From the NCBI GenBank assembly GCA_964489705.1, contig CAZAZQ010000008.1:4416-68415 (forward strand): DNA of 64,000 bases, read 5' to 3'. Of the stretch, positions 1 to 64,000 are shown one piece after another; positions within the stretch are counted from its first letter, which is position 1, and each line of letters starts with the position of its first letter. The notes under the pieces are model-generated. The model was not told the origin of the DNA. It worked only from the letters and a program-made list of their open reading frames with translations, and did not search any database. The translations under genes were made by a program, and so were the position numbers. The stretch comes from an uncultured Ignavibacteriales bacterium (GTDB lineage Bacteria > Zixibacteria > MSB-5A5 > GN15 > FEB-12).

Positions 1-39
1 GTTGAACTGGTGCCCGGAAAGTTGGAACACAGCATGCAT
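1..39 (-). CDS. rplU: 50S ribosomal protein L21, first 13 codons only (gene runs off the left edge)
   Basis: The reverse strand reads GGAGGA-N9-ATG CAT GCT GTG TTC CAA..., giving MHAVFQLSGHQFN. This resembles the conserved L21 N-terminus (E. coli MYAVFQSGGKQ). It is too short to appear in the ORF track. Confidence 0.5.
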   Translation of the reverse strand, partial: MHAVFQLSGHQFN

Positions 40-363
40 GGCAACATATCCTCCGAAAGAATTTCCAGCGTTATAGTTCACTTTAAGTTAAGGCGGTAAG
101 GTACGTTATTTCCTTAGGAAGTCAAGGCAATTCTTACGTCTCTCCTTCACCCCAACTCACCTCTTAAACGATTATCCCCCTTGAAGGTTCCAGAAGGCTG
201 AAAACACCTATGGTATTACGGGACAACAATACCACCTTCTTTTTCTTTTTTAGCGGGAATGACCTATCAGGTGAGCTTTGCTTTTCAGCGGTAACCCAAT
301 AGACACCCTGAGGGTGATTTATTACCTTATGGCAGGAAATAACGCATCTCATAGTAGGGAAAC

Positions 364-433
364 TCCGGAACGGATCCGCCTTTCTCTCACATTTATCTTG
401 GTAGGGCACGGTCTGGGACAGACCTGCCACTTT
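364..433 (-). repeat. 70-bp intergenic repeat unit, made of hairpin core H1 (GGCAGGTCTGTCCCAGACCGTGCCCTACC) plus a 40-bp tail
   Basis: By eye, the reverse complement is identical over 70 bp to 12212..12281. The core is an imperfect hairpin, GGCAGGTCTG / CAGACC-N-TGCC. Confidence 0.9.
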
Positions 434-498
434 CCTAATACCTACGAAGGTTCATTGTTAACGGGGAATAATAAGCCACCCTTTGGGTGCTGCTCAGT

Positions 499-1848
499 TT
501 ATGACTCCGGCTGCTCTTTGGCGCGCTTGCGGAAAGAACGGAACTTTTTCAAGTACTCGCCGATTTTAATCTCCCGTCCCGCTTCTTTGGGGTGGTAGTA
601 TTCCGTACCGGCAAGCTCGTCGGGGAAATACTCCTGCGTTGTGAGGGCGTCTTCATACTCGTGGGGATAGCGGTAGCCTTTGCCGTAGCCGAGCGCTTTC
701 ATCAGCTTGGTGGGGGCATTCCGAATATGGTGCGGCACCGGCAAGGAGCCTTTCTCTTTGGCGTCTTTCAGCGCTTTGTCAAAAGCGACATACGCGGCGT
801 TCGATTTGGGAGCGCAAGCCAGGTAAATGACCAACTGGGCAATCGCCAATTCCCCTTCGGGAGAGCCGAGGAAATGGTAGGCATCACGGGCATTGATGGC
901 GAGGGTCAAAGCGTAGGGATCGGCTAACCCGACATCCTCGGAGGCAAACCGCACCAGCCGCCGGACGATATACAACGGATCCTCTCCGGCATCGAGCATC
1001 CGCGCCAACCAGTACAACGAGGCATCCGGATCGCCGCCGCGCAAGCTTTTGTGAAGGGCGGAGATGAGATTGTAGTGTTCTTCTCCCGCTTTGTCGTAGA
1101 GAGCAAACCCTTTTTGATGGACTTTGCGAAGAACCTCAAGGGTAATGGTGCCGCCCTTGCCGACATAGGTGGCGGTCATTTCCAAAAGGGTCAAGCCTCG
1201 CCGGGCATCTCCGTCAGCCGCCGAGGCGATAAACGCCAAAGCATCTTCCTCAAGCGTCAACTTCATCTTCCCCAAACCTCGTTCGGAATCATGTAACGCC
1301 CGCAGGATTAGTGTCTTCAACGCTTCTTCGCTCAAACGCTCCAGAACATACACCCGCACTCTCGACATGAGAGCGGAGATGACTTCAAACGACGGGTTCT
1401 CCGTCGTGGCGCCGATAAGAACGATGTCGCCTTTTTCAACATAGGGAAGAAAAGCGTCTTGCTGCGCTTTGTTGAAACGGTGGATCTCGTCGATGAAAAC
1501 GTAGGTTCGGCGTTTGGAGAGGCGGTAGTAATTCGCGGCTTTGGAAATGACTTCTTTGATTTCTTTGATGCTGGACGTAACGGCGGAAAAAGGAACAAAC
1601 TGCCCGCGGGTCGATTTGGCGATCAACTCCGCCAGCGTTGTTTTTCCAGTACCCGGCGGTCCCCAAAAAATCAACGAGGAAACAGTGTCGCTCTCGATGG
1701 CTTTTCGCAGCGGCGTTCCCGGTCCGACGATTTTTTCCTGACCGACAAATTCGTCGAACGAACGAGGACGCATTCGATCTGCCAACGGCGCATACTCCGG
1801 CCGTGTCCCCGCCGATTTTTTCTCGTTGCTGTCATCAAAGAAATCCAT
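499..1848 (-). CDS. rarA: Replication-associated recombination protein A (AAA+ ATPase, RarA/MgsA)
   Basis: Walker A is FWGPPGTGKTTLA and Walker B is VFIDEIHRF, with the full-length MgsA C-terminal domain. I prefer the ATG at 1848 (MDFFDD...APLADRMRP aligns with the E. coli N-terminus). The ORF track extends to a GTG at 1887. Confidence 0.9.
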   Translation of the reverse strand: MDFFDDSNEKKSAGTRPEYAPLADRMRPRSFDEFVGQEKIVGPGTPLRKAIESDTVSSLIFWGPPGTGKTTLAELIAKSTRGQFVPFSAVTSSIKEIKEVISKAANYYRLSKRRTYVFIDEIHRFNKAQQDAFLPYVEKGDIVLIGATTENPSFEVISALMSRVRVYVLERLSEEALKTLILRALHDSERGLGKMKLTLEEDALAFIASAADGDARRGLTLLEMTATYVGKGGTITLEVLRKVHQKGFALYDKAGEEHYNLISALHKSLRGGDPDASLYWLARMLDAGEDPLYIVRRLVRFASEDVGLADPYALTLAINARDAYHFLGSPEGELAIAQLVIYLACAPKSNAAYVAFDKALKDAKEKGSLPVPHHIRNAPTKLMKALGYGKGYRYPHEYEDALTTQEYFPDELAGTEYYHPKEAGREIKIGEYLKKFRSFRKRAKEQPES

Positions 1849-2021
1849 AACCGAAATATACGTACATGCAGCAAATCGGACAATCACAAACCCCTCTTGG
1901 GTTCAGGCAGTAGTAATCACTGTAGCAGGTCTCTTTCGAGATCTAAGGATCCCACCGTGAGCGGTAGGAGATACCCCAAGCGTTATTTTTCAACTGTAAG
2001 GTTATAAATAACCCTTGGGGT

Positions 2022-2137
2022 GTCGGGAAAGGATTCCCGACCGCGTACACCCTAAGGGTGTTTTACTTTAGTTGTAGGGCATGGTCTGGTACAGACCTGC
2101 CACTTTACTTAACTCTTGGCAGGTCTCTTCGAGACAG
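2022..2137. repeat. Composite hairpin repeat with modules H2, H1 and H3
   Basis: H2 (2022..2071) is GTCGGGAA-N4-TTCCCGAC followed by CACCCTAAGGGTG and TTTTACTTTAG, and matches 12371..12420 at 46 of 50 positions. H1 plus H3 (2074..2137), ending in GTCTC-TTC-GAGAC, matches the reverse complement of 12181..12245 at about 61 of 65 positions. Confidence 0.85.
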
Positions 2138-2293
2138 TCGCTACTAATCTGATCTTACACATGAGATGATGATAAGACGCCTTGGGTGTGCTTCGACCGG
2201 GACAGGGATAATCCGTCCGCCTCGGTAAAACTCTTGACATAAGCAGTGGAGGAAGATACCTTGGAGTTAACACCTAATACCATAGGAGGAAAC

Positions 2294-2857
2294 ATGAAGC
2301 GTCTTTTTATTCCCACCGTCATTTTTTTGCTTGCCCTGGCGACTTCCGTCTCTGCCTTCGACGGCAACCGGAAAGGATTTGTCTTGGGTGGAGGTCTGGG
2401 TTTCGGTCCCTCGGCGAAAGTCACTGTCTCCGTGGGGAGTATTTCGGCTTCGGATGAAAACAGCGGCTTGGCGATAGATTTTCTTATCGGCTATGCGTGG
2501 GACGAACAGAACATGATTGTCTTCTTGCGGGACGGCATTATCTACAGCGAAGAGATGTCCCACAGCACCACGATTTCCATCGTGCAAGGATTTTCCGGCA
2601 TCGGCTACTTCCACTACTTTGGTGAGGTAGGCAAATCGTTTTTCATCACCGGTGGTTTGGGACTCCAAGACTGGACCTCCTTGGATGAAAATTACAGTTC
2701 CCCCGATCCGGGCGTCGGGCTTCTCCTCGGCGGCGGCTATGAGTTCACCCGACATCTTCAGGTGTATTCAAGCCTGTCTTTCGGCAAGACGAGCGAGGGA
2801 AGTTTCAAGAATGACCATTCTCAGTTTATTATTGTAATTTCGGCGGTCGCTTTCTAA
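2294..2857 (+). CDS. Small outer-membrane beta-barrel (porin-family-like) protein
   Basis: AGGAGGA lies 5 nt upstream of the ATG at 2294. The signal peptide is MKRLFIPTVIFLLALATSVSA. The sequence shows alternating Gly/aromatic beta-strand patterns and ends in a terminal Phe (ISAVAF). Confidence 0.6.
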   Translation: MKRLFIPTVIFLLALATSVSAFDGNRKGFVLGGGLGFGPSAKVTVSVGSISASDENSGLAIDFLIGYAWDEQNMIVFLRDGIIYSEEMSHSTTISIVQGFSGIGYFHYFGEVGKSFFITGGLGLQDWTSLDENYSSPDPGVGLLLGGGYEFTRHLQVYSSLSFGKTSEGSFKNDHSQFIIVISAVAF

Positions 2858-2906
2858 GCTCTGCGCTCATATTCCCGTCAAACATCCGGTTGGGAAAAAT
2901 CACAGG

Positions 2907-2945
2907 CTGCCGGACGACAAAGAGTCGTTCGGCAGTTTTGTCTTA
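2907..2945 (+). terminator. Rho-independent terminator after the OMP gene
   Basis: The hairpin CTGCCGGACGAC-aaaga-GTCGTTCGGCAG has a 12-bp stem with one G-U pair. It is followed by TTTTGTCTT. Confidence 0.7.
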
Positions 2946-2979
2946 TCGGTTCCCTATATCCTCCGTTCGTATGTTTTTG

Positions 2980-3007
2980 TTGAAATCCGCCTGCCGGTCG
3001 CTATTAT
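2980..3007 (+). promoter_or_regulatory. Putative sigma-70 promoter of the methylase gene, implying a leaderless mRNA
   Basis: TTGAAA (2980-2985), a 16-nt spacer, then TATTAT (3002-3007). The ATG at 3014 is only 6 nt after the -10 box. No Shine-Dalgarno sequence is present. Confidence 0.4.
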
Positions 3008-3013
3008 GCCGGC

Positions 3014-4000
3014 ATGAAGCGTACCTCTCTTGCCAAACTTGATCTTGTCGACCCGGAAGTTCGAGCGCGGCTCCTCCCGTATTGCCGCCTCAAACCGGGG
3101 GACATCTGGCGGGACGAGCGCTCGGGGCACGTCGTCGGATGTGGTGACGCCACCGACGCCGCCTTCGTTCATACCGTCCTGCACGGGCAACCCGCCCGGC
3201 TGGCGATACAGGACCCACCGTATAACGTGGCAATGTTCGAAAGACGAGAGGTGTCCGAGTATATTGCCTGGTGCCGGAAGTGGATTGACCTTTCCTACGA
3301 GATTCTGGCTGCCGACAGCGCTCTCTATGTCTGGCTGGGAGCCGACCAGAACAACCACTTTCAGCCGTTGCCGCAATTCATGTTGATGATGGCGCAGACG
3401 CCGTTTGAAGCACGCTCGTTCATTACCATGCGGAACCAGCGGGGATACGGCACCCAGAAAAACTGGATGGCGATTCGGCAGGAGCTGTTGTACTACACCA
3501 AGGGAAACCCGCCTTTCACGGTCCGGTACACCGATATTCCGAAAATTCTCCGAGGGTATTACAAGGACGTGGGAGGAGTACGCACCGAAAATCTCGAACG
3601 AAGCAAATCACCCACCATCCGTCCGGGGAACGTCTGGGTGGACATACAGCAGGTTTTTTATCGCTTGGAAGAGCATGTTCGGGGATGCCCGGCGCAAAAG
3701 CCGCTGAAAGCAATCAGACGGATAATCGAAGCCTCTTCTCTATCGGGCGACACGGTCGTCGATTTCTTTGCTCACTCGGGAACGACGCTGCTGGCGTGTG
3801 AGCTGACGGGACGAAAGAGTATTTCCCTGGAAATCGACCCTCTCTTTGCGGAAATCACTATCCGGCGTCTGGAACATTACCGAGCGACCGGCAAAACCGG
3901 CTGGCAGAGAGGGCATCCTTTCGAAAAGGAACTGGAAGTGTCGCTTTCTTCATCGTCAGCCGAGAAGAAGCGGGTACTGACCGCCGTAAACGTTACATGA
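3014..4000 (+). CDS. Orphan DNA methyltransferase, beta-class N6_N4 family (probably N6-adenine)
   Basis: Motif IV (IQDPPYNV) precedes motif I (VVDFFAHSGTTLLACELTGRKSISLEIDP). The N-terminus carries a GCGDATD motif typical of this family. No restriction endonuclease gene lies nearby. Confidence 0.85.
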   Translation: MKRTSLAKLDLVDPEVRARLLPYCRLKPGDIWRDERSGHVVGCGDATDAAFVHTVLHGQPARLAIQDPPYNVAMFERREVSEYIAWCRKWIDLSYEILAADSALYVWLGADQNNHFQPLPQFMLMMAQTPFEARSFITMRNQRGYGTQKNWMAIRQELLYYTKGNPPFTVRYTDIPKILRGYYKDVGGVRTENLERSKSPTIRPGNVWVDIQQVFYRLEEHVRGCPAQKPLKAIRRIIEASSLSGDTVVDFFAHSGTTLLACELTGRKSISLEIDPLFAEITIRRLEHYRATGKTGWQRGHPFEKELEVSLSSSSAEKKRVLTAVNVT

Positions 4001-4009
4001 GTAAGTGAG

Positions 4010-4495
4010 ATGGAAAAGTTGCAAGGGATTGTGCTCAAGTTGGACAATGGCGTGACTCTCGACTCGCTCCTGCCGGCAGGAGAAGAGAACAAGACACAAA
4101 GTATCGTCTCTCGACTGATGGAAACGCTTGGCAAAAATCAAACTTACTCCCAAGAGGCGGCTTATATTCTGGTAAGCGGCACGAATTTCGGAGGGGGCGA
4201 GAAATATCGGCAAGCGGTCGACGCTCTCAAGTCGTCTTCTGTCGTAGCCGTGGTGGCGGGGAATTTTTCGCGGGCATTTTTCCGACGGGCGCTGAACAAC
4301 GGGGTGGCGGTCATCGAAAGGGATATCACCGATCTGGTACAGGATGGGGAAACAATCACCATCGACCTTGCCGAAGGCAGGATAGAGCTGGCGCAACAAA
4401 AAGTGGCTTTTCCTTCGTATCCGCCGTTTCTTCTCTCTATCCTCGAGAGCGGCGACCTCATTGCTGCGACTAAGAAAGAGTTGGGTCGAGCCTGA
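4010..4495 (+). CDS. LeuD-like aconitase swivel-domain protein with a degenerate active-site motif
   Basis: The 161-aa length and layout match archaeal-type LeuD (ILVSGTNFG...VVAVVAGNFSRAFFRRALNNGVAVIE...DGETITIDLAEG). The canonical GCGSSREHA is replaced by GGGEKYRQA. No large subunit is present in the window. Confidence 0.55.
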   Translation: MEKLQGIVLKLDNGVTLDSLLPAGEENKTQSIVSRLMETLGKNQTYSQEAAYILVSGTNFGGGEKYRQAVDALKSSSVVAVVAGNFSRAFFRRALNNGVAVIERDITDLVQDGETITIDLAEGRIELAQQKVAFPSYPPFLLSILESGDLIAATKKELGRA

Positions 4496-4551
4496 GCGGC
4501 TTACTTTCCCTTTTCCGACCTAACAACCGCAATTTTTTCAAAAAAAGAGCA

Positions 4552-4581
4552 ACCCGGTGCCATAGTACCGGGTGTTATAAT
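4552..4581 (+). promoter_or_regulatory. Extended -10 promoter with an overlapping 7-8-7 dyad (candidate MerR operator)
   Basis: A perfect inverted repeat, ACCCGGT (4552-4558)-N8-ACCGGGT (4567-4573), is followed immediately by TGtTATAAT (4573-4581). The ATG at 4587 is 5 nt after the -10 box, so the transcript would be leaderless. Confidence 0.5.
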
Positions 4582-4586
4582 ACCGT

Positions 4587-5006
4587 ATGAATAAAGACGA
4601 GCTTACCACAAAAGAGGTCGCCCGCTTGGCGGGAGTCAACAGAGAAACGCTGCGCTACTATGAACGGGTCGGATTGCTGCCGGAGCCACCGCGTACCCCT
4701 GCCGGCTACCGTCGCTATACGCACGAAGAGGTGAAGCGTCTGCTTTTCATTAAGAATGCAAAGAGCTTGGGATTCAAACTCTCCGAAATCAAAGCGTTGC
4801 TCGGTATCGCCGACGGCGACATCAGCGGCTGCCGCGAAGTGCGGAAACTCGCCCAGGCAAACGTCAAGCGCATAGACGAGCAGATTGCTTCGTTGACCAA
4901 GTTGCGCGCGGTGCTGAGCGATTTAATTAGTCAATGTACGGGGAGAGGGAAAATAGCCGATTGCCCCATCATAGAAAGCCTTACCCGAAAGGAGGAGAAA
5001 TCATGA
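4587..5006 (+). CDS. merR: MerR-family transcriptional regulator with a mercury-type cysteine triad
   Basis: The N-terminal helix-turn-helix is TTKEVARLAGVNRETLRYYERVGLL. By my count the cysteines fall at residues 82, 117 and 126 (GC82REV, SQC117TG, ADC126PIIESL). These positions and the CP(L/I)I motif match Tn501/Tn21 MerR. Confidence 0.85.
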   Translation: MNKDELTTKEVARLAGVNRETLRYYERVGLLPEPPRTPAGYRRYTHEEVKRLLFIKNAKSLGFKLSEIKALLGIADGDISGCREVRKLAQANVKRIDEQIASLTKLRAVLSDLISQCTGRGKIADCPIIESLTRKEEKS

Positions 5007-5317
5007 AGGTCGAGTTCTTGTACTTTGGTTCGTGTCCCCATTACCGGCACGCCTTGGAAAGGTTGCAAGAGAGTCTGGAAGAACTATCGCTTCCCGACGA
5101 AATCACCTCCATCAAAATCAACAATAACGAGGAAGCCGCCCGCTTTCGCTTTCTGGGATTGCCGTCTATCCGCATCAACGGGAAAGACATCGAAGGAGAT
5201 GACCCGCCTTTGAACGACTATGCGGTGCGCTGCCGTCGGTATAAAACAGAGAGCGGGTGGGAGGGGGTCCCTTCCAAGGAGATGATAAAAGCCGCTTTGC
5301 AGCAAGCCATGGCATAA
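5003..5317 (+). CDS. Small thioredoxin-fold (DUF2703-like) protein
   Basis: AAGGAGGAG lies upstream of the ATG at 5003, and an ATGA overlap joins it to the merR stop. The motifs FGSCPHY and LGLPSIRINGKDIE resemble glutaredoxin/thioredoxin_3-like small proteins. Confidence 0.55.
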   Translation: MKVEFLYFGSCPHYRHALERLQESLEELSLPDEITSIKINNNEEAARFRFLGLPSIRINGKDIEGDDPPLNDYAVRCRRYKTESGWEGVPSKEMIKAALQQAMA

Positions 5318-5618
5318 CCAACCTATCAACCCTTTATATCCGGCAGGACGCTCTCGTGGAGACTCTGCCGGCGAGTTAGAGATAGAGAATGGCAGGTCTG
5401 TACCAGACCATGCCCTACCAAAACTGCCGTCGGTATAAAACAGAGAGCGGGTGGGAGGGGGTCCCTTCCAAGGAGATGATAAAAGCCGCTTTGCAGCAAG
5501 CCATGGCATAACCAACCTATCAACCCTTTATATCCGGCAGGACGCTCTCGTGGAGACTCTGCCGGCGAGTTAGAGATAGAGAATGGCAGGTCTGTACCAG
5601 ACCATGCCCTACCAAAAC
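5231..5618 (+). repeat. Perfect tandem duplication, 2 x 194 bp
   Basis: By eye, 5231..5424 and 5425..5618 are identical. Each unit holds the last about 29 codons of the thioredoxin-like gene, its stop codon, and one H1 hairpin core (5391..5419 and 5585..5613). Confidence 0.9.
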
Positions 5619-5647
5619 TCTGACGGAAGGAAAAAATGGCAGTCATC

Positions 5648-5719
5648 GGTAGGGAAGCTCGAGAGAGACCTGCCCATAAGATAGGAGAATGGCAGGCCTG
5701 TCCCAGACCATGCCCTACC
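5648..5719 (+). repeat. Third local H1 hairpin core, preceded by a degenerate inverted half-copy
   Basis: GGCAGGCCTGTCCCAGACCATGCCCTACC lies at 5691..5719. A degenerate GGTAGGGAAGCTCGAGAGAGACCTGCCC lies at about 5648..5676. Confidence 0.7.
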
Positions 5720-5759
5720 AAGACCAGATGGTCTTCTAAATAAGGAAGAAGCGCCACTT

Positions 5760-6851
5760 TTACTTTTCGGAGGCGGCGTTGATTTTTGTAAGAAAGGCTT
5801 GGACTTTGTGGCGGCGTACATACGACTTGAACACCAGCACCAAAATCACGAGCATTGCGGAAAATCCACCCGCAAAGAGGACATATTTGGAGAGAGTGTT
5901 GAGCAACTCATCGGTCTGGTCGGTCGAGGAGATATACCCGAGTTGATGGAGATAGACCGGGATGTCTATCGCCCGGCTGATGACACAGAGCAAAATAATA
6001 GCACCGGTAATCAAGCGAATCATTCTTTCTTTACAGACCTTGGTGCCGTAAGCGCCGATGTAAATGCCGGTGAGGGAGCCCAGGTACAGAAGAAAGACCA
6101 AACGTAAATCGACAAAACCGCCCATGGCATAGTTGAACGCTCCCCATGCTCCCATAAAGACCGCAAGGAACAATTGGGTACCGGCGGCAACAGCGGTAGG
6201 GACGCCGAAAATGTAAATCATGGCGGGAACGCCGATGAGTCCGCCCGCCCCAATAGTACCGGTCAAGTAGCCGTTGAAAAATCCCACCAGAGCAATCGTC
6301 CAAAACGACAGGCGCACCTCCGCTACCGGGAAGGAAATCATCGGTGGGATTTTCACCTTGGAAAAAAGCTCCGCCAGCTTGGTGGAGGGACCTTCTCCCG
6401 TAACCCGTTTGCGCACGACATCACCCAAAAGGGCAAGAGAAACAAGGGAGAGGATAAGGACGAACACGGCGCTGATATACAAATCTCCCGCTGCCGCCCC
6501 GGATTTTATGTCATGTCCGCCCTTCCGCAAGTGGAAGAGGGTCTCGTTTATCCAGAACGCGAGCTTGATGCCGATGAGGGCGGTAATCAGAATAAACATG
6601 CCGAGCTTTTTGTCCACGTGCCCCATCTCGCTGTGTTTTTTCGAGCCCATGATGGCTTTGCCGAATTTGTGAGTCAAATTCGAACCGACAGCGATGACAC
6701 CCGGGATACCCAAATTCATCATACCGGGCGTGATGAAGAACGCCCCGCCGATACCGATAAAACCGCTCAAGACGCCGCCGATGAACCCCAAGGCAATAAC
6801 TTGAAAAATCATCGAAAGGTCTAATGTTGCGAATCCTTCCACGCCGAGCAT
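5760..6851 (-). CDS. TauE/SafE (TSUP) family anion-export membrane protein
   Basis: The protein is polytopic and hydrophobic, with duplicated Gly-rich motifs (GIGGAFFITPGM and GAGGLIGVPAMIYIFG) characteristic of the TSUP family. Confidence 0.8.
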   Translation of the reverse strand: MLGVEGFATLDLSMIFQVIALGFIGGVLSGFIGIGGAFFITPGMMNLGIPGVIAVGSNLTHKFGKAIMGSKKHSEMGHVDKKLGMFILITALIGIKLAFWINETLFHLRKGGHDIKSGAAAGDLYISAVFVLILSLVSLALLGDVVRKRVTGEGPSTKLAELFSKVKIPPMISFPVAEVRLSFWTIALVGFFNGYLTGTIGAGGLIGVPAMIYIFGVPTAVAAGTQLFLAVFMGAWGAFNYAMGGFVDLRLVFLLYLGSLTGIYIGAYGTKVCKERMIRLITGAIILLCVISRAIDIPVYLHQLGYISSTDQTDELLNTLSKYVLFAGGFSAMLVILVLVFKSYVRRHKVQAFLTKINAASEK

Positions 6852-6862
6852 GAAATTCTCCT

Positions 6863-8368
6863 CTAATCAATCCAAAACAATCTGAGCACCTGGCGGGTGA
6901 GCGTCCCGTACGAGTAGGCAAAAAGCGGCGTGACAATCATCACTCCAATCGCCGCTATCAACCGGTAGGCTTTGTACTGTTCGCCGGAAAGAAAAGCCAA
7001 GACTTCGCGTTGGAAGTGAAACAAGCTTACCAACATCGCCGCAGAGATAAACAAGCCGACGATTATTTTCAGCACTTGCCCAGGTGTAATGCGAAAACGC
7101 CGCTGCAACTCTTCCACTTCGACGATGGGAACGTTGATGTTGTCATTGAGGTAATTTTTCAGCTCGTCTTTCAAACGGCGACGGGTGGCTTCCGAGCGAT
7201 TCCGGAAAAGCTCGCCCAGCACTATGATGTCATACCGGTTCCGGTGAATCCGAGTGACCAACGCTTTTGCGTTGCCACAAAATGCGGAGCTTCCTCCCAA
7301 GCAGTTGAGCCGTCGCAACTCCGCCAGGCAGCAGTAATATTCCTTCAGCGAAAAAGGAGAGGGCTCGGCAGGTTTTTTCCGGGAATCCGTCTTCCCCTGC
7401 GCCGTATTCTTAGAAGCGGTCAACTCGTCAAGCAGCTCATCCGGCGTCGACAACCTGTCCGAGGGAGCATACCGCATCAATTCCACCGCCGCATCCCACT
7501 TTTTCGCTACCTGCGCCACTTCCCGGAAGTTCGAATCATCGCAGGAAAACTCGTCCTGCAAAAATAAAATGCTTCTATCGGCGATAGTCGTATTGACCGC
7601 TTTTATCTCCGGCACCCGAGAGAGCACCTCGCTGACATACATCGCTACTTTCGACTCCAGCGGGGGATACGTTACCTGGACGACTCCGTTATCCGCCGAG
7701 ACCCGTACGTCGGCGATGTTTGTCCGCGGGTCTTTGGTCAACTCGAAATGTGCTTTGCTGGCGAGGTAGAGATTTTTAATCGCTTCTTCGGTTTCTGAGT
7801 TCAAAGCGAAATCGGGCAGCTTCGCCAGCGCCTTCAACCCCACCACGGCGTTGTTGAGTCCCATCTGGTCGAGATGGACAACAATATCATAGAGAGCGGG
7901 ATCGTTCCAATCGACCCCATAGAGAAAGCGTACCCACTTTTCCCGCTCTTCGTCCACTTTGCGGATATATTCTTTTGCTTCTTCCCGACTCAAGCCCATC
8001 GTCCGTATAACCGAGGTGATGCGAAACTCCGGATGCGCCAGCACTCGGATGCGGAGAATGTTCGGTATCCCGCACAACAGCATGTGCGCGGCGTGACCGT
8101 AATACACAACATCTCCCCGCAATATCTGTTCGGTCAGCAGCATCGTCAGACATGCCAAGTACTGATTGCGCTCGGCTTCCATCTGCCGATAAAACCGCGG
8201 CGGCTTGGACATCGCCGCTTCCAACGTATCCGCCGGGACTCCCAACTGTATCGCCTGTTCGATGAGATCTTCCCGACTGATGCAAACGCAGCCCAACTCC
8301 CGAGCCAAACGCTCGGCAAGCTCCTTGCCCCCAGCCAAAGTTCCACGGGATACGGTAATTATAGCCAT
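6863..8368 (-). CDS. Cytidylate-kinase-like (P-loop kinase fold) protein with a C-terminal two-helix membrane anchor
   Basis: The N-terminus MAIITVSRGTLAGGKELAERLARELGCVCISREDL is typical of the cytidylate-kinase-like family. A BON-like segment follows (DVRVSADNGVVQVTY). Two C-terminal hydrophobic helices are present. The ORF track extends to a TTG at 8404. Confidence 0.65.
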   Translation of the reverse strand: MAIITVSRGTLAGGKELAERLARELGCVCISREDLIEQAIQLGVPADTLEAAMSKPPRFYRQMEAERNQYLACLTMLLTEQILRGDVVYYGHAAHMLLCGIPNILRIRVLAHPEFRITSVIRTMGLSREEAKEYIRKVDEEREKWVRFLYGVDWNDPALYDIVVHLDQMGLNNAVVGLKALAKLPDFALNSETEEAIKNLYLASKAHFELTKDPRTNIADVRVSADNGVVQVTYPPLESKVAMYVSEVLSRVPEIKAVNTTIADRSILFLQDEFSCDDSNFREVAQVAKKWDAAVELMRYAPSDRLSTPDELLDELTASKNTAQGKTDSRKKPAEPSPFSLKEYYCCLAELRRLNCLGGSSAFCGNAKALVTRIHRNRYDIIVLGELFRNRSEATRRRLKDELKNYLNDNINVPIVEVEELQRRFRITPGQVLKIIVGLFISAAMLVSLFHFQREVLAFLSGEQYKAYRLIAAIGVMIVTPLFAYSYGTLTRQVLRLFWID

Positions 8369-8498
8369 AAATCGATATGCACGAGCCTCATGCGGTTGTT
8401 TCAACCGTTTTTGCTTGTTTTTTCCGCCATGATTGCTTCAAAATATGGTATATTTATACCGAAGTGCAAGCGCTTATTGAAATTCGAGTGAGTTTTCG

Positions 8499-9635
8499 AT
8501 GACGAAAAAGGAAGACCGCACAATCGAACCGGTGGAGCAGCAGTCCACCGACCGGATTATCTCTTTCAAATTGCTGCAACTTAACGTGCACTATGCTTTA
8601 ACCCACAGCTTTTACGCCCTTCAGGTAATGGAGGGCTTGCTCCAGCGGGAAAAGAGCACTCCCCTTGACCGGCAGGCTGCCGCCGAAACGGCGGTCGATG
8701 TTCATGATGCGATTTCCAAAGCCGCCTTTTACGTCAACGCCATCACGAAGGGAGCACATGTCGATGTGTACTTGAAGCTGGATAAGCTCAAAGAGAAAAT
8801 CATCACCTTGTTCAAAACCCCCGAGCCCGGCGTGGGCGGTGCATCGTCAAGAGCCTCAACCTCTTCCGACGACGAAACGCTTGCCATGCTGCGCTCGCTC
8901 CTTGCGGCGCAGAAAGAAGACACGGCTGCCGCACCCATGACGGTGACGGAACCTCCCGAGACATTGAAACAGTTGCTCTGGTACTGTTTCCACGTGCTGC
9001 TCGACGCTTTGCAAGCTCGTCTTCAACCGGTGTTTGATGGAGCCGCACACTCTTCCCTCCGCCACCCCCTTCGGGCTCTCCCTATCGGATATCTTGATAA
9101 AGACACGCTCCTTGCCGAGCATGAAGATGCCGATTTCGATGTCACCCCCTACCAAGCTCCGAATGAGGCAACCCAGGCGTTGCTTGCCGGTTTTGAGGAA
9201 GTCACTCAGTCACACCTTTATGAGACTCCCTCGCTTGGTACGGTTGAAAAAAATGTGGGTGTGCTTTTGTACTCCAAAGACACCGTGACATTGTACCACC
9301 TCACGAGCCGCTTTCGCACCATTATCGTCGCCAACAGCTTCGAAGCGGTCAGCGGCAATTATATTTATTTGCTGGTCGAACCGCTCATGGCGGCGCCGAC
9401 ACGAGAGTTTTACGACTTGATGATAGTGAAGATTCTCTACTGGCTGGATTTTGTGACGTTTCCCTCGCCGAGCGTCACTTTTGCCGGGATAAAGAATCTA
9501 ACGTATAATGAAATGAAAAGTCACGTGAATATGCTGGGGAAAATGCTTGCCTTTGCCAATGCTCCGACCGTGACCCCGACTACCACGGCGGAGGCGCAAC
9601 AGCAAGTCGAAGTATTTTGGGAGAGGGTTGTGTAA
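8499..9635 (+). CDS. Hypothetical protein (378 aa, no recognisable domain)
   Basis: This is a long ORF transcribed divergently from the kinase-like gene. It ends 6 nt before the next gene. Its composition is coding-like. Confidence 0.6.
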   Translation: MTKKEDRTIEPVEQQSTDRIISFKLLQLNVHYALTHSFYALQVMEGLLQREKSTPLDRQAAAETAVDVHDAISKAAFYVNAITKGAHVDVYLKLDKLKEKIITLFKTPEPGVGGASSRASTSSDDETLAMLRSLLAAQKEDTAAAPMTVTEPPETLKQLLWYCFHVLLDALQARLQPVFDGAAHSSLRHPLRALPIGYLDKDTLLAEHEDADFDVTPYQAPNEATQALLAGFEEVTQSHLYETPSLGTVEKNVGVLLYSKDTVTLYHLTSRFRTIIVANSFEAVSGNYIYLLVEPLMAAPTREFYDLMIVKILYWLDFVTFPSPSVTFAGIKNLTYNEMKSHVNMLGKMLAFANAPTVTPTTTAEAQQQVEVFWERVV

Positions 9636-9641
9636 GCCGGA

Positions 9642-12167
9642 ATGTTGTGGGTGAATAAAAAGAAGCGGCGCGAGCGGGTGCTGGAATTGGAAAAGCGGTT
9701 CCGCTGGAAGCTGGAAAATTTACGACACCTGCTGCGTTTGAACAGCTACCTGATGGAAGTGCTCTCCGATGTGCAATCGTTCGTCGGTGAGCGGGTTCCC
9801 AACGACGACTACACCTACCACCAGATATCCGATCTCGTGGAGGGGGTGGCGCTGATGATAGAGTGCCTCGACAATCTGACCGACGGCGAGTTCCATGAGT
9901 TGTATTATCGGCACCGGCAGATCAGCGGGAAAATCCAGTTTCTCCTGATGCAGAACAAAACCAAGGGGGAGCCGGTCTTTGTCCGTTCGCTTGATGAGGT
10001 TTCCCGGAGCGACATCAACGAAGTGGGCGGAAAGGCGGCTCACCTTGGCGAGCTGAGAAAAGTTCTTCCCGACCATGTCCCTCCCGGCTTCGTCGTCACC
10101 ACCTCGGCGTACCACCGCCTATTGAACGAAAACAACCTCGACGGTCAAATCCGCGCCTTGTATGCCACTATCGAGACGGACGACCTGCCGCACGTCAAGG
10201 AAGTCTGTGCGGAGATAAAACGTTACGTGGAGAACAGCCTTATTCCCGAACCGGTCATGGAGGAAATCGAAAAGCACCTTGGAGAAACCTGTCCGCAGCA
10301 GGGATGTACCTGGGCGGTACGCTCCAGCGCCGTCGGAGAGGACGGTTCTCTCTCTTTTGCCGGGCAGTTCGAGAGCATTCTCAACGTTCCCCCACCCAAA
10401 GTGGCAAATGCGTATGTGAAAGTTCTCGCCAGCCGGTTCAATCCACATGCCGTATTGTACCGCCTCGAGCACAACATCACCGAAGCGGAAAGCTCCATGG
10501 CGGTGCTGTTCATTCCGATTATCCGGGCGGCGGTGTCGGGAGTCATTTACACCGTCGACCCGCACCATCCGGAGAGCAACCGGATGGTCATCTCTGCCGT
10601 TCCCGGTTTGGCGGCGGAGCTGGTCGGCGGTTCGGCGCAAGCCGACTCGTTTTACCTCAATCGGGAGAGCTTGACAATCGAAGAGCATAAAACTGCGGCG
10701 AAAAAGACAAAGCTTGTCACAGCCGAGGAAGGGCTTGCCCAACAGGAAATACCCCAAGACCGGCAAACCGAGCTTTCTCTGACTTCTCGGCAGGCGGCTG
10801 AGTTGGGGAAATTGGCGCTGAAAATTGAAGATTACTTCGGTACTGCCAGCGACATTGAATGGGCAATTGACGAGCAGGGGAAGTGCTGGATTTTACAATC
10901 CCGCCCTTTGAAACTGCGTCGACAAGAGAGAATCGATTCCGATATTCCCCAGGACAGCAAACTGCTGGCGGAAGGCGGGGTGACCATTTACCCGGGACGG
11001 GCGCAAGGACGCTTGCAATACCTCCCCACCCTCGACCAGCTCAATAAAGTCGAGCCGGGAGTCATTTTGTTGGTGCGGGATGCGCTGCCGCAGATCGTTT
11101 CCGTCTTCCCGCGCTTGGCAGGCTTGATTACCGAAGTAGGGCATCCCACCGGTCATGCCGCTACCTTGGCGCGCGAATACAACCTGCCGACCATTTTCAA
11201 CCTCCCCAACGCCTGCGAGGAACTCAAAGAGGTCAGCGAGGTCGGCTTGGATGCTTCCCGGCGGCGCGTCTATGCGGGGCTGCCGTGGCCCGACCTGCCG
11301 CAAAAGAGCGTCCGCAGGGAAAAGTCTGCTGCTAAAAAGGAAGGCACCTTGGACGAGTTGCTTTTCCGGTTGAATTTGGTGGACACGGCGGCGGGGAATT
11401 TTTCGCCCGAAGGGTGTCAATCGCTGCACGACATGATTCGCTTCATCCATGAGAAAGCGGTGACCGCGCTTTTTGATATCGGAGACGACCAAGTCAAAAA
11501 TCTGAAAGAAAATCTCCTCCTGTTGGATACCCCTATCCCGCTGCACCTGACGGTGCTCGATATCGGCAGAGCTATCGAGGAACGACTTATCCGTAAGAAG
11601 AAAATCCCGCCGGAAGGGATTCAATCCATTCCCTTCCGGGCGTTGTGGCGAGGGATTCGTCATCCCGACCTTCGCTGGGCGGGACGCCAGAGCGTGAGCC
11701 TGTCGGGATTGGCGTCGGTAGTCATGTCTTCCATGAATGAGGAAATCCAAGCCGCCCGGCAACTGGGAGCCCGGAATTATCTTATCGTCAGCCGTGACTA
11801 TCTCAATTTCAACGCCCGCCTGGCGTATCACTATTCTATGATAGATGCTTTGGTGTGCGAACGGTGTGTCAACAATTACATCAGTTTCCGTTTCCGCGGC
11901 GGCGGTGCGGCCCGAGCCCGGCGCGGGCTGCGCGCCAAATTTATTGCGGGAGTGTTGTTGTATGAAGGGTTCTCCGTCGATAGGCGGGAAGACCTCGTCA
12001 CGGCGTGGTACAAGGGGTACAACAAAGAAGAGTGCGAAAAGCGGCTGGAGATGCTCGGCATTCTTATGGGCTGCGCCCGCCAGCTCGATATGCTCTTCGA
12101 CAGCAAAGCCAAGGTCAAGTTCTACATTGAGCAATTCCTGGAAGGAAACTACCAGGCTTTCCATTAG
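9642..12167 (+). CDS. PEP synthase/PPDK-like phosphotransferase: ATP-grasp domain, swivel phosphohistidine domain and an unknown C-terminal domain
   Basis: The PPDK_N motif is INEVGGKAAHLGELRK and the swivel domain is GLITEVGHPTGHAATLAREYNLPTI. The last roughly 300 aa lack the PEP-binding TIM-barrel motif seen in the true PtsI of this window (GTNDLTQY). Confidence 0.8.
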   Translation: MLWVNKKKRRERVLELEKRFRWKLENLRHLLRLNSYLMEVLSDVQSFVGERVPNDDYTYHQISDLVEGVALMIECLDNLTDGEFHELYYRHRQISGKIQFLLMQNKTKGEPVFVRSLDEVSRSDINEVGGKAAHLGELRKVLPDHVPPGFVVTTSAYHRLLNENNLDGQIRALYATIETDDLPHVKEVCAEIKRYVENSLIPEPVMEEIEKHLGETCPQQGCTWAVRSSAVGEDGSLSFAGQFESILNVPPPKVANAYVKVLASRFNPHAVLYRLEHNITEAESSMAVLFIPIIRAAVSGVIYTVDPHHPESNRMVISAVPGLAAELVGGSAQADSFYLNRESLTIEEHKTAAKKTKLVTAEEGLAQQEIPQDRQTELSLTSRQAAELGKLALKIEDYFGTASDIEWAIDEQGKCWILQSRPLKLRRQERIDSDIPQDSKLLAEGGVTIYPGRAQGRLQYLPTLDQLNKVEPGVILLVRDALPQIVSVFPRLAGLITEVGHPTGHAATLAREYNLPTIFNLPNACEELKEVSEVGLDASRRRVYAGLPWPDLPQKSVRREKSAAKKEGTLDELLFRLNLVDTAAGNFSPEGCQSLHDMIRFIHEKAVTALFDIGDDQVKNLKENLLLLDTPIPLHLTVLDIGRAIEERLIRKKKIPPEGIQSIPFRALWRGIRHPDLRWAGRQSVSLSGLASVVMSSMNEEIQAARQLGARNYLIVSRDYLNFNARLAYHYSMIDALVCERCVNNYISFRFRGGGAARARRGLRAKFIAGVLLYEGFSVDRREDLVTAWYKGYNKEECEKRLEMLGILMGCARQLDMLFDSKAKVKFYIEQFLEGNYQAFH

Positions 12168-12180
12168 GTGTAAGGAGGAA

Positions 12181-12281
12181 AGGTCTCGAAGAGACCTTCC
12201 AATAGTTAAGTAAAGTGGCAGGTCTGTCCCAGACCGTGCCCTACCAAGATAAATGTGAGAGAAAGGCGGATCCGTTCCGGA
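12181..12281 (+). repeat. Composite hairpin repeat with H3, H1 and a 40-bp tail
   Basis: AGGTCTC-GAA-GAGACCT is a perfect hairpin at 12181-12197. The stretch 12212..12281 is a 70-bp exact inverted copy of 364..433. The stretch 12181..12245 is an inverted copy of 2074..2137. Confidence 0.9.
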
Positions 12282-12370
12282 TCTTCATTACGATTTTTCA
12301 CGCCATGTTGTCGACGCGCCGTCAGGAATCCTTTCCTGACGGTCACCATTCTTCCTTTTTGGCAGGGTCG

Positions 12371-12454
12371 GTCGGGAAGGGGTTCCCGACCGCGCACACC
12401 CTGAGGGTGTTTTACTTTAGCAAAGTAGCAGCTCTGTACCGGACCATGCCCTAC
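12371..12454 (+). repeat. Composite hairpin repeat with H2 and a degenerate H1
   Basis: GTCGGGAAGGGGTTCCCGAC plus CACCCTGAGGGTG-TTTTACTTTAG matches 2022..2071. It is followed by GTAGCAGCTCTGTACCGGACCATGCCCTAC. Confidence 0.85.
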
Positions 12455-12608
12455 TCGATAAAACACCCTTAGGGTGCCACCTCAGGCAGCGAGGCACTCC
12501 AAGCAAAATAAAGCACCCGTAGAGTGTGTTGCCGGTGCTTTCCCTCTTTCTTTTCTCTCGAGATTTTCCTATACTTTTGCAGTATGAACCAAGTGTGGAG
12601 GATAAAGT

Positions 12609-14045
12609 ATGTCGTCTCATATTAACGAAATTTCATCACCGAGCATTGAAAATATATCATTGGGGCAATTACCGGAGCTTCTTATCGGTGCCGATACGGT
12701 CGTGCCGACGCTGCACGGCTCGCAACGCTACGTCAACTTCGACAACGCCGCCTCAACACCGACTTTTCAACCTATCGCCGACGCCGTCATGGATTTTCTG
12801 AAATGGTATTCCAATGTCCATCGGGGCACCGGCTTCAAATCGCAGCTTTCCAGTTGGGCGTTTGAGCGCTCCCGCGATCTGGTGGCGGAATTCATCAAAG
12901 CCGACCTCGACAAGCAGGTGGTTATCTTTACCATGAATTCCACCGAAGCCATCAACAAACTCTCCCGCCGCTTCCCTCTCAAAGAAGACGACATCATTCT
13001 GACCACTCTTATGGAGCACCACTCCAACGAGCTGCCGTGGCGGCGGGCGGGAAAGGTGGAGCATGTCGGCTTGGAAATCGACGGCACCATCTCCAAGTAT
13101 GACTTCCTGTCCAAGATTACCGCTTTCGGCTCGCGCATCAAGCTGGTGGCGATGAGCGGTGCCTCGAACGTGACGGGGTATATCAACGACATTGATTTCT
13201 TTGCCGAAAAAGCGCACGAAATCGGAGCGAAAATCTTGGTCGATGCCGCCCAGTTGGCGCCGCACCGTCCTATCGATATGAAGCCGGATGACCCCAAGCA
13301 CTGTATCGACTTTCTTGTCTTTTCCGCCCATAAGATGTATGCGCCGTTTGGAGTGGGTATCTTGGTGGGTGACAAAGCCATCTTCGAGCAAGGTGACCCG
13401 GAGACGGTTGGGGGAGGGGTGGTGGATATTGTAACGCTGGAGGATGCCTACTGGACCGACCTGCCGGAAAAAGAAGAAGCCGGCACGCCGGATATCGTCG
13501 GCGTGGTGGCGCTGGGCAAGGCGATCCGTTTGTTCCAATCGCTGGGTTGGGAAGCGGTTATTCAACATGAAGCCGAACTGACCGCTTACGCTCTCGAGCA
13601 ACTGGAAAAAATACCCGCCGTTACCCTCTACGGCGACACCGACCCGAAAAACGCCGCTCAACGGTTGGGGGTTATTTCTTTCAATATTGTCGGCGTTCCT
13701 CACGCTTTGGTGGCGGCGATACTCAGTTACGAAGGAGCCATCGGGGTACGGGCGGGGTGTTTTTGCGCCCATACGTATGTGAAGTCCTTGCTCCATGTTC
13801 CCGAGGAAGAATCGAAAGCCATCGAAGAGCAGATTTTGGCGCGCGACCGCTCAAACATTCCCGGGGCGGTGCGAATATCGTTTGGGTTGTACAACACCAA
13901 AGAGGAAATCGACCGGCTCATCGAAATGGTGCGCAAAATCGCCGACGGCGACTACAATAGTGAGGACTATATCCTCAACAAAGAAAAAGGTGAGTATACC
14001 CACAAGAGTTTTCAGTTTGACTTTGAGAAGTATTTTAGGCTATAA
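12609..14045 (+). CDS. Class V aminotransferase / cysteine desulfurase-like PLP enzyme
   Basis: GGAGG lies upstream of the ATG. The PLP-lysine motif is [17 protein letters not shown]. The N-terminal NFDNAAST and the overall SufS/CsdA-like layout are present. Confidence 0.85.
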
Positions 14046-14046
14046 T
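14017..14046 (+). promoter_or_regulatory. Near-consensus sigma-70 promoter embedded in the 3' end of the upstream gene, driving the ATPase gene as a leaderless mRNA
   Basis: TTGACT (14017-14022), an 18-nt spacer, then TATAAT (14041-14046). The ATG at 14054 is 7 nt after the -10 box. No Shine-Dalgarno sequence is present. Confidence 0.5.
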
Positions 14047-14053
14047 TATTTGT

Positions 14054-15283
14054 ATGAGCAAGTTAAACGAAAAGAAAAAAACCGTCCCTCGCATTGAAGA
14101 GCTAAGGGTTCGGAACTACCGAGCTCTTCGTAATCTCAAACTTACAGACCTTACCCCTTTGACTGCTTTTGTTGGTCCCAACGGAAGTGGAAAATCAACG
14201 ATTTTTGACGTATTTGCTTTTTTATCAGAATGTTTCACCGCTGGCTTGCGGCGAGCGTGGGATAAACGGGGAAGATTCAAGGAGCTTCTTACCCGTGGTG
14301 CAGAAGGGGAAGTTGTCATTGAATTGAAATACCGAGAGCGAAAAGACCTACCTCTCCTTACTTATCATCTGGCAATCCATGAGAAAGACAGAGTTCCCTT
14401 TGTAGCTGAGGAGTGGTTGGCATGGCGGAGAGGGGCACGGGGAAAGCCATTTCGTTTTTTGGAATTCAAGGAAGGGCAGGGGCGTGTTGTCTCTGGTGAG
14501 CAACCCGAAGAAAAGGATGAAAGGATAGACGAGCAACTGGACTCTCCCGAAGCTTTGGCTGTCAATACCCTCGGTCAGTTCACAAAACATCCTCGAGTGA
14601 GCGCCCTCCGTCGTTTCATCACTAGTTGGCATCTCTCATACTTCACAGCCGACCATACACGTAAAATTCCCGAGGCAGGCTCTCAAGAACATTTGTCCCA
14701 AACAGGAGATAATCTTCCCAATGTCATTCAATACCTTAACGAACAACATCCTCAACGTTTGGAAGAAATCCTCTCTATACTCAAGCAACGTGTCCCGCGA
14801 CTTGACAAGATTCAAACGGAATTTCTTGCCGATGGAAGATTGCTTCTCCAAATAAAAGACGCTCCATTCGATGAGCCTATTTTGGCAAAGTTTGCTTCGG
14901 ATGGAACTCTCAAGATGCTTGCCTATCTTACACTCCTCTATGACCCAGATCCTCCCCAGCTCATCGGTATTGAAGAGCCTGAAAATCATCTTCATCCCCG
15001 CCTCTTGCCCGAGCTTGCAGAAGAATGCCGGAAAGCTTCCGAACATTCTCAAATTTTGGTCACTACTCATTCCCCTTTCTTCGTAAACGGCTTGCGTCCT
15101 GAGGAAGTTTGGTCAATTTACCGAGATAAAAACGGATTCACTCAAGCCCGTAAAGCGTCGGAAATGAAGAGTATTTCAGACCTTATAAATGAGGGAGCGA
15201 ATTTGGGCTACCTTTGGACAGAAGGTTTTTTTGATTCTGGAGATCCTCTTACTAATGCTGGCGAGCCTTTGGAAGAAGAATAA
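14054..15283 (+). CDS. ABC/OLD-type AAA ATPase (AAA_15/AAA_21-like)
   Basis: Walker A is [14 protein letters not shown], the signature-like motif is [11 protein letters not shown], Walker B/D-loop is [16 protein letters not shown] and the H-loop is LVTTHSPFF. Confidence 0.85.
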
Positions 15284-15301
15284 GTTCCGCTTCAAACTAA
15301 C

Positions 15302-15937
15302 ATGATGTCTCCAGGAGTAGAACCATTGTTTCTTTCATTTTTCGTTGAGGAGAAGTCAGCGGAAATCACTCTGCGGAATATTATCCCCAAAATGGTAGGG
15401 GGTGAGTGCAAATTCAGAATCCTTTCCTTTCAAGGAAAGTATGATTTGTTGAGTAAACTGCCGCATTACTTAAAAAGCTATCCGAAATCACTTCCCGACA
15501 ATTCGTACATAATAGTTTTGATCGACAGAGACAATGATGATTGTCGGTTACTCAAACAGAAGCTCGAAGCTATAGCTAAAGAAACGGGACTCTTTACAAA
15601 GAGCAATCCTGACCCCCACGGACGTTACCAGGTCATCAACCGAATTGTCATTGAAGAACTCGAAGCTTGGTTTTTTGGTGACATTGATGCGATTCAAGCA
15701 GCATACCCGAGAATTATCTCCCGGAGGCTTGGTAGGAAGCAGCCCTATAGAGATCCCGATGCTATTTCCGGGGGAACATGGGAAGCTTTAGAGAAAGAAC
15801 TCAAAAAGGCTGGCTATTACCGTAATGGTATGCCTAAAATTGAAACTGCCCGGAAAATCTCAGAGTATATGCTACCTATACGGAATAGATCAAAGAGCTT
15901 TCAAGTTTTCATGAATACCTTGAAGGAGTTGTGCTAA
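15302..15937 (+). CDS. DUF4276-family protein (Toprim-like, putative nuclease partner of the ATPase)
   Basis: It carries an N-terminal Glu (FFVEEKSAE), a DxD motif (VLIDRDNDDC) and IEELEAWFFGD. Together these give the Toprim-type acidic pattern recalled for DUF4276. It starts 18 nt after the ATPase stop. Confidence 0.75.
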   Translation: MMSPGVEPLFLSFFVEEKSAEITLRNIIPKMVGGECKFRILSFQGKYDLLSKLPHYLKSYPKSLPDNSYIIVLIDRDNDDCRLLKQKLEAIAKETGLFTKSNPDPHGRYQVINRIVIEELEAWFFGDIDAIQAAYPRIISRRLGRKQPYRDPDAISGGTWEALEKELKKAGYYRNGMPKIETARKISEYMLPIRNRSKSFQVFMNTLKELC

Positions 15938-16010
15938 ACGTTCAAGTTTGATAAAATACAGGTTCAATAAGAAATGTTATTATCGGATGCTGGTTACGGA
16001 GGGAAAAAAG

Positions 16011-16400
16011 ATGGCGATGATACGACGTATCTGGGATGTGACCCTCACCGTCGAAGATCTGCAGAAAGCCGTCGACTTCTATGAAAACATCCTTGGGCTG
16101 CAAAAGAAGTATCAATTCAAAGATTATGCGGGTTTCGACTGCGGAGGGGTTGAAATAGGACTGAAGACGTGGGGCGAGCGCGAAAACCCTCGCAAGGGCG
16201 AGCCGATGTTCGACCTGTTGGTAGACGATGTCGATGAGATCTATCGCACCCTCAAAGACAAGGGCGTAGAATTCGTCGAGCCGCCCAAAGATACGCAATG
16301 GGGCAGTCGAGCGGCGGCGGTGAGCGACCCTGACGGGCATGTCATCGGCTTGATGCAAATATACTGGGACAAGTATTTCCAAGCCTGCGCCCCGAAATAA
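16011..16400 (+). CDS. VOC/glyoxalase-bleomycin-resistance family protein
   Basis: GGAGGG lies upstream of the ATG at 16011. The motif VTLTVEDLQKAVDFYENILGL and the ending ...AAVSDPDGHVIGL are typical of the VOC fold. Confidence 0.8.
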   Translation: MAMIRRIWDVTLTVEDLQKAVDFYENILGLQKKYQFKDYAGFDCGGVEIGLKTWGERENPRKGEPMFDLLVDDVDEIYRTLKDKGVEFVEPPKDTQWGSRAAAVSDPDGHVIGLMQIYWDKYFQACAPK

Positions 16401-16475
16401 AGGCATCAACGTAACACATCAAGGGTAATTTTTCAAGATAAGCGTGTAATCGTCGTCGGCAAGGGTGGGGCAGGG

Positions 16476-17234
16476 TTATTTTCTTTCCTGCTCATGCCGG
16501 AAGCGGATACCGCCGTTGTGGAACTCAATCAGGCGGCGAGGCTTGTTTTGTGCCGCCGGGTCGACGCATTGATTGGGCGCTCCGGTACGATTGGGGAAGA
16601 GGGCGGTACTGTTGGTCTTTTCCGCACTGTTGCCGTAATAATCAAAAACTTGGGCGGAAATTGCCAAGACGTTTCCCGACATGTTGGCAATCGTGTTGTC
16701 GGTGCAGTCCTCCCAGAAGAAAAACACCTGTGCCACCGTATCTGGGATGCGGCGGTACAAGCCGGGGGCAAGGACAAGTTTGACCAGGGAAGCGGGACGT
16801 TCGAAGTTGTAACAACGCGGCTTGGCTTTGCCGGGACCTAACTTGGCTAATCCCACCGCTTGCCAGACGGTGCGCGGGTAGTTTTCTTTTTCGGCGGTGT
16901 TTATCTGCCGGGCTTTGAAATATTCCCACTCGCAGGAATCGCAAATTTCCCCCGGAAGTACCTCGACAATGTCGAGGTAGGGACTCTCGAGAGCAAACTT
17001 CAAGTCGAAAGCGGCTATCGGCTCGCCGAAGGAGTTGAGAGTAATCGCCAAAGTGTCGGTCGGTTTTCCTTCCCTGACCGTACTCCGTTGAATGGAGACG
17101 ACATAGTGTCCGCTGTCGGCAAAAGCGGCGGAAAAATCGGGCGGAGGAAGTGGTTCGCTCTGTTTTTCACTCAGTCCCGCCAGAGACCACCAGAAGGCAA
17201 GCGGAAGTATGAACGGAAGGACGGCACAGCTCAT
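16476..17234 (-). CDS. Secreted hypothetical protein with a cohesin-like segment
   Basis: An N-terminal signal-like hydrophobic region is present. The segment IAAFDLKFALESPYLDIVEVLPGEI resembles the cohesin pattern (gfdf.i.yd...l.vv.v..G). The similarity is weak. Confidence 0.45.
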   Translation of the reverse strand: MSCAVLPFILPLAFWWSLAGLSEKQSEPLPPPDFSAAFADSGHYVVSIQRSTVREGKPTDTLAITLNSFGEPIAAFDLKFALESPYLDIVEVLPGEICDSCEWEYFKARQINTAEKENYPRTVWQAVGLAKLGPGKAKPRCYNFERPASLVKLVLAPGLYRRIPDTVAQVFFFWEDCTDNTIANMSGNVLAISAQVFDYYGNSAEKTNSTALFPNRTGAPNQCVDPAAQNKPRRLIEFHNGGIRFRHEQERK

Positions 17235-17392
17235 ATCCCAAAGGTAGCCGGATTAGCCGTGATGTAAAGGATTTCTTTTCTCTTTCGGGTTCGTTTCCGT
17301 TGCCAGTCAACATCTTCGATGCTGCAGCGCGGCTTCCTTTCCGGTCGGATACGCAAAAATGGATAAGAAAAGCAGGCAAAACGAGATTACTC

Positions 17393-17422
17393 TTGCCTTA
17401 ACGGAGGAAGATTCCGTATAAT
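17393..17422 (+). promoter_or_regulatory. Putative sigma-70 promoter of ptsI
   Basis: TTGCCT (17393-17398), an 18-nt spacer, then TATAAT (17417-17422). This lies about 34 nt upstream of the ATG, and AAGGAG sits in between. Confidence 0.4.
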
Positions 17423-17455
17423 AGTCTGGTTGACTTTTTATGTGCAAGGAGCGTT

Positions 17456-19204
17456 ATGTATACCAAACGGCGAGTCATCAAGGGTACGCCTATTTCAAAG
17501 GGAATCGTACTCGGCTACGCGCGGGTTATCATTCCCGGCGATGTCGATATCGTTCCCGTCAAAGTGCCTGCCTCTCGGGTCAAGCACGAAATAGCCGCTC
17601 TCGAGCACGCCGTTGAAGAAACCATCACCGAGCTTCGCTCCGTTCGGGATTCCGCCACCAAGAAAATCGGCGGTCCGGTTGCCAAAATCTTTGATGCGCA
17701 ACTGATGATCGCCAGCGATTACGAATTTCTCAAATCCGTCAAAGAAGCCATTGCTGTCCAAAAACAGAATGCCGCTTACGTTTACCACACTCTCATTCAG
17801 CAAACCATCCGGAAGCTGAAACACTCGAATGACACTTACCTGCGGCAAATGGCGGTGGACATCGAAGCGGTCGCCAACCGGGTGCTTTCTCATTTGAGCG
17901 GCTTGGACTTCAAGGAGCTGAAATTCGACCCCAACACCATCCTTATCGGTAAGTCGTTCACCCCCGGCGACATCGTGGCATATCGTCGGGGCAAAGCGGT
18001 GGGATTTTTGACCTCCGAAGGAGGAGGCGACTCCCACATGGCGCTCATCGCCCGCTCCCTTATGGTACCGGTGGTCTTGGTTGAAGATGCGTGGCATCGG
18101 ATTCCCAACAACTGCCGTTTGATTCTCGACGGCACCACCGGCGAGGTCATTGTCCACCCGACCGATGAGGACTGGGCGGAATACCAAAAACGGCGGAAAA
18201 AGCAAGGCTCCGCCATCATTACCCGCATCAAGCGGCTTTCCCCTCTTCCGCCGGTCACGGCTGACGGGCGGGAAGTGCATATTGCGGGCAATCTTTCCCT
18301 GCCGGGACCGGCCGACGATATTCTGGCAAGCCGGAATATCCCTATCGGTTTGTACCGGACGGAATTTCTTTACTTAGCCCACGGCTATTTTCCCGATGAA
18401 GAAACACAGTTCGAATACTACTCCCAGATTGCCGAAAAATTCGCCGACAGCTATGTCATCTTCCGGACTTTCGACCTCGGATACGACAAGACGATGTCCG
18501 ACCCCAGTTGGCCCAGGGAAGACAACCCGGCGCTGGGATGGCGGGGAATTCGGGCGATGCTCGACATGAGCCACCTGTTCAAAACGCAAATCCGCGCTCT
18601 CTTGCGCGCTTCGGTACGAAAAAATATCAAGATCATGCTTCCGATGATAAGCGAAATGGCGGAACTGGAACGGGCAAAGAAACTTATCTCCCAGGTCAAG
18701 TTTCGTCTCCGCAAGGACGGTATCGAGTACGACCGCAACATCCAAATCGGTATTATGGTGGAAGTCCCCGCCGCCGCCATGATTGCCGACAAGCTGGCGG
18801 AAGGGGTGGACTTCATGTCCATCGGCACCAACGACCTCACCCAGTACACGCTCGCTGCCGACCGCACCAATCGGAAAGTCTCCCACCTCTACAGCCCCTA
18901 TCATCCCTCGGTGCTCCAGCTCATCCATATGACGGTGGAAGCATGTAAGAAACATAACAAACCTATATCAATCTGCGGTGAGATGGCTGGTGAAGTGTTA
19001 GCCTTACCGCTTTTTGTCGGAATGGAAGTCGATTTGTTGTCCATGAACCCGGCTCGCATTTTCGACCTCTGCCGTGCCGTCAAGAAGATAAACTACAACT
19101 TGGTGCGGCATCTGGTCCCTGCCGTTTTGTCAAGTAGTTCGGTTCATGAAGTAATCACCAACCTCCAGAACTACCGGACAGCCCTGGAGAAACAGAAACC
19201 TTAA
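17456..19204 (+). CDS. ptsI: Phosphoenolpyruvate-protein phosphotransferase (PTS Enzyme I)
   Basis: The phosphohistidine motif is GGGDSHMALIARSLMVPVV. The PEP-binding motifs are MLPMISEMAEL and FMSIGTNDLTQYTLAADR, followed by CGEMAG. Confidence 0.9.
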   Translation: MYTKRRVIKGTPISKGIVLGYARVIIPGDVDIVPVKVPASRVKHEIAALEHAVEETITELRSVRDSATKKIGGPVAKIFDAQLMIASDYEFLKSVKEAIAVQKQNAAYVYHTLIQQTIRKLKHSNDTYLRQMAVDIEAVANRVLSHLSGLDFKELKFDPNTILIGKSFTPGDIVAYRRGKAVGFLTSEGGGDSHMALIARSLMVPVVLVEDAWHRIPNNCRLILDGTTGEVIVHPTDEDWAEYQKRRKKQGSAIITRIKRLSPLPPVTADGREVHIAGNLSLPGPADDILASRNIPIGLYRTEFLYLAHGYFPDEETQFEYYSQIAEKFADSYVIFRTFDLGYDKTMSDPSWPREDNPALGWRGIRAMLDMSHLFKTQIRALLRASVRKNIKIMLPMISEMAELERAKKLISQVKFRLRKDGIEYDRNIQIGIMVEVPAAAMIADKLAEGVDFMSIGTNDLTQYTLAADRTNRKVSHLYSPYHPSVLQLIHMTVEACKKHNKPISICGEMAGEVLALPLFVGMEVDLLSMNPARIFDLCRAVKKINYNLVRHLVPAVLSSSSVHEVITNLQNYRTALEKQKP

Positions 19205-19217
19205 CAGGAAAAAGAAG

Positions 19218-20306
19218 ATGGAGACTATGACACTGCTGGATGATGTTGAAAAGATACGGGCAACGGATCCCGATAATATGTACAACCGTATTTTCGATTT
19301 CCCGGAACAGATGGCGGAAGCCTTGAAGATTGGCCAACGCTGGGAAGTGAACGGAAACGATTTTGCCGGGATAAAAAATATCGTCGTCATCGGCATGGGC
19401 GGCTCGGCGATTGCCGGTGACTTGGTGCGTAGTTTGTTGGCGTCCAAGCTGCTGGTCCCCTTCCAAATCTGCCGCCACTACGTTCTCCCGGAGTTTGTCG
19501 ACGACGAAACGCTGGTCATCGCCTCTTCTTACAGCGGCAATACCGAAGAAACTTTGGCGGCGCTCGATGATGCCTTGACCCGCAAAGCGATGGTGGCGGC
19601 TCTCAGTACCGGCGGACTGTTGAAAGATGTCGCGGAACTGAACGAAATCCCCTTGGCACAGCTTCCCACCGGGTTGCAGCCGCGTGCCGCTTTGGGGTAT
19701 TCGTTGGTGCCTTTGTTGGTCTTTTTCGAAAAAATCGGGCTGATTAAAAATATCACCAAAGAAATCAAACTGGTCATCGAGAAGCTCTCCGCCTACCGGG
19801 AAAAATATATCGAAGACAACCCGACCCTGCACAACCCCGCCAAGAATATCGCGGAAAAAATTTACGGGAGAATCCCGATTATCTACTCCGGGCCGACGCT
19901 GACCGACGCGGTGGCGCTGCGATGGAAAGGGCAAATCTGCGAAAACGCCAAAAACCTCGCTTTCGCCAACCACTTCCCTGAGTTCAACCATAATGAGCTG
20001 GTCGGCTGGTCCGACACTGTGAAGAAATACAAAGAGTACTTAGCGGTGATTATGCTCCGTGACGCCGACGACCATCCGCAAATCCGGCGGCGTATGAACA
20101 TCGTCAAAGAAATCATCGAGAAGCAGGAAGTGCCGGTCATCGAAGCCCACTCACGCGGGGAAAGCACCTTGGAGCGGATGTTGAGCCTCGTTCAGTTGGG
20201 GGATTTCGTATCGTACTACCTGGCGGTGCTCAACGAAGTCGATCCGACGCCGGTCGAGGTTATCGAATCGCTGAAAAAAGCCTTGAAACAATCCGGCGGG
20301 CTGTAA
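19218..20306 (+). CDS. Bifunctional phosphoglucose/phosphomannose isomerase (SIS domain)
   Basis: The SIS motif is VVIGMGGSAIAGDL. The length, domain order and C-terminal ...DPTPVEVIESLK are typical of the PGI/PMI family. Confidence 0.8.
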   Translation: METMTLLDDVEKIRATDPDNMYNRIFDFPEQMAEALKIGQRWEVNGNDFAGIKNIVVIGMGGSAIAGDLVRSLLASKLLVPFQICRHYVLPEFVDDETLVIASSYSGNTEETLAALDDALTRKAMVAALSTGGLLKDVAELNEIPLAQLPTGLQPRAALGYSLVPLLVFFEKIGLIKNITKEIKLVIEKLSAYREKYIEDNPTLHNPAKNIAEKIYGRIPIIYSGPTLTDAVALRWKGQICENAKNLAFANHFPEFNHNELVGWSDTVKKYKEYLAVIMLRDADDHPQIRRRMNIVKEIIEKQEVPVIEAHSRGESTLERMLSLVQLGDFVSYYLAVLNEVDPTPVEVIESLKKALKQSGGL

Positions 20307-20319
20307 TGTTCTCATAGGT

Positions 20320-20526
20320 ATGATTACGGCTGATATCAAAATAGACGAGTTGGTGCGGCAGTATCCCGATGCTGTGAAGTTCCTGATTCAGAAAGGGTTG
20401 CCGTGCGTGGTATGCGGCGAGCCTTTTTGGGGAAGTCTGGCGGAGCTGGCGCAGCAAAAGGGGTTTGACGACAGTCAGATCGAGGCGTTGGTCACCGAGT
20501 TCAACGAGTTGCACCGCGCCTCGTGA
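20320..20526 (+). CDS. DUF1858 / hybrid-cluster-protein-associated redox disulfide domain protein
   Basis: The 68-aa protein begins ITADIKIDELVRQYPDAVKFLIQKGLPCVVCGEPFWGSLAELA, with a CxxC motif in the family-typical context. Confidence 0.7.
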   Translation: MITADIKIDELVRQYPDAVKFLIQKGLPCVVCGEPFWGSLAELAQQKGFDDSQIEALVTEFNELHRAS

Positions 20527-20572
20527 GGTGAGTCCCAAATACCCGGGAACGAAATAAACGAGCTATAAAAAA

Positions 20573-20607
20573 ACGGCAGGAGCAAACAGCTCCTGCCGTT
20601 GTTTTTT
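20573..20607. terminator. Bidirectional rho-independent terminator between convergent genes
   Basis: ACGGCAGGAGC-aaaca-GCTCCTGCCGT is a perfect 11-bp stem. It is flanked by A7 upstream and TGTTTTTT downstream. Confidence 0.8.
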
Positions 20608-20622
20608 CTCAACCGAAAACGA

Positions 20623-21549
20623 TTACTTGAACCGCTTGGGACGACGAGCTTCCCATTCCACCACAATCGGGCTGGCAACGAAGATTGAACTGTAGGTTCC
20701 GACCACCACCCCCAACATGAGCGCCAAAGCAAAGTAGCGCAGCACCTCTCCGCCGAAGAAGAAGAGAATGGCAACCACCATGAAAGTCGTCAAGGAGGTG
20801 ATAATCGTCCGCGAGAGCACTTCGTTGATGGAGGTGTTCACGGCTTTGGTAAACTCTCCCTTGGTGCGGAATTTCTTCAGGTTCTCCCGGATGCGGTCGT
20901 AGACGACCACCGTATCGGTCAGGGAGTACCCTGCAAGGGTGAGTAACGCCGTCACTATCAACAAGTCGAACTCGAATCCCAAGAGGTAAAAAATGCCCAG
21001 CACCGCCAAGACATCATGGAAGGTTGCGATGGTGGCGGCGATACCGGAGCGGAAATCAAAACGGATCCAGATGTAGATGACGATGCCGAAGAGGGAAAGC
21101 AAAACCGCCTTTTGGGCATCGCTCCGAAGAGTCTTCCCCACTGCCGGACCGATAATATGCTCGGAAACGATGGTGAAGGTATTGCCGGGGAAGTCTTTTT
21201 CAATCGCCTTCTTCAGCTGTTGCAACCGTTCGTTTCCTTCCGCTTCCGATTCGGGACGCTTGGTCTTGATGATGAAGGCGTTCGGTTTTTCGAAATCCCT
21301 CAGGTTGGTAATTTCCGCATCGGGAAATTCTTTTGTGATGGCGGCGCGGAGTTCGTCGATACCGACCGGCTTGTCGAAGTACCCGGTAACCATAACGCCG
21401 CCGGCGAAGTCGATGCCCAAGTTCGCCTTGCCGGTGGCTATCATGATAAAGCCGACGATACCGAGGATGACCAGAATCGCCGAAAGGAAGAAGGCGATTT
21501 TCCGGACGCCGATGAAATCTATATTGGTATCACCAATTATTCTAAACAT
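20623..21549 (-). CDS. secF: Protein translocase subunit SecF
   Basis: It shows the SecF topology, with conserved LGIDFAGG and the C-terminal motif block ...SLTDTVVVYDRIRE.... Confidence 0.9.
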   Translation of the reverse strand: MFRIIGDTNIDFIGVRKIAFFLSAILVILGIVGFIMIATGKANLGIDFAGGVMVTGYFDKPVGIDELRAAITKEFPDAEITNLRDFEKPNAFIIKTKRPESEAEGNERLQQLKKAIEKDFPGNTFTIVSEHIIGPAVGKTLRSDAQKAVLLSLFGIVIYIWIRFDFRSGIAATIATFHDVLAVLGIFYLLGFEFDLLIVTALLTLAGYSLTDTVVVYDRIRENLKKFRTKGEFTKAVNTSINEVLSRTIITSLTTFMVVAILFFFGGEVLRYFALALMLGVVVGTYSSIFVASPIVVEWEARRPKRFK

Positions 21550-21568
21550 AGTCGCTCTCTCCTTCTCG

Positions 21569-23326
21569 TTATATGCTCAGGGTGCGATACCCTTTGCGGA
21601 TGTCGAAGATTTGCTTGGTTACCACGTACGCCGTGTACAAGGAAATGGTCACACCCCAGAAGAGAGTGACGGCAAATCCCTTAATCGGTCCGGAGCCTAA
21701 CAGGAACAAGGCTCCCGCCGTAATCAAGGTGGTGACGTGCGAGTCAAAAATGGCGACAAAAGCACGATTGTAACCGGCGTCGATAGCCGCCCGCACCGTT
21801 TTTCCGGTTCGCAACTCTTCTCGGATGCGCTCGAAAATCAGTACGTTGGCGTCTACCGACATACCAATGGTGAGGATAATACCTGCAATTCCCGGCATCG
21901 TCAAAGTCGCCCCCAGACCTGCCATGACCGCGAGGACGAAGAAGATGTTGAACAGCAAACCGATGTCGGCAATGATGCCGGAAAGGCGGTAGTAGACGCC
22001 GATAAACAGAAGCACCAAGCTCAAACCGATAATCGAGGAATAGAATCCCTTCTTGATGGAGTCGGCTCCCAGGGTAGCGCCGACGACGTTCTTCTCGATG
22101 ATTTCCACCGGCGCCGGCAAAGCACCCGCTTTCAGGACGATTTCCAAGTTGCGGGCGTCTTTAATCGTTGCCGAACCGCCCATGGTAATCTGCCCGCGGC
22201 GGCGAATCTTCGAATTGATAAACGGTGCCGATTCGACTTTGTTGTCGATGACGATCGCCAACGGTTTGCCGACGTTGGCGCCGGTAAGCTGAGCGAAACG
22301 AGCCGCTCCCTCACCGGAAAGAGAGAAGTTGACAACGTAGGCGCCGTAGCTATCCTGCCCCAAGGCGATATTCTCGAGGAATTTTCCTAAGAACATTACT
22401 TTCCGTTTCAGCACGTAGAGCATGTAGACTTCCCTGCCCTTCCGTACCTCGGGGCGGGTCGACCACGCAAACTGCACGTCGATAGGGATGACGCTTTTGA
22501 CTTGCGGCAGGTTGAGCCACTTGTCGATGAGCTCGCGGTCTTTCTTGTTGACGATAAAGCCGGGCCAGGGAGTGTTCTCCTTGTAAAGAGCAACCTCCAG
22601 CCGAGTGGTGAACGGGTTTTCCTCCTCGTCCAATTGTACTTCTTCGTCGTAACCGAACAACTCCGCCGTATCCACTACGCTGTCGCCCATCAACTCCGCC
22701 AGCATGTCGATATCTTCTTTTTTCTCGGCGGAGTCGGAAGGAGCTTCCGCACTGCCGGTATCTTCCGCCTTCTCGGTAGCTTTCTCTTCTCCGGCGGCGG
22801 TAGTATCGGCTTTCTTCTCTTGCTCGGCGCGGGCTTTCTCATACTCGGCGACCACCGAGTCAATCTTCGCCAGAATGAGCGAAGCGTTGTCGTACGTTTC
22901 CAAGAGCTTGAATTCCAGCAAAGCGGTCTGCCCGATGAGTTCCTCGGCGCGCTCGGCGTCGGTATACCCCGGCAGGTCGACGATAATCCTGTCGGTGCCT
23001 TGCTTTTGAATGACCGGCTCCGCCACCCCGAGCCCGTCCACACGATTGCGGATAATCTGGATGGCGCGATCGACGGCATCCTCTCGGCTGGCGGGATCCA
23101 ACTCTTCCATTTTTACCCGCAGGACGACGTGAATACCTCCCTGCAAATCCAAGCCCAAGCGGATGGCTTTTTGCTGGAGGTGCAAAAGCGCGCCGGGATC
23201 CCGCTCTTGAAGGGCGGCTTTTTCTTCCTCGCTCATGGTCCACAGTTTGAAAGTGTTCCAAAAGGCGACGCAGGCGAGAATAACCAAAATAATCGTAAGA
23301 ATGATACGCCAATTATGTCTGGACAT
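21569..23326 (-). CDS. secD: Protein translocase subunit SecD
   Basis: The motifs LGLDLQGG, ...GPSLG-like region and ...SVDANVLIFERIREE are present. It lies directly upstream of secF. It contains an acidic low-complexity insertion. Confidence 0.9.
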   Translation of the reverse strand: MSRHNWRIILTIILVILACVAFWNTFKLWTMSEEEKAALQERDPGALLHLQQKAIRLGLDLQGGIHVVLRVKMEELDPASREDAVDRAIQIIRNRVDGLGVAEPVIQKQGTDRIIVDLPGYTDAERAEELIGQTALLEFKLLETYDNASLILAKIDSVVAEYEKARAEQEKKADTTAAGEEKATEKAEDTGSAEAPSDSAEKKEDIDMLAELMGDSVVDTAELFGYDEEVQLDEEENPFTTRLEVALYKENTPWPGFIVNKKDRELIDKWLNLPQVKSVIPIDVQFAWSTRPEVRKGREVYMLYVLKRKVMFLGKFLENIALGQDSYGAYVVNFSLSGEGAARFAQLTGANVGKPLAIVIDNKVESAPFINSKIRRRGQITMGGSATIKDARNLEIVLKAGALPAPVEIIEKNVVGATLGADSIKKGFYSSIIGLSLVLLFIGVYYRLSGIIADIGLLFNIFFVLAVMAGLGATLTMPGIAGIILTIGMSVDANVLIFERIREELRTGKTVRAAIDAGYNRAFVAIFDSHVTTLITAGALFLLGSGPIKGFAVTLFWGVTISLYTAYVVTKQIFDIRKGYRTLSI

Positions 23327-23426
23327 ACAAAGACCCTTTCCAGTGTCTTAAAATTAATTTCTTGCTTTGGTACTGAATTTCGTCGGATACCTGCAGCATC
23401 CGTGCCCCGAAGAGAAAATGCCCCGG

Positions 23427-23825
23427 CTAACTGGTACCGGACGGCTTGGAGCCAACCAAGGTAAAACGGTGCGCCAAATATGAGGAAATGAGACTTGTCG
23501 AAGCCAGAACGATGGAATGATGAGTGGAGGAGAGGGGGAAGTGGTTGGTTTTGCCGGAAACGGCGAAGAAAAGCCTGGTGTGACTATTGCTGTTGTCCGG
23601 CTTGAGAAGCGGCGGGAGGACAAGATACGCCAACTGCGAAGAAGCGGGCTTCCCGTCGGTCGCCATGTTTTGGTGAGCAAAGTCGGTAAAGGGGAAAGAA
23701 TGAAGAGTACCGGTAATTTCCGCCGTCCACCCATGCTCCCCGGTATGGTACGCCTGCAGCTCCGGCAACTCGGTCGCCGTGCTCCGGGGAAGCACCATTA
23801 AGATGACGGCAAAAAGATTCAGCAT
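23427..23825 (-). CDS. Hypothetical small secreted protein (weak call)
   Basis: This is the only sizeable ORF in the 770-bp gap upstream of secD. It has a GAAGAGG-like ribosome-binding site and a hydrophobic N-terminus. No domain was recognised. Confidence 0.35.
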   Translation of the reverse strand: MLNLFAVILMVLPRSTATELPELQAYHTGEHGWTAEITGTLHSFPFTDFAHQNMATDGKPASSQLAYLVLPPLLKPDNSNSHTRLFFAVSGKTNHFPLSSTHHSIVLASTSLISSYLAHRFTLVGSKPSGTS

Positions 23826-24095
23826 TTGCAGTGTTTACCTCTTCTTACTCACCAAAAAACTTCTCAAAAGAGAGAGCGAATATAGCATATTTTTCCTCTA
23901 AGTCAATGCTCTTTTTATGGCTTCGGAGACTGCCCGAGACCGGTTTTTTCTCTCCTCAAGAATTCTTTCCCTTTCCCCTTTGCTACCTTTTGCGGCAAAA
24001 AGTTGACTTACCCCTTGAGAAAGGGTAATATCTAATGTATCGAACATACGTGAGAAGATGTTAAGCGATATGAAATAATCGTAAGGAGTACTCAT

Positions 24096-26858
24096 ATGAA
24101 ACATAGAAGCTTCCCCGGCGCCGCCTCCCACGGATGGGTGAGATGGATGACCGCCGTCGTTATCGCTCTTGTGGCGGCACTATCGACCGCCGGAGCGACG
24201 GAACGCTACCGTCTCGACAACGGGATGGAGATTATTCTCAAGGAAAACCACAGTTCCCCAATGATAACCAGCATTGTCTTTGTCAAATCCGGCAGCAAGT
24301 ACGAATCGAAATACGAAAACGGTATCACCCATTTTCTTGAGCACCTGCTGTTCGACGGCACGGCTACTTTGAGTCGGGAAGAATTGGACGCTTCCATTCA
24401 GAATTTGGGCGGGATGGTGAATGCTTTTACCCGCAAGGAGCTGACCTCATTTTTTGTCCTCATGCCCAAACAGTACATTGAATACGGCATGACAGCGGAA
24501 GCGGACATGCTCTTCAACTCGATTATCCCCGAAGAAGAGCTTCCCAAAGAGCGGAAGGTCGTCATCGAAGAGATTAACCGCGACGCCGACGCGCCCGGGG
24601 CGGCGGCACAAGCCTTTTTCACCGAAAAAGCTTACGCCGGTACCCGCTACGATCGCCCCGTCCTTGGTTACAGCGCCTTTATCGAGAATATCCCCCGTGA
24701 AGCGGTGATAGATTACTGGAAGCGGTACTACATTCCCAAGAATATGATTGTGCTCATCATCGGCGATTTCGTACCGGAAGAGATGAAAAAGACGGTGGCA
24801 TCCGTCTTCGGGAAATATCAAAATCCGCCCGATTCCCTCACGGAAGGACGTTCTTCCGAAGCAACCGCAACCGTCCCTCCTCTCACCGGACAAAAAATAT
24901 ACGATACCGTAGCGAACGTTTCCTCAACGTATATCAACTTTTCTTTTGCCGCTCCGCACCATAGCGACAGTCTCTACCTGGCGATGGACTTGTTGAGCCG
25001 GTATCTGGGGATGAGCGATATTTCGCCGCTTTCCAAAGCTTTGACCGGCGGCGCCAACCCGCTGGCGACGGATGTCGGCGTCGATTTGGTTACCTACAGC
25101 GAATTCTCCCGCCTCGATATTTCCGTCATCACCGATAACCCCGCCAATCGGGACGCTATCATCGCCACCGTTCTTGAGCAACTGAAAGCCATGGAAGACC
25201 ATGTTGCCGATCCGGAAACCATCGAAGGCATCATTACATCCACCCGGTGCGACGAAATCTACAACAGTGAAAAGCTGTACTATTACGGCTTTCTCATCTC
25301 TTCGCGGTTGATGTCGGTGGGATGGGATTTCATCGAGACGTACGGCGACCGGCTGGCAAAATTGACATGGGATAAATGCCGTCAGGCGGCTCGGGAATGG
25401 CTTTCCCATCCGAACTACATTGCCACCGTCGTCACTCCGGTGGGCGAGTCGGGTAAAACGCCGTATGTCCCTCACGGTTTGACGAAAGAAGAAGTTATTG
25501 CCCACTTCGATTCTACCACCTTTCCGACCTATGATTTAATCACGGGACATAAAATCACCTACCCGCAGACGGACTCTGTCGACTTCGAGCTGGTCGATCA
25601 CGCCGAGTATCACTTGGAGACGCTCTGTAACGGTATGAACATCATCATCAAATCCGACCCCGGCAGCAAGGTGTTCGCCATGAACATCTTAGGGAAAAAC
25701 CGCACCGCCAGCGAGCCGCCGGGCAAAGCAGGCATCACCGATTTCGTCAACCGATGTATCGAGAAAGGGACGCTCACGCGAAACGCCCACGAACTGTCCC
25801 GCGACTTGGCGAAAATCGGCGCCCAGGTGACACTGTACGACAACCCGTGGATTCCTTTCGACGACCGGTATACCTCGCGGCGGTTTTCTTTCATGAAGTT
25901 CGAAACCATCGACGAGTTTGCCGAGAAAGGATTTGCCCTCTTTTCGGAGATGTTTCTCTACCCGGCGTTTGACTCAACGGAAGTGGAGAATGTCCGTCGC
26001 GCTATGTTGGGGGCGTTGGCGCGCAAGAGCATGTCCCCCCGGGACGTGGCGCGGAATTTGTTTTATGAAAAACTGTTTGAAGGTACGCCGTACGCCAACC
26101 CTATTATGGGAACTCCCGAAACCATTCGTTCCATCACCATTGACGATCTCAAAGACCACCACGCCCACTTTTATTCGCCGGAAAACGTCATCCTGACCAT
26201 TGTCACCAGCCATAAAACAGACGAAGTCCTGGAGTGGGTAGATCGAACTTTCGGCAGATTGGCGGAAACCGGCTACCTTTCCAAATCGATGCCGAAGCCG
26301 CAGCCGATTCAAGAAAGGCGCACCGCTCACCAAGAATTGAATAAAGAGCAAATAACGTTCTATCTGGGCTCCCTCCTGCCGGGCGCTTCCAGCGAGGAAG
26401 CGGTGCCGTTAGCGGTGGCTTCGTCCATTCTTTCCACCCGCCTCTATTTGAACCTCCGGGAAAAGCAGGGGTTGTGCTACTCGGTGGGAGCGGGGACGAC
26501 GTTCGATAAGGACTTCGGCTGGTTCTACGCCTCCATCGGCACGGCTTCCCCCAACTACCAGAAAGCTCTCGACGGCATTCTCCTCCAGATGGATAAATTG
26601 AACCTCGACGGTCCCACCGAGGAAGAAGTCAAAAGCGCCCGGAACCGTATCTGGGGCAGTTTGATGCGAGCCAAGCTGGCACGTATTAACCAAGCTTACT
26701 ACTTGGGATTGGACAAGTATCTCGGCTTCGGACCGGATAGAGATAAGCAGCTTCTTTCCCAGCTTGCGAAGGTGACACCGGCATCCGTCCGTCGGGCGGC
26801 GGCAAAATACTTCCGCACCGACACCTATGTCCTCACCAGCGCCGGGAAGAAGCCGTAA
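24096..26858 (+). CDS. M16 (pitrilysin/insulinase) family zinc peptidase, double-length fused form
   Basis: AAGGAG lies upstream of the ATG. A signal peptide is present. The inverted zinc motif is HFLEHLLFDG (HxxEH). A second M16-like half lacks the motif. Confidence 0.9.
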   Translation: MKHRSFPGAASHGWVRWMTAVVIALVAALSTAGATERYRLDNGMEIILKENHSSPMITSIVFVKSGSKYESKYENGITHFLEHLLFDGTATLSREELDASIQNLGGMVNAFTRKELTSFFVLMPKQYIEYGMTAEADMLFNSIIPEEELPKERKVVIEEINRDADAPGAAAQAFFTEKAYAGTRYDRPVLGYSAFIENIPREAVIDYWKRYYIPKNMIVLIIGDFVPEEMKKTVASVFGKYQNPPDSLTEGRSSEATATVPPLTGQKIYDTVANVSSTYINFSFAAPHHSDSLYLAMDLLSRYLGMSDISPLSKALTGGANPLATDVGVDLVTYSEFSRLDISVITDNPANRDAIIATVLEQLKAMEDHVADPETIEGIITSTRCDEIYNSEKLYYYGFLISSRLMSVGWDFIETYGDRLAKLTWDKCRQAAREWLSHPNYIATVVTPVGESGKTPYVPHGLTKEEVIAHFDSTTFPTYDLITGHKITYPQTDSVDFELVDHAEYHLETLCNGMNIIIKSDPGSKVFAMNILGKNRTASEPPGKAGITDFVNRCIEKGTLTRNAHELSRDLAKIGAQVTLYDNPWIPFDDRYTSRRFSFMKFETIDEFAEKGFALFSEMFLYPAFDSTEVENVRRAMLGALARKSMSPRDVARNLFYEKLFEGTPYANPIMGTPETIRSITIDDLKDHHAHFYSPENVILTIVTSHKTDEVLEWVDRTFGRLAETGYLSKSMPKPQPIQERRTAHQELNKEQITFYLGSLLPGASSEEAVPLAVASSILSTRLYLNLREKQGLCYSVGAGTTFDKDFGWFYASIGTASPNYQKALDGILLQMDKLNLDGPTEEEVKSARNRIWGSLMRAKLARINQAYYLGLDKYLGFGPDRDKQLLSQLAKVTPASVRRAAAKYFRTDTYVLTSAGKKP

Positions 26859-26889
26859 GACCTTTTGGTGCCGAGCTTATGATATGCGG

Positions 26890-26920
26890 AAGGCAGGAGC
26901 GAGAAGCTCCTGCCTTTCTT
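26890..26920 (+). terminator. Terminator-like hairpin after the M16 peptidase gene
   Basis: AAGGCAGGAGC-gagaa-GCTCCTGCCTT has an 11-bp stem and is followed by TCTT. The U-tract is weak. Confidence 0.55.
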
Positions 26921-27047
26921 AATGGGAAGAGTCAATCTCAGTGGGGCTCCGTGAGTGGAGCCGTTTTCTCGAAGGGGCGGTTAAGAGACGTTGACGCTGG
27001 GGCTTTCAACCGCTATATTCCAGCCCTTAAGAAGAGAAGGAGCAGCC

Positions 27048-29285
27048 GTGAAAACATCGTTTACGCAGCCCGCCGTGACGCCGGAACTGGTGAAAGTTCA
27101 TGGCTTGAGTGATGAAGAATACCGGCGGGTAAAAGAAATCTTGGGGCGGGAGCCGAATTACACCGAACTGGGCGTTTTTTCCGTTATGTGGTCGGAGCAT
27201 TGTTCGTATAAGAACTCCATTGCCCTTTTGAAAACCCTTCCGCGTGAGGGAGAGCACTTGCTGGCGAAAGCCGGGGAAGAAAACGCCGGAGCGGTGGATA
27301 TTGGCGACGGTTTGGCGGTGGTATTCAAAATAGAATCGCACAACCACCCCTCGGCGGTGGAGCCGTACCAAGGAGCGGCAACCGGGGTGGGGGGGATTTT
27401 GCGGGATATTTTCACGATGGGCGCTCGGCCTATCGCCTGTCTCAATTCCTTGCGCTTCGGTTCGCCGGACAACCCACGGGTGCGCTACCTGGTGGACGGC
27501 GTGGTGCGCGGTATCGGCGATTACGGCAACTCATTCGGTGTCCCCACGGTGGCGGGGGAAGTTTTTTTCGACGAAGCCTATACCGGTAACCCGCTGGTGA
27601 ACGCCATGGCAGTGGGTATCGTGAAAAGCGACCGCATCGCTTCCGCTATTGCCACCGGGGAGGGAAATCCCTTGATGATTGTCGGCTCCAAGACCGGGCG
27701 GGACGGGATTCACGGGGCGACTTTTGCCTCCGAAGAGCTCAGCGAAGCTTCCGAAGCCAAACGTCCCTCCGTGCAAATCGGCGATCCGTTTACGGAGAAG
27801 TTGTTGGTCGAGGCGACCCTTGAGATAATCGAGAAAGACCTCATCGTCGGTATTCAGGACATGGGCGCCGCCGGGATTACCTGCTCCAGCTCGGAGATGT
27901 CGGCGAAAGGGAACGCCGGGGTGGTGCTCGACATCGACAAGGTGCCGGTGCGGGAACCGGGGATGACGCCGTATGAGATTCTTCTCTCCGAGTCACAGGA
28001 GCGGATGTTGGTCTGTGTGAAAAAGGGGAAGGAAAAGGAAATCAAAGAGGTTTTCGATAAATGGGATCTCGACTCGACCGTTATCGGTTACGTCACTAAC
28101 GACGGCATGATGAGAGTGCGGTTGAACGGTGAGGTTGTCTCCGAGGTGCCGTCGGAGTCGTTGGTGCTGGGCGGCGGCGCGCCGGTCTACCATCGGGAAA
28201 CCAAGCGTCCGGCGTACATGGACGAAATCGTCAAGCTCGACCTTGCCGATTACCCCCTCGACAGGAACTGGAGCGAGACTCTCCTGACTATGCTGGCGGC
28301 TCCCAATATCTGTAACAAGAGCTGGGTCTTTGACCAGTACGATTCGATGGTGCGCACCAACACGGCGGTTGGTCCCGGCTCGGATGCGGCGGTGTTACGC
28401 CTGCGCAAGACCAAGAAGGCGCTCGCCATGACCACCGACTGCAATGCCCGCTATTGTTATATCAACCCTCGCCGGGGCGCTCAGAGTGCGGTGGCGGAAG
28501 CGGCGCGGAATATCGTCTGCTCCGGTGGGAAGCCGCTGGCGGTGACCAACTGCTTGAATTTCGGCAATCCCTATAAGCCGGAAATTTACTACGGCTTTGC
28601 CGAATCGGTGGCGGGCATGGGAGAAGCCTGCCGGATTTTCAATACGCCGGTGACGGGCGGTAACGTCTCTTTCTATAATGAGGATCCCGAGCGAGCGGTC
28701 TTCCCCACGCCGACTATCGGGATGATTGGATTGGTCGAGGATGTGGCACATATCACGACTCAATGGTTCAAGGACGAAGGAGACGTTATCTTCTTGCTGG
28801 GGGAAAACAAGGAAGAGCTCGGCGCATCCGAATACCTCCACACGATATTTCACCAGACCAAAGGCGCCGTGCCCGAACTGGATTTAACCTTCGAGCGCCG
28901 TCTTCAAGAAGCGTTGCTGGGCGCCATTCAAGCCGGCTTTGTCAAATCCGCTCATGACTGCGCCGAAGGCGGTCTTGCCGTGGCGGTGGCGGAATGCTGC
29001 ATTTCAAATCGGGAAAATCCGCTCGGAGCCCAAATAACGTTGGAAGACCGTATTCGCTCCGACTGCCTGCTGTTTGGTGAGACGCAGTCACGGGTGGTTA
29101 TCAGCGTGGCGCCGGAAAATGTCGAGAAGGTGGAAGCGTTTTTCTCCGAAAAGAAGGTGCCGTGCACCCGTATCGGCACCGTCGGCGGAGAGAGATTGAC
29201 AATAAATTCTCTGGTCGATGTCACCCTTGCGCAGATGTCCGAGGCGTACTTTACTTCCCTGTCGAAGTTGATGGAGTGGATATAG
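27048..29285 (+). CDS. purL: Phosphoribosylformylglycinamidine synthase subunit PurL
   Basis: GAAGGAG lies upstream of the GTG at 27048. The motifs [32 protein letters not shown] and DCNARY are present. The ORF-track TTG start at 26991 is probably too early. Confidence 0.92.
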
Positions 29286-29300
29286 GAGACGGCGTCTCCT
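29284..29300. terminator. Short hairpin between the convergent purL and cusA genes
   Basis: AGGAGAC-ggc-GTCTCCT has a 7-bp stem and is followed by TTCTTT. Confidence 0.4.
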
Positions 29301-29304
29301 TTCT

Positions 29305-32300
29305 TTACTTGTCACCGGAAGCCTCTGCCTGAGCGTTGAGTTTTTCGGTTCGGCGGAGTTTTCTTTCCGCAAGGGCGCTGTAGAGCACCGGCACCAAGAA
29401 GACCGTAATCAAAACCACGCTCATCCCTCCGAATGAAGGAATCGCCATCGGCACCATGATATCAGAGCCGCGTCCCGTCGAGGTGAGAACCGGAATCAAG
29501 GCAAGGATAGTGGTTGCGGAGGTCATCAGAGCCGGTCGGATTCTTCGCTTACCGGCAAGGAGGACGGCGCTGTGAATATCTTTGATGGTAGCCGGCCGTT
29601 CCATATCGAACACCTGTTTGAGGTAGGTGGAGATAATCACGCCGTTGTCGCTGGCGATGCCGAACAGCGCCAAGAAACCGACCCACACCGCCACCGACAG
29701 GTTGAAGGGACGGATCTGGAAAAGCTCCTGCATGTTGACGCCGAAAAGGGAGAAGTTCATGAACCAGTCTTGTCCGTAGAACCACAGCATGAGGAAACCG
29801 CCCGCCCACGCCACGAAAATCCCGGAGAACACCAACATCGTGGTAGAGACGGACTTGAATTGGAAGTAGAGAATCAAGAAGATGATAAGCAGCGCAAGCG
29901 GGAGCACCACCTTGAGCTTTTTCTCGGAACGGATTTGGTTTTCATAGCTCCCGGCAAAGGTATAGCTCACTCCCGCCGGAATCTTCAGCTCGCCGCTCTT
30001 TATTTTGGCTTCCAAATACCGGCGTGCCGCTTCCACGACTTCGACTTCCGCATACTTCGGCTTTTTGTCGAAGATAACATAGCCGGTCAAGAATGTGTCC
30101 TCCGATTTGATGACCATCGGACCTCGGACGAACGTGATTTCGGCAACTTCGGTCAACGGCACCTGGGTGCCGTCCGGAGCGGCGATGAGCACTTTGCCCA
30201 GCGCTTCGAGGGTGTTGCGGAGCTCCCGCTGGTAGCGGACGCGGACGGGATAACGTTCCCTTCCCTCAACGGTCGTAGTAATTCGTTTGCCCCCCAGTGC
30301 CACTTCGATGACATCTTGCACCTGTCTGATATGAATGCCGTAGCGGGAGATGGCTTCCCGGTCGATGTTTATCTCCAAGTACGGCTTTCCGACGATGCGG
30401 TCGGCTAAAACCGTGGTCGGCTCGATGGCGGGGACTTCCTTGAGGAAACGCTCGATTTCGTAGCCGACCTGCTCAATGGTTTTCAAGTCCGGACCCTTGA
30501 TTTTGACGCCCATCGGCGCCCGCATCCCTGATTGCAACATGACCAAGCGGGTGGCAATCGGTTGCAGTTTCGGTGCGGAGGTGGTACCGGTCAGTTTGCC
30601 GGCTTTGACGATTTCTTTCCAGATGTCGTCCGGCGATTTGATATGTTCCCGCCATTGGCGGTACGGTTTGCCGTCCGGGTCGGGAGTAAGTTCGCCGTTT
30701 TCATCCCGCACGAAGGTATTGTTTTTCTTGTCGAATTTGAAGCGGAGAATTTTTCCGTTTCGGTCGGTGCGGTATTCCGGTTTGTAATTGATGATGGTTT
30801 CTATCATCGAAATCGGCGCCGGATCAAGCGGGCTGTCAACCCGTCCCAATTTTCCCACCACCGACTCGATTTCCGGGATGTTGCTGAAGGCTTTGTCTTG
30901 AAGCTGCAATACGTCCAGCGCTTCTCCGATGGAAGCGTGGGGCATGGTGGTCGGCATGTACAGGAAGGAACCTTCGTCGAGGCTGGGCATAAATTCTTTC
31001 CCCAAGCCGGGGAAAGAGTGATTGAGAGCGGTGTACAAACGGGTCGAACGTATCCAATCCGGCAGGAAACCGGCAAGGCGGTCGAATCCCAGCCAGATAG
31101 CGGCGCCGAGCACAATCAGGAAAAGCGGAATAGCCAAAAAGGTCTTCTTATGAAAAAGACACCATCTCAGGATAGGCTCGTAGTATTTGATGAGAAGGTG
31201 GATAAGGTAGAGAGTACTTCCCAAAAGCAATGCGGTGAACAGGAAGTTGAGAAATATGCCCGCTTCGATTCCCAGCGGTGACCAATGCGATGCCAAGAAG
31301 AATGCCACAATGATGACGATGACATAGTTGATGGCGACAGGCAATTTCACCCGGAAGCTTTCCGGCAGACGATTTTTGAAAATCAGATATGCGGCGATGC
31401 CGATAAGAGCAAATCCCGCCCACGTGAACGACCAGAACAACAATGTGATGCCTCCCAGAGTAATACCGAATGCCAGCAGGCGACTGGAGGAAGGGACTTT
31501 TATCTTTTTGGTAAAGAGGATGTGAGCCAACGGGGGGATAATTGCCAACGCAACAATAACCGACGCCAAAAGCGCAAAAGTCTTGGTATATGCCAGCGGT
31601 TTGAACAGTTTCCCTTCGGCGGCGTGCATGGTGAAGACCGGTAGGAACGATACGACCGTGGTCGCAATAGCGGTCACCACTGCTCCTCCGACCTCGGTGG
31701 TGGCGTTGTAGATGATTTCCAGCCGATTCGCTTCCGGCGAACTGGTTCTTAAATGCCGGATGATATTTTCCGTGACGACAATGCCCATATCGACAATCGT
31801 TCCGATGGCGATGGCAATGCCTGAGAGCGCCACAATGTTGGCGTCGACTCGGAAGAGCTTCATGGCGATAAAGACCATCAAAACCGTCAAGGGGAGCAAG
31901 CCGGAAATGAGCAAGGAGCTCCGAAAGTGCATCACCATGAGAATGACGACGATAATTGTGACCAGAATTTCGTCGATGAGAGCGGTGTTGAGGGTGCCGA
32001 GGGTTTCGTAAATCAAATCGGTGCGGTCGTAGAACGGCACTATCTTCACTTGTGATTCGGTACCGTCGGGGAGAGTCTTTTTGGGCAGTCCGGGAGCGAT
32101 TTCTTTTATTTTTTCTTTGACATGTTTGATAACCGCCAGCGGGTTTTCTCCGTAGCGGACAACCACCACCCCGCCGACCGCTTCCGCGCCGCCTTTATCC
32201 AGGGCGCCGCGCCGTAAAGCCGGTCCCAGCGACACCGTGGCGACGTCTTTGATGCGAATGGGAACCCGGTCGTGCTCTTTGACGACGGTGTTTTCAATGT

Positions 32301-33102
32301 CCCGCAGTTGGCGGATGAATCCCAACCCCCGAATGACATATTCGACTTTGTTTATTTCAATCGTTTTGGCGCCGACATCGACGTTCGACATCCGCACCGC
32401 CTGGAAAACGTCGGTGAGTTTCACTCCATAGGCACGCAAAGCATCCGGGTTGACGTCTATTTGGTACTCCCGGACAAAGCCGCCGATGGAGGCGACTTCC
32501 GCCACTCCGTCGGCAGACATCAGGGCATAGCGCACCGTCCAGTCTTGAATCGAGCGCAATTCGTCCAAATCCCAGCCGCCGGTCGGGTTGCCGTCCTTGT
32601 CTTGCCCTTCCAGTGTGTACCAGAACACCTGCCCCAACGCCGTCGCATCGGGTCCCAATGCCGGTTGGACGCCGTCGGGAAGCGTCCCCGCGGAGAGAGA
32701 GTTCAGTTTTTCCAAAATCCGTGAGCGTGACCAGTAAAACTCCACCTCATCTTTGAAAATGACGTAGATGCTCGAAAAACCGAAGAAGGAATAGCTCCGT
32801 ATCGTCCGCACGCCGGGAATGCCCAAGAGGGCGACGGTCAAAGGATACGTGATTTGGTCTTCGACGTCCTGCGGAGAGCGTCCCATCCACTTGGTGAAGA
32901 CAATCTGCTGGTTTTCTCCAATGTCGGGGATGGCGTCGACCGGCACCGGATCACGGGGAAGGAAATCCCATCGCCAATCGAACGGAGCGACCGTGATGCC
33001 CCAGACGATTAAGGTCAACGTCATCAGGATGATGAGCAGCTTGTTGGTCAGGCAAAAGCGAATAAAGCGGTTGAGCAGGGTTGGCTTGGGCGTGAAGGTC
33101 AT
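29305..33102 (-). CDS. cusA: CusA/CzcA-family heavy-metal RND efflux permease, oversized at 1265 aa
   Basis: The RND architecture is full length. Met-containing motifs FLYMPTTMP, APISMIETI and LVMLQSGM align, from my memory of the E. coli sequence, with the CusA Met573/623/672 cluster. An extra hydrophobic insert lies between TM6 and TM7. Confidence 0.88.
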   Translation of the reverse strand: MTFTPKPTLLNRFIRFCLTNKLLIILMTLTLIVWGITVAPFDWRWDFLPRDPVPVDAIPDIGENQQIVFTKWMGRSPQDVEDQITYPLTVALLGIPGVRTIRSYSFFGFSSIYVIFKDEVEFYWSRSRILEKLNSLSAGTLPDGVQPALGPDATALGQVFWYTLEGQDKDGNPTGGWDLDELRSIQDWTVRYALMSADGVAEVASIGGFVREYQIDVNPDALRAYGVKLTDVFQAVRMSNVDVGAKTIEINKVEYVIRGLGFIRQLRDIENTVVKEHDRVPIRIKDVATVSLGPALRRGALDKGGAEAVGGVVVVRYGENPLAVIKHVKEKIKEIAPGLPKKTLPDGTESQVKIVPFYDRTDLIYETLGTLNTALIDEILVTIIVVILMVMHFRSSLLISGLLPLTVLMVFIAMKLFRVDANIVALSGIAIAIGTIVDMGIVVTENIIRHLRTSSPEANRLEIIYNATTEVGGAVVTAIATTVVSFLPVFTMHAAEGKLFKPLAYTKTFALLASVIVALAIIPPLAHILFTKKIKVPSSSRLLAFGITLGGITLLFWSFTWAGFALIGIAAYLIFKNRLPESFRVKLPVAINYVIVIIVAFFLASHWSPLGIEAGIFLNFLFTALLLGSTLYLIHLLIKYYEPILRWCLFHKKTFLAIPLFLIVLGAAIWLGFDRLAGFLPDWIRSTRLYTALNHSFPGLGKEFMPSLDEGSFLYMPTTMPHASIGEALDVLQLQDKAFSNIPEIESVVGKLGRVDSPLDPAPISMIETIINYKPEYRTDRNGKILRFKFDKKNNTFVRDENGELTPDPDGKPYRQWREHIKSPDDIWKEIVKAGKLTGTTSAPKLQPIATRLVMLQSGMRAPMGVKIKGPDLKTIEQVGYEIERFLKEVPAIEPTTVLADRIVGKPYLEINIDREAISRYGIHIRQVQDVIEVALGGKRITTTVEGRERYPVRVRYQRELRNTLEALGKVLIAAPDGTQVPLTEVAEITFVRGPMVIKSEDTFLTGYVIFDKKPKYAEVEVVEAARRYLEAKIKSGELKIPAGVSYTFAGSYENQIRSEKKLKVVLPLALLIIFLILYFQFKSVSTTMLVFSGIFVAWAGGFLMLWFYGQDWFMNFSLFGVNMQELFQIRPFNLSVAVWVGFLALFGIASDNGVIISTYLKQVFDMERPATIKDIHSAVLLAGKRRIRPALMTSATTILALIPVLTSTGRGSDIMVPMAIPSFGGMSVVLITVFLVPVLYSALAERKLRRTEKLNAQAEASGDK

Positions 33103-33106
33103 GGGA

Positions 33107-35161
33107 CTATTTTCCTTCTTTCGAGGGGAGGGTTACTTTCGGTTCCGGGCAGGACGGCATCACTCCGCCCAGAAAAGAGTTGTACATTGTATCGACATCC
33201 TGCAGCCATCGGGCGCCTTGGTTGTCTCGGGCGTGCGGGCAGGTGATGAGGTAGTAGGTGGCGCCGCCGGTGTGTCCGAAAGCGTCATGTAACCCGATCG
33301 TCGCCTGAGAGAGAGCGTAAAACGCCTCCCGCGCCTCATCGAGGTTTGTTGCCGAAGCTCCTGAACGAGCGGCGGAGGCAATCTCTTCGGAAAGCTCCAT
33401 CCATTTCATGTGAGCATCGCCGGAAAAGAGCGTCATATCAATCCCCGAGACCACCTCGCCGAGTTTTTCGTATCCCTTTTTCGCTGCCGCCAATTCCTCG
33501 GCGCTCAACGCCTTCTGAATCACAAAGTAGCTCTCGTACAAGGGGGTAAGCGCTTCCAGAGCTTGCTGACTCACGGCTTCTTCCGCGGCATCGGTCTTTG
33601 CCTTTGCCTCCTTTTTCGGGGGCATGGTCATACTCTCCGAGGGCGTGTCGGTAGGTGCTTGACCGTGCTGGTGGTTCGCCGGAGCTTGCCCGCCTTCCGG
33701 GCTCATCATGCTCGGCTTGGCTTGTATTTGCAGTTCGCTGTCAAGTTTGAAGGCGCCCTTGGTGACGACCAGCTCGCCTTCGGCAAGTCCGGAAGTGACG
33801 AGGTAGTAATCTCCCGCCTTGGGACCGAGGACGACCTCCCGTCCTTCAAAGAGGACTTCGCCGGTGTCGGGAAGCTGAACGTATACCACAGCCCGCTTGC
33901 CGGTAATAAGAGGAGCGGATGCGGGTATGAGCAAGGGCGCCTCCGCCGTTGCATACTCGGTGGTTTCCGTCGGCACCAGCGGCATGCCGCACAACGGACA
34001 ATCGCCGGGGTTTTCTTCGAGAATCTCCGGGTGCATGGGGCAGGTCCATTTTGTGACCGTTCGTTCGGTGGGCAGCCGGTCGAGGACGTTTCCGTTTTTG
34101 TCCAGGTAGGCTTTCACGACGCCGCTGACAAAGATGCCCGGCTTCAGTTTACCGGTCGGATTTTTGGCAACCACGCGTACCTCGACGGTACGGGTTTTTT
34201 TGTCAAAAACCGGACTGATAAACGAAACGGTTCCGGAGAACGTTTCGCCCGGAAAGGAAAGGGAAGTGAACTCGACGGTTTGTCCTTCTTTCAACCACGG
34301 GAGGTCGGATTCGTACGCTTCGAAAAGCACCCACACTTCCGACAAGTCCGCAATGGTATAGAGTCGGCTGCCGGTGTTGACGTACATCCCTTCTTTGGCG
34401 TGTTTCTCCACCACCACGCCGGTAATCGGGGAATAGATGGTCAGGTGGTCGGAGACGGTGCCGGCGGTTTCTATTTTTCTGATTTGTTCCTCCGACAAGC
34501 CGTACAGCTCCAGCTTCTTTCGGGTTGCTTCCAAAGTAATGTTTGCCGTTTCGGCTAAGAGAGGATTGGTGCGGAGGTCTTCCGCCGCTTTTTTGGCTTG
34601 TACGAGCTCTTCTTGCGCACTGAGCAACTCGGGAGAGTACACCGAGACAATGGGGTCTCCCTTCCGTACGTCCGCCCCGGTGTAGTCGACAAAGAGGCTG
34701 TCCAAGCGTCCGGGAACCCATGCCGTGAGGTAGGCGACTTTGGTTTCGTCGTATTCCAACGTGCCCACCAGCCGAATCTCCGCTTGCGCGAAAGAGCGGA
34801 TGACCGGCGTGACTTGGATGTGCGCCAATTTCTTTGCCGCCTCGCTCATGCGCAACTGACGGGCTTCCACTTCTTGGTCACCGCCGGACTCGAGCGGGAT
34901 GAGGTCCATAAAGCAGATGGGACATTTCCCCGGTTTGGGGAGCTTGATTTGGGGGTGCATGGAGCACGTCCACAGAGTCGGAGCAGCTTCGGAGGCGGAA
35001 GGAGCTGCGGCACTCTCGTCGGGGGCGGCGTACTCCGTCGGCGAAAGCAGCCAGCCGAAAGAGAATGCCACGAACACGATGAGGATGAGGGTTATCCACC
35101 CTGTGCGGTTTCGCGGGAGAAAACGAAACCAGTGCGTGTGTTTCTGTTTTGACGTGTTCAT
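33107..35161 (-). CDS. RND periplasmic adaptor (CusB-like) with two CxxC metal-binding modules and a DUF3347-like C-terminus
   Basis: The modules are WTCSMHPQIKLPKPGKCPICFMDL and WTCPMHPEILEENPGDCPLCGMPL. A central HlyD/CusB barrel-sandwich region is present (VSVYSPELLSAQEEL). A C-terminal helical domain follows. Confidence 0.85.
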   Translation of the reverse strand: MNTSKQKHTHWFRFLPRNRTGWITLILIVFVAFSFGWLLSPTEYAAPDESAAAPSASEAAPTLWTCSMHPQIKLPKPGKCPICFMDLIPLESGGDQEVEARQLRMSEAAKKLAHIQVTPVIRSFAQAEIRLVGTLEYDETKVAYLTAWVPGRLDSLFVDYTGADVRKGDPIVSVYSPELLSAQEELVQAKKAAEDLRTNPLLAETANITLEATRKKLELYGLSEEQIRKIETAGTVSDHLTIYSPITGVVVEKHAKEGMYVNTGSRLYTIADLSEVWVLFEAYESDLPWLKEGQTVEFTSLSFPGETFSGTVSFISPVFDKKTRTVEVRVVAKNPTGKLKPGIFVSGVVKAYLDKNGNVLDRLPTERTVTKWTCPMHPEILEENPGDCPLCGMPLVPTETTEYATAEAPLLIPASAPLITGKRAVVYVQLPDTGEVLFEGREVVLGPKAGDYYLVTSGLAEGELVVTKGAFKLDSELQIQAKPSMMSPEGGQAPANHQHGQAPTDTPSESMTMPPKKEAKAKTDAAEEAVSQQALEALTPLYESYFVIQKALSAEELAAAKKGYEKLGEVVSGIDMTLFSGDAHMKWMELSEEIASAARSGASATNLDEAREAFYALSQATIGLHDAFGHTGGATYYLITCPHARDNQGARWLQDVDTMYNSFLGGVMPSCPEPKVTLPSKEGK

Positions 35162-35202
35162 GGCATTTTTCCTTTATCTTTCTTCACTCGGTTAGAGACT
35201 TC

Positions 35203-35667
35203 TTACTTGGTTTTCTTTGCTTCCGGGGCGTCCATGGCGGAGAGGAACTTCTGCGGATCCTTGTTGAAAGTGGCAACACACCCTTCGCAACAGAAGTAAA
35301 TCCGTCGTCCCTCGTAATCGGTGTAGATTTCTTTCTTGTCCAACTCCTTGCCGGAGACCGGACAGGTGGTTTGGACGTTTTCGAACAAAACCCCCGCTTC
35401 GGCGGCTTTCTTGAAATAGGTGTCGGGGTCGGCTTTCATTTTCTTGGAACACATGGGACAGCAGAAGTAGACCCGTTGTCCTTGAATGTCGATGTAAGCG
35501 GAGGAGTCGATTTCTCCGCCCATGACGGGACAGAGGGTCTGTGGACTCAGCTTCTTTTCTTTGGGTGCGTCTTTCTTCGCCGGTTTCTCCGGTTGAGCCG
35601 CAGAGAGGGGAAGTGCCACCATCAGGGAGACGGCAAGCACGGTGATAAGGGAAAGTGACTTTTTCAT
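35203..35667 (-). CDS. Secreted tandem YHS/TRASH-domain metal-binding protein
   Basis: A signal peptide is present. The two repeats are CPVMGGEI...YFCCPMCSKKMKADPDTYF and CPVSGKEL...YFCCEGCVATFNKDPQKF. Confidence 0.8.
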   Translation of the reverse strand: MKKSLSLITVLAVSLMVALPLSAAQPEKPAKKDAPKEKKLSPQTLCPVMGGEIDSSAYIDIQGQRVYFCCPMCSKKMKADPDTYFKKAAEAGVLFENVQTTCPVSGKELDKKEIYTDYEGRRIYFCCEGCVATFNKDPQKFLSAMDAPEAKKTK

Positions 35668-35683
35668 GAAAAAACTCCTTTAG

Positions 35684-37051
35684 TTAAAAATTGCCTTTTA
35701 GAGGGTTCAATTCTTTGCCGGTCAGCATTTCGACCTCGGCAAGTTTCTTGGCGGCGACAGTGCGCGCCGTTTCCAATTTTAGTTGAAACGCCAGCAGTTG
35801 TCGCTGAGCGTCGAGAATGGTCAAAAAATCCGTGGCTCCGGCTTGGTAAGCGGCAAACGAAGCTTTGAGTGACTGTTCGGCTTTGGGCAACAGGTCGGTG
35901 GTATAGAGGGTGATGTTCCGGCGGGCGTTTTCGTATTCGTAGACGGTTTGCGCCAAGAAGGTGCGAAGCGAATTGCCGAAATCTTCCTTTTGATACTGCA
36001 CTTGGCGGTAGCGGGCGGCGGCGGAACGCCGCAAGGCTTTGTTTTTTCCGAACCAGAGCGGGAGATTGACGCTTACGCCGACCAACCAGGGATCCTTGCC
36101 GCTTTCCGCCAGAGCGGGATTGAGCGCCTCGCCGGTCTCGATGTAGTTGACGCTGAAGGAAAAGTTCGGGTAGGAGGACTTTTTAGCCAGAGCTATCTCT
36201 GCTTTTTCTTTTTCGATGAGGTGACGGATGGCTTCGAGATTCGGGTTGTGTTCCAAAGCGTATGCAACCAGCGAGTCGGGAGCAAGCTCCGGAAGTGGTA
36301 TTGCCGGCGCCGACGGGGCGGGAAAACGTTCGCCGTCCGAAGCATTCAAAAGCGCTTTCAGGCGCGCAAGCAACGGCGCTTTTTGTTCTCTGAGCTCTTC
36401 CAAGCGGTTACGCAGAAGGTCCAGCTCTATTTGAACCTTGAGAACGTCCGGTTGGTGTTTTCTGCCGGTTTTGAAACCGGTCAGGATGATGTTTTCCCAC
36501 AAGGAAAGCAGCGCGATGTTGTCCTGGGTCAGTTCCGTTTCCCGATGAAGGAGATAATAATCGTAGTAGGCACTCTTCACCGCATACGACACACGCAGCA
36601 TTTCTTGTCGATATTTTTGATATGCCGCCTGCGCTTTTTCGAAGGCGGCGTCGCCTTTTTTACTGAGGGTACCGAACCACGGAAAAGCCTGCTTGATGCC
36701 GACTTTCCAGTTTTGCGGTCCGACCCGCGTTTCCACGTTTTCAATGTAATAGGCATACGTTATCATCGGATCCGGCAACGAATTGACAGAGGGAATTTTC
36801 ACCAACGCCGCCTTCCAACGATAGAACGCGGCTTTCAAGGCAGGATTGCGGAGATAGGCACGGCGGAGGTAATCGTTGAGAGTGTGCAGGGTGTCTACGG
36901 TGGTCGATGCGTGTTCATCGTTACGGAAGGATTCTTCGAGTTGGCCCATCTGTCGGAGGGCATCTTTCCTTTCGGAGCTGAAGCTCGCCGACCCCAATCC
37001 GATGACGAGGGCAAAAAGCACTACCGATATGTTGAAGCCTGGTATTCTCAT
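35684..37051 (-). CDS. TolC-family outer-membrane efflux protein
   Basis: It shows the two-repeat OEP architecture and a signal peptide from the ATG at 37051 (MRIPGFNISVVLFALVIGLGSA). The ORF-track TTG start at 37081 is probably too early. Confidence 0.85.
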   Translation of the reverse strand: MRIPGFNISVVLFALVIGLGSASFSSERKDALRQMGQLEESFRNDEHASTTVDTLHTLNDYLRRAYLRNPALKAAFYRWKAALVKIPSVNSLPDPMITYAYYIENVETRVGPQNWKVGIKQAFPWFGTLSKKGDAAFEKAQAAYQKYRQEMLRVSYAVKSAYYDYYLLHRETELTQDNIALLSLWENIILTGFKTGRKHQPDVLKVQIELDLLRNRLEELREQKAPLLARLKALLNASDGERFPAPSAPAIPLPELAPDSLVAYALEHNPNLEAIRHLIEKEKAEIALAKKSSYPNFSFSVNYIETGEALNPALAESGKDPWLVGVSVNLPLWFGKNKALRRSAAARYRQVQYQKEDFGNSLRTFLAQTVYEYENARRNITLYTTDLLPKAEQSLKASFAAYQAGATDFLTILDAQRQLLAFQLKLETARTVAAKKLAEVEMLTGKELNPLKGNF

Positions 37052-37063
37052 TGCCGAGCTATA

Positions 37064-37080
37064 GGTCAAAAAGTATGCCA
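37064..37080 (-). promoter_or_regulatory. Weak sigma-54-like promoter element upstream of the efflux operon
   Basis: The reverse strand reads TGGCAT-ACTTT-TTGAC. The GG-N10 spacing is correct but the -12 GC is replaced by GA. The predicted start is within a few nt of the ATG at 37051. Confidence 0.3.
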
Positions 37081-37156
37081 AAAAAGAATTATTGGCGTAA
37101 CGTCAAGTGTCTCAGTGTGATACGGTATTGTGCGGTTTTTCCTTCGGAACTGGCGG

Positions 37157-37188
37157 TAAAGAATATTGTTGAATAATAAAGAATATTG
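37157..37188. promoter_or_regulatory. Direct repeat TAAAGAATATTG x2 with 20-bp periodicity, a candidate enhancer-binding-protein site
   Basis: Identical 12-mers lie at 37157-37168 and 37177-37188, each with an AATATT palindromic core. They sit 80-120 bp upstream of the sigma-54-like element in the divergent intergenic region. Confidence 0.35.
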
Positions 37189-37304
37189 CCCAATTTTCTC
37201 GATAATGGAAAGAAAGAAGAGAAAATCAAAAAAGGGGCAGCGGAAAGAAAGTCGGTCGCCGGTATACGGTTAGCACGGAGGAACATGTTTAATCCGCCGA
37301 TGGC

Positions 37305-38420
37305 ATGGAATTTACTAAGATGAAGAGCAGGCAATTATTACGAAAGGTGTTTGTGCCGGAAGAAAAGAAAGTGAAAATCGGGTTGATCGGCGGAATTATC
37401 GCCCTCACCCTCGGCATTCATTACGGCGTGGTGCTTGAGCCCATCTTCGGATCTTCCCATTGGATTCATGCCATCCACGGACGATTCTGCTACATTCCGA
37501 TTGTGATTGCGGCGGCATGGTTCGGTTTGCGGGGAGGGCTGTATGCGGCGACCGTCATTTCCGTCGCGGTGATGCCGTTCATCCTTTCCAAAACGTCTTC
37601 CGAGGCGCACGAACTCGCCGGAGAGTTGGTGGAGATTGTGTTTTACTATGCCATTGCCTTTCTCTCCGGCTGGCTGGTTGACCGGGAGATATCCCTTCGC
37701 CGCCGACAGGAAGCGACCATGCTGCAATTGGAGCGTTCCCAGCGGTTGTCGATGATGGGGCAATTGGCGGCAGGGGTGGCGCATGAGATAAAAAATCCGC
37801 TGGCGTCGATAAAAGGAGCCGTGGAAATTCTCTGTGACCAAGCTACCTCGGGTAAAGACAAGCAGGAGTTCAGCACCATCGTCTCCAAGGAGATAAAGCG
37901 AATCGACCGCACCATTACGGACTTCTTGGCGTTTGCCCGCCCGCGGGAGGCGGCATTCGAGCGGCTGGACCTTTCGGCTCTTTTGGAAGAGAGCTTGAGG
38001 CAGGTCGAGACTGTGGCGGCAAAGAAAAATATCACGGTCCAATCGGAGTTGGCGGAAGGAGTGGAGATTTACGGCGACGGAGAAAAGATACACCAAGTGG
38101 CGCTCAATCTTTTCTTCAATGCCATTGAGGCTATGGAAAGTCTCCGGAAAGAGGGACGTATGACGATAAGACTGTATGAGAACGAAAACGGTGTGAAATT
38201 TGTCGTTTCCGACAACGGAGCGGGCATCCCGGCGGCGGAGCGGGAGAAAGTGTTCGAGCCGTTTTATACGACTAAGTCATCCGGTACCGGTTTGGGGTTG
38301 GCGATTGTAAAAAGCATCGTCGAAGCCCATCGGGGAACCGTTACTCTGGAGAGTGACTCTCCGGGCGGCACCACCGTTACCGTTACCTTCCCATCATCCA
38401 AGGAGGCTTCATGGCGGTAG
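37305..38420 (+). CDS. Sensor histidine kinase with a membrane-embedded His/Cys-rich sensor region
   Basis: The HisKA H-box is [16 protein letters not shown] and the HATPase motifs are DNGAGIP and GTGLGLAI. The N-terminal hydrophobic segments carry SSHWIHAIHGRFC. The start could instead be at 37320. Confidence 0.85.
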   Translation: MEFTKMKSRQLLRKVFVPEEKKVKIGLIGGIIALTLGIHYGVVLEPIFGSSHWIHAIHGRFCYIPIVIAAAWFGLRGGLYAATVISVAVMPFILSKTSSEAHELAGELVEIVFYYAIAFLSGWLVDREISLRRRQEATMLQLERSQRLSMMGQLAAGVAHEIKNPLASIKGAVEILCDQATSGKDKQEFSTIVSKEIKRIDRTITDFLAFARPREAAFERLDLSALLEESLRQVETVAAKKNITVQSELAEGVEIYGDGEKIHQVALNLFFNAIEAMESLRKEGRMTIRLYENENGVKFVVSDNGAGIPAAEREKVFEPFYTTKSSGTGLGLAIVKSIVEAHRGTVTLESDSPGGTTVTVTFPSSKEASWR

Positions 38421-39793
38421 AGATTCTGCTGGCGGATGACGACGCCGCCCTGCGACGGGTTATCCAGTTCAAGCTCAAACGGAAGGGCTACCAGGTTCAT
38501 GCCGTCGAGGACGGAGAAAGCGCTCTGGCGGCGTTGCGGGAAAAACGCTTTGACCTCTTGCTGTCCGATATGCGGATGCCGGGCATGGACGGCATCGAGT
38601 TGTTGGAGCGAGCCAAGCAGGTGCAGCCGGATATTGAAGTGATTATCGTCACCGCCTACGCTACCATTACCCAAGCGGTACAGGCGGTCAAGCTGGGAGC
38701 GACCGATTATTTGACCAAGCCGTTTGAAGACGAGCAGTTGTTCATCGCTATCGAGAAGGCGCTGAAGTTGAAGAAGCTGGAGACGGAAAACAAGGCGCTG
38801 AAAGGGCAGTTGCGGGGAAGGGAATTTCTCAGCGGCATTGTAGGGGTTTCCAAGCCGTTCAAGGAGATGATGGCGATGCTGGACAAAATCGCTCCGACTG
38901 ACGCCACCGTTTTGCTGACGGGAGAGTCCGGCACCGGCAAGGAAATCATCGCGCGGGCGATTCATTACAAGAGTGAGCGGGCGGATAAAGACTTCGTGGC
39001 GGTGAACTGTGCCGCCATTCCGAAAGATTTGCTCGAGTCGGAGCTGTTCGGGCATGTGAAAGGTGCTTTCACCGGCGCGGTGCGGGACAAGAAAGGAAAG
39101 TTCGAGTTAGCCGAAGGGGGCACCCTTTTTCTGGATGAAATCAGCGAACTGAATATAGAGCTTCAAGCCAAGCTCCTGCGGGTGCTCCAGGAACGGGTGG
39201 TGGAACCGGTCGGCAGCGAGAAGAAAATCGATATCGATGTGCGGGTGATTGCCGCTACCAACGTGAATTTGAAAGAGCGGGTCGCCCAAGGGAAATTCCG
39301 GGAGGATCTATTCTACCGTTTGAATGTTATCCCTCTCCATTTGCCGAGCTTGCGGGAACGGAAAGAAGATATCCCCGTGCTGGTCGATGCCTTTTTGGCG
39401 AAATTCGCCAAGGCGCGGAAAGTCACCGTGGATGAAAAGTTGCTTGCGAGGTTGGAAGAGTATCCGTGGCACGGAAATATCCGGGAGTTGGAGAACCTGA
39501 TTGAGCGGATGGTGATTTTGCGCAAGACCGATGTGCTGACGGAAGACGATTTGCCGCCGGATTTTCTTTCCCAAGCGACCTCCCCGACGGAAGAAACGCT
39601 TTCGTCGGTCGACGGTCATCTCACCTTTCAGGAAGCGGAAAAGAAGCTTATCGTCGACGCCTTGAACCGAACCGGTTGGAACCGCTCACAGGCAGCGAAA
39701 GTGCTCAATGTCCCTCGCCATGTGTTGGTCTACCGCATGAAAAAGTACGGGCTTTTCCCCTCCAACACTTCCTCTAAACCGGACGGCAACTGA
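38411..39793 (+). CDS. Sigma-54-dependent response regulator (NtrC family)
   Basis: The REC domain has [14 protein letters not shown]. The AAA+ domain has [14 protein letters not shown] and ESELFGH motifs. A C-terminal Fis-type helix-turn-helix is present. It overlaps the kinase stop by 10 nt. Confidence 0.9.
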
Positions 39794-40052
39794 GCAACGT
39801 TGCGTCGCAGTTTCATTACCGTGTAACTTTCCAGACGGAACGATGCGTGCTACGGGAACGACAGACGTTCGTGCCGTACCGCTCCCGAACCGGCAGGGGA
39901 TTGCTTGTGTGTTCCAAGGTTTGCTTCGGCGGATTCGGTGCCATGAGCAAAAAATGAACAGGAAATGGTACCGAAACACCCCTTAATTACCGCCCGTTCT
40001 TTCCGATACAGATAGAGACACAACGATACGACAAAGGAAACACACGGCGACG

Positions 40053-41138
40053 ATGGCAAAAATCGACCAACTGCTCAAAATCGTTAAGGACGCTCACGCC
40101 ACCGACTTACACCTGGCAGCCGGGAGCGTACCGGTCATCCGCGTCAACGGGCGGCTCGAAAAAACCCGACATAAAGTCCTCACCAGCCAGAATATCAAGC
40201 AGCTTATCTATGAGATTCTCACCGACGACCAGATCCGGCAGTTTGAAAAAAACGGTGATATCGACATTGCGTACGGGGTCAAGTCCGTGGCGCGCTTTCG
40301 GATAAACGTTTACCGGATGTACGGCGGCATTGGGGCGGCATTTCGACTGATTCCGGATGAAATTCGGGACTTGAGCGAGCTGGGGTTTTCCAAGCCGGTG
40401 GCGAAACTTGCCGAAAGCAAGTCCGGGCTGGTCTTGATTACCGGTCCCACCAACTCCGGCAAAACCACGACCTTAGCCGCCATGGTCAACCATATCAATA
40501 TCAACTTCTCCCGCCACATTATTACTCTGGAAGACCCTATCGAGTATATTCACAGCGACATAAACTCTCTCATCTCCCAACGGCAAATCGGGCTGCATGC
40601 CAAATCGTTTGCTTCGGGGTTGCGGGCGGCGTTGCGGGAAGACCCCGATGTGATTCTCGTCGGCGAACTGCGGGACACCGAAACCATTTCTCTGGCTATT
40701 ACGGCGGCGGAAGTGGGGTTGTTGGTCCTGGGAACGCTGCATACCTGCACCGCTTCTTCCACCGTGGAGCGGATAATCGATGTCTTTCCCCCAGAACAGC
40801 AACAGCAGATCCGCATCATGCTCGCCGATACTCTTGCGGGCATCGTCTCCCAGCAGTTGCTCAAGCGTGCCGACGGCTCGGGAAGAGTGGTGGCGTATGA
40901 ACTGTTATTGCGCACCAGCGCTATCGCCAATCTCATCAGGGAAGGAAAAACGCACCAGATACCGAACTCTATCCAATCGGGCCGAAAGAAAGGAATGCGC
41001 CTGTTGGATAACCACTTGAAGGCGCTGGTCGATTCGGGCGTGGTTTCGCCGGAAGAAGCCGTTCGGTTTGCCGTCGATCCGTCACAGTTTTACGAAAAGG
41101 TTCAAGATGCAACTCCTGAGCTGGTAGAAACAGTATGA
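40053..41138 (+). CDS. pilT: Type IV pilus retraction ATPase PilT
   Basis: Walker A is GPTNSGKTTTLAAM, followed by the Asp box, Walker B ...DPDVILVGELRD and the His box LVLGTLHT. Confidence 0.9.
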   Translation: MAKIDQLLKIVKDAHATDLHLAAGSVPVIRVNGRLEKTRHKVLTSQNIKQLIYEILTDDQIRQFEKNGDIDIAYGVKSVARFRINVYRMYGGIGAAFRLIPDEIRDLSELGFSKPVAKLAESKSGLVLITGPTNSGKTTTLAAMVNHININFSRHIITLEDPIEYIHSDINSLISQRQIGLHAKSFASGLRAALREDPDVILVGELRDTETISLAITAAEVGLLVLGTLHTCTASSTVERIIDVFPPEQQQQIRIMLADTLAGIVSQQLLKRADGSGRVVAYELLLRTSAIANLIREGKTHQIPNSIQSGRKKGMRLLDNHLKALVDSGVVSPEEAVRFAVDPSQFYEKVQDATPELVETV

Positions 41139-43273
41139 CCGCAGACACCAAAAAGTTACGGCTCGACGAAATTCTCGTTCAAGAAGGCATCATCTCCGAG
41201 GAGCAGATAAAAGAAGCTCTCATGCGTCAGAAAGCGCATGGAGGGAAGTTCGGCTCACAACTGCTCTACCACCGCTACATCGACGAAGCGGGGTTGGTGA
41301 AAGCGCTGGCGACGCAACTGGGATGCGAGGGAGTGGTTTTGGCGAATCTTGACATTCCCAAAACGGTCTTGAAGTTCATCCCGAAGAAAGTGGCGGTGGC
41401 GCGCAAAGTCATTCCTTTCGACTACGAGCCGGACACCAACCTACTGAAAATCGCCTGCGAAGACCCGACCGATCCGAATCTCAACGATGAGCTGAAATTC
41501 GTCGCCAAAGGGAAAGAAATTAAACTGTATGTTGCCGCCGAGTTGGCGTTGAACACCGCCATCGCCAAGCACTATATGGGCAGGGATATCTCCCTTGATG
41601 ACAACCTTCTCTTGGAAATACCGGACGAGGCGACGGAAACCGGCAGGGTTCCTATCACCGCCTTGGAAGAAGGCGGGCAAGACCTGAAAGACCCGCGCGG
41701 CTCTGTTCTGCTGGTTACGGACGAGGAATACTCGGGACCGTTGCTGCAATCCATTTTGGAACGGGACGAGTATCAAGTTACATTGACGGATTCTGCCGAC
41801 GACGCCATCGAAATCCTCGGTGACCGCGAGTTTCATACCGTCTTCATCAAGGACACTGTCCCCGGCGATTATATCGACTTGATAGACCGGCTTCGTAAGA
41901 CGTCGCCGCGCACCTCGGTGCGCTACTACGAATCCGCCTCCGCCTTGCTGCTGAACGAGGATACGCTCACCTCGCACGGAGAACTGCTGATAAAGAGCCT
42001 CGATTTGTTTACCTCGCTGTTGGCGTCAAAAACCAAGCAGCCGGTTAACCACAGCGGCATCGTCGGGCATTACGTGGACAAACTGTGCCGAAAAATCGGC
42101 TTGCCGGAAAAGGAGCGGCTCACTATCGTCAGCGCCGCCTACCTGCACGATCTGGCGAAATTCTACTACCGCCTCGATGAGACGCAAGATTATCGTGCCA
42201 CCATCAAACTGACCGTCAAGCTGCTCCAGTCGTTGAATTATTCACCGGTGGTGGTGGAAATGTTGCGCTCGATGTACAAAGACCTTGAAGGGAAATACAC
42301 CAAACGGCTGCCTATCGAAGTGCTGGGGGGGAACATCCTCACCATCGTGGATGTATTCTGCGATTCCATGCCGCCGGACGGTAAGCTTTCGCTGGATAAA
42401 TTCGACGCTATCAAGAAAAAATTCCGCCGGGGTATCGGGCGTCTCTTCTTCTCGGAAGTGGTGGAAGCGTTCACCAGCGTGGTGCAAGAGGAAATTCTCC
42501 AACTGCAAACCACCGACGTCGCCAGCCAAGTCATGATTTTCGCCAGCGATACCGAAGCGCTCTACTTACTCCAGTTGCGTTTGAAAAACGAGGGGTTCCG
42601 TACCGTCGCCGAACGATCGCTGGACGCGTTTGTCGATTTGTTCCAACGCAGCCGTCCCGACATGCTTGCTCTTTTGTTGCCGGAGAAGCCGTCGGAGATT
42701 CTTCGCATCGTGGAGGAGTTGACCATTTACGGTATCGACTTCAAAAAAATTCCAACCTTCATTATCACGGAAGATGCTACCGCCAACGAGTTGACCGAGC
42801 TTCTCTCGAGAGGAATAGAAGACATCATCGCCATAGACAGCAACCTCGAATTGCTCGTCGTCAAGATGAACAAAGTCCGCGCCCAGCTTCAAGAGAAAGC
42901 CAAAGAGACCAAACCCGACTCTCACAGCAGCGGCTCGCGCGGCAGGCTTTCGGATATGAACCTCATCGACCTCCTGCAGGCGCTCGGTCCCAGTCGGAAG
43001 ACGGTCCGGATAACCATTGTGCCGCAGGAAAACGAAAGCGACCAATTAGTTATCTACCTCGACCACGGCAATATCTCTTACGCCAAGTATGAGAAAAAGA
43101 CGGGCGCAGAAGCGGTCTACGAAGGCATCGCGTGGGTGGAAGGAAGCTGGACGGTGGAGCCGGTCGCGGTGGAAAACCTTCCGCAACCGAACAATGACCT
43201 TCCCAACGAATCTATTCTGATGGAAGGCTGCCGCCTGTTGGACGAAAAGATGCGCTCCGGGCAGCTCCTTTAG
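41135..43273 (+). CDS. Multidomain regulator with MshEN/T2SSE_N, receiver-like, HD-related and C-terminal DUF4388 (PATAN) regions
   Basis: An ATGA overlap joins it to pilT. The N-terminus RLDEILVQEGIISEEQIKEALMRQ fits the MshEN motif. AAYLHDLAKFYY is HD-like. The C-terminus reads LSDMNLIDLLQALGPSRKTVRITI...G.ISYA. Confidence 0.7.
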   Translation: MTADTKKLRLDEILVQEGIISEEQIKEALMRQKAHGGKFGSQLLYHRYIDEAGLVKALATQLGCEGVVLANLDIPKTVLKFIPKKVAVARKVIPFDYEPDTNLLKIACEDPTDPNLNDELKFVAKGKEIKLYVAAELALNTAIAKHYMGRDISLDDNLLLEIPDEATETGRVPITALEEGGQDLKDPRGSVLLVTDEEYSGPLLQSILERDEYQVTLTDSADDAIEILGDREFHTVFIKDTVPGDYIDLIDRLRKTSPRTSVRYYESASALLLNEDTLTSHGELLIKSLDLFTSLLASKTKQPVNHSGIVGHYVDKLCRKIGLPEKERLTIVSAAYLHDLAKFYYRLDETQDYRATIKLTVKLLQSLNYSPVVVEMLRSMYKDLEGKYTKRLPIEVLGGNILTIVDVFCDSMPPDGKLSLDKFDAIKKKFRRGIGRLFFSEVVEAFTSVVQEEILQLQTTDVASQVMIFASDTEALYLLQLRLKNEGFRTVAERSLDAFVDLFQRSRPDMLALLLPEKPSEILRIVEELTIYGIDFKKIPTFIITEDATANELTELLSRGIEDIIAIDSNLELLVVKMNKVRAQLQEKAKETKPDSHSSGSRGRLSDMNLIDLLQALGPSRKTVRITIVPQENESDQLVIYLDHGNISYAKYEKKTGAEAVYEGIAWVEGSWTVEPVAVENLPQPNNDLPNESILMEGCRLLDEKMRSGQLL

Positions 43274-43432
43274 AAAAAATCGTTTCTCCAAAAGTCTTTT
43301 TGAATCTGGGACGGGTTGAGAACTTGCCCTTATGAGTCATTCGTTTACCATAAGCGCATGAAGAGGGTACACAGAGCTGTCGCGAGGCTGTGTTGTGCTC
43401 TCGTTATTATCCGTGATGGTACAAGGTAACCG

Positions 43433-43876
43433 TCAACGCTTTTTCTTCAGGCAGGCACTGCAGATGCCGCGGAGTTCGACATACTTGGTGGTAATCTCTC
43501 CCCACTGTTTTGTGCCGCGGGGGAGTTTGAGCTTTTCGAAAGCTTCCCACGGAAGGTCGGTGATGCGTTTGCATTGGGTGCAGACAATATGCGCGTGATG
43601 CTCGAGGTTGGTGTCGAAGCGTCCCTTGTCGTCCAGAATGTGTACCCGGCTGATTATGCCGTACTTTTCGAAGGTTCTCAAGGTGCGGTAGACGGTATCG
43701 AAGGAGATGGTGGGGTGGCGTTTGTGTATCTTCTTGTAGATGTCTTCCGCCGTCGGGTGGTTGGTGTTGCCGGCAAGGATTCGGTAGATAAGAAGGCGTT
43801 GCTGGGTGAGGCGGAGCCCATGCTTTTTGCAGGTTTCTTCAAACCGTCGGAGTCTGTCGGCAATTTCTTTTTTCAT
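43433..43876 (-). CDS. fur: Fur-family metalloregulator (Fur/PerR/Zur type not resolved)
   Basis: The winged-helix region is RLTQQRLLIYRIL...HPTAEDIYKKI. The metal motifs are HHAHIVCTQCKRI and GICSACLKK. Confidence 0.85.
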   Translation of the reverse strand: MKKEIADRLRRFEETCKKHGLRLTQQRLLIYRILAGNTNHPTAEDIYKKIHKRHPTISFDTVYRTLRTFEKYGIISRVHILDDKGRFDTNLEHHAHIVCTQCKRITDLPWEAFEKLKLPRGTKQWGEITTKYVELRGICSACLKKKR

Positions 43877-43962
43877 CTTATTTCTTCTTCTACTTTATAA
43901 ATACCTCAAGAGGGGAAAGAGTTCGCTTTATTTTTCTTTAATTTCTCCCTGTGTTCTCGGTT

Positions 43963-45441
43963 TTACCCTTTCACCACCCCTACCGGGCGCATCCGAGCGA
44001 CTTTTTTGGCGATACCGGATTGGTGGGAAATTTCCACCACTTGGTCAATATCCTTGTAGGCTTCGGGGGCTTCTTCGGCGATGACTTTGCGGCTTTTGGC
44101 TCGCAGGTAAATCCCCTGACTTTCCAGCCCGGCAACCACTTTGTCTGCCGGCTGTGCTTTTTTAGCCGCCATGCGGGAGAGCTGTCTTCCCGCTCCGTGG
44201 CAGGATGAGCCGAAGGTCTCTTGCATGGCTCGTTCCGTCCCCACCAGGATATAACTTGCCGTACCCATATCCCCCGGGATGAGCACCGGCTGCCCGACGG
44301 CTTGATATTTCTGCGGGATGTCGGGATGTCCCGGACCGAAAGCACGGGTGGCGCCTTTTCGGTGGACAAAGAGAGTGCGTTTTTTGCCGTCAACGGTATG
44401 CTCTTCTTGCTTGGCAATGTTGTGAGCGATGTCGTAAATCAAGTGCAGTCCCAGCTCCGTCGCCGGTTTTTGGAAGACCGTTTCGAAGGATTCCCGCACC
44501 CAGTGGGTTATCAACTGCCGATTTGTCCAGGCGAAGTTGGCGCCGCACTTCATGGCGGAGAAGTACTGCTGTCCTTCTTCGGAGGTGGCGGGAGCACACG
44601 AAAGCTCTCGATCGACCAACGGGATGCCGTATTTCTGGTTGGCACGGCGCATAACATCAAGGTAGTCGGTACAAATCTGGTGCCCGCACCCGCGGGAACC
44701 GGTATGTATCATCACCGTTACCTGTCCCACGTCGGTGATGCCGAATACCCGCGCCGCCTCGGGGTCGTAAATTTCATCGACTTGTTGCACTTCCAAGAAG
44801 TGATTTCCGGCTCCGAGGGTACCTAACTGGGATTTGCCGCGGTCTTTGGCGTTTTTGCTGACCAACGAAGGATCGGCACCGGCGATACACCCGCCTTCTT
44901 CCATGTACAGCAAGTCCTCTTCCCAGCCGTAGCCGTTCTCGACCGCCCAGCGTGCCCCCCGCGCCAATACCACGTCGACTTCTTCACGGGAGAGACGGAC
45001 TTTCCCTTCCGAGCCGACCCCGGAGGGGACATTGGTAAACATGGCGTCGACCAGCGCCTCCAGCCGAGGGCGAATATCGTCCACCGTGAGGTTGGTCGTC
45101 AACAGTCGCACGCCGCAGTTGATGTCGTACCCGACGCCGCCGGGAGAAATGATACCGGTGGCGGCATCGAAAGCGGCGACGCCGCCGATGGCGAACCCGT
45201 AGCCGTGGTGAATATCCGGCATGGCGATGGAGTAGCCGACAATGCCCGGCAGGGTCGCCACGTGCGCCACTTGCTCGGGAGAATCGTCCCGAAGAATCGC
45301 TTCCAGCATGGCGTCGTTGGCATAAATTAGCCCCGGCACCCGCATTTTCAAGCCGTGGCGCTTCATGGCGTTGCTTTCGTAGCTCGGCGGTATTTTGTAC
45401 CGATACTCGTCTATTTTGTCAATCGGACCGTTCCAAGCCAT
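43963..45441 (-). CDS. rtcB: RNA-splicing ligase RtcB (archaeal/eukaryal-length type)
   Basis: The conserved motifs are MPDIHHGYGFAIGG, DINCGVR, GSRGCGHQ, GDMGTASY and SSCHGAGR. GGAGAGG lies 9 nt upstream of the ATG at 45441. Confidence 0.92.
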   Translation of the reverse strand: MAWNGPIDKIDEYRYKIPPSYESNAMKRHGLKMRVPGLIYANDAMLEAILRDDSPEQVAHVATLPGIVGYSIAMPDIHHGYGFAIGGVAAFDAATGIISPGGVGYDINCGVRLLTTNLTVDDIRPRLEALVDAMFTNVPSGVGSEGKVRLSREEVDVVLARGARWAVENGYGWEEDLLYMEEGGCIAGADPSLVSKNAKDRGKSQLGTLGAGNHFLEVQQVDEIYDPEAARVFGITDVGQVTVMIHTGSRGCGHQICTDYLDVMRRANQKYGIPLVDRELSCAPATSEEGQQYFSAMKCGANFAWTNRQLITHWVRESFETVFQKPATELGLHLIYDIAHNIAKQEEHTVDGKKRTLFVHRKGATRAFGPGHPDIPQKYQAVGQPVLIPGDMGTASYILVGTERAMQETFGSSCHGAGRQLSRMAAKKAQPADKVVAGLESQGIYLRAKSRKVIAEEAPEAYKDIDQVVEISHQSGIAKKVARMRPVGVVKG

Positions 45442-45529
45442 AGTTACCATCCTCTCCCTTGATATGAATTATCGACTCCGGCAACAAATCCCGGAGAGCC
45501 GTATCCTTCGCTTTTCCCTTCCTTTTCCG

Positions 45530-45952
45530 CTACACGTCGAAGAGCACCTGCACCGATGCCGGGGTGCCTTCTTTCGGAGCCGTGATTTCCATCATGTGGT
45601 ACGACACTCCCTTGATGGAGACCCCTGACCCGTGCCTGGCGGGATCGAACCGTTCGCCGTGCGCCCGGGCGTGCAAACCGTGGTTGCCGGTGAAGGTAAC
45701 TACGAAATCCTTCAGCACCAACCGCTCGACTTCGTGGATGACAATCAGGTGCGAAAGAAAATTCACCAGCAATCCTTCCTCGTCGATGGCGTCGATGTCG
45801 AACGCCTTCTCTTCCCGCGCTTCTATATCTCCCCCGCCGGTGATGAGATCGAACATGGCATTCGCAGCTTCCGCAAACGCTTCTTCCAGCGTTTCTCCGT
45901 ACGCTCGAATGGCGATATCCGCGGTATGTTCGATGAGCTCGTAGCGCTTCAT
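45530..45952 (-). CDS. Archease (RtcB activator)
   Basis: The N-terminus YELIEHTADIAIRAYGETLEEAF and a length of 140 aa are characteristic. Confidence 0.9.
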   Translation of the reverse strand: MKRYELIEHTADIAIRAYGETLEEAFAEAANAMFDLITGGGDIEAREEKAFDIDAIDEEGLLVNFLSHLIVIHEVERLVLKDFVVTFTGNHGLHARAHGERFDPARHGSGVSIKGVSYHMMEITAPKEGTPASVQVLFDV

Positions 45953-46392
45953 TCCGTTGGTGGAACTTCCGTCGAGTCCCGGTTCACTCCGGCTCTGAAT
46001 CCTTTCAAGAGCCAGGTCTTATCTTTGTACACAAACGTCAGTATAATAGGTCGATTTTTTTGCGCCGTGCTGTCCATCACAAAGCAATCGGCCCGGGCTT
46101 TATCGTTGGTGTAGATTATTTCGCAATCCCCGAACCGAGTGAAAGGAAACTCTCCGTCGGGACCGTACACAAACTGCAACAGGGAATCGACCGTGCCGCG
46201 CGAGACCATTTCCGAAGTCACCAAAGAATCGAGGGCGGCGGTGTCTTTGGTTTTGACGGCTTCTTGCACCGCATAGATTTGCTTTTTAATGGCGGGAATG
46301 TGCTCCCGGCGCGGCGGCTTGTCGCTGCATCCCAGGCTGAGAAGAACTACGCTCAAAAAAGCGAGAACCGCTGCCGTATGTGATTTCTTCAT
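45949..46392 (-). CDS. Lipoprotein of unknown function
   Basis: The signal peptide has a lipobox, LLSLGC. ATGA overlaps occur at both ends of the gene. Confidence 0.6.
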   Translation of the reverse strand: MKKSHTAAVLAFLSVVLLSLGCSDKPPRREHIPAIKKQIYAVQEAVKTKDTAALDSLVTSEMVSRGTVDSLLQFVYGPDGEFPFTRFGDCEIIYTNDKARADCFVMDSTAQKNRPIILTFVYKDKTWLLKGFRAGVNRDSTEVPPTE

Positions 46393-47828
46393 CGTTTCTG
46401 CTCCCGTTCCGGTAAACTGTCAAACCGATATTGCCCCGAGCCTCGTCTGGTTATGACGCCCGTGGCTAATAACTTTTTTATCGTGAGGGTGGCGGTCAGG
46501 TTCCAAAACCAGTAGCGGTGTCCGTACAAAAGCTTCCGGTGTCCGTACTTGGACGCCAAGTCGAACAGCTGGTAGTACGTTTCGGTCAGCAGGGTGTCGG
46601 CACCTTTACCGAGCGCCGCTATCATCGGTTGGACGGCAAGGGTGTCGAGCAGGAACGTTTCCTGACGGAACTTTCGTGCCACCCGCCAACTGACGGGAAG
46701 GTTGAGGCGGGCTTTGAGGATGAAATTCTCTCCGCATTCCAGCTCGGGGATGGAATCGCCGAAGACGATGCGGAAGCTGTTCGATTTTTGTGTGTAGGCG
46801 AAAAATTGAGTCCCGACAAAAGCGTCGCCGCCGTGGACGGCATACATGAACTGGGGAATGCGGGCGTTGCAGGGGTCGGAGCCGGTGTAGATAAGCAGCG
46901 GGGCGGTACGGGTGATGAATTTCCGTCCCAGGTCAAACCACATCACCAATGCCGAGATGAGCGGATAGGGGCGGTACGCCACTCCACCGCCGTCGTAGAA
47001 GACGTTGGAATCCCTGTTGACGGCGCCGACGGAGATGAGGCTGTCCAAAGTCGGGCGGTAGGAGACCGTAAAGTTGTGCGCGATAAGGGCCGCCAAAGTG
47101 TCCGAAAGAGCCTGCGCCAGTTTCTTGGATTCTTCCGCTTCCTCGGTGGTGATGAACGGAAACATCAACCGGTAGCTGCCGTCTTTCTCTTGCACGTAGG
47201 CATTTGACTTGTATGGTTTGATGGCGTCGAGGACAAAGAGTGTGTCGGTCTTTGCCATGGCGGCGATTTCCGCAACGCTCTTTTTTTCGTTGAGCAAAAT
47301 CGGAAGCAGGCGGGCAAACTCGTTGTCGAAGTCCGGGTGGCGCTCGACCATCGGAGGAAGGTGCACCTTGTCTTCGGTGTACGGGTACAACGCCTCGGGC
47401 ACATGGAAAGTCAAAATGAACGGCTGCTCGAAGAACTTCTGTCCCGGCAGGAGAGCATCCAGAGTGTCGACGACATCGTAGAGAGAAACGGTAATAGTCG
47501 CTCTACCGAAGTTGCCGGGAATGTACACCGGCGGGTTCAAAATTTTCGACTCCATCGGCGGCAACACGTAGTGCGACTCCGTCCGGCGGTTGGGGTTGAG
47601 GTAAAGCCCTTTGAATTGAACGTCGGTGACGACGGTAATGAATTTCAGCTCAGGGGTGTTGTTGGTCAGTTCGAAGGTAACCGTTTGTTTCCCCCACCGA
47701 TGAGAGCGAAGCTCCACCTCCCCGACCGTAAGAGCCGGTTGCGAGAGCTCCTCCGGCGTTTGCGCCGAAAGGGTTCCGCTTCCCACCAGAGCCAGCAGAA
47801 TCGCCATGAGCAGATTACGAGCGTGCAT
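46389..47828 (-). CDS. Secreted protein of unknown function (about 479 aa)
   Basis: AGAGGAG lies upstream of the ATG at 47828. The signal peptide is MHARNLLMAILLALVGSGTLSA. The start overlaps the rlmN 3' end. The ORF-track TTG start is at 47834. Confidence 0.65.
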   Translation of the reverse strand: MHARNLLMAILLALVGSGTLSAQTPEELSQPALTVGEVELRSHRWGKQTVTFELTNNTPELKFITVVTDVQFKGLYLNPNRRTESHYVLPPMESKILNPPVYIPGNFGRATITVSLYDVVDTLDALLPGQKFFEQPFILTFHVPEALYPYTEDKVHLPPMVERHPDFDNEFARLLPILLNEKKSVAEIAAMAKTDTLFVLDAIKPYKSNAYVQEKDGSYRLMFPFITTEEAEESKKLAQALSDTLAALIAHNFTVSYRPTLDSLISVGAVNRDSNVFYDGGGVAYRPYPLISALVMWFDLGRKFITRTAPLLIYTGSDPCNARIPQFMYAVHGGDAFVGTQFFAYTQKSNSFRIVFGDSIPELECGENFILKARLNLPVSWRVARKFRQETFLLDTLAVQPMIAALGKGADTLLTETYYQLFDLASKYGHRKLLYGHRYWFWNLTATLTIKKLLATGVITRRGSGQYRFDSLPEREQKR

Positions 47829-48876
47829 TTTCAACGTTACTCCTCTTAGAATATTTTCCGGCTAATTGCCCGCAGGCGGCTTCTATGTCGGTGCCTCGGC
47901 TTTTCCGCACCATGACGGCGGGAGCGCGAGGATACAACTCCCGCGCAAACCAATCGACCTGCTCGTCGGAGGGACGCTCGTAGGGCAGCCCCGGCACGGG
48001 GTTGTACGCCAAGAGATTTATCTTGCAGGGGATTCCCTGCACCAGTCGGCTGAGCGCCAGCACGTCTTCGCGGGTGTCGTTGATACCCTTGAAGATGATG
48101 TACTCGAAGGTGACGCGGGTCTTGGTCTGCTCCGTATAGTACTTGACGGCGTCCATCAAGGCTTCGAGCGGATGCGACTCGGCGATAGGCATCAACCGGG
48201 CGCGCTTCTCTTGCGTCGCCGCATGGAGCGAAACCGCCAACCGGGTTTTCAAGCCGAGGTCGGCTAACTTTCTAATCTTTTGAGGGATGCCGACGGTGGA
48301 GATGGTTATCTTTTTGGCGCTGAGGGAAAGCCCGATTTCACTGGTGAGAATGTCGATGGCATCCAGCATCGCATCGAAGTTGAGCAACGGTTCCCCCATC
48401 CCCATCATAACGATGTTGGTGAAGGCGTCGTCGCCGACAGTGTCGCGGAGGTACATCACCTGTCCGACAATTTCCCCCACCGTGAGATTCCGCAAAAATC
48501 CCATCTTCCCGGTCGCACAAAAACGGCACCCCAACGCACAGCCGGACTGCAACGACAGGCACACGGTGGTGCGCCCTCGCTCATCGGGGATGAGGACAGT
48601 CTCAATCGGGCTGCCGTCGGCGAGGCGAAAAAGGTATTTCCGGGTGCCGTCTCGGGAGACGGCGACGTGGTCGGCATCGAAAATCTCGAAGGTATACTTC
48701 TCCTCCAGCGTTCTGCGGAGTTCTTTCGTCAGGTCGGTCATCAAGCTGAAGTCGTACTGACGGGTGGAATAAAGCCATTTGAAGAGCTGTCGTCCTTTGA
48801 AGCGTTTCTCTCCCAGCGACGCCATAAGCTCTTCCAACCGGCTGACCGAGTACCCTAAGAGATTTTCCTTTTGCAT
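47815..48876 (-). CDS. rlmN: 23S rRNA/tRNA (adenine-C2)-methyltransferase RlmN (radical SAM)
   Basis: The radical SAM motif is CALGCRFCATG (CxxxCxxC). MGMGEPLLN and the C-terminal ...DIEAACGQL are present. I prefer the ATG at 48876 (MQKENLL). Confidence 0.9.
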   Translation of the reverse strand: MQKENLLGYSVSRLEELMASLGEKRFKGRQLFKWLYSTRQYDFSLMTDLTKELRRTLEEKYTFEIFDADHVAVSRDGTRKYLFRLADGSPIETVLIPDERGRTTVCLSLQSGCALGCRFCATGKMGFLRNLTVGEIVGQVMYLRDTVGDDAFTNIVMMGMGEPLLNFDAMLDAIDILTSEIGLSLSAKKITISTVGIPQKIRKLADLGLKTRLAVSLHAATQEKRARLMPIAESHPLEALMDAVKYYTEQTKTRVTFEYIIFKGINDTREDVLALSRLVQGIPCKINLLAYNPVPGLPYERPSDEQVDWFARELYPRAPAVMVRKSRGTDIEAACGQLAGKYSKRSNVENARS

Positions 48877-49007
48877 ACTACAATTTAACCGAAAAACGCT
48901 CCGGCGCAAGCGATGAGTCTCTTTTCGCTCTTTCGGCGCAACTCCTTTCGTCGTCTTTTATACGCCTTGACAGAAATGTCGATGATGGGTATACTTTGAA
49001 ACGGTCA

Positions 49008-49081
49008 CGGGGTGTAGCGCAGTCTGGCAGCGCGCTTGCTTTGGGAGCAAGATGTCGGAGGTTCAAATCCTCTCACCCCGA
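49008..49081 (+). tRNA. tRNA-Pro (anticodon UGG)
   Basis: I folded the cloverleaf by hand. The acceptor stem is CGGGGTG/CACCCCG and the D arm is GCGC-AGTCTGGCA-GCGC. The anticodon stem is CTTGC/GCAAG with loop TT-TGG-GA. The T arm is GGAGG-TTCAAAT-CCTCT. The discriminator is A, and no CCA is encoded. Confidence 0.9.
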
Positions 49082-49128
49082 TTTTCTCATCTGTGGGGGT
49101 ACAGCCGGAAAATTCTTCCCGCCCGAGG

Positions 49129-50238
49129 TCAGTTTACAAAGGTCGCTTTCGCCCGCTTAGAGTTTCTAATATACGGAATCCATATCAAGGCTCCCATCAC
49201 GGCAGCAAACACGTTCTCAACTGACGGGGGAAGAGAACTGAGAGTAAGGTTCTGCTTGGTAAAAATGTCGATGAACAATCCTGTTACTGTCAACATCACA
49301 TTCGCCGAGAGAAGGGCGATCAAGAGAGTCGGGAACGCTCGACTCTTCTTCAAATAGGCGATAAACGTCACTGTCAGGTAAAAAGACCAGAACAAAACGA
49401 TCAGGAAAGCGACCGTATCTTTTTTTCCATACAGGAAGCATAAGAGCCCTATGGCGATGGCAAGCTCGATAAACAAATTGATTCCCAGCAGGAGAAGCCA
49501 CCCGCGTAAACCGCTTATCGAGTCGGGCGGCTCTTTCGGCAAAGACGGAGAGTACTCGCTCGAGACGCTCCGATCATCTTTTTCCCTTGTGCTTTCGAAG
49601 GTGAGCGTTTCCAACGGCTTCAAGGATTTGTAGTCGATAAATTGATCCTTGTCGCACCGGGGACAGGTGACGTCTCCCCGCCAGAGCTCCTTGCACCCGA
49701 GAGAAAAGAGGTAGGAACAATGCCGGCAGGTAACCTGGGCGTCTTTTCCCAGGGTGATGACGTATCGAAAGGTATCGATATCCTGGTCGGTGAATCCGCG
49801 GGAAAGGAGGATGGCGTGCATCTGTTCGATTTCATCCTTGCTGTAATTTCCGACCTCGAAAGCGACCGTCCGCATGAGGCTCCCATCGTCAAGTTGATTG
49901 AGCATCTCTTCGGTGGTCTGGATGACAGGAAACGAGTTCCTGAAATCGATGGTTTGTTTTTTGTCACAGGCTTGGCAATAGAAACTGCCGCTGAGGAGGT
50001 TCTTCTTTTTGATTGTTTGCTTTTTCCTGCAGCCGGGACAGGTGGTGACGATATTGTCTTTCGTTTCCAACAAAGCCCGGTACCGTTCAAAATGTTCCTG
50101 TTGGAAGCCTCGTTCCGCAGCAACCTGCCGGAGTGCGGTTTGCTCTTCTTCCGTAAAGTCGTCCTTGTTGACGGTCAGAGAAGCGAAAAGGGAGGCGTCG
50201 CTTTCCAAACGGAACCCTTCCAGTAATTCGGCTCTCAT
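49129..50238 (-). CDS. Membrane protein with two tandem zinc-ribbon modules and a DUF2569-like C-terminal multi-TM domain
   Basis: GAGGAG lies upstream of the ATG at 50238. The repeated modules are CPGCRKK...CQACDKK and CRHC...CPRCDKD. The C-terminus has four hydrophobic helices. Confidence 0.6.
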   Translation of the reverse strand: MRAELLEGFRLESDASLFASLTVNKDDFTEEEQTALRQVAAERGFQQEHFERYRALLETKDNIVTTCPGCRKKQTIKKKNLLSGSFYCQACDKKQTIDFRNSFPVIQTTEEMLNQLDDGSLMRTVAFEVGNYSKDEIEQMHAILLSRGFTDQDIDTFRYVITLGKDAQVTCRHCSYLFSLGCKELWRGDVTCPRCDKDQFIDYKSLKPLETLTFESTREKDDRSVSSEYSPSLPKEPPDSISGLRGWLLLLGINLFIELAIAIGLLCFLYGKKDTVAFLIVLFWSFYLTVTFIAYLKKSRAFPTLLIALLSANVMLTVTGLFIDIFTKQNLTLSSLPPSVENVFAAVMGALIWIPYIRNSKRAKATFVN

Positions 50239-50511
50239 TATGATCTCCTCTTCTGCAGCCCAACGTCTGCTTGACAAATAATATTACTTCCGGAGGTTGT
50301 CAAGATTCATTCTGGTATGGGAACGCCGCCAAGGGCAGACTGTTAGGACACAGCCTGAGCGGCTTATCACGTGAAGAGCTGATTTGCTGTAAATTTCCGG
50401 GAGAATAACCCTTCCTCTGCCGTCGGCAAAACTTGAAAGTCGGAACCCGATGATTTTGGTTTTCCGGTTGCTGCCGTGAAGTGGAAAATGCCCGGCGGCT
50501 CCGGCTTTTTT

Positions 50512-51444
50512 CTACGGCTTTGGTGAGCTCTGAGGAAGTCGCTCCAGAAATTGAAAAATCTCCCGGTACGCTTCTTCCTTTTTTGTCGGGAGGGTCTTGA
50601 TAGTGAGCTTTTCCTTCTGGGAAATCTCCGCCAGGCGGCGTACCGCCGCTTCTTCTTTCATCTCCTCGGAGACGAGCAGGAGGGTGGGTCGGGTAACCGG
50701 CTTGAGGTCGTCAATCGTCCGGTAGGGGGCGGCATAGCTGGAGCGTATTCCGTACCACCACCACATGATGGAGCGGAAGAAAGGAAACCAGAACATACGG
50801 TACTGTTTTTTCAGGATATCTTGCAGGCGCCGGGTGGTGAGATATGGGTTGATTGCCACCACCGCATCGACGCGCTTTTCTTCCAAGGTCGCCAGCAACC
50901 CGGCATCGGCGCCGAGTTTTGTGCCGATGATGATGACCGGGTGGCGGATTCTGCCCCGTAAATCGAGAAAGCGGATAAGTTCCTCCAAGTCAGCCGCTTC
51001 CAGTTGTCCTTCACCGCGGTACTTGCCGGTAGAGCGCCCCGACGCCCGTTGGTCGTAGGCAATGACGGCATAGCCGGAGTCGACCATGAGTTTTGCCAGG
51101 GTCGCCATACTGTCACGGTCGGCGCCGTCACTATGAAGCAGGAAAACCGTTCCTTTCGGCTGCTCCCAGGTTAGGGAATCGGGAAGAAGGTACAAACATG
51201 CCAGCGTCGTCCAACCGTCGGCTTCGATTCGGAAGGTGTCGGGAGCCAGCCCCAGCTCGGTGTATACCGTAACGTCGTTGGGGGGAAGAGAATCCGCTTG
51301 GTAGGTATCGAAATCGGCGCGCCCCATAGTCGCTTTGACTCTGTTCAGCGGGTAAATGACATACACAAAAACGAGAGCCGCAACAATAAGCAATACCGCA
51401 ACGGTTTGAATTATTTCCTTGGTCTGCCTTGAAAGACGTGGCAT
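50512..51444 (-). CDS. Membrane-anchored alpha/beta hydrolase
   Basis: An N-terminal TM helix is present. The hydrolase core follows (VFLLHSDGADRD..., ...IIIGTKLGADAG nucleophile-elbow-like). The ATG at 51444 has an upstream AGGTG. Confidence 0.7.
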   Translation of the reverse strand: MPRLSRQTKEIIQTVAVLLIVAALVFVYVIYPLNRVKATMGRADFDTYQADSLPPNDVTVYTELGLAPDTFRIEADGWTTLACLYLLPDSLTWEQPKGTVFLLHSDGADRDSMATLAKLMVDSGYAVIAYDQRASGRSTGKYRGEGQLEAADLEELIRFLDLRGRIRHPVIIIGTKLGADAGLLATLEEKRVDAVVAINPYLTTRRLQDILKKQYRMFWFPFFRSIMWWWYGIRSSYAAPYRTIDDLKPVTRPTLLLVSEEMKEEAAVRRLAEISQKEKLTIKTLPTKKEEAYREIFQFLERLPQSSPKP

Positions 51445-51808
51445 CGTTCTTTTCACCTCTATGATTAAGATATGTCTTCTTTTTTGTTTAGAAGTATTAA
51501 AAGCGGTGAGCGGGAGAAGTCAACTCTAAAATCTACGGTGTATCTTCTCATCCGGCAAAACGTTAGAGGGCATTGGAGCAACTTTCTCCGAAAGGTGAAC
51601 GAAGGCGAACGGTTAAAAATGGACAATATGAGTACGGTATTAGTTCGTTTCTTTAACAAAGAGGCGTCCGGTTGTTATGAAATCGCCGGAATGTCCGATA
51701 TTCATTGGCAGTAGTGCTGAAGTAGAGGGTAAAAGGACTACCGAAAAGGATGGGGGCTCAAAATGGGTGCAACGATCATAGCAATGCAGTGAGAACGGGG
51801 GAGGTATC

Positions 51809-53836
51809 ATGAAGCACACCGACACAGCTCCGGCGACCTTGACTGAGAAGGAGGCTCCTTTCGATGCTCGGGGAACCGAACGCCGCCAAGAGGAATTGCC
51901 TCGGTATGACGAAGTTCTGGAAAGTTTGTTTTCCAACACTCCCCACAGCATCTTTTGGAAAGACTGCGACTTGGTCTACCGGGGGTGCAATGCTAACTTT
52001 GCGCGCATCGCCGGGTTGTCTTCCCCTGCGGAGATCGTCGGGAAAACCGATTCCGACCTGGCATGGACGGCGGAGGAAACGGAAGCCATCAGGGAAAGCG
52101 ATCGCACGGTCATCGCGAACGGAAAGCTGGTACACGATATCGAAGAGCACCATCTCCTCTCCGATGGAAAAAACGCCATTCTGCTGACCACGAAGGTTCC
52201 CTTAAAAAATGCCGCCGGGAAGGTCATCGGATTGCTCGGGGTCCATGCGGATATTACCAATTGGCGCGCGGCGGAGGAAGCGCTTCGGGAAACCACCGAG
52301 AAGCTCCGTATTATCACCGGTTCCGCCAAAGATGCCATCATCATGATGGATGACGAAGGGAAAGTCACCTTCTGGAACAATGCGGCAAAGGAGATTTTCG
52401 GTTACTCGGAGGAAGAAGCGATTGGACAGGATTGTCATGTCTTGATTATGCCGGAAGACTATACCGAGCTCTTCCAACAAGGTTTTCAATCATTCAAGGA
52501 AACCGGCACCGGTTTTGCGATCGGCAAGACCGTCGAGTTGGAAGCAAAACGAAAAAGCGGCGGTACTTTCCCAGTCGAAATTTCCCTCTCAGCGATTAAC
52601 GTACAGGGGCATTGGCATACGGTCGGTATTGTCCGGGATATTACCAAACGCAAGCAGAGCGAACAGCTTTTCCAACGGGATGTCTCCCGCTATATGGCGA
52701 TGATCGACACCGTCCCGGCGATGGTGTATCTCAAGGACATCGACCACCGCTACCTGGTCGCCAACAAGGCGTTTTGCAAGACGGTCGGGAAGGAGCTGAG
52801 GGAAATCGTCGGAAAAACCGATTACGATATTTTTCCGTGGGAGAAAGCCGACCTTAATCACAAAGCGGACAAAATCGTCATGGACGAGGACCGCAAGGTC
52901 ATTGACCACGAGATGTCGATAGTCGATGCCAACGGCGAGACGCGCTGGATTTCGACGACCAAAGTGCCGTTGCATGACAATCAGGGGCTGGTGACCGGTA
53001 TCGTCGGGCTGGTACAGGATATAACCGAGTACCATCGGAGCCGGGAACAACTGGTGCAGGCGGACAAGCTGGCGGCTATCGGTACGTTGGCGGCAGGCGT
53101 GGCGCACGAGATCAACAACCCGATCGGGTTTATCAGCTCCAACCTCAATACGATGAAGAAATACTTGAATAAGATAAAACGATTTATTGAGGAGCTGGAA
53201 GAGGGTGCGGACAAAGACGACAAGGAAATCATCCTTGAGATTTTGGAAGACTTCGGCGATGCGATTGACGAATCCATTGAAGGAGCGACAAGGGTGAAGG
53301 ACATCGTCGCCGACTTGAAGAGTTTCTCCCGCGTCGACAAGGCGGAAAAAGAGTATGCCAACATTAACGAGGGGATTGAGAGTACCTTGAACATCGTCTG
53401 GAACGAGCTGAAGTACCACTGCAAAGTGGAAAAAGAGTTCGGCGATATTCCGGACATTTACTGTATCCCCAATCAACTGAACCAGGTGTTTATGAACCTG
53501 CTGGTGAATGCCGCCCATGCGACCAAAGGAAAGTCGGGGCTTATTACCATCAAGACCTGGTGTGATGAGAAGAATGTCTACGCCTCGTTCAAAGACAACG
53601 GGGTCGGCATACCGCAGGAAAATTTGAAGAAAATCTTCGAGCCGTTTTTCACGACCAAAGATGTCGGCAAGGGCACCGGTTTGGGCTTGAGCCTTGCCTA
53701 CGATATTATCAAAAAGCACGACGGTTCCATCGAAGTGAAGAGCGAGGTAGGGAAAGGGACGGAGTTCATTATCACCTTACCGCAAAAGGGGCTGGAGAAT
53801 GGGGACGAAACGGCAAACCCTTCTGATAGTCGATGA
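51809..53836 (+). CDS. Multi-PAS sensor histidine kinase (cytoplasmic)
   Basis: At least three PAS-like repeats are present. The H-box is [16 protein letters not shown] and the HATPase motifs are DNGVGIP and [10 protein letters not shown]. Confidence 0.9.
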
Positions 53837-54662
53837 TGAAAAGAATGTTTTGAAGTCGCTCAAGCGGCTGCTGTTCGATACCGACTACAAAGTGCTCACG
53901 GCGGAGTCGGGTGAAGCAGGACTTGAGATACTGAAAAAGCATGAGGTGCATTTGGTCATCTCCGATTTCCGGATGCCCGGCATGGACGGGGTGGAGTTCC
54001 TTTCGAAAGTCAAAGAGGAGTATCCCGAGACCATCCGTATGATTTTGAGCGGGTATGCCGATGTCGGTTCCATCGTCGCCGCCATCAACAACGGTCACAT
54101 ATACAAGTTCATCGCCAAGCCGTGGAACGACCAGGAGTTGTTGACGACGATTATGCGCTCGTTCGAGCAGTATTCCCTCCAGCAGGAAAATACCACCCTC
54201 AACAAGCAGTTGCAGCAGCGGAACAAGGAGCTGGAAGAGCTGACCAAGTCACTGGAGCAAAAAGTACAGGAACGGACGCGGATTTTGGAGATGAAAAACC
54301 GGGCCTTGCGGGCGGCGCAGAACATCCTCAACCTTCTGCCGGTCGGAGTCATTGGAGTAGACTCGGAAGAGATGGTGGTCTATATCAACGAGGAAGCGCA
54401 GCGGTTTGTCAACACCCCCGGCATGAGTTTGGGGTTGTCGGCACGGGATATTGTCCCGCCCGAAATTTTCAAAACCATGATGGAAGCCATCGAACGGGAA
54501 GAAGTGTTGGTGGCGCCGCTGCCGGAGGGGCAGGCAGGCAAGGTGATTTGCAAACCGTTGCCGGACAAGGTGGGCGTAATCGGGCTCATCAACACCTTTG
54601 ATTCGACCGCCGAGGAAGCGAAACAAAATAATGAGCTGGAAAGCACACCGGAAGGGAGATGA
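53799..54662 (+). CDS. Response regulator: REC domain, coiled coil and an unknown C-terminal domain
   Basis: The REC domain has LLIVDDE, the phospho-acceptor context LVISDFRMPGMDG, and YKFIAKPW. It overlaps the kinase 3' end by 38 nt. Confidence 0.8.
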   Translation: MGTKRQTLLIVDDEKNVLKSLKRLLFDTDYKVLTAESGEAGLEILKKHEVHLVISDFRMPGMDGVEFLSKVKEEYPETIRMILSGYADVGSIVAAINNGHIYKFIAKPWNDQELLTTIMRSFEQYSLQQENTTLNKQLQQRNKELEELTKSLEQKVQERTRILEMKNRALRAAQNILNLLPVGVIGVDSEEMVVYINEEAQRFVNTPGMSLGLSARDIVPPEIFKTMMEAIEREEVLVAPLPEGQAGKVICKPLPDKVGVIGLINTFDSTAEEAKQNNELESTPEGR

Positions 54663-54695
54663 CTCTTCCGCAATGAGAAAAGGAAGGGAACGACC

Positions 54696-56018
54696 ATGAG
54701 TGACATCGTAAAGCAAACAATCCTTCTGGTTGACGATGATGAGGGGGTGCTCAAAGCGCTCCGGCGGTTGTTGGCGGAGCTGGACGTGAAAGTCATCACC
54801 GCCACCAGCGGCGAAGAAGGGCTGAACGTTCTCAAGCAACAGCCGGTGGCGGTGATTATTTCCGACCAGCGAATGCCTCACATGACGGGGGTGGAGTTCC
54901 TCCAGCGCTCGCAGGAAATATCGCCGGAGAGCATTCGCGTTCTGTTGACGGGGTATGCCGATATCGACGTAACGGTCGACGCCATCAACAAGGGATGTGT
55001 CAAATATTACTTCAATAAACCCTGGGACGATGAATTCCTCCTCAGCCGCATCAAAGAGTCGCTGGAAATGCAGGCGATGCAGCAAGAGAACAAACGGCTG
55101 ATGGAGCTGACTCAACAACAGAACGAGCAACTCAAACAGTTGAACGCTTCCTTGGAGCAACGCGTTGCCGAGCAGACGGCGGAAATCAAAGCCCGACACG
55201 AGGAGCTGAAGCGCAGCTTCATGGAGACGATTAAAGCTTTCTCGACTATTGTTGAGTTGCGCTTTCAAGAGGTAGGCAGCCACTCGCAACGGGTAGGGGC
55301 GCTGGTGAGAAAAATCTTGAAATCGTTCGACCTGAGCCCGCAGGAGTACCAGGACATCGTGGTGGCGGCATTTTTGCATGATATCGGGAAAATCAGTATT
55401 CCCGACAAAGTCCTTGCCAAGAAACCGGAGCAGTATACCTCCAAGGACAGAGAACTGATAGCCCGTCATCCGATTTTGGGGCAGAGTTGTGTCTATCATA
55501 TCAACGGCTTCGAGGAGGTGGGCGTGCTCATACGCAATCACCATGAAAATTTCGACGGTTCCGGCTATCCGGACGGTCTGGTGGAAATGCAGATTCCCTT
55601 GGGCGCGCGCCTGATTCGAATTGCCGATTCTTTCGACCATCATGCCTTTGCCAAGGGATATCCCAACATGGATGCCCTCAACGCCGCCTCGGCGCACTTG
55701 GTTCGTCATGCCGGTTCGAAGTTCGATCCCAAGCTGGTGCGCAAGTTCATCGAGTGCGATGCGGCGAAAGAATTTTTCCTCAAAGAGTCGTCGGATGTGG
55801 TCATTCTGGAGCCGGCGGAACTGAAAGAAGAGATGGTCATTGCGGCGGATGTCTACACCCAGCACGGGATGTTCTTGGTTCCCAAGGGCGCCAAGCTGAC
55901 CAAGGGGATGATTAACCGGATTCGGAAGATTCATGAAGTGGATCCGGTAATAAACGGCGTCCAGATTTTCAACCAGACGCGTCAGAAGAGAGGGAGTGAG
56001 GCGTATGTCGAAATATAA
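54696..56018 (+). CDS. Response regulator with an HD-GYP c-di-GMP phosphodiesterase domain (RpfG-like)
   Basis: The REC domain has VIISDQRMPHMTG and YYFNKPW. The HD motif is AAFLHDIGKI and the GYP motif is HHENFDGSGYPDG. Confidence 0.88.
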   Translation: MSDIVKQTILLVDDDEGVLKALRRLLAELDVKVITATSGEEGLNVLKQQPVAVIISDQRMPHMTGVEFLQRSQEISPESIRVLLTGYADIDVTVDAINKGCVKYYFNKPWDDEFLLSRIKESLEMQAMQQENKRLMELTQQQNEQLKQLNASLEQRVAEQTAEIKARHEELKRSFMETIKAFSTIVELRFQEVGSHSQRVGALVRKILKSFDLSPQEYQDIVVAAFLHDIGKISIPDKVLAKKPEQYTSKDRELIARHPILGQSCVYHINGFEEVGVLIRNHHENFDGSGYPDGLVEMQIPLGARLIRIADSFDHHAFAKGYPNMDALNAASAHLVRHAGSKFDPKLVRKFIECDAAKEFFLKESSDVVILEPAELKEEMVIAADVYTQHGMFLVPKGAKLTKGMINRIRKIHEVDPVINGVQIFNQTRQKRGSEAYVEI

Positions 56019-56517
56019 AATTTTGTTGGTTGACGATTCGGAGAACGTGGTCAAGGCGTTGCGACGCACTTTCCTGCCGGAAGGCTTCCGGATTCTGACC
56101 GCCGCCTCGGCTCAAGAGGCGATGGCGATTCTCGAACGAGAAGAAGTCGATGTCGTCATCAGCGACGAGAACATGCCGGGACTGTCGGGAACCGATTTCC
56201 TTCGCATGGTCAAGATGCGCTGCCCGGAGACGGTTCGGATTATGTTGACGGGGGTGACGGATCTCGAAGTCGTCAAAAGCGCCATCAATACCGGCGAGGT
56301 ATACAAATTTTTCAACAAGCCGTGGGACGACTTCGAGTTGGTCATGGCGGTCAAACATGCCTTACATCAAAAGATGATTGAGCGGGAGAACAAGCGTTTG
56401 CATTCGATTATCGAAGCCCAGCAAGAAGTGCTACGGAAGCTGGAGCAGCAGTATCCCGGCATCACTAAGAAAAATGTCGATGCCGACGGTTCTCTCATCA
56501 TTGAGAAGGAAGAGTAG
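55996..56517 (+). CDS. Single-domain response regulator with a short coiled-coil tail
   Basis: The REC domain has VVISDENMPGLSG and YKFFNKPW. It overlaps the preceding gene by 23 nt. Confidence 0.85.
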   Translation: MRRMSKYKILLVDDSENVVKALRRTFLPEGFRILTAASAQEAMAILEREEVDVVISDENMPGLSGTDFLRMVKMRCPETVRIMLTGVTDLEVVKSAINTGEVYKFFNKPWDDFELVMAVKHALHQKMIERENKRLHSIIEAQQEVLRKLEQQYPGITKKNVDADGSLIIEKEE

Positions 56518-56727
56518 GGGGACTGGTGAACAACGGTGAAAGAAGCGAAAACGAAAGGACCGAACCCATGAGTGAGATGCAAGAAATGGCAACAAGTTTT
56601 GAGCAGTATCTCGAACGGTGTCTTTCAATGGTGCTTCATTACGACGAGGTACAGGAAATCGCTGACGTGGTAAAGAAAGTGCAGAGAGAAAATCAACCGT
56701 CAACAGCCACGAGCGAAAGGGGGAACA

Positions 56728-57570
56728 ATGGAAGGCGTGAAAACTAACATCGATCGTTTGTTGGATCTTCCCTCGATTCCCGTTGTTATTCAAAAGCTGC
56801 AGGAGCTCATTGCCAAGACGGATGTCAGCAGTCACGAAGTCGCCAAGGTGGTGGAGGCGGATCCTCCCTTTGTGGCTCGTTTGTTGAAAGTGGTTAACTC
56901 TCCTTTTTACGGGTTTCGCCGCAAAATCGCCTCGGTGGAAGAAGCGGTGACTATTTTAGGCTTGAATGCCGTTCATCAATTGTTGTTGGCGACTTCGTTG
57001 GTGTCGACGTTCGGAACCAACCAGCGGGCGGTCAATGTCAGCGACTTTTGGCAGCATTCCTTCGGGGTGGGGGCGATTGCCAAACGGCTGTTGTATCGAG
57101 CCAGCAACGATACCCAAAGTGAAGTGTTTGTCTGCGGCATCCTCCATGACATCGGCAGATTGGTTTTTGCCCGCAACGAGCCGGACAAGTTTTGCGCCAT
57201 CTACTGCGACCGCGAACAGGTCACCGATTTGACGGAGGAAGAAGAGTTTTTCGGTATCGACCATCAAAAGTTAGGGGAACGGTTGGCGCAAAAATGGAAC
57301 TTCCCGGAAAGCGTGATTACGGCGATTGCCAATCACCATACGCCGATGGAAACTCCGGAGTCGTATCGAAAATTGACTTCAGCTGTCCATATTGCCGACT
57401 TGCTCACTCATGCCTTGCATATCGGCAACAGCGGCATCGAGTATGTTGTGATGTTCTCTCCGGAAGCCTGGCACCTCCTGGAGCTGAGCCTGACGGAACT
57501 GGAGGAGACCCTCCGAGCCTCGCTGAAAGATATCGAGCAGGTGAAAAAGATGCTTAATGACATCGGGTAG
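56728..57570 (+). CDS. HDOD domain protein
   Basis: LPSIPVVIQKLQELI...VAKVVEADPPFVARLLKVVNSPFYG and ...GILHDIGRLV are typical HDOD motifs. Confidence 0.85.
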   Translation: MEGVKTNIDRLLDLPSIPVVIQKLQELIAKTDVSSHEVAKVVEADPPFVARLLKVVNSPFYGFRRKIASVEEAVTILGLNAVHQLLLATSLVSTFGTNQRAVNVSDFWQHSFGVGAIAKRLLYRASNDTQSEVFVCGILHDIGRLVFARNEPDKFCAIYCDREQVTDLTEEEEFFGIDHQKLGERLAQKWNFPESVITAIANHHTPMETPESYRKLTSAVHIADLLTHALHIGNSGIEYVVMFSPEAWHLLELSLTELEETLRASLKDIEQVKKMLNDIG

Positions 57571-57903
57571 CCGTTCCGGCTGCCGTTGGATGGTGATATG
57601 CTCACGGGAGGAACTCCGCTTTTCGAGGAGTTCCTTCCATCCCTTTCAATCCGGACTTATTCTACCCATATCCCCCCTCCCCCCCAAAGAAAAAACATAC
57701 TCCTTTGAAGGAGAAGCACTTCGTTCTTGGAGCACTATCTTCAGGCGGGAATTCGGGATCCCGACTTCGGAAAAAGGACGGTTCCAGAACAAAGGGGAAC
57801 AATAAACGCTTGATTAATCTCCCGGGTTTGGGTATATTTTGGCATAGTTAACTGCGCACATGTCACGTCGTATACATGTCGTGTTTATCCTAAGGGAGGA
57901 ATC

Positions 57904-59163
57904 ATGTTCAGAAAAGTATTTTCTCTTTTCGTGACGATGGCGATTTCTGCGTCGGGGTGGGGTGCGGTTATTCATGTCCCCGACGACTCCGTCACGATCC
58001 AAGCAGGGATTAGCGGTGCTCAAGACGGCGATACCGTTCTGGTGGCGAGCGGCACCTACACCGGCTTCGGCAATCGTGCCATTAACCTTCTCGGCAAGCG
58101 GATTCTGGTGCTTTCGGACAGCGGAGCGGAAATGACTACTATCGATTTGTCGGGAACTATCGGGGCACCAGGGTTTACCTTATCAAGTGGTGAAGATTCG
58201 CTCTCCGTTATCGATGGCTTTACCATAACCGGAGCAGTCGACACCACCTATACGTTTGGTGCGGTTGTGTGCAACGGAGCTTCCCCCACTTTTCGGAATT
58301 GCATTATCACCGAAAACGACTGTATCGGGTTTTACGGGTATCAATCATCGGCAATCCTTGAAAATTGTGTGATTTCAAACAACAGCCAATCGGGGATTTA
58401 TTCCTTTCACGGTACTCCGCTTCGCCTTCGCAACTGCGTGATTTCCGACAACGGCTATACCGGGGTTTCTATCGCTTGGGGCAGCAGTGGCTTGGAGATG
58501 GTGAATTGTCTGGTGAAAGACAATGCCGAACAAGGGCTGGCGATATATACGATGATAGAAAACTATTTCGTCGCCAACAATACGTTTGTCGGCAACCGCA
58601 TCGGGATGGAATTCTGGTTTGTCTACCCGAAAAGAACTTTGAGAGAGCCTGCTTTTGACAGTGTTGCGATAATGAACAATATCTTCGCCTACAATACTGA
58701 CCGGGGGTTAGAAACAGACATTTCTTTCGATATCGCTGCCATTGTCCGCTGTAACGACTCCTACGGCAATCCCGGCGGAAATTATATCCACGGCACCCTC
58801 GATACGAATATTTGCTTTGGGAATATCTCCTTGCCGCCGCTCTTCTGCAACAGGGAGGAAGGTGATTTCCATATCGCCGAGGAGTCACCTTGTGCCCCCC
58901 CGAACAATTCCTGCGGCGTTTTGATGGGAGCCTTCGAGGTCGGATGTACCTGCTGTGTCGTGCGGGGGGATGTCGATCGGGATTTTGCCGTGACGATTGG
59001 CGACGTGACATACTTGGTGAACTACTTCTTCAAAGGCGGGCCGCCGCCGCCCTGCCCCCCGGAAGCTGACGTTGACGCTTCCGGCGTTGTCAACGTAGCC
59101 GACTTGACCTACTTGGTGGACTATCTGTTCGGAGGCGGTCCTTCCCCCTTCCCGTGCCCGTAG
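57904..59163 (+). CDS. Secreted right-handed parallel beta-helix protein with a C-terminal dockerin-like double repeat
   Basis: GGGAGGA lies upstream of the ATG, and a signal peptide is present. Repeated NCxI..N beta-helix turns are visible. The C-terminus has GDVDRDFAVTIGDVTYLVNYFFKGG and ADVDASGVVNVADLTYLVDYLFGGG. Confidence 0.8.
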   Translation: MFRKVFSLFVTMAISASGWGAVIHVPDDSVTIQAGISGAQDGDTVLVASGTYTGFGNRAINLLGKRILVLSDSGAEMTTIDLSGTIGAPGFTLSSGEDSLSVIDGFTITGAVDTTYTFGAVVCNGASPTFRNCIITENDCIGFYGYQSSAILENCVISNNSQSGIYSFHGTPLRLRNCVISDNGYTGVSIAWGSSGLEMVNCLVKDNAEQGLAIYTMIENYFVANNTFVGNRIGMEFWFVYPKRTLREPAFDSVAIMNNIFAYNTDRGLETDISFDIAAIVRCNDSYGNPGGNYIHGTLDTNICFGNISLPPLFCNREEGDFHIAEESPCAPPNNSCGVLMGAFEVGCTCCVVRGDVDRDFAVTIGDVTYLVNYFFKGGPPPPCPPEADVDASGVVNVADLTYLVDYLFGGGPSPFPCP

Positions 59164-59197
59164 TGGTAAAGCAAAAGTGTGCCGTTTGATAATAGCT

Positions 59198-59235
59198 CCT
59201 CTCTCTCGAAAAGGGAGAGAGGGGTTCTTATTTTA
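59198..59235. terminator. Hairpin terminator between convergent genes
   Basis: CCTCTCTC-N9-GAGAGAGG has an 8-bp stem and is followed by GGTTCTTATTTT. Confidence 0.5.
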
Positions 59236-59763
59236 GCTGAAAGGAACCGGCTCGCCGCGAATTTTTTTGCGAAAAGCGCCGATCTCTTGTCCGGCTAAGT
59301 CATCGACTATGTCGGTCACCCAAACTTTCGTCACTCGTTGGTCACGGTCGACTTGAAGAATGACCTGTTCCGCCAGGTAGTAGCTCTGCACCTCGTCGGC
59401 TTCGGTGAAGGAGAGACAGAGGATAGTTTGTTTGGAGGTGGTCAGCAGATTCGGGGTGGTGATGTCTTCCCGAAAGTTGAGCCAGCGGATATCCGCCGCT
59501 TCGACGATTTCCGGCGGCTGAAGCCGGGGAACCACCTGCCAACGGCGGCGGGGGACGTTTACTTCGATGAAAATGAGCCGTCCTTCCTTGTCGAAGTCCA
59601 GGCGCAGGTGAGGAGATTCCAAGTAGGAAAAGAAACGCCGCTCTTTTGAAAAAGGTCCCACTTGAACGTACAGAGCGTCCTCTTCAAGCTGGTAAAAACC
59701 CCGACCGGGCTGGATGGGCTCGGTCGGGGTGGAAACTCGCACCTTCAATACGTCGAGAGCCAT
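59233..59763 (-). CDS. Hypothetical protein (weakly DUF2283-like), last gene of the pal-ybgF unit
   Basis: It starts 5 nt after the ybgF stop. The pattern FYQLEEDALYVQV...DKEGRLIFIEV resembles DUF2283, but the similarity is weak. Confidence 0.5.
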   Translation of the reverse strand: MALDVLKVRVSTPTEPIQPGRGFYQLEEDALYVQVGPFSKERRFFSYLESPHLRLDFDKEGRLIFIEVNVPRRRWQVVPRLQPPEIVEAADIRWLNFREDITTPNLLTTSKQTILCLSFTEADEVQSYYLAEQVILQVDRDQRVTKVWVTDIVDDLAGQEIGAFRKKIRGEPVPFS

Positions 59764-59768
59764 GACGG

Positions 59769-60548
59769 TTACTTGAGTTCTTTGAGCCGATCTTTTGCTT
59801 GTTCCGCTTCCAACGTTTCGGGGTATTCGTCAATCAGCTTCTTGAAAATGTCTTTGGCTTTCTTAATCTTTCCGAGTTCCTGTTGGGAGCGACCCAACTT
59901 ATACAAGGCGCTGCTCGCCTTGGGGGAAGAAGGGAAATGGGCGACGAGGTAATCAAACTGGTCGATGGCTTGGTTGTACTTTTCCAGCGAGTAGTAGCAT
60001 TCGCCCATCCAGTAGTAGGCATCTTCCACCGAGGTGTGTTTGGGGCAGAGTTCGAAATACCGTTGGAAACTTTCGATGGCTTTTTCGTAGTCGGTCTGTC
60101 GGGTCAGGATGAACGCTGCATCGTAGAGGGAGTCGCAGTCAACGGCGGGGGCTTCTTGCGGAGGTTCTCCCGCGGGAGGAGTAGCCGGTTGCGCCCCAGG
60201 CGAACTCTTGATGACTTCTACGTATGCCGGTTGTTGCGCCAGCTTGTCGATGCGTTGGAGCAGGTCGTTGTAATTCTCAAGCAAAACGTCAATTTGCTTT
60301 TGCAGATCCGCCATCGTCATCGACATGTCGTTGCGCAGCCGTTTGTTGGCTTCCATGTCCTCCGTCAGGAGGGAATCGATCCGGTTCACCTTTTGTCGAG
60401 TGGCTTGATTTTGACGGTCGAGGTCGGTCAACTGCGCTTTGACTTCGTCAATCATCCGAGGCGTACAACACCCCGATAGGAAAGAACTCATAGACAAAAC
60501 CGCCATGATGAAAATGGCGGTTAAGATGGGTAATTTTTGGGTCGACAT
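59769..60548 (-). CDS. cpoB: Tol-Pal system protein YbgF/CpoB (coiled coil plus TPR)
   Basis: The ATG at 60548 has an upstream GGGGGA. The signal or lipobox ends in FLSGC. A coiled coil is followed by a TPR block (AYYWMGECYYSLEKYNQAIDQF...SPKASSALYKLG). Confidence 0.75.
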   Translation of the reverse strand: MSTQKLPILTAIFIMAVLSMSSFLSGCCTPRMIDEVKAQLTDLDRQNQATRQKVNRIDSLLTEDMEANKRLRNDMSMTMADLQKQIDVLLENYNDLLQRIDKLAQQPAYVEVIKSSPGAQPATPPAGEPPQEAPAVDCDSLYDAAFILTRQTDYEKAIESFQRYFELCPKHTSVEDAYYWMGECYYSLEKYNQAIDQFDYLVAHFPSSPKASSALYKLGRSQQELGKIKKAKDIFKKLIDEYPETLEAEQAKDRLKELK

Positions 60549-60572
60549 GGGTTCCCCCACCAATTAGGGTGT

Positions 60573-61094
60573 TTATTGGGAGATTACCTTGAATTCCGCA
60601 CGACGATTTTTTGCCCAGGCTTCTTCGTTGTGACGGGGATCGACCGGCCGTTCTTTCCCGTAACTGATAATCGTAATCCGGTTCGGGGAGATGCCTAAGC
60701 CGATAAGATAATCCCGCGCCGCTTTCGCGCGCTTTTCTCCTAAGGACAGGTTGTACTCGACCGTTCCCCGTTCGTCGCAGTGCCCTTCAATCTTGATGAT
60801 AGCGTTGGGGAATTTCTTCAGCAGTTCGTAGTTGGCGTCAAGGGCGGCTTTGGCGTCCGGGCGCAAGTTGTACTTGTCGAAATCGAAGTACACCGTCTTG
60901 AACTGAGATTCTTTCAGTTGAGGCGGTGGTGGAGGGGGTTCTTCTTTGACGACCGGGGTGGTATCAACCGGAGGAGGAGGGGGGGTTGTATCGATGACCG
61001 GGACTTCTTCCGCTACTTTTTTCTTCCCGCACGAAATGCCGGCAAGAGAAAAAGCGACCACACCAATGATAAGAAGGAAAAAGAGTTTCTTCAT
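60573..61094 (-). CDS. pal: Peptidoglycan-associated lipoprotein Pal (OmpA-like domain)
   Basis: GGAGG lies upstream of the ATG. A lipoprotein signal and a Pro-rich linker are present. The OmpA_C motifs are VYFDFDKYNLRPDA, GHCDERGTVEYNLSLGEKRA and NRRAEF. Confidence 0.9.
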   Translation of the reverse strand: MKKLFFLLIIGVVAFSLAGISCGKKKVAEEVPVIDTTPPPPPVDTTPVVKEEPPPPPPQLKESQFKTVYFDFDKYNLRPDAKAALDANYELLKKFPNAIIKIEGHCDERGTVEYNLSLGEKRAKAARDYLIGLGISPNRITIISYGKERPVDPRHNEEAWAKNRRAEFKVISQ

Positions 61095-61153
61095 ATGCTT
61101 TATAACCTCCGCTCAGGGAAATTGACTTTCATTTCTTTTCTTTCGTGTTTACC

Positions 61154-61182
61154 AATCTAATCGATACCCCCATAGGGGTCAA
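61154..61182 (-). promoter_or_regulatory. Putative sigma-70 promoter of pal
   Basis: The reverse strand reads TTGACC, a 17-nt spacer, then TAGATT. The spacer contains the palindrome ACCCC-TATG-GGGGT. Confidence 0.4.
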
Positions 61183-61694
61183 TATAAAAAAGAGATTTTT
61201 CTCCCATCGTTGTCGTTTATACACCGCTCCGGTGACTTTGGTTACATTTCAAAGACCGACAAGAGAACATTTTCGTTCAATAGTGTCCTATCTCAAGAGA
61301 AGAAAAACATAGGCAGGGGAAAATGACTTTTTCATGACGCATCATAAGGTTGGGAATACTTGACGTTTTTCTTAATAGCTGGAACAGTTTGGGTTCTTTG
61401 TTGTCACGGATAATTAGGTGAAAGTGTTCTCGTCGTCTCCCGTATCGGGTGTTCCGGTTGTCCTCCGTCTGCCGTACTCAAACGCAGAGAATGTGCTCCA
61501 TGAATATGTCGGAGAGCAAAAAAAACCGATTTTTTTTCCGGCTTTTTGCGGATTTCTTCTTTACAAGCGGAATTTTTTTCTTATTTTGAGAAAAATATGC
61601 AGGGGTGTGGTGTGCCTCACGAGCATTCCGTGTAACTAATTGCCAATCAAGCAGGTGGAAAACGGAAGATTTTTCCGAAATGGGAACTTTTTTA

Positions 61695-61723
61695 TTGACA
61701 ACCGATTGTTGAAGGTATAGAAT
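61695..61723 (+). promoter_or_regulatory. Near-consensus sigma-70 promoter inside the 1-kb non-coding region
   Basis: TTGACA (61695-61700), a 17-nt spacer, then TAGAAT (61718-61723). The direct repeat GGTATAGAA occurs at 61714 and 61731. Confidence 0.5.
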
Positions 61724-62062
61724 CACTCTCGGTATAGAAATAGGCGGGAAACAGGACAGAATTTCACTAAGTAAAATTGCTCAGTTTTCCGACAATGTGA
61801 GTGGTCGTGCCTCGAAAATGAGCACAATCAAATAATTACTTGCGGCAGCGCAGCTTAGGCGGCGCAGGATGATTGGGTAGGATATGGATGTTCAATTTGT
61901 CACCACGTTACCGCGGACGAGAATCTCTTTTCGGAATTGTTCTTACATCTTTTCTCTCCTCAGGCACGGTCGGTTGACGGCAACCGCTGATGTACCAAAG
62001 CCTTACCGTTCTATGCCTTTTCCGATCATGGACTTAATTCGCCACGGGATAGAATGCCTTCT

Positions 62063-62078
62063 TGGCATCTCTCTTGCA
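62063..62078 (+). promoter_or_regulatory. Sigma-54 promoter upstream of the PorV-like gene
   Basis: TGGCAT-CTCTC-TTGCA has exact GG-N10-GC spacing and an almost full consensus. It lies about 40 nt upstream of the ATG at 62119. Confidence 0.55.
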
Positions 62079-62118
62079 TTCTCTAAAGGTGAACCCATTG
62101 ATTGGAAAAGAGGGAACT

Positions 62119-63057
62119 ATGAGGCATAAGACACTCAATCGTATCATTCTGGGGTGGATACTCCTGGTCATCTTCGTGGCGTTGTTTGGAAAGGTTTCGT
62201 TGGCGGCTTCCGATGCCGGTCGGACGGCGGCTGATTTCTTGCTCATCGGGTTGGGTGCGAAAGCGTCGGCGATGGGAAATGCGTATACGGCGGTTTCGAA
62301 TGATGCTCTGGCTTCCTATTGGAATCCGGCAGGCTTGGCGGAAATCGAAGGGGGCGAAGTCGCCTTGGGACATTTCTCCTGGCTGCAGGATATTACCCTC
62401 GAGCATGGCTCGGTGGCGTACCAGGTGTCGGAAAAGGCGACCCTCGGCTTTTCCGTCACGTATCTCAATTACGGCGACATCGAAGGGTATGACGACAACG
62501 GTCCGACCGGCGAGCTGAGCGCCTACGATTTTTGCAGCGCCGTCTCGGTGGGCGTCAAAACCGGTTATAACCTCTCCTTCGGTTTTACCGGCAAGGTCAT
62601 CAATCAAAAGTTGGACGATCTCAGCGCCACAGCGTTTGCCGTCGACGTGGGGGCGAAATACCGCGCCCAGCTTTTTCAGGTGGCGGCGGTGCTTGCCAAC
62701 GTCGGCGCCGATATGGGCTTTGAAGGTATTAAAGAACGATTGCCGATGGTGGCGCGTTTCGGGGTGGTCTTTTTCCCCTTTGACGAACGGTTGACCGCTT
62801 CGTTTGAGATTGACAAGAATATCTACGGAGGGACGGTGTATCGGAACGGGTATGAGTTCAATTTCTCCGAGCAATATTTCTTGCGCACCGGTTACAGCTT
62901 TTATCCGTCCCAGAATCGTAGCTTGGGGCAAGGCGTTTCTTTCGGCGGCGGGATTCGCCTCTCGTGGGGAGAAATCAACTATGCCTTCACCCCTAAAGAA
63001 CAGTATTCCTCCGAGACGCTGCATCGCCTCTCGGTGATTTTCGCATTCGGTAAGTAA
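62119..63057 (+). CDS. PorV/PorQ-family outer-membrane beta-barrel protein
   Basis: AGAGGGA lies upstream of the ATG at 62119, and a signal peptide is present. The N-terminal motif is AADFLLIGLGAKASAMGNAYTAVSNDALASYWNPAGLA. The C-terminus is an aromatic beta-strand. Confidence 0.7.
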   Translation: MRHKTLNRIILGWILLVIFVALFGKVSLAASDAGRTAADFLLIGLGAKASAMGNAYTAVSNDALASYWNPAGLAEIEGGEVALGHFSWLQDITLEHGSVAYQVSEKATLGFSVTYLNYGDIEGYDDNGPTGELSAYDFCSAVSVGVKTGYNLSFGFTGKVINQKLDDLSATAFAVDVGAKYRAQLFQVAAVLANVGADMGFEGIKERLPMVARFGVVFFPFDERLTASFEIDKNIYGGTVYRNGYEFNFSEQYFLRTGYSFYPSQNRSLGQGVSFGGGIRLSWGEINYAFTPKEQYSSETLHRLSVIFAFGK

Positions 63058-63114
63058 CTTGTGTTTCTCCGGCTTGGGAGGTAGTGTCCTCTTTTCCCGA
63101 GCCCGATAAAAGAT

Positions 63115-63168
63115 GACCTCGGCATGACCGTCACTGGCGGTGCCGGGGTCTTTTTTTTGTTTTTTTTT
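63115..63168 (+). terminator. Rho-independent terminator of the PorV-like gene
   Basis: GACCTCGGCA-N16-TGCCGGGGTC has a 10-bp stem with one G-U pair. It is followed by T8-G-T9. Confidence 0.75.
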
Positions 63169-63510
63169 CGAATTATTTCACCGTGTGAAAACGGGACATT
63201 CAAGAAAACCTTGAAAAAATGGGGTTTTTGGGGGAAGAAAGTCTGTTTTTCCGCTTTCAGCAAGGGAAAACAGGCTTTTCATTCGGTGAAAAAGACCGTT
63301 TTTTTCTCCTTTTTCAGACATATTTACGCAACCGCTTGCAACTATTCTGTACATGAAGGTACTCATTTACAGCCGAGTATCGGATTTTTCCCATTAGGGT
63401 AATTTCTCTAAGCGCGAAAGCCGGGCTTTGGCTCTGTAACAGATTGACTTTCAATGTGTTGGCGGCGCTATATAGATAAATATATCTATTTAATCCACAT
63501 AAAACCTTTT

Positions 63511-63526
63511 TGGCAACGCATTTGCT
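63511..63526 (+). promoter_or_regulatory. Sigma-54 promoter upstream of the sugar transferase gene
   Basis: TGGCAA-CGCAT-TTGCT has exact GG-N10-GC spacing. It lies about 50 nt upstream of the GTG at 63578. Confidence 0.5.
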
Positions 63527-63577
63527 AAGCATTGGGTTAATAAGTCAACAGACTGCTGTATTTTTGGGAGAAATTAA

Positions 63578-64000
63578 GTGAAGAACAACATCACCAATCG
63601 AGCGAACTTCACGAGTGAAAATGCCGCTGCGGTGTCGGCTCGGCAGTTTACGTACGGCATCGCCACACCGGCTGAAGTTTCCGCTCCGTCTCCTTCTACA
63701 GCGGCAACGATCAGTTTTCTCGAGCAACTTCGATATTTCTATTGCGAACATATCCGGGGAATGTTATTCCTTGCAATGTCGTTGGTTTTTATATTCGCGG
63801 TGCCGGTAGCGCTTACGAAGCCGGAGAAATTACGGGCTATGGTTAACAGGTTTGCCAAGCGGTCTCTTGATATCGTCGGGGCGGTGGTCGGGTTACTCTT
63901 GACCTCTCCGCTTTTTATCATCTTGCCCATCTTGATTAAGCTGGACTCCAAGGGACCGGTGTTCTATACCCAGCTTCGCGTCGGCGAGAATCGCCGGAAA
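63578..64000 (+). CDS. Polyprenyl-phosphate sugar transferase (WbaP/bacterial sugar transferase family), 5' part only
   Basis: The frame is open from the GTG at 63578 (GGGAG upstream, TAA stop immediately before) to the window edge. The motif KRSLDIVGAVVGLLLTSPLFIILPILIKLDSKGPVFYTQLRVGENRRK is diagnostic. An alternative ATG lies at 63761. Confidence 0.8.
   Translation, partial: MKNNITNRANFTSENAAAVSARQFTYGIATPAEVSAPSPSTAATISFLEQLRYFYCEHIRGMLFLAMSLVFIFAVPVALTKPEKLRAMVNRFAKRSLDIVGAVVGLLLTSPLFIILPILIKLDSKGPVFYTQLRVGENRRK

Follow-up and report, generated by a model that had tools for sequence, protein, structure and literature searches.

The two-gene locus

The window, i.e. the whole 64-kb stretch of DNA that we analysed, contains two adjacent genes encoding an ATPase and a DUF4276 protein (Table 1). 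A preliminary description of the DNA had reported the corresponding open reading frames at 14054..15283 and 15302..15937, both on the plus strand and separated by 18 nt, and both are present as described. The ATPase contains GPNGSGKST beginning at residue 41, SDGTLKML at residue 282, the reported motif at residue 303 and TTHSP at residue 337, such that Walker A (41-49), the ABC signature (282-289), Walker B (303-310) and the H-loop (337-341) occur in order. The motifs reported for the second protein, FFVEEKS (residue 13), IDRDNDD (residue 74) and IEELEAWFF (residue 117), were found as well. The second gene probably starts at TTG 15326, which has its own Shine-Dalgarno sequence; this start is backed by the start positions of homologues and by the NCBI gene call of 203 aa (P0241). 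Measured from the TTG, the intergenic gap is 42 nt instead of the 18 nt measured from ATG 15302.

Table 1. Features of the ATPase-DUF4276 locus (positions in the window)
Feature	Position	Strand	Remarks
HEC-01A ATPase gene	14054..15283	+	409 aa, intact OLD-family ABC ATPase
HEC-01B DUF4276 gene	15326..15937	+	203 aa from TTG 15326; 211 aa if ATG 15302 is used
AGGAG Shine-Dalgarno sequence	15313..15317	+	8 nt 5' of TTG 15326, where the second gene probably starts
Sigma-70-like promoter TTGACT-18-TATAAT	14017..14046	+	predicted; 11/12 consensus match
Low-GC tract	13950..16050	not assigned	composition

The flanking genes are those named in the preliminary description, a SufS-like aminotransferase upstream (Aminotran_5, E 1.7e-89) and a VOC protein downstream (Glyoxalase/VOC, E 4.3e-21). 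The ATPase-DUF4276 pair stands alone among housekeeping genes, without defence neighbours in the 64-kb window. There is no helicase gene within 10 kb on either side of the pair, and no methyltransferase or other mad gene near it.

The promoter-like sequence proposed for the pair is present, and the ATPase ATG lies 7 nt after its -10 box as described; no SD-like 4-mer precedes this start codon. The aminotransferase gene contains the -35 box in conserved host codons (F-D-F) at its end, while its stop codon is overlapped by the -10 box. Matches to at least 11 of the 12 consensus positions occur three times in the window, compared to 0.33 expected; one of the other two precedes tRNA-Pro and the other lies in an ORF-free stretch. 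Moreover, a -10-like hexamer was found 5-9 nt before the start codon of 5 of 43 window genes, compared to 0.39 expected (P = 4e-5). The predicted transcript would start at or beside the ATPase ATG, probably yielding a leaderless mRNA from which the second gene would be translated via its own Shine-Dalgarno sequence.

Both proteins match the HEC-01 models

Profile searches assigned both proteins to HEC-01, with matches that run almost from end to end of the two PADLOC models. The ATPase matched HEC-01A (PDLC04182, E 1.7e-171, 568.7 bits) with residues 12-397 aligned to positions 2-404 of 406, and residues 11-210 of the second protein aligned to positions 3-200 of 204 of HEC-01B (PDLC04202, E 3.2e-80). 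[quoted passage not shown] The ATPase also matched AAA_21 (2.4e-31, 110.4 bits) and AAA_15 (6.5e-22, 79.1 bits), both above the Pfam gathering threshold. Its matches among PDB sequences were PtuA (1.6e-9), the OLD nuclease 6p74 (8e-9), SMC and Rad50. The second protein matched PF14103, the DUF4276 family, over positions 1-191 of 192 (E 3.9e-30, 106 bits versus a cut-off of 30.2).

HEC-01 (Hma-embedded candidate 01), an ABC ATPase with a TOPRIM protein that has a conserved metal site, came to light through genes lying within Hma systems (Payne et al., bioRxiv 10.1101/2024.01.29.577857). In E. coli, one representative did not protect against a BASEL subset (bioRxiv 10.1101/2024.01.29.577857), which counts against the explanation that we favour below. 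A second HEC-01 cluster, cloned and of cold-seep origin, gave E. coli B protection from at least one of the phages T7, T5 or T4 (Nat Commun 2026). The ATPase/DUF4276 pairing is also shown in a published PARIS phylogeny figure, and TOPRIM-linked OLD-ABC dyads have been described as backup suicidal effectors of BREX. The preliminary description had called the module uncharacterised, which holds for its mechanism but not for the existence and candidate status of the family, given the PADLOC entry, the PARIS phylogeny and the two tested representatives. [quoted passage not shown]

The DUF4276 protein as a candidate Toprim nuclease

An AlphaFold model of the DUF4276 protein (pLDDT 88, pTM 0.86) contains a four-strand alpha/beta core at the N-terminus and a helical domain at the C-terminus. 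E16, D75, D77, E118, E119 and E121 are invariant in a 35-sequence alignment, and the core residues listed as invariant comprise E16/E17, D75-x-D77 and E118-E119-x-E121-x-W123-x-x-G126-D127. In the model, E16 is located at the end of strand 1 (residues 9-15) and the DxD motif at the end of strand 3 (residues 68-75). PMC12065111 names a Glu ending strand 1 and a DxD motif ending strand 3 as the Toprim positions, and the acidic residues of the DUF4276 protein occupy them. The same paper places DUF4276 in the Toprim superfamily and names Mad4 of MADS as a homologue (PMC12065111). Two independent papers assigned a Toprim fold to DUF4276 through structure comparison with OLD (6NK8) and RNase M5 (bioRxiv 10.1101/2024.01.29.577857; PMC12065111).

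Fold and profile searches were also carried out. Foldseek searches with the full model against the PDB and BFVD, and with the core alone against the PDB, did not match any Toprim protein, solved or viral, and all three gave generic alpha/beta sandwiches only. For the core, the best PDB matches (TMq up to 0.57) were to lumazine synthase, flavodoxin, receiver-like domains and a designed Rossmann fold, and none of the top 50 was a Toprim protein. An HMM profile of the DUF4276 protein had no match among PDB sequences, a permissive Pfam scan of the 35 members found no Toprim-clan family, and the protein matched no Toprim-clan model in PADLOC. A direct hhalign comparison with the P2 Old Toprim region, on a shallow template, gave P = 0.0066 compared to 0.11-0.13 for reversed-sequence controls; it paired VEE with VEG, QGK with DGK and the two W-x-x-GD segments, with the DxD motifs out of register. 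The template was shallow because searches for diverse relatives of the P2 Old Toprim yielded little: the homologue search gave only five fragments, two scans of viral contigs for the OLD-Toprim profile gave mostly relatives that were 62-100% identical, and a tblastn search of plasmids for such relatives found nothing. The Toprim label given in the preliminary description is based on the invariant E and DxD positions and on the literature; the fold searches did not return a Toprim match, and the profile comparison was no more than weakly positive.

Foreign composition of the pair

The preliminary description had proposed horizontal acquisition of an AT-rich pair. Its six hand counts of G+C in 60-nt samples (19, 22, 21, 33, 39 and 30) were all exact, and a GC scan identified 14001-16000 as the lowest 2-kb interval of the 64 kb (GC 0.44 versus 0.48-0.58 elsewhere). 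The break was also apparent at the level of genes, with GC3 values of 0.40 for the ATPase (z = -3.5) and 0.44 for the DUF4276 gene (z = -2.9) relative to the 48 ORFs of the window (mean 0.64, sd 0.07); these two genes are its strongest compositional outliers. The foreign DNA proper extends from about 14046 to 16010. As judged from orthologous sequences, the AT-rich final 100 nt of the aminotransferase gene belong to the host itself, since the C-terminal tail that it encodes is conserved in orthologues without the pair. Foreign composition, together with nearest relatives of the ATPase (70-75% identical) that are scattered over unrelated phyla, upheld the claim of horizontal acquisition. The pair is a horizontally acquired, intact member of HEC-01, an already catalogued candidate anti-phage family, and not a new kind of system.

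Insertion scars were absent: no convincing flanking repeats, integrase or nearby tRNA gene was found, and there were no Rfam matches inside the island. When genome and metagenome collections were searched for an empty site with the flanking aminotransferase as query, the best relatives were 71% identical and did not share synteny, so an empty site could not be compared. The pair is absent at more than 150 loci bearing the orthologous flanking gene. On the Synechocystis plasmid pSYSM the pair likewise adjoins a cysteine-desulfurase-like gene. A functional link between the pair and this upstream gene was rejected because the pSYSM and window proteins are only 23% identical, and because the window gene resembles the host in composition and has many orthologues that occur without the pair.

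Distribution and genomic contexts

About 2,000 clusters at 50% identity show the pair to be widespread; a profile search of 1.84 billion representatives gave 2,028 matches, and the best 150 of the 2,028 were all close relatives. More than 8000 homologues of the ATPase were found, of which the best 120 are 70-75% identical. This identity extends across unrelated phyla, compared to 51-60% for the DUF4276 partner. Such conservation of the ATPase is unusual for a defence sensor, and it counts against the explanation that we favour.

The ATPase gene is directly upstream of the DUF4276 gene in all 11 external contexts examined. In 7 of the 12 contexts that include the window the pair adjoins or lies inside restriction-modification (R-M), toxin-antitoxin (TA) or other conflict genes or a prophage, whereas the window and four others are without defence neighbours. 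In Meiothermus the pair is enclosed in a type I R-M operon that also contains DarT/macro and DUF262, and on pSYSM it is found among RelE/HigA, HEPN/MNT and HNH genes. Elsewhere it adjoins EcoRV R-M and a TA module, or bpMoxR/fvmX7, and one prophage carries it between the antiterminator and lysis genes. One island holds two copies of the pair with a BglII-like nuclease and DUF3800. In three loci (L166, L167 and L198) a single pair sits between housekeeping genes as it does in the window, and in L166 an IS element splits the nuclease gene. Only 10 of 72,556 plasmid records contained a match.

Comparison with known systems

The preliminary description had presented the pair as a split variant of the theme formed by OLD, GajA and PARIS. 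The general theme of an ABC ATPase with a Toprim-like protein was supported, and so was the two-gene arrangement of an OLD/ABC-type ATPase with DUF4276; the variant itself had already been catalogued as HEC-01. Unlike the HEC-01 genes first described, the window copy is not embedded in Hma or another defence system, and the representatives tested experimentally may belong to another subclade.

PARIS (AriA ABC ATPase and AriB DUF4435 Toprim; class 4 OLD-like) has the same split layout, in which a small Toprim-type effector comes after an OLD-type ATPase. How such a pair could work is best understood for PARIS: the triggered ATPase scaffold releases the nuclease, which cleaves tRNA. However, the window effector is DUF4276 and not DUF4435, without a match to DUF4435 or AriB in Pfam or PADLOC, and the match to AriA is to the generic AAA_21 profile only. 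P2 Old (class 1 OLD) and Gabija GajA share the OLD-family ABC ATPase and the acidic E...DxD metal site with the window pair, and the DUF4276 protein has weak profile similarity to the Old Toprim region. In these proteins, however, a single polypeptide comprises both ATPase and Toprim, whereas the window pair consists of two ORFs; Gabija also needs the UvrD-like helicase GajB, and the window pair has no helicase within 10 kb.

Mad3 and Mad4 are parts of the eight-gene methylation-associated defence system MADS (PMC12065111). Mad3 is a related ATPase (PADLOC mad3, 7.9e-26; NCBIfam MAD3, 2.7e-36) and Mad4 has been described as a DUF4276 homologue, but the window ATPase scored 125.6 bits where the MAD3 equivalog cut-off is 420, a wide shortfall, no Mad4 model was matched, and there are no mad neighbours. 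AbiL (AbiLi ATPase and AbiLii RloB) and Menshen (NsnABC) also combine an OLD-type ATPase with a Toprim-superfamily effector, and some NsnC C-terminal domains are DUF4276 (PMC12065111). The window differs in that it lacks an RloB domain, NsnA and NsnC, and its matches to AbiLi and NsnB are much weaker than those to HEC-01. Septu differs as well: the only partner in the window is DUF4276 and not the HNH protein PtuB, and the PtuA match reached 47 bits versus a cut-off of 500.

DISCUSSION

Our analysis established the family identity of the pair, its intact catalytic motifs, its foreign composition, the strict pairing of the two genes and their frequent defence or mobile-element neighbourhoods. 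With moderate confidence we favour the explanation that the HEC-01 genes form a two-gene operon serving as a stand-alone module of the PARIS/OLD type, directed against phages or mobile elements. By analogy with PARIS and OLD, an oligomer of the ATPase would be the sensor that holds or licenses the DUF4276 nuclease. Infection would then release or activate this putative, metal-dependent nuclease, and its cleavage of nucleic acid, either tRNA or DNA, would abort the infection. We infer the division into sensor and effector, the substrate of the nuclease, abortive infection and activity in the present host.

The pair might instead be an accessory or backup effector that needs a restriction-like system such as Hma, type I R-M, BREX or MADS, in which case the window copy would be a functionless orphan. 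The discovery of HEC-01 inside Hma (bioRxiv 10.1101/2024.01.29.577857), the Meiothermus operon, the BREX backup effectors, the membership of Mad3 and Mad4 in an eight-gene system and the isolated HEC-01 without defence activity (bioRxiv 10.1101/2024.01.29.577857) are all consistent with such a dependence. Nevertheless we regard it as unlikely. Both window genes are full-length with all catalytic residues intact, and pairs standing alone are found repeatedly in unrelated genomes, a recurrence that speaks for an autonomous function. The 70-75% identity of the ATPase across phyla points to strong purifying selection that includes stand-alone copies, and the cloned HEC-01 cluster protected alone (Nat Commun 2026).

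A second alternative, quite unlikely in our judgement, is that the pair is a selfish addiction (TA-like) module in which a DUF4276 nuclease toxin is restrained by the ATPase, and which persists by post-segregational killing instead of phage protection. Pfam names AAA_21 a 'putative AbiEii toxin, Type IV TA system', single pairs lie between housekeeping genes in the window, L166, L167 and L198, plasmid copies stand beside classical TA modules, and the IS-split nuclease gene of L166 is what would be expected of a costly gene. However, one HEC-01 protected against phage (Nat Commun 2026), places in R-M operons and in the moron slot of a prophage suit defence better than plasmid stabilisation, and the few matching plasmid records noted above also argue against addiction; moreover, TA function and abortive-infection defence can coexist. 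This clade of HEC-01 might also act by something other than PARIS-like abortive infection. It could be a mobile addiction cassette that works autonomously, or could survey nucleic acids with a conserved host-derived trigger instead of a fast-evolving phage-derived one, and the substrate or activation of its effector might differ from those of OLD, Gabija and PARIS; we consider this improbable. Behind it lie the disparity in conservation between ATPase and nuclease, and the pairs that often stand alone between housekeeping genes.

It is distinctly doubtful that DUF4276 is another Mg-binding alpha/beta domain, receiver- or flavodoxin-like, with a regulatory or phosphoesterase role, so that the pair would work unlike PARIS and OLD. 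The Foldseek matches of the core, with Toprim proteins absent from the top 50, and the lack of matches to Toprim-clan models in Pfam and PADLOC fit such a domain. Against it stand the two published structure comparisons with OLD (6NK8) and RNase M5, the Toprim signature formed by the invariant E and DxD residues that follow strands 1 and 3, respectively, the hhalign result relative to its reversed controls (shallow template), and the obligate OLD-type ATPase partner, a known Toprim context. A housekeeping role in DNA repair or recombination, like that of RecF/RecN-type ATPases with the Toprim-containing RecR, is very improbable: the ATPase is unusually conserved and has weak N-terminal matches to RecF, SMC and Rad50, but falls far short of the curated cut-offs for all repair families that it matched, and the pair is patchily distributed, foreign in composition, absent from more than 150 loci with the orthologous flanking gene, present on plasmids and in a prophage, and subject to IS disruption and tandem duplication.

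The window copy adds an intact, stand-alone case to a very widespread family of ATPase-nuclease pairs, and it leaves the current understanding of HEC-01 unchanged. It is useful mainly as a minimal, clean construct of 2 kb for tests, since it comes with its own plausible promoter and without defence genes beside it. As the experimental results with HEC-01 are mixed, biochemical work on any member would be of value, and it could settle whether DUF4276 has Toprim nuclease activity, what its target is and what triggers the ATPase.

Assignment of the gene pair to HEC-01

The ATPase and DUF4276 genes are read in the same direction, 18 nt apart, between a class-V aminotransferase gene upstream (Pfam Aminotran_5, E 1.7e-89) and a glyoxalase/VOC gene downstream (E 4.3e-21), the metabolic flanks named in the preliminary description. 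The motifs quoted there were all found, at sensible positions in both proteins. The DUF4276 gene probably starts at TTG 15326 rather than ATG 15302, because homologues begin there, AGGAG lies 8 nt upstream and the NCBI gene call is of 203 aa. Two ORFs near the island, 8499–9635 (+, 378 aa) and 16476–17234 (−, 252 aa), had no Pfam match at E ≤ 1e-5.

Features of the island and genes with −10-like hexamers (window positions, or residues of the protein named)
Feature	Position	Strand	Detail
Promoter-like sequence	14017..14046	+	TTGACT-18-TATAAT; 11/12 consensus positions
ATPase ORF	14054..15283	+	409 aa
Walker A	ATPase residue 41		
ABC signature	ATPase residue 282		SDGTLKML
Walker B	ATPase residue 303		
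H-loop	ATPase residue 337		TTHSP
DUF4276 ORF as first called	15302..15937	+	211 aa
Acidic motif	DUF4276 protein residue 13		FFVEEKS
Acidic motif	DUF4276 protein residue 74		IDRDNDD
Acidic motif	DUF4276 protein residue 117		IEELEAWFF
Genes with −10-like hexamer	3014; 4587; 14054; 35684 (− strand, start at 37081); 62062		

Profile searches upheld the proposed architecture of an ABC/OLD-type ATPase with a DUF4276 partner. The ATPase matched Pfam AAA_21 (2.4e-31) and AAA_15 (6.5e-22), and the second protein matched Pfam DUF4276 end to end (3.9e-30). In PADLOC-DB the two proteins matched, over nearly their full lengths, the HEC-01A model PDLC04182 (E 1.7e-171) and the HEC-01B model PDLC04202 (E 3.2e-80), the ATPase and DUF4276 components of the candidate defence family HEC-01 (Hma-embedded candidate 01). 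Scores of the ATPase against other PADLOC defence ATPases were far lower (AriA 4.7e-32, AbiLi 1.2e-27, mad3 7.9e-26, NsnB 1.7e-19, PtuA 3.5e-17), and the DUF4276 protein did not match the PADLOC AriB, RloB or GajA models. Among NCBIfam models, the ATPase reached 125.6 bits against the MAD3 equivalog, whose cut-off is 420; the DUF4276 protein matched none. As the HEC-01 scores were far above those of other models and MAD3 fell below its cut-off, we conclude from sequence comparison that the pair belongs to HEC-01, a candidate family already catalogued. The same scores ruled out PARIS, Gabija, MADS, AbiL, Menshen and Septu.

Composition and edges of the island

The preliminary description had reported a compositional break from 60-nt hand counts of G+C, of which 6/6 were exactly right. 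A composition scan confirmed the break both at the 2-kb level, where 14001–16000 was the lowest-GC window of the 64 kb (0.44 vs 0.48–0.58 elsewhere), and at the gene level, where GC3 was 0.40 for the ATPase gene (z = −3.5) and 0.44 for the DUF4276 gene (z = −2.9) relative to 48 ORFs with a mean of 0.64 and sd of 0.07. With this foreign composition, the horizontal origin proposed for the pair was judged right. The C-terminal tail of the aminotransferase (...F-DF-x-YF-x-L-stop) is kept in dozens of orthologues without the pair, indicating that the foreign DNA begins immediately downstream of the host stop codon, which is intact. No flanking repeats, tRNA gene or other mobility signature was found at the island edges. 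The closest relatives of the aminotransferase were at best 71% identical and shared no synteny with this locus.

A predicted promoter and a putative leaderless start

The near-consensus promoter sequence noted earlier is present. Its −35 box lies inside aminotransferase codons, its −10 box overlaps the aminotransferase stop codon, and the ATPase ATG begins 7 nt past the −10 box with no SD, spacing and absence both as first described. The window contained 3 promoter matches this good vs 0.33 expected from Markov-1 simulations. The second (TTGACA-17-TATACT at 48967, 11/12) directly precedes tRNA-Pro(TGG) at 49008–49081, the sole tRNA gene in the window, and the third (TTGACA-17-TAGAAT at 61695) lies in an ORF-free stretch 5′ of a gene. 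Given the rarity of such matches and the location of these two, the promoter consensus seems meaningful in this organism. The 60000–63000 region has lower GC (0.48) and includes about 970 nt (61095–62061) without an ORF of ≥100 aa; it had no Rfam family match.

The geometry upstream of the ATPase gene would be that of a leaderless mRNA. A TATAAT-like hexamer ending 5–9 nt 5′ of the start codon was found for 5/43 window genes vs 0.39 expected (P = 4e-5), from which the host seems to use leaderless mRNAs fairly often, the ATPase gene being the best apparent example.

Distribution and genomic contexts of related pairs

The ATPase gene was directly 5′ of the DUF4276 gene in 11/11 external contexts examined. 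Together with the window, 7/12 contexts had defence or mobile-element neighbours. In Meiothermus taiwanensis plasmid pMtWR-220 (L194, 1–11644) a type I R-M operon with the gene order hsdM-DUF262-hsdS-DarT-macro-ATPase-DUF4276-hsdR contains the pair, and in it the DUF262 protein, a DarTG-like DarT/macro pair and the ATPase–DUF4276 pair form three modules between hsdM and hsdR. That the pair is the orphaned accessory of a restriction-like system is nonetheless unlikely in our estimation. The Geminocystis pair adjoins an EcoRV R-M system and a DUF433/DUF5615 TA pair, and the pair of Synechocystis pSYSM (L195) is found amid RelE/HigA, HEPN/MNT, HNH and phosphorothioation-associated genes. A selfish TA-like cassette is a likewise unlikely account of the pair.

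The other contexts with such neighbours were varied. A divergent pair (DUF4276 protein 31% identical) occupies a lambdoid prophage accessory slot in Rahnella aquatilis HX2 plasmid PRA1 (L197, 6262–11548), with antiterminator and lysis genes either side. A metagenome contig (L168, 10001–16837) carries two complete pairs at a distance of 5 kb, in an island that also holds a BglII-like nuclease, DUF3800 and a transposase. The BglII-like endonuclease precedes the pairs, and the interval between them contains SLFN_AlbA_2, DUF3800 and Fic-like genes. The pair adjoins FGE-sulfatase, AAA, bpMoxR and fvmX7 genes in Oscillochloris and an nSTAND1 NTPase in Sodalinema. The other 5/12 contexts, the window among them, had housekeeping neighbours only, except that a Pseudanabaena plasmid has an IS630 transposase about 7 kb away from the pair. 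In one of these (L166, 10001–13131) an IS3-type element (HTH_Tnp_1 + rve) splits the DUF4276 gene and the ATPase is intact.

The pSYSM pair (L195, 5612–8549) directly follows a cysteine-desulfurase-family (Aminotran_5) gene, as at 12609–15937 in the window. This shared adjacency is probably coincidence, since the two aminotransferases are 23% identical and the gene in the window looks native.

The DUF4276 protein had 1,255 matches in a 90%-clustered database, and a DUF4276 profile search gave 2,028 clusters at 50% identity; matches were present in only 10 plasmid records and 1 phage-like record. The ATPase search returned at least 8,000 matches, the best 120 of which were all 70–75% identical and came from unrelated phyla, among them Thermodesulfobacteriota, Omnitrophota, Acidobacteriota and Cyanobacteria. 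The best matches of the DUF4276 partner were well below this, at 51–60%. Greater conservation of the ATPase than of its nuclease partner would be unusual if the ATPase were a fast-evolving phage sensor. On a more novel reading, which we consider unlikely, this clade, unusually conserved and often found as a pair on its own, would be an autonomous module for addiction or surveillance that acts unlike PARIS or OLD.

The DUF4276 protein as a candidate Toprim nuclease

The AlphaFold model of the DUF4276 protein was confident (pLDDT 88, pTM 0.86). It contains a strand-helix repeat (strand 9–15, helix 18–32, strand 36–42, helix 46–58, strand 68–75, helix 81–94) followed by a fourth strand near 111–117 and a helical C-terminal domain. 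In the model, strand 1 ends at invariant E16/E17 and strand 3 at invariant D75-x-D77, exactly the positions of Toprim metal ligands; strand 4 is followed by another invariant acidic cluster, E118-E119-x-E121.

Foldseek with the full model gave a best E of 0.068 against the PDB, where the top 50 matches included no Toprim protein, and nothing significant against BFVD. The core-only model matched lumazine synthase, a designed Rossmann fold, flavodoxin and receiver-like domains (TMq up to 0.57). The modelled core is an alpha/beta sandwich of the generic flavodoxin/Rossmann-like type, which agrees with Toprim but is not specific for it. HMM searches with DUF4276 found no Toprim-clan family. When a deep DUF4276 alignment (Neff 4.4) was compared by hhalign with a shallow P2 Old Toprim alignment, P was 0.0066 vs 0.11–0.13 for reversed-sequence controls; FFVEE/LLVEG, QGK/DGK and EAWFFGDID/IYIWKSGDIE were paired, with the DxD motifs out of register. 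A non-Toprim effector is improbable. The DUF4276 protein is likely a Toprim protein, a rating that comes from motif placement and two published structure-based assignments rather than our own fold comparison. The Toprim-like label first given to it agrees with motifs and literature; the fold and HMM searches returned no Toprim protein or family.

Published work and a possible mechanism

HEC-01 was found as genes embedded in Hma systems and consists of an ABC ATPase and an associated TOPRIM protein with a conserved metal site, identified from alignment with B. pseudomallei OLD; one representative did not protect E. coli against the phages assayed (Payne et al., bioRxiv 10.1101/2024.01.29.577857). 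A different HEC-01 cluster, cloned in a cold-seep metagenome study, is reported to protect E. coli B from one or more of the phages T7, T5 and T4 (Nat Commun 2026, PMC12881386). The Menshen study (PMC12065111) placed DUF4276 and RloB in the Toprim superfamily and named Mad4 of MADS a DUF4276 homologue. DUF4276 is among the partner domains in the AAA15/21 ATPase tree of the PARIS structure paper, and according to a BREX survey TOPRIM-linked OLD-ABC dyads are widespread and serve as 'backup suicidal effectors'.

The most likely mode of action follows the analogy of PARIS (AriA ATPase and AriB Toprim), the sole well-understood split ATPase/Toprim system. An ATPase oligomer would probably keep the DUF4276 protein inactive until a phage cue led to its release or activation, whereupon it would cut tRNA or DNA and abort infection. 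A repair function of the pair is very improbable.

Our results show an intact, foreign cassette in which an OLD-type ABC ATPase is obligately paired with a DUF4276 protein bearing an invariant acidic metal site. The features first described were confirmed in full, and architecture and horizontal origin stand as first interpreted; novelty was overstated, because HEC-01 is published with representatives assayed, and 'uncharacterised' applies to mechanism only. According to the literature, HEC-01 is related to defence systems with ATPases that detect infection and govern a nuclease, and phage protection has been reported for one HEC-01. The candidate family is known and catalogued, and this locus adds a further member.
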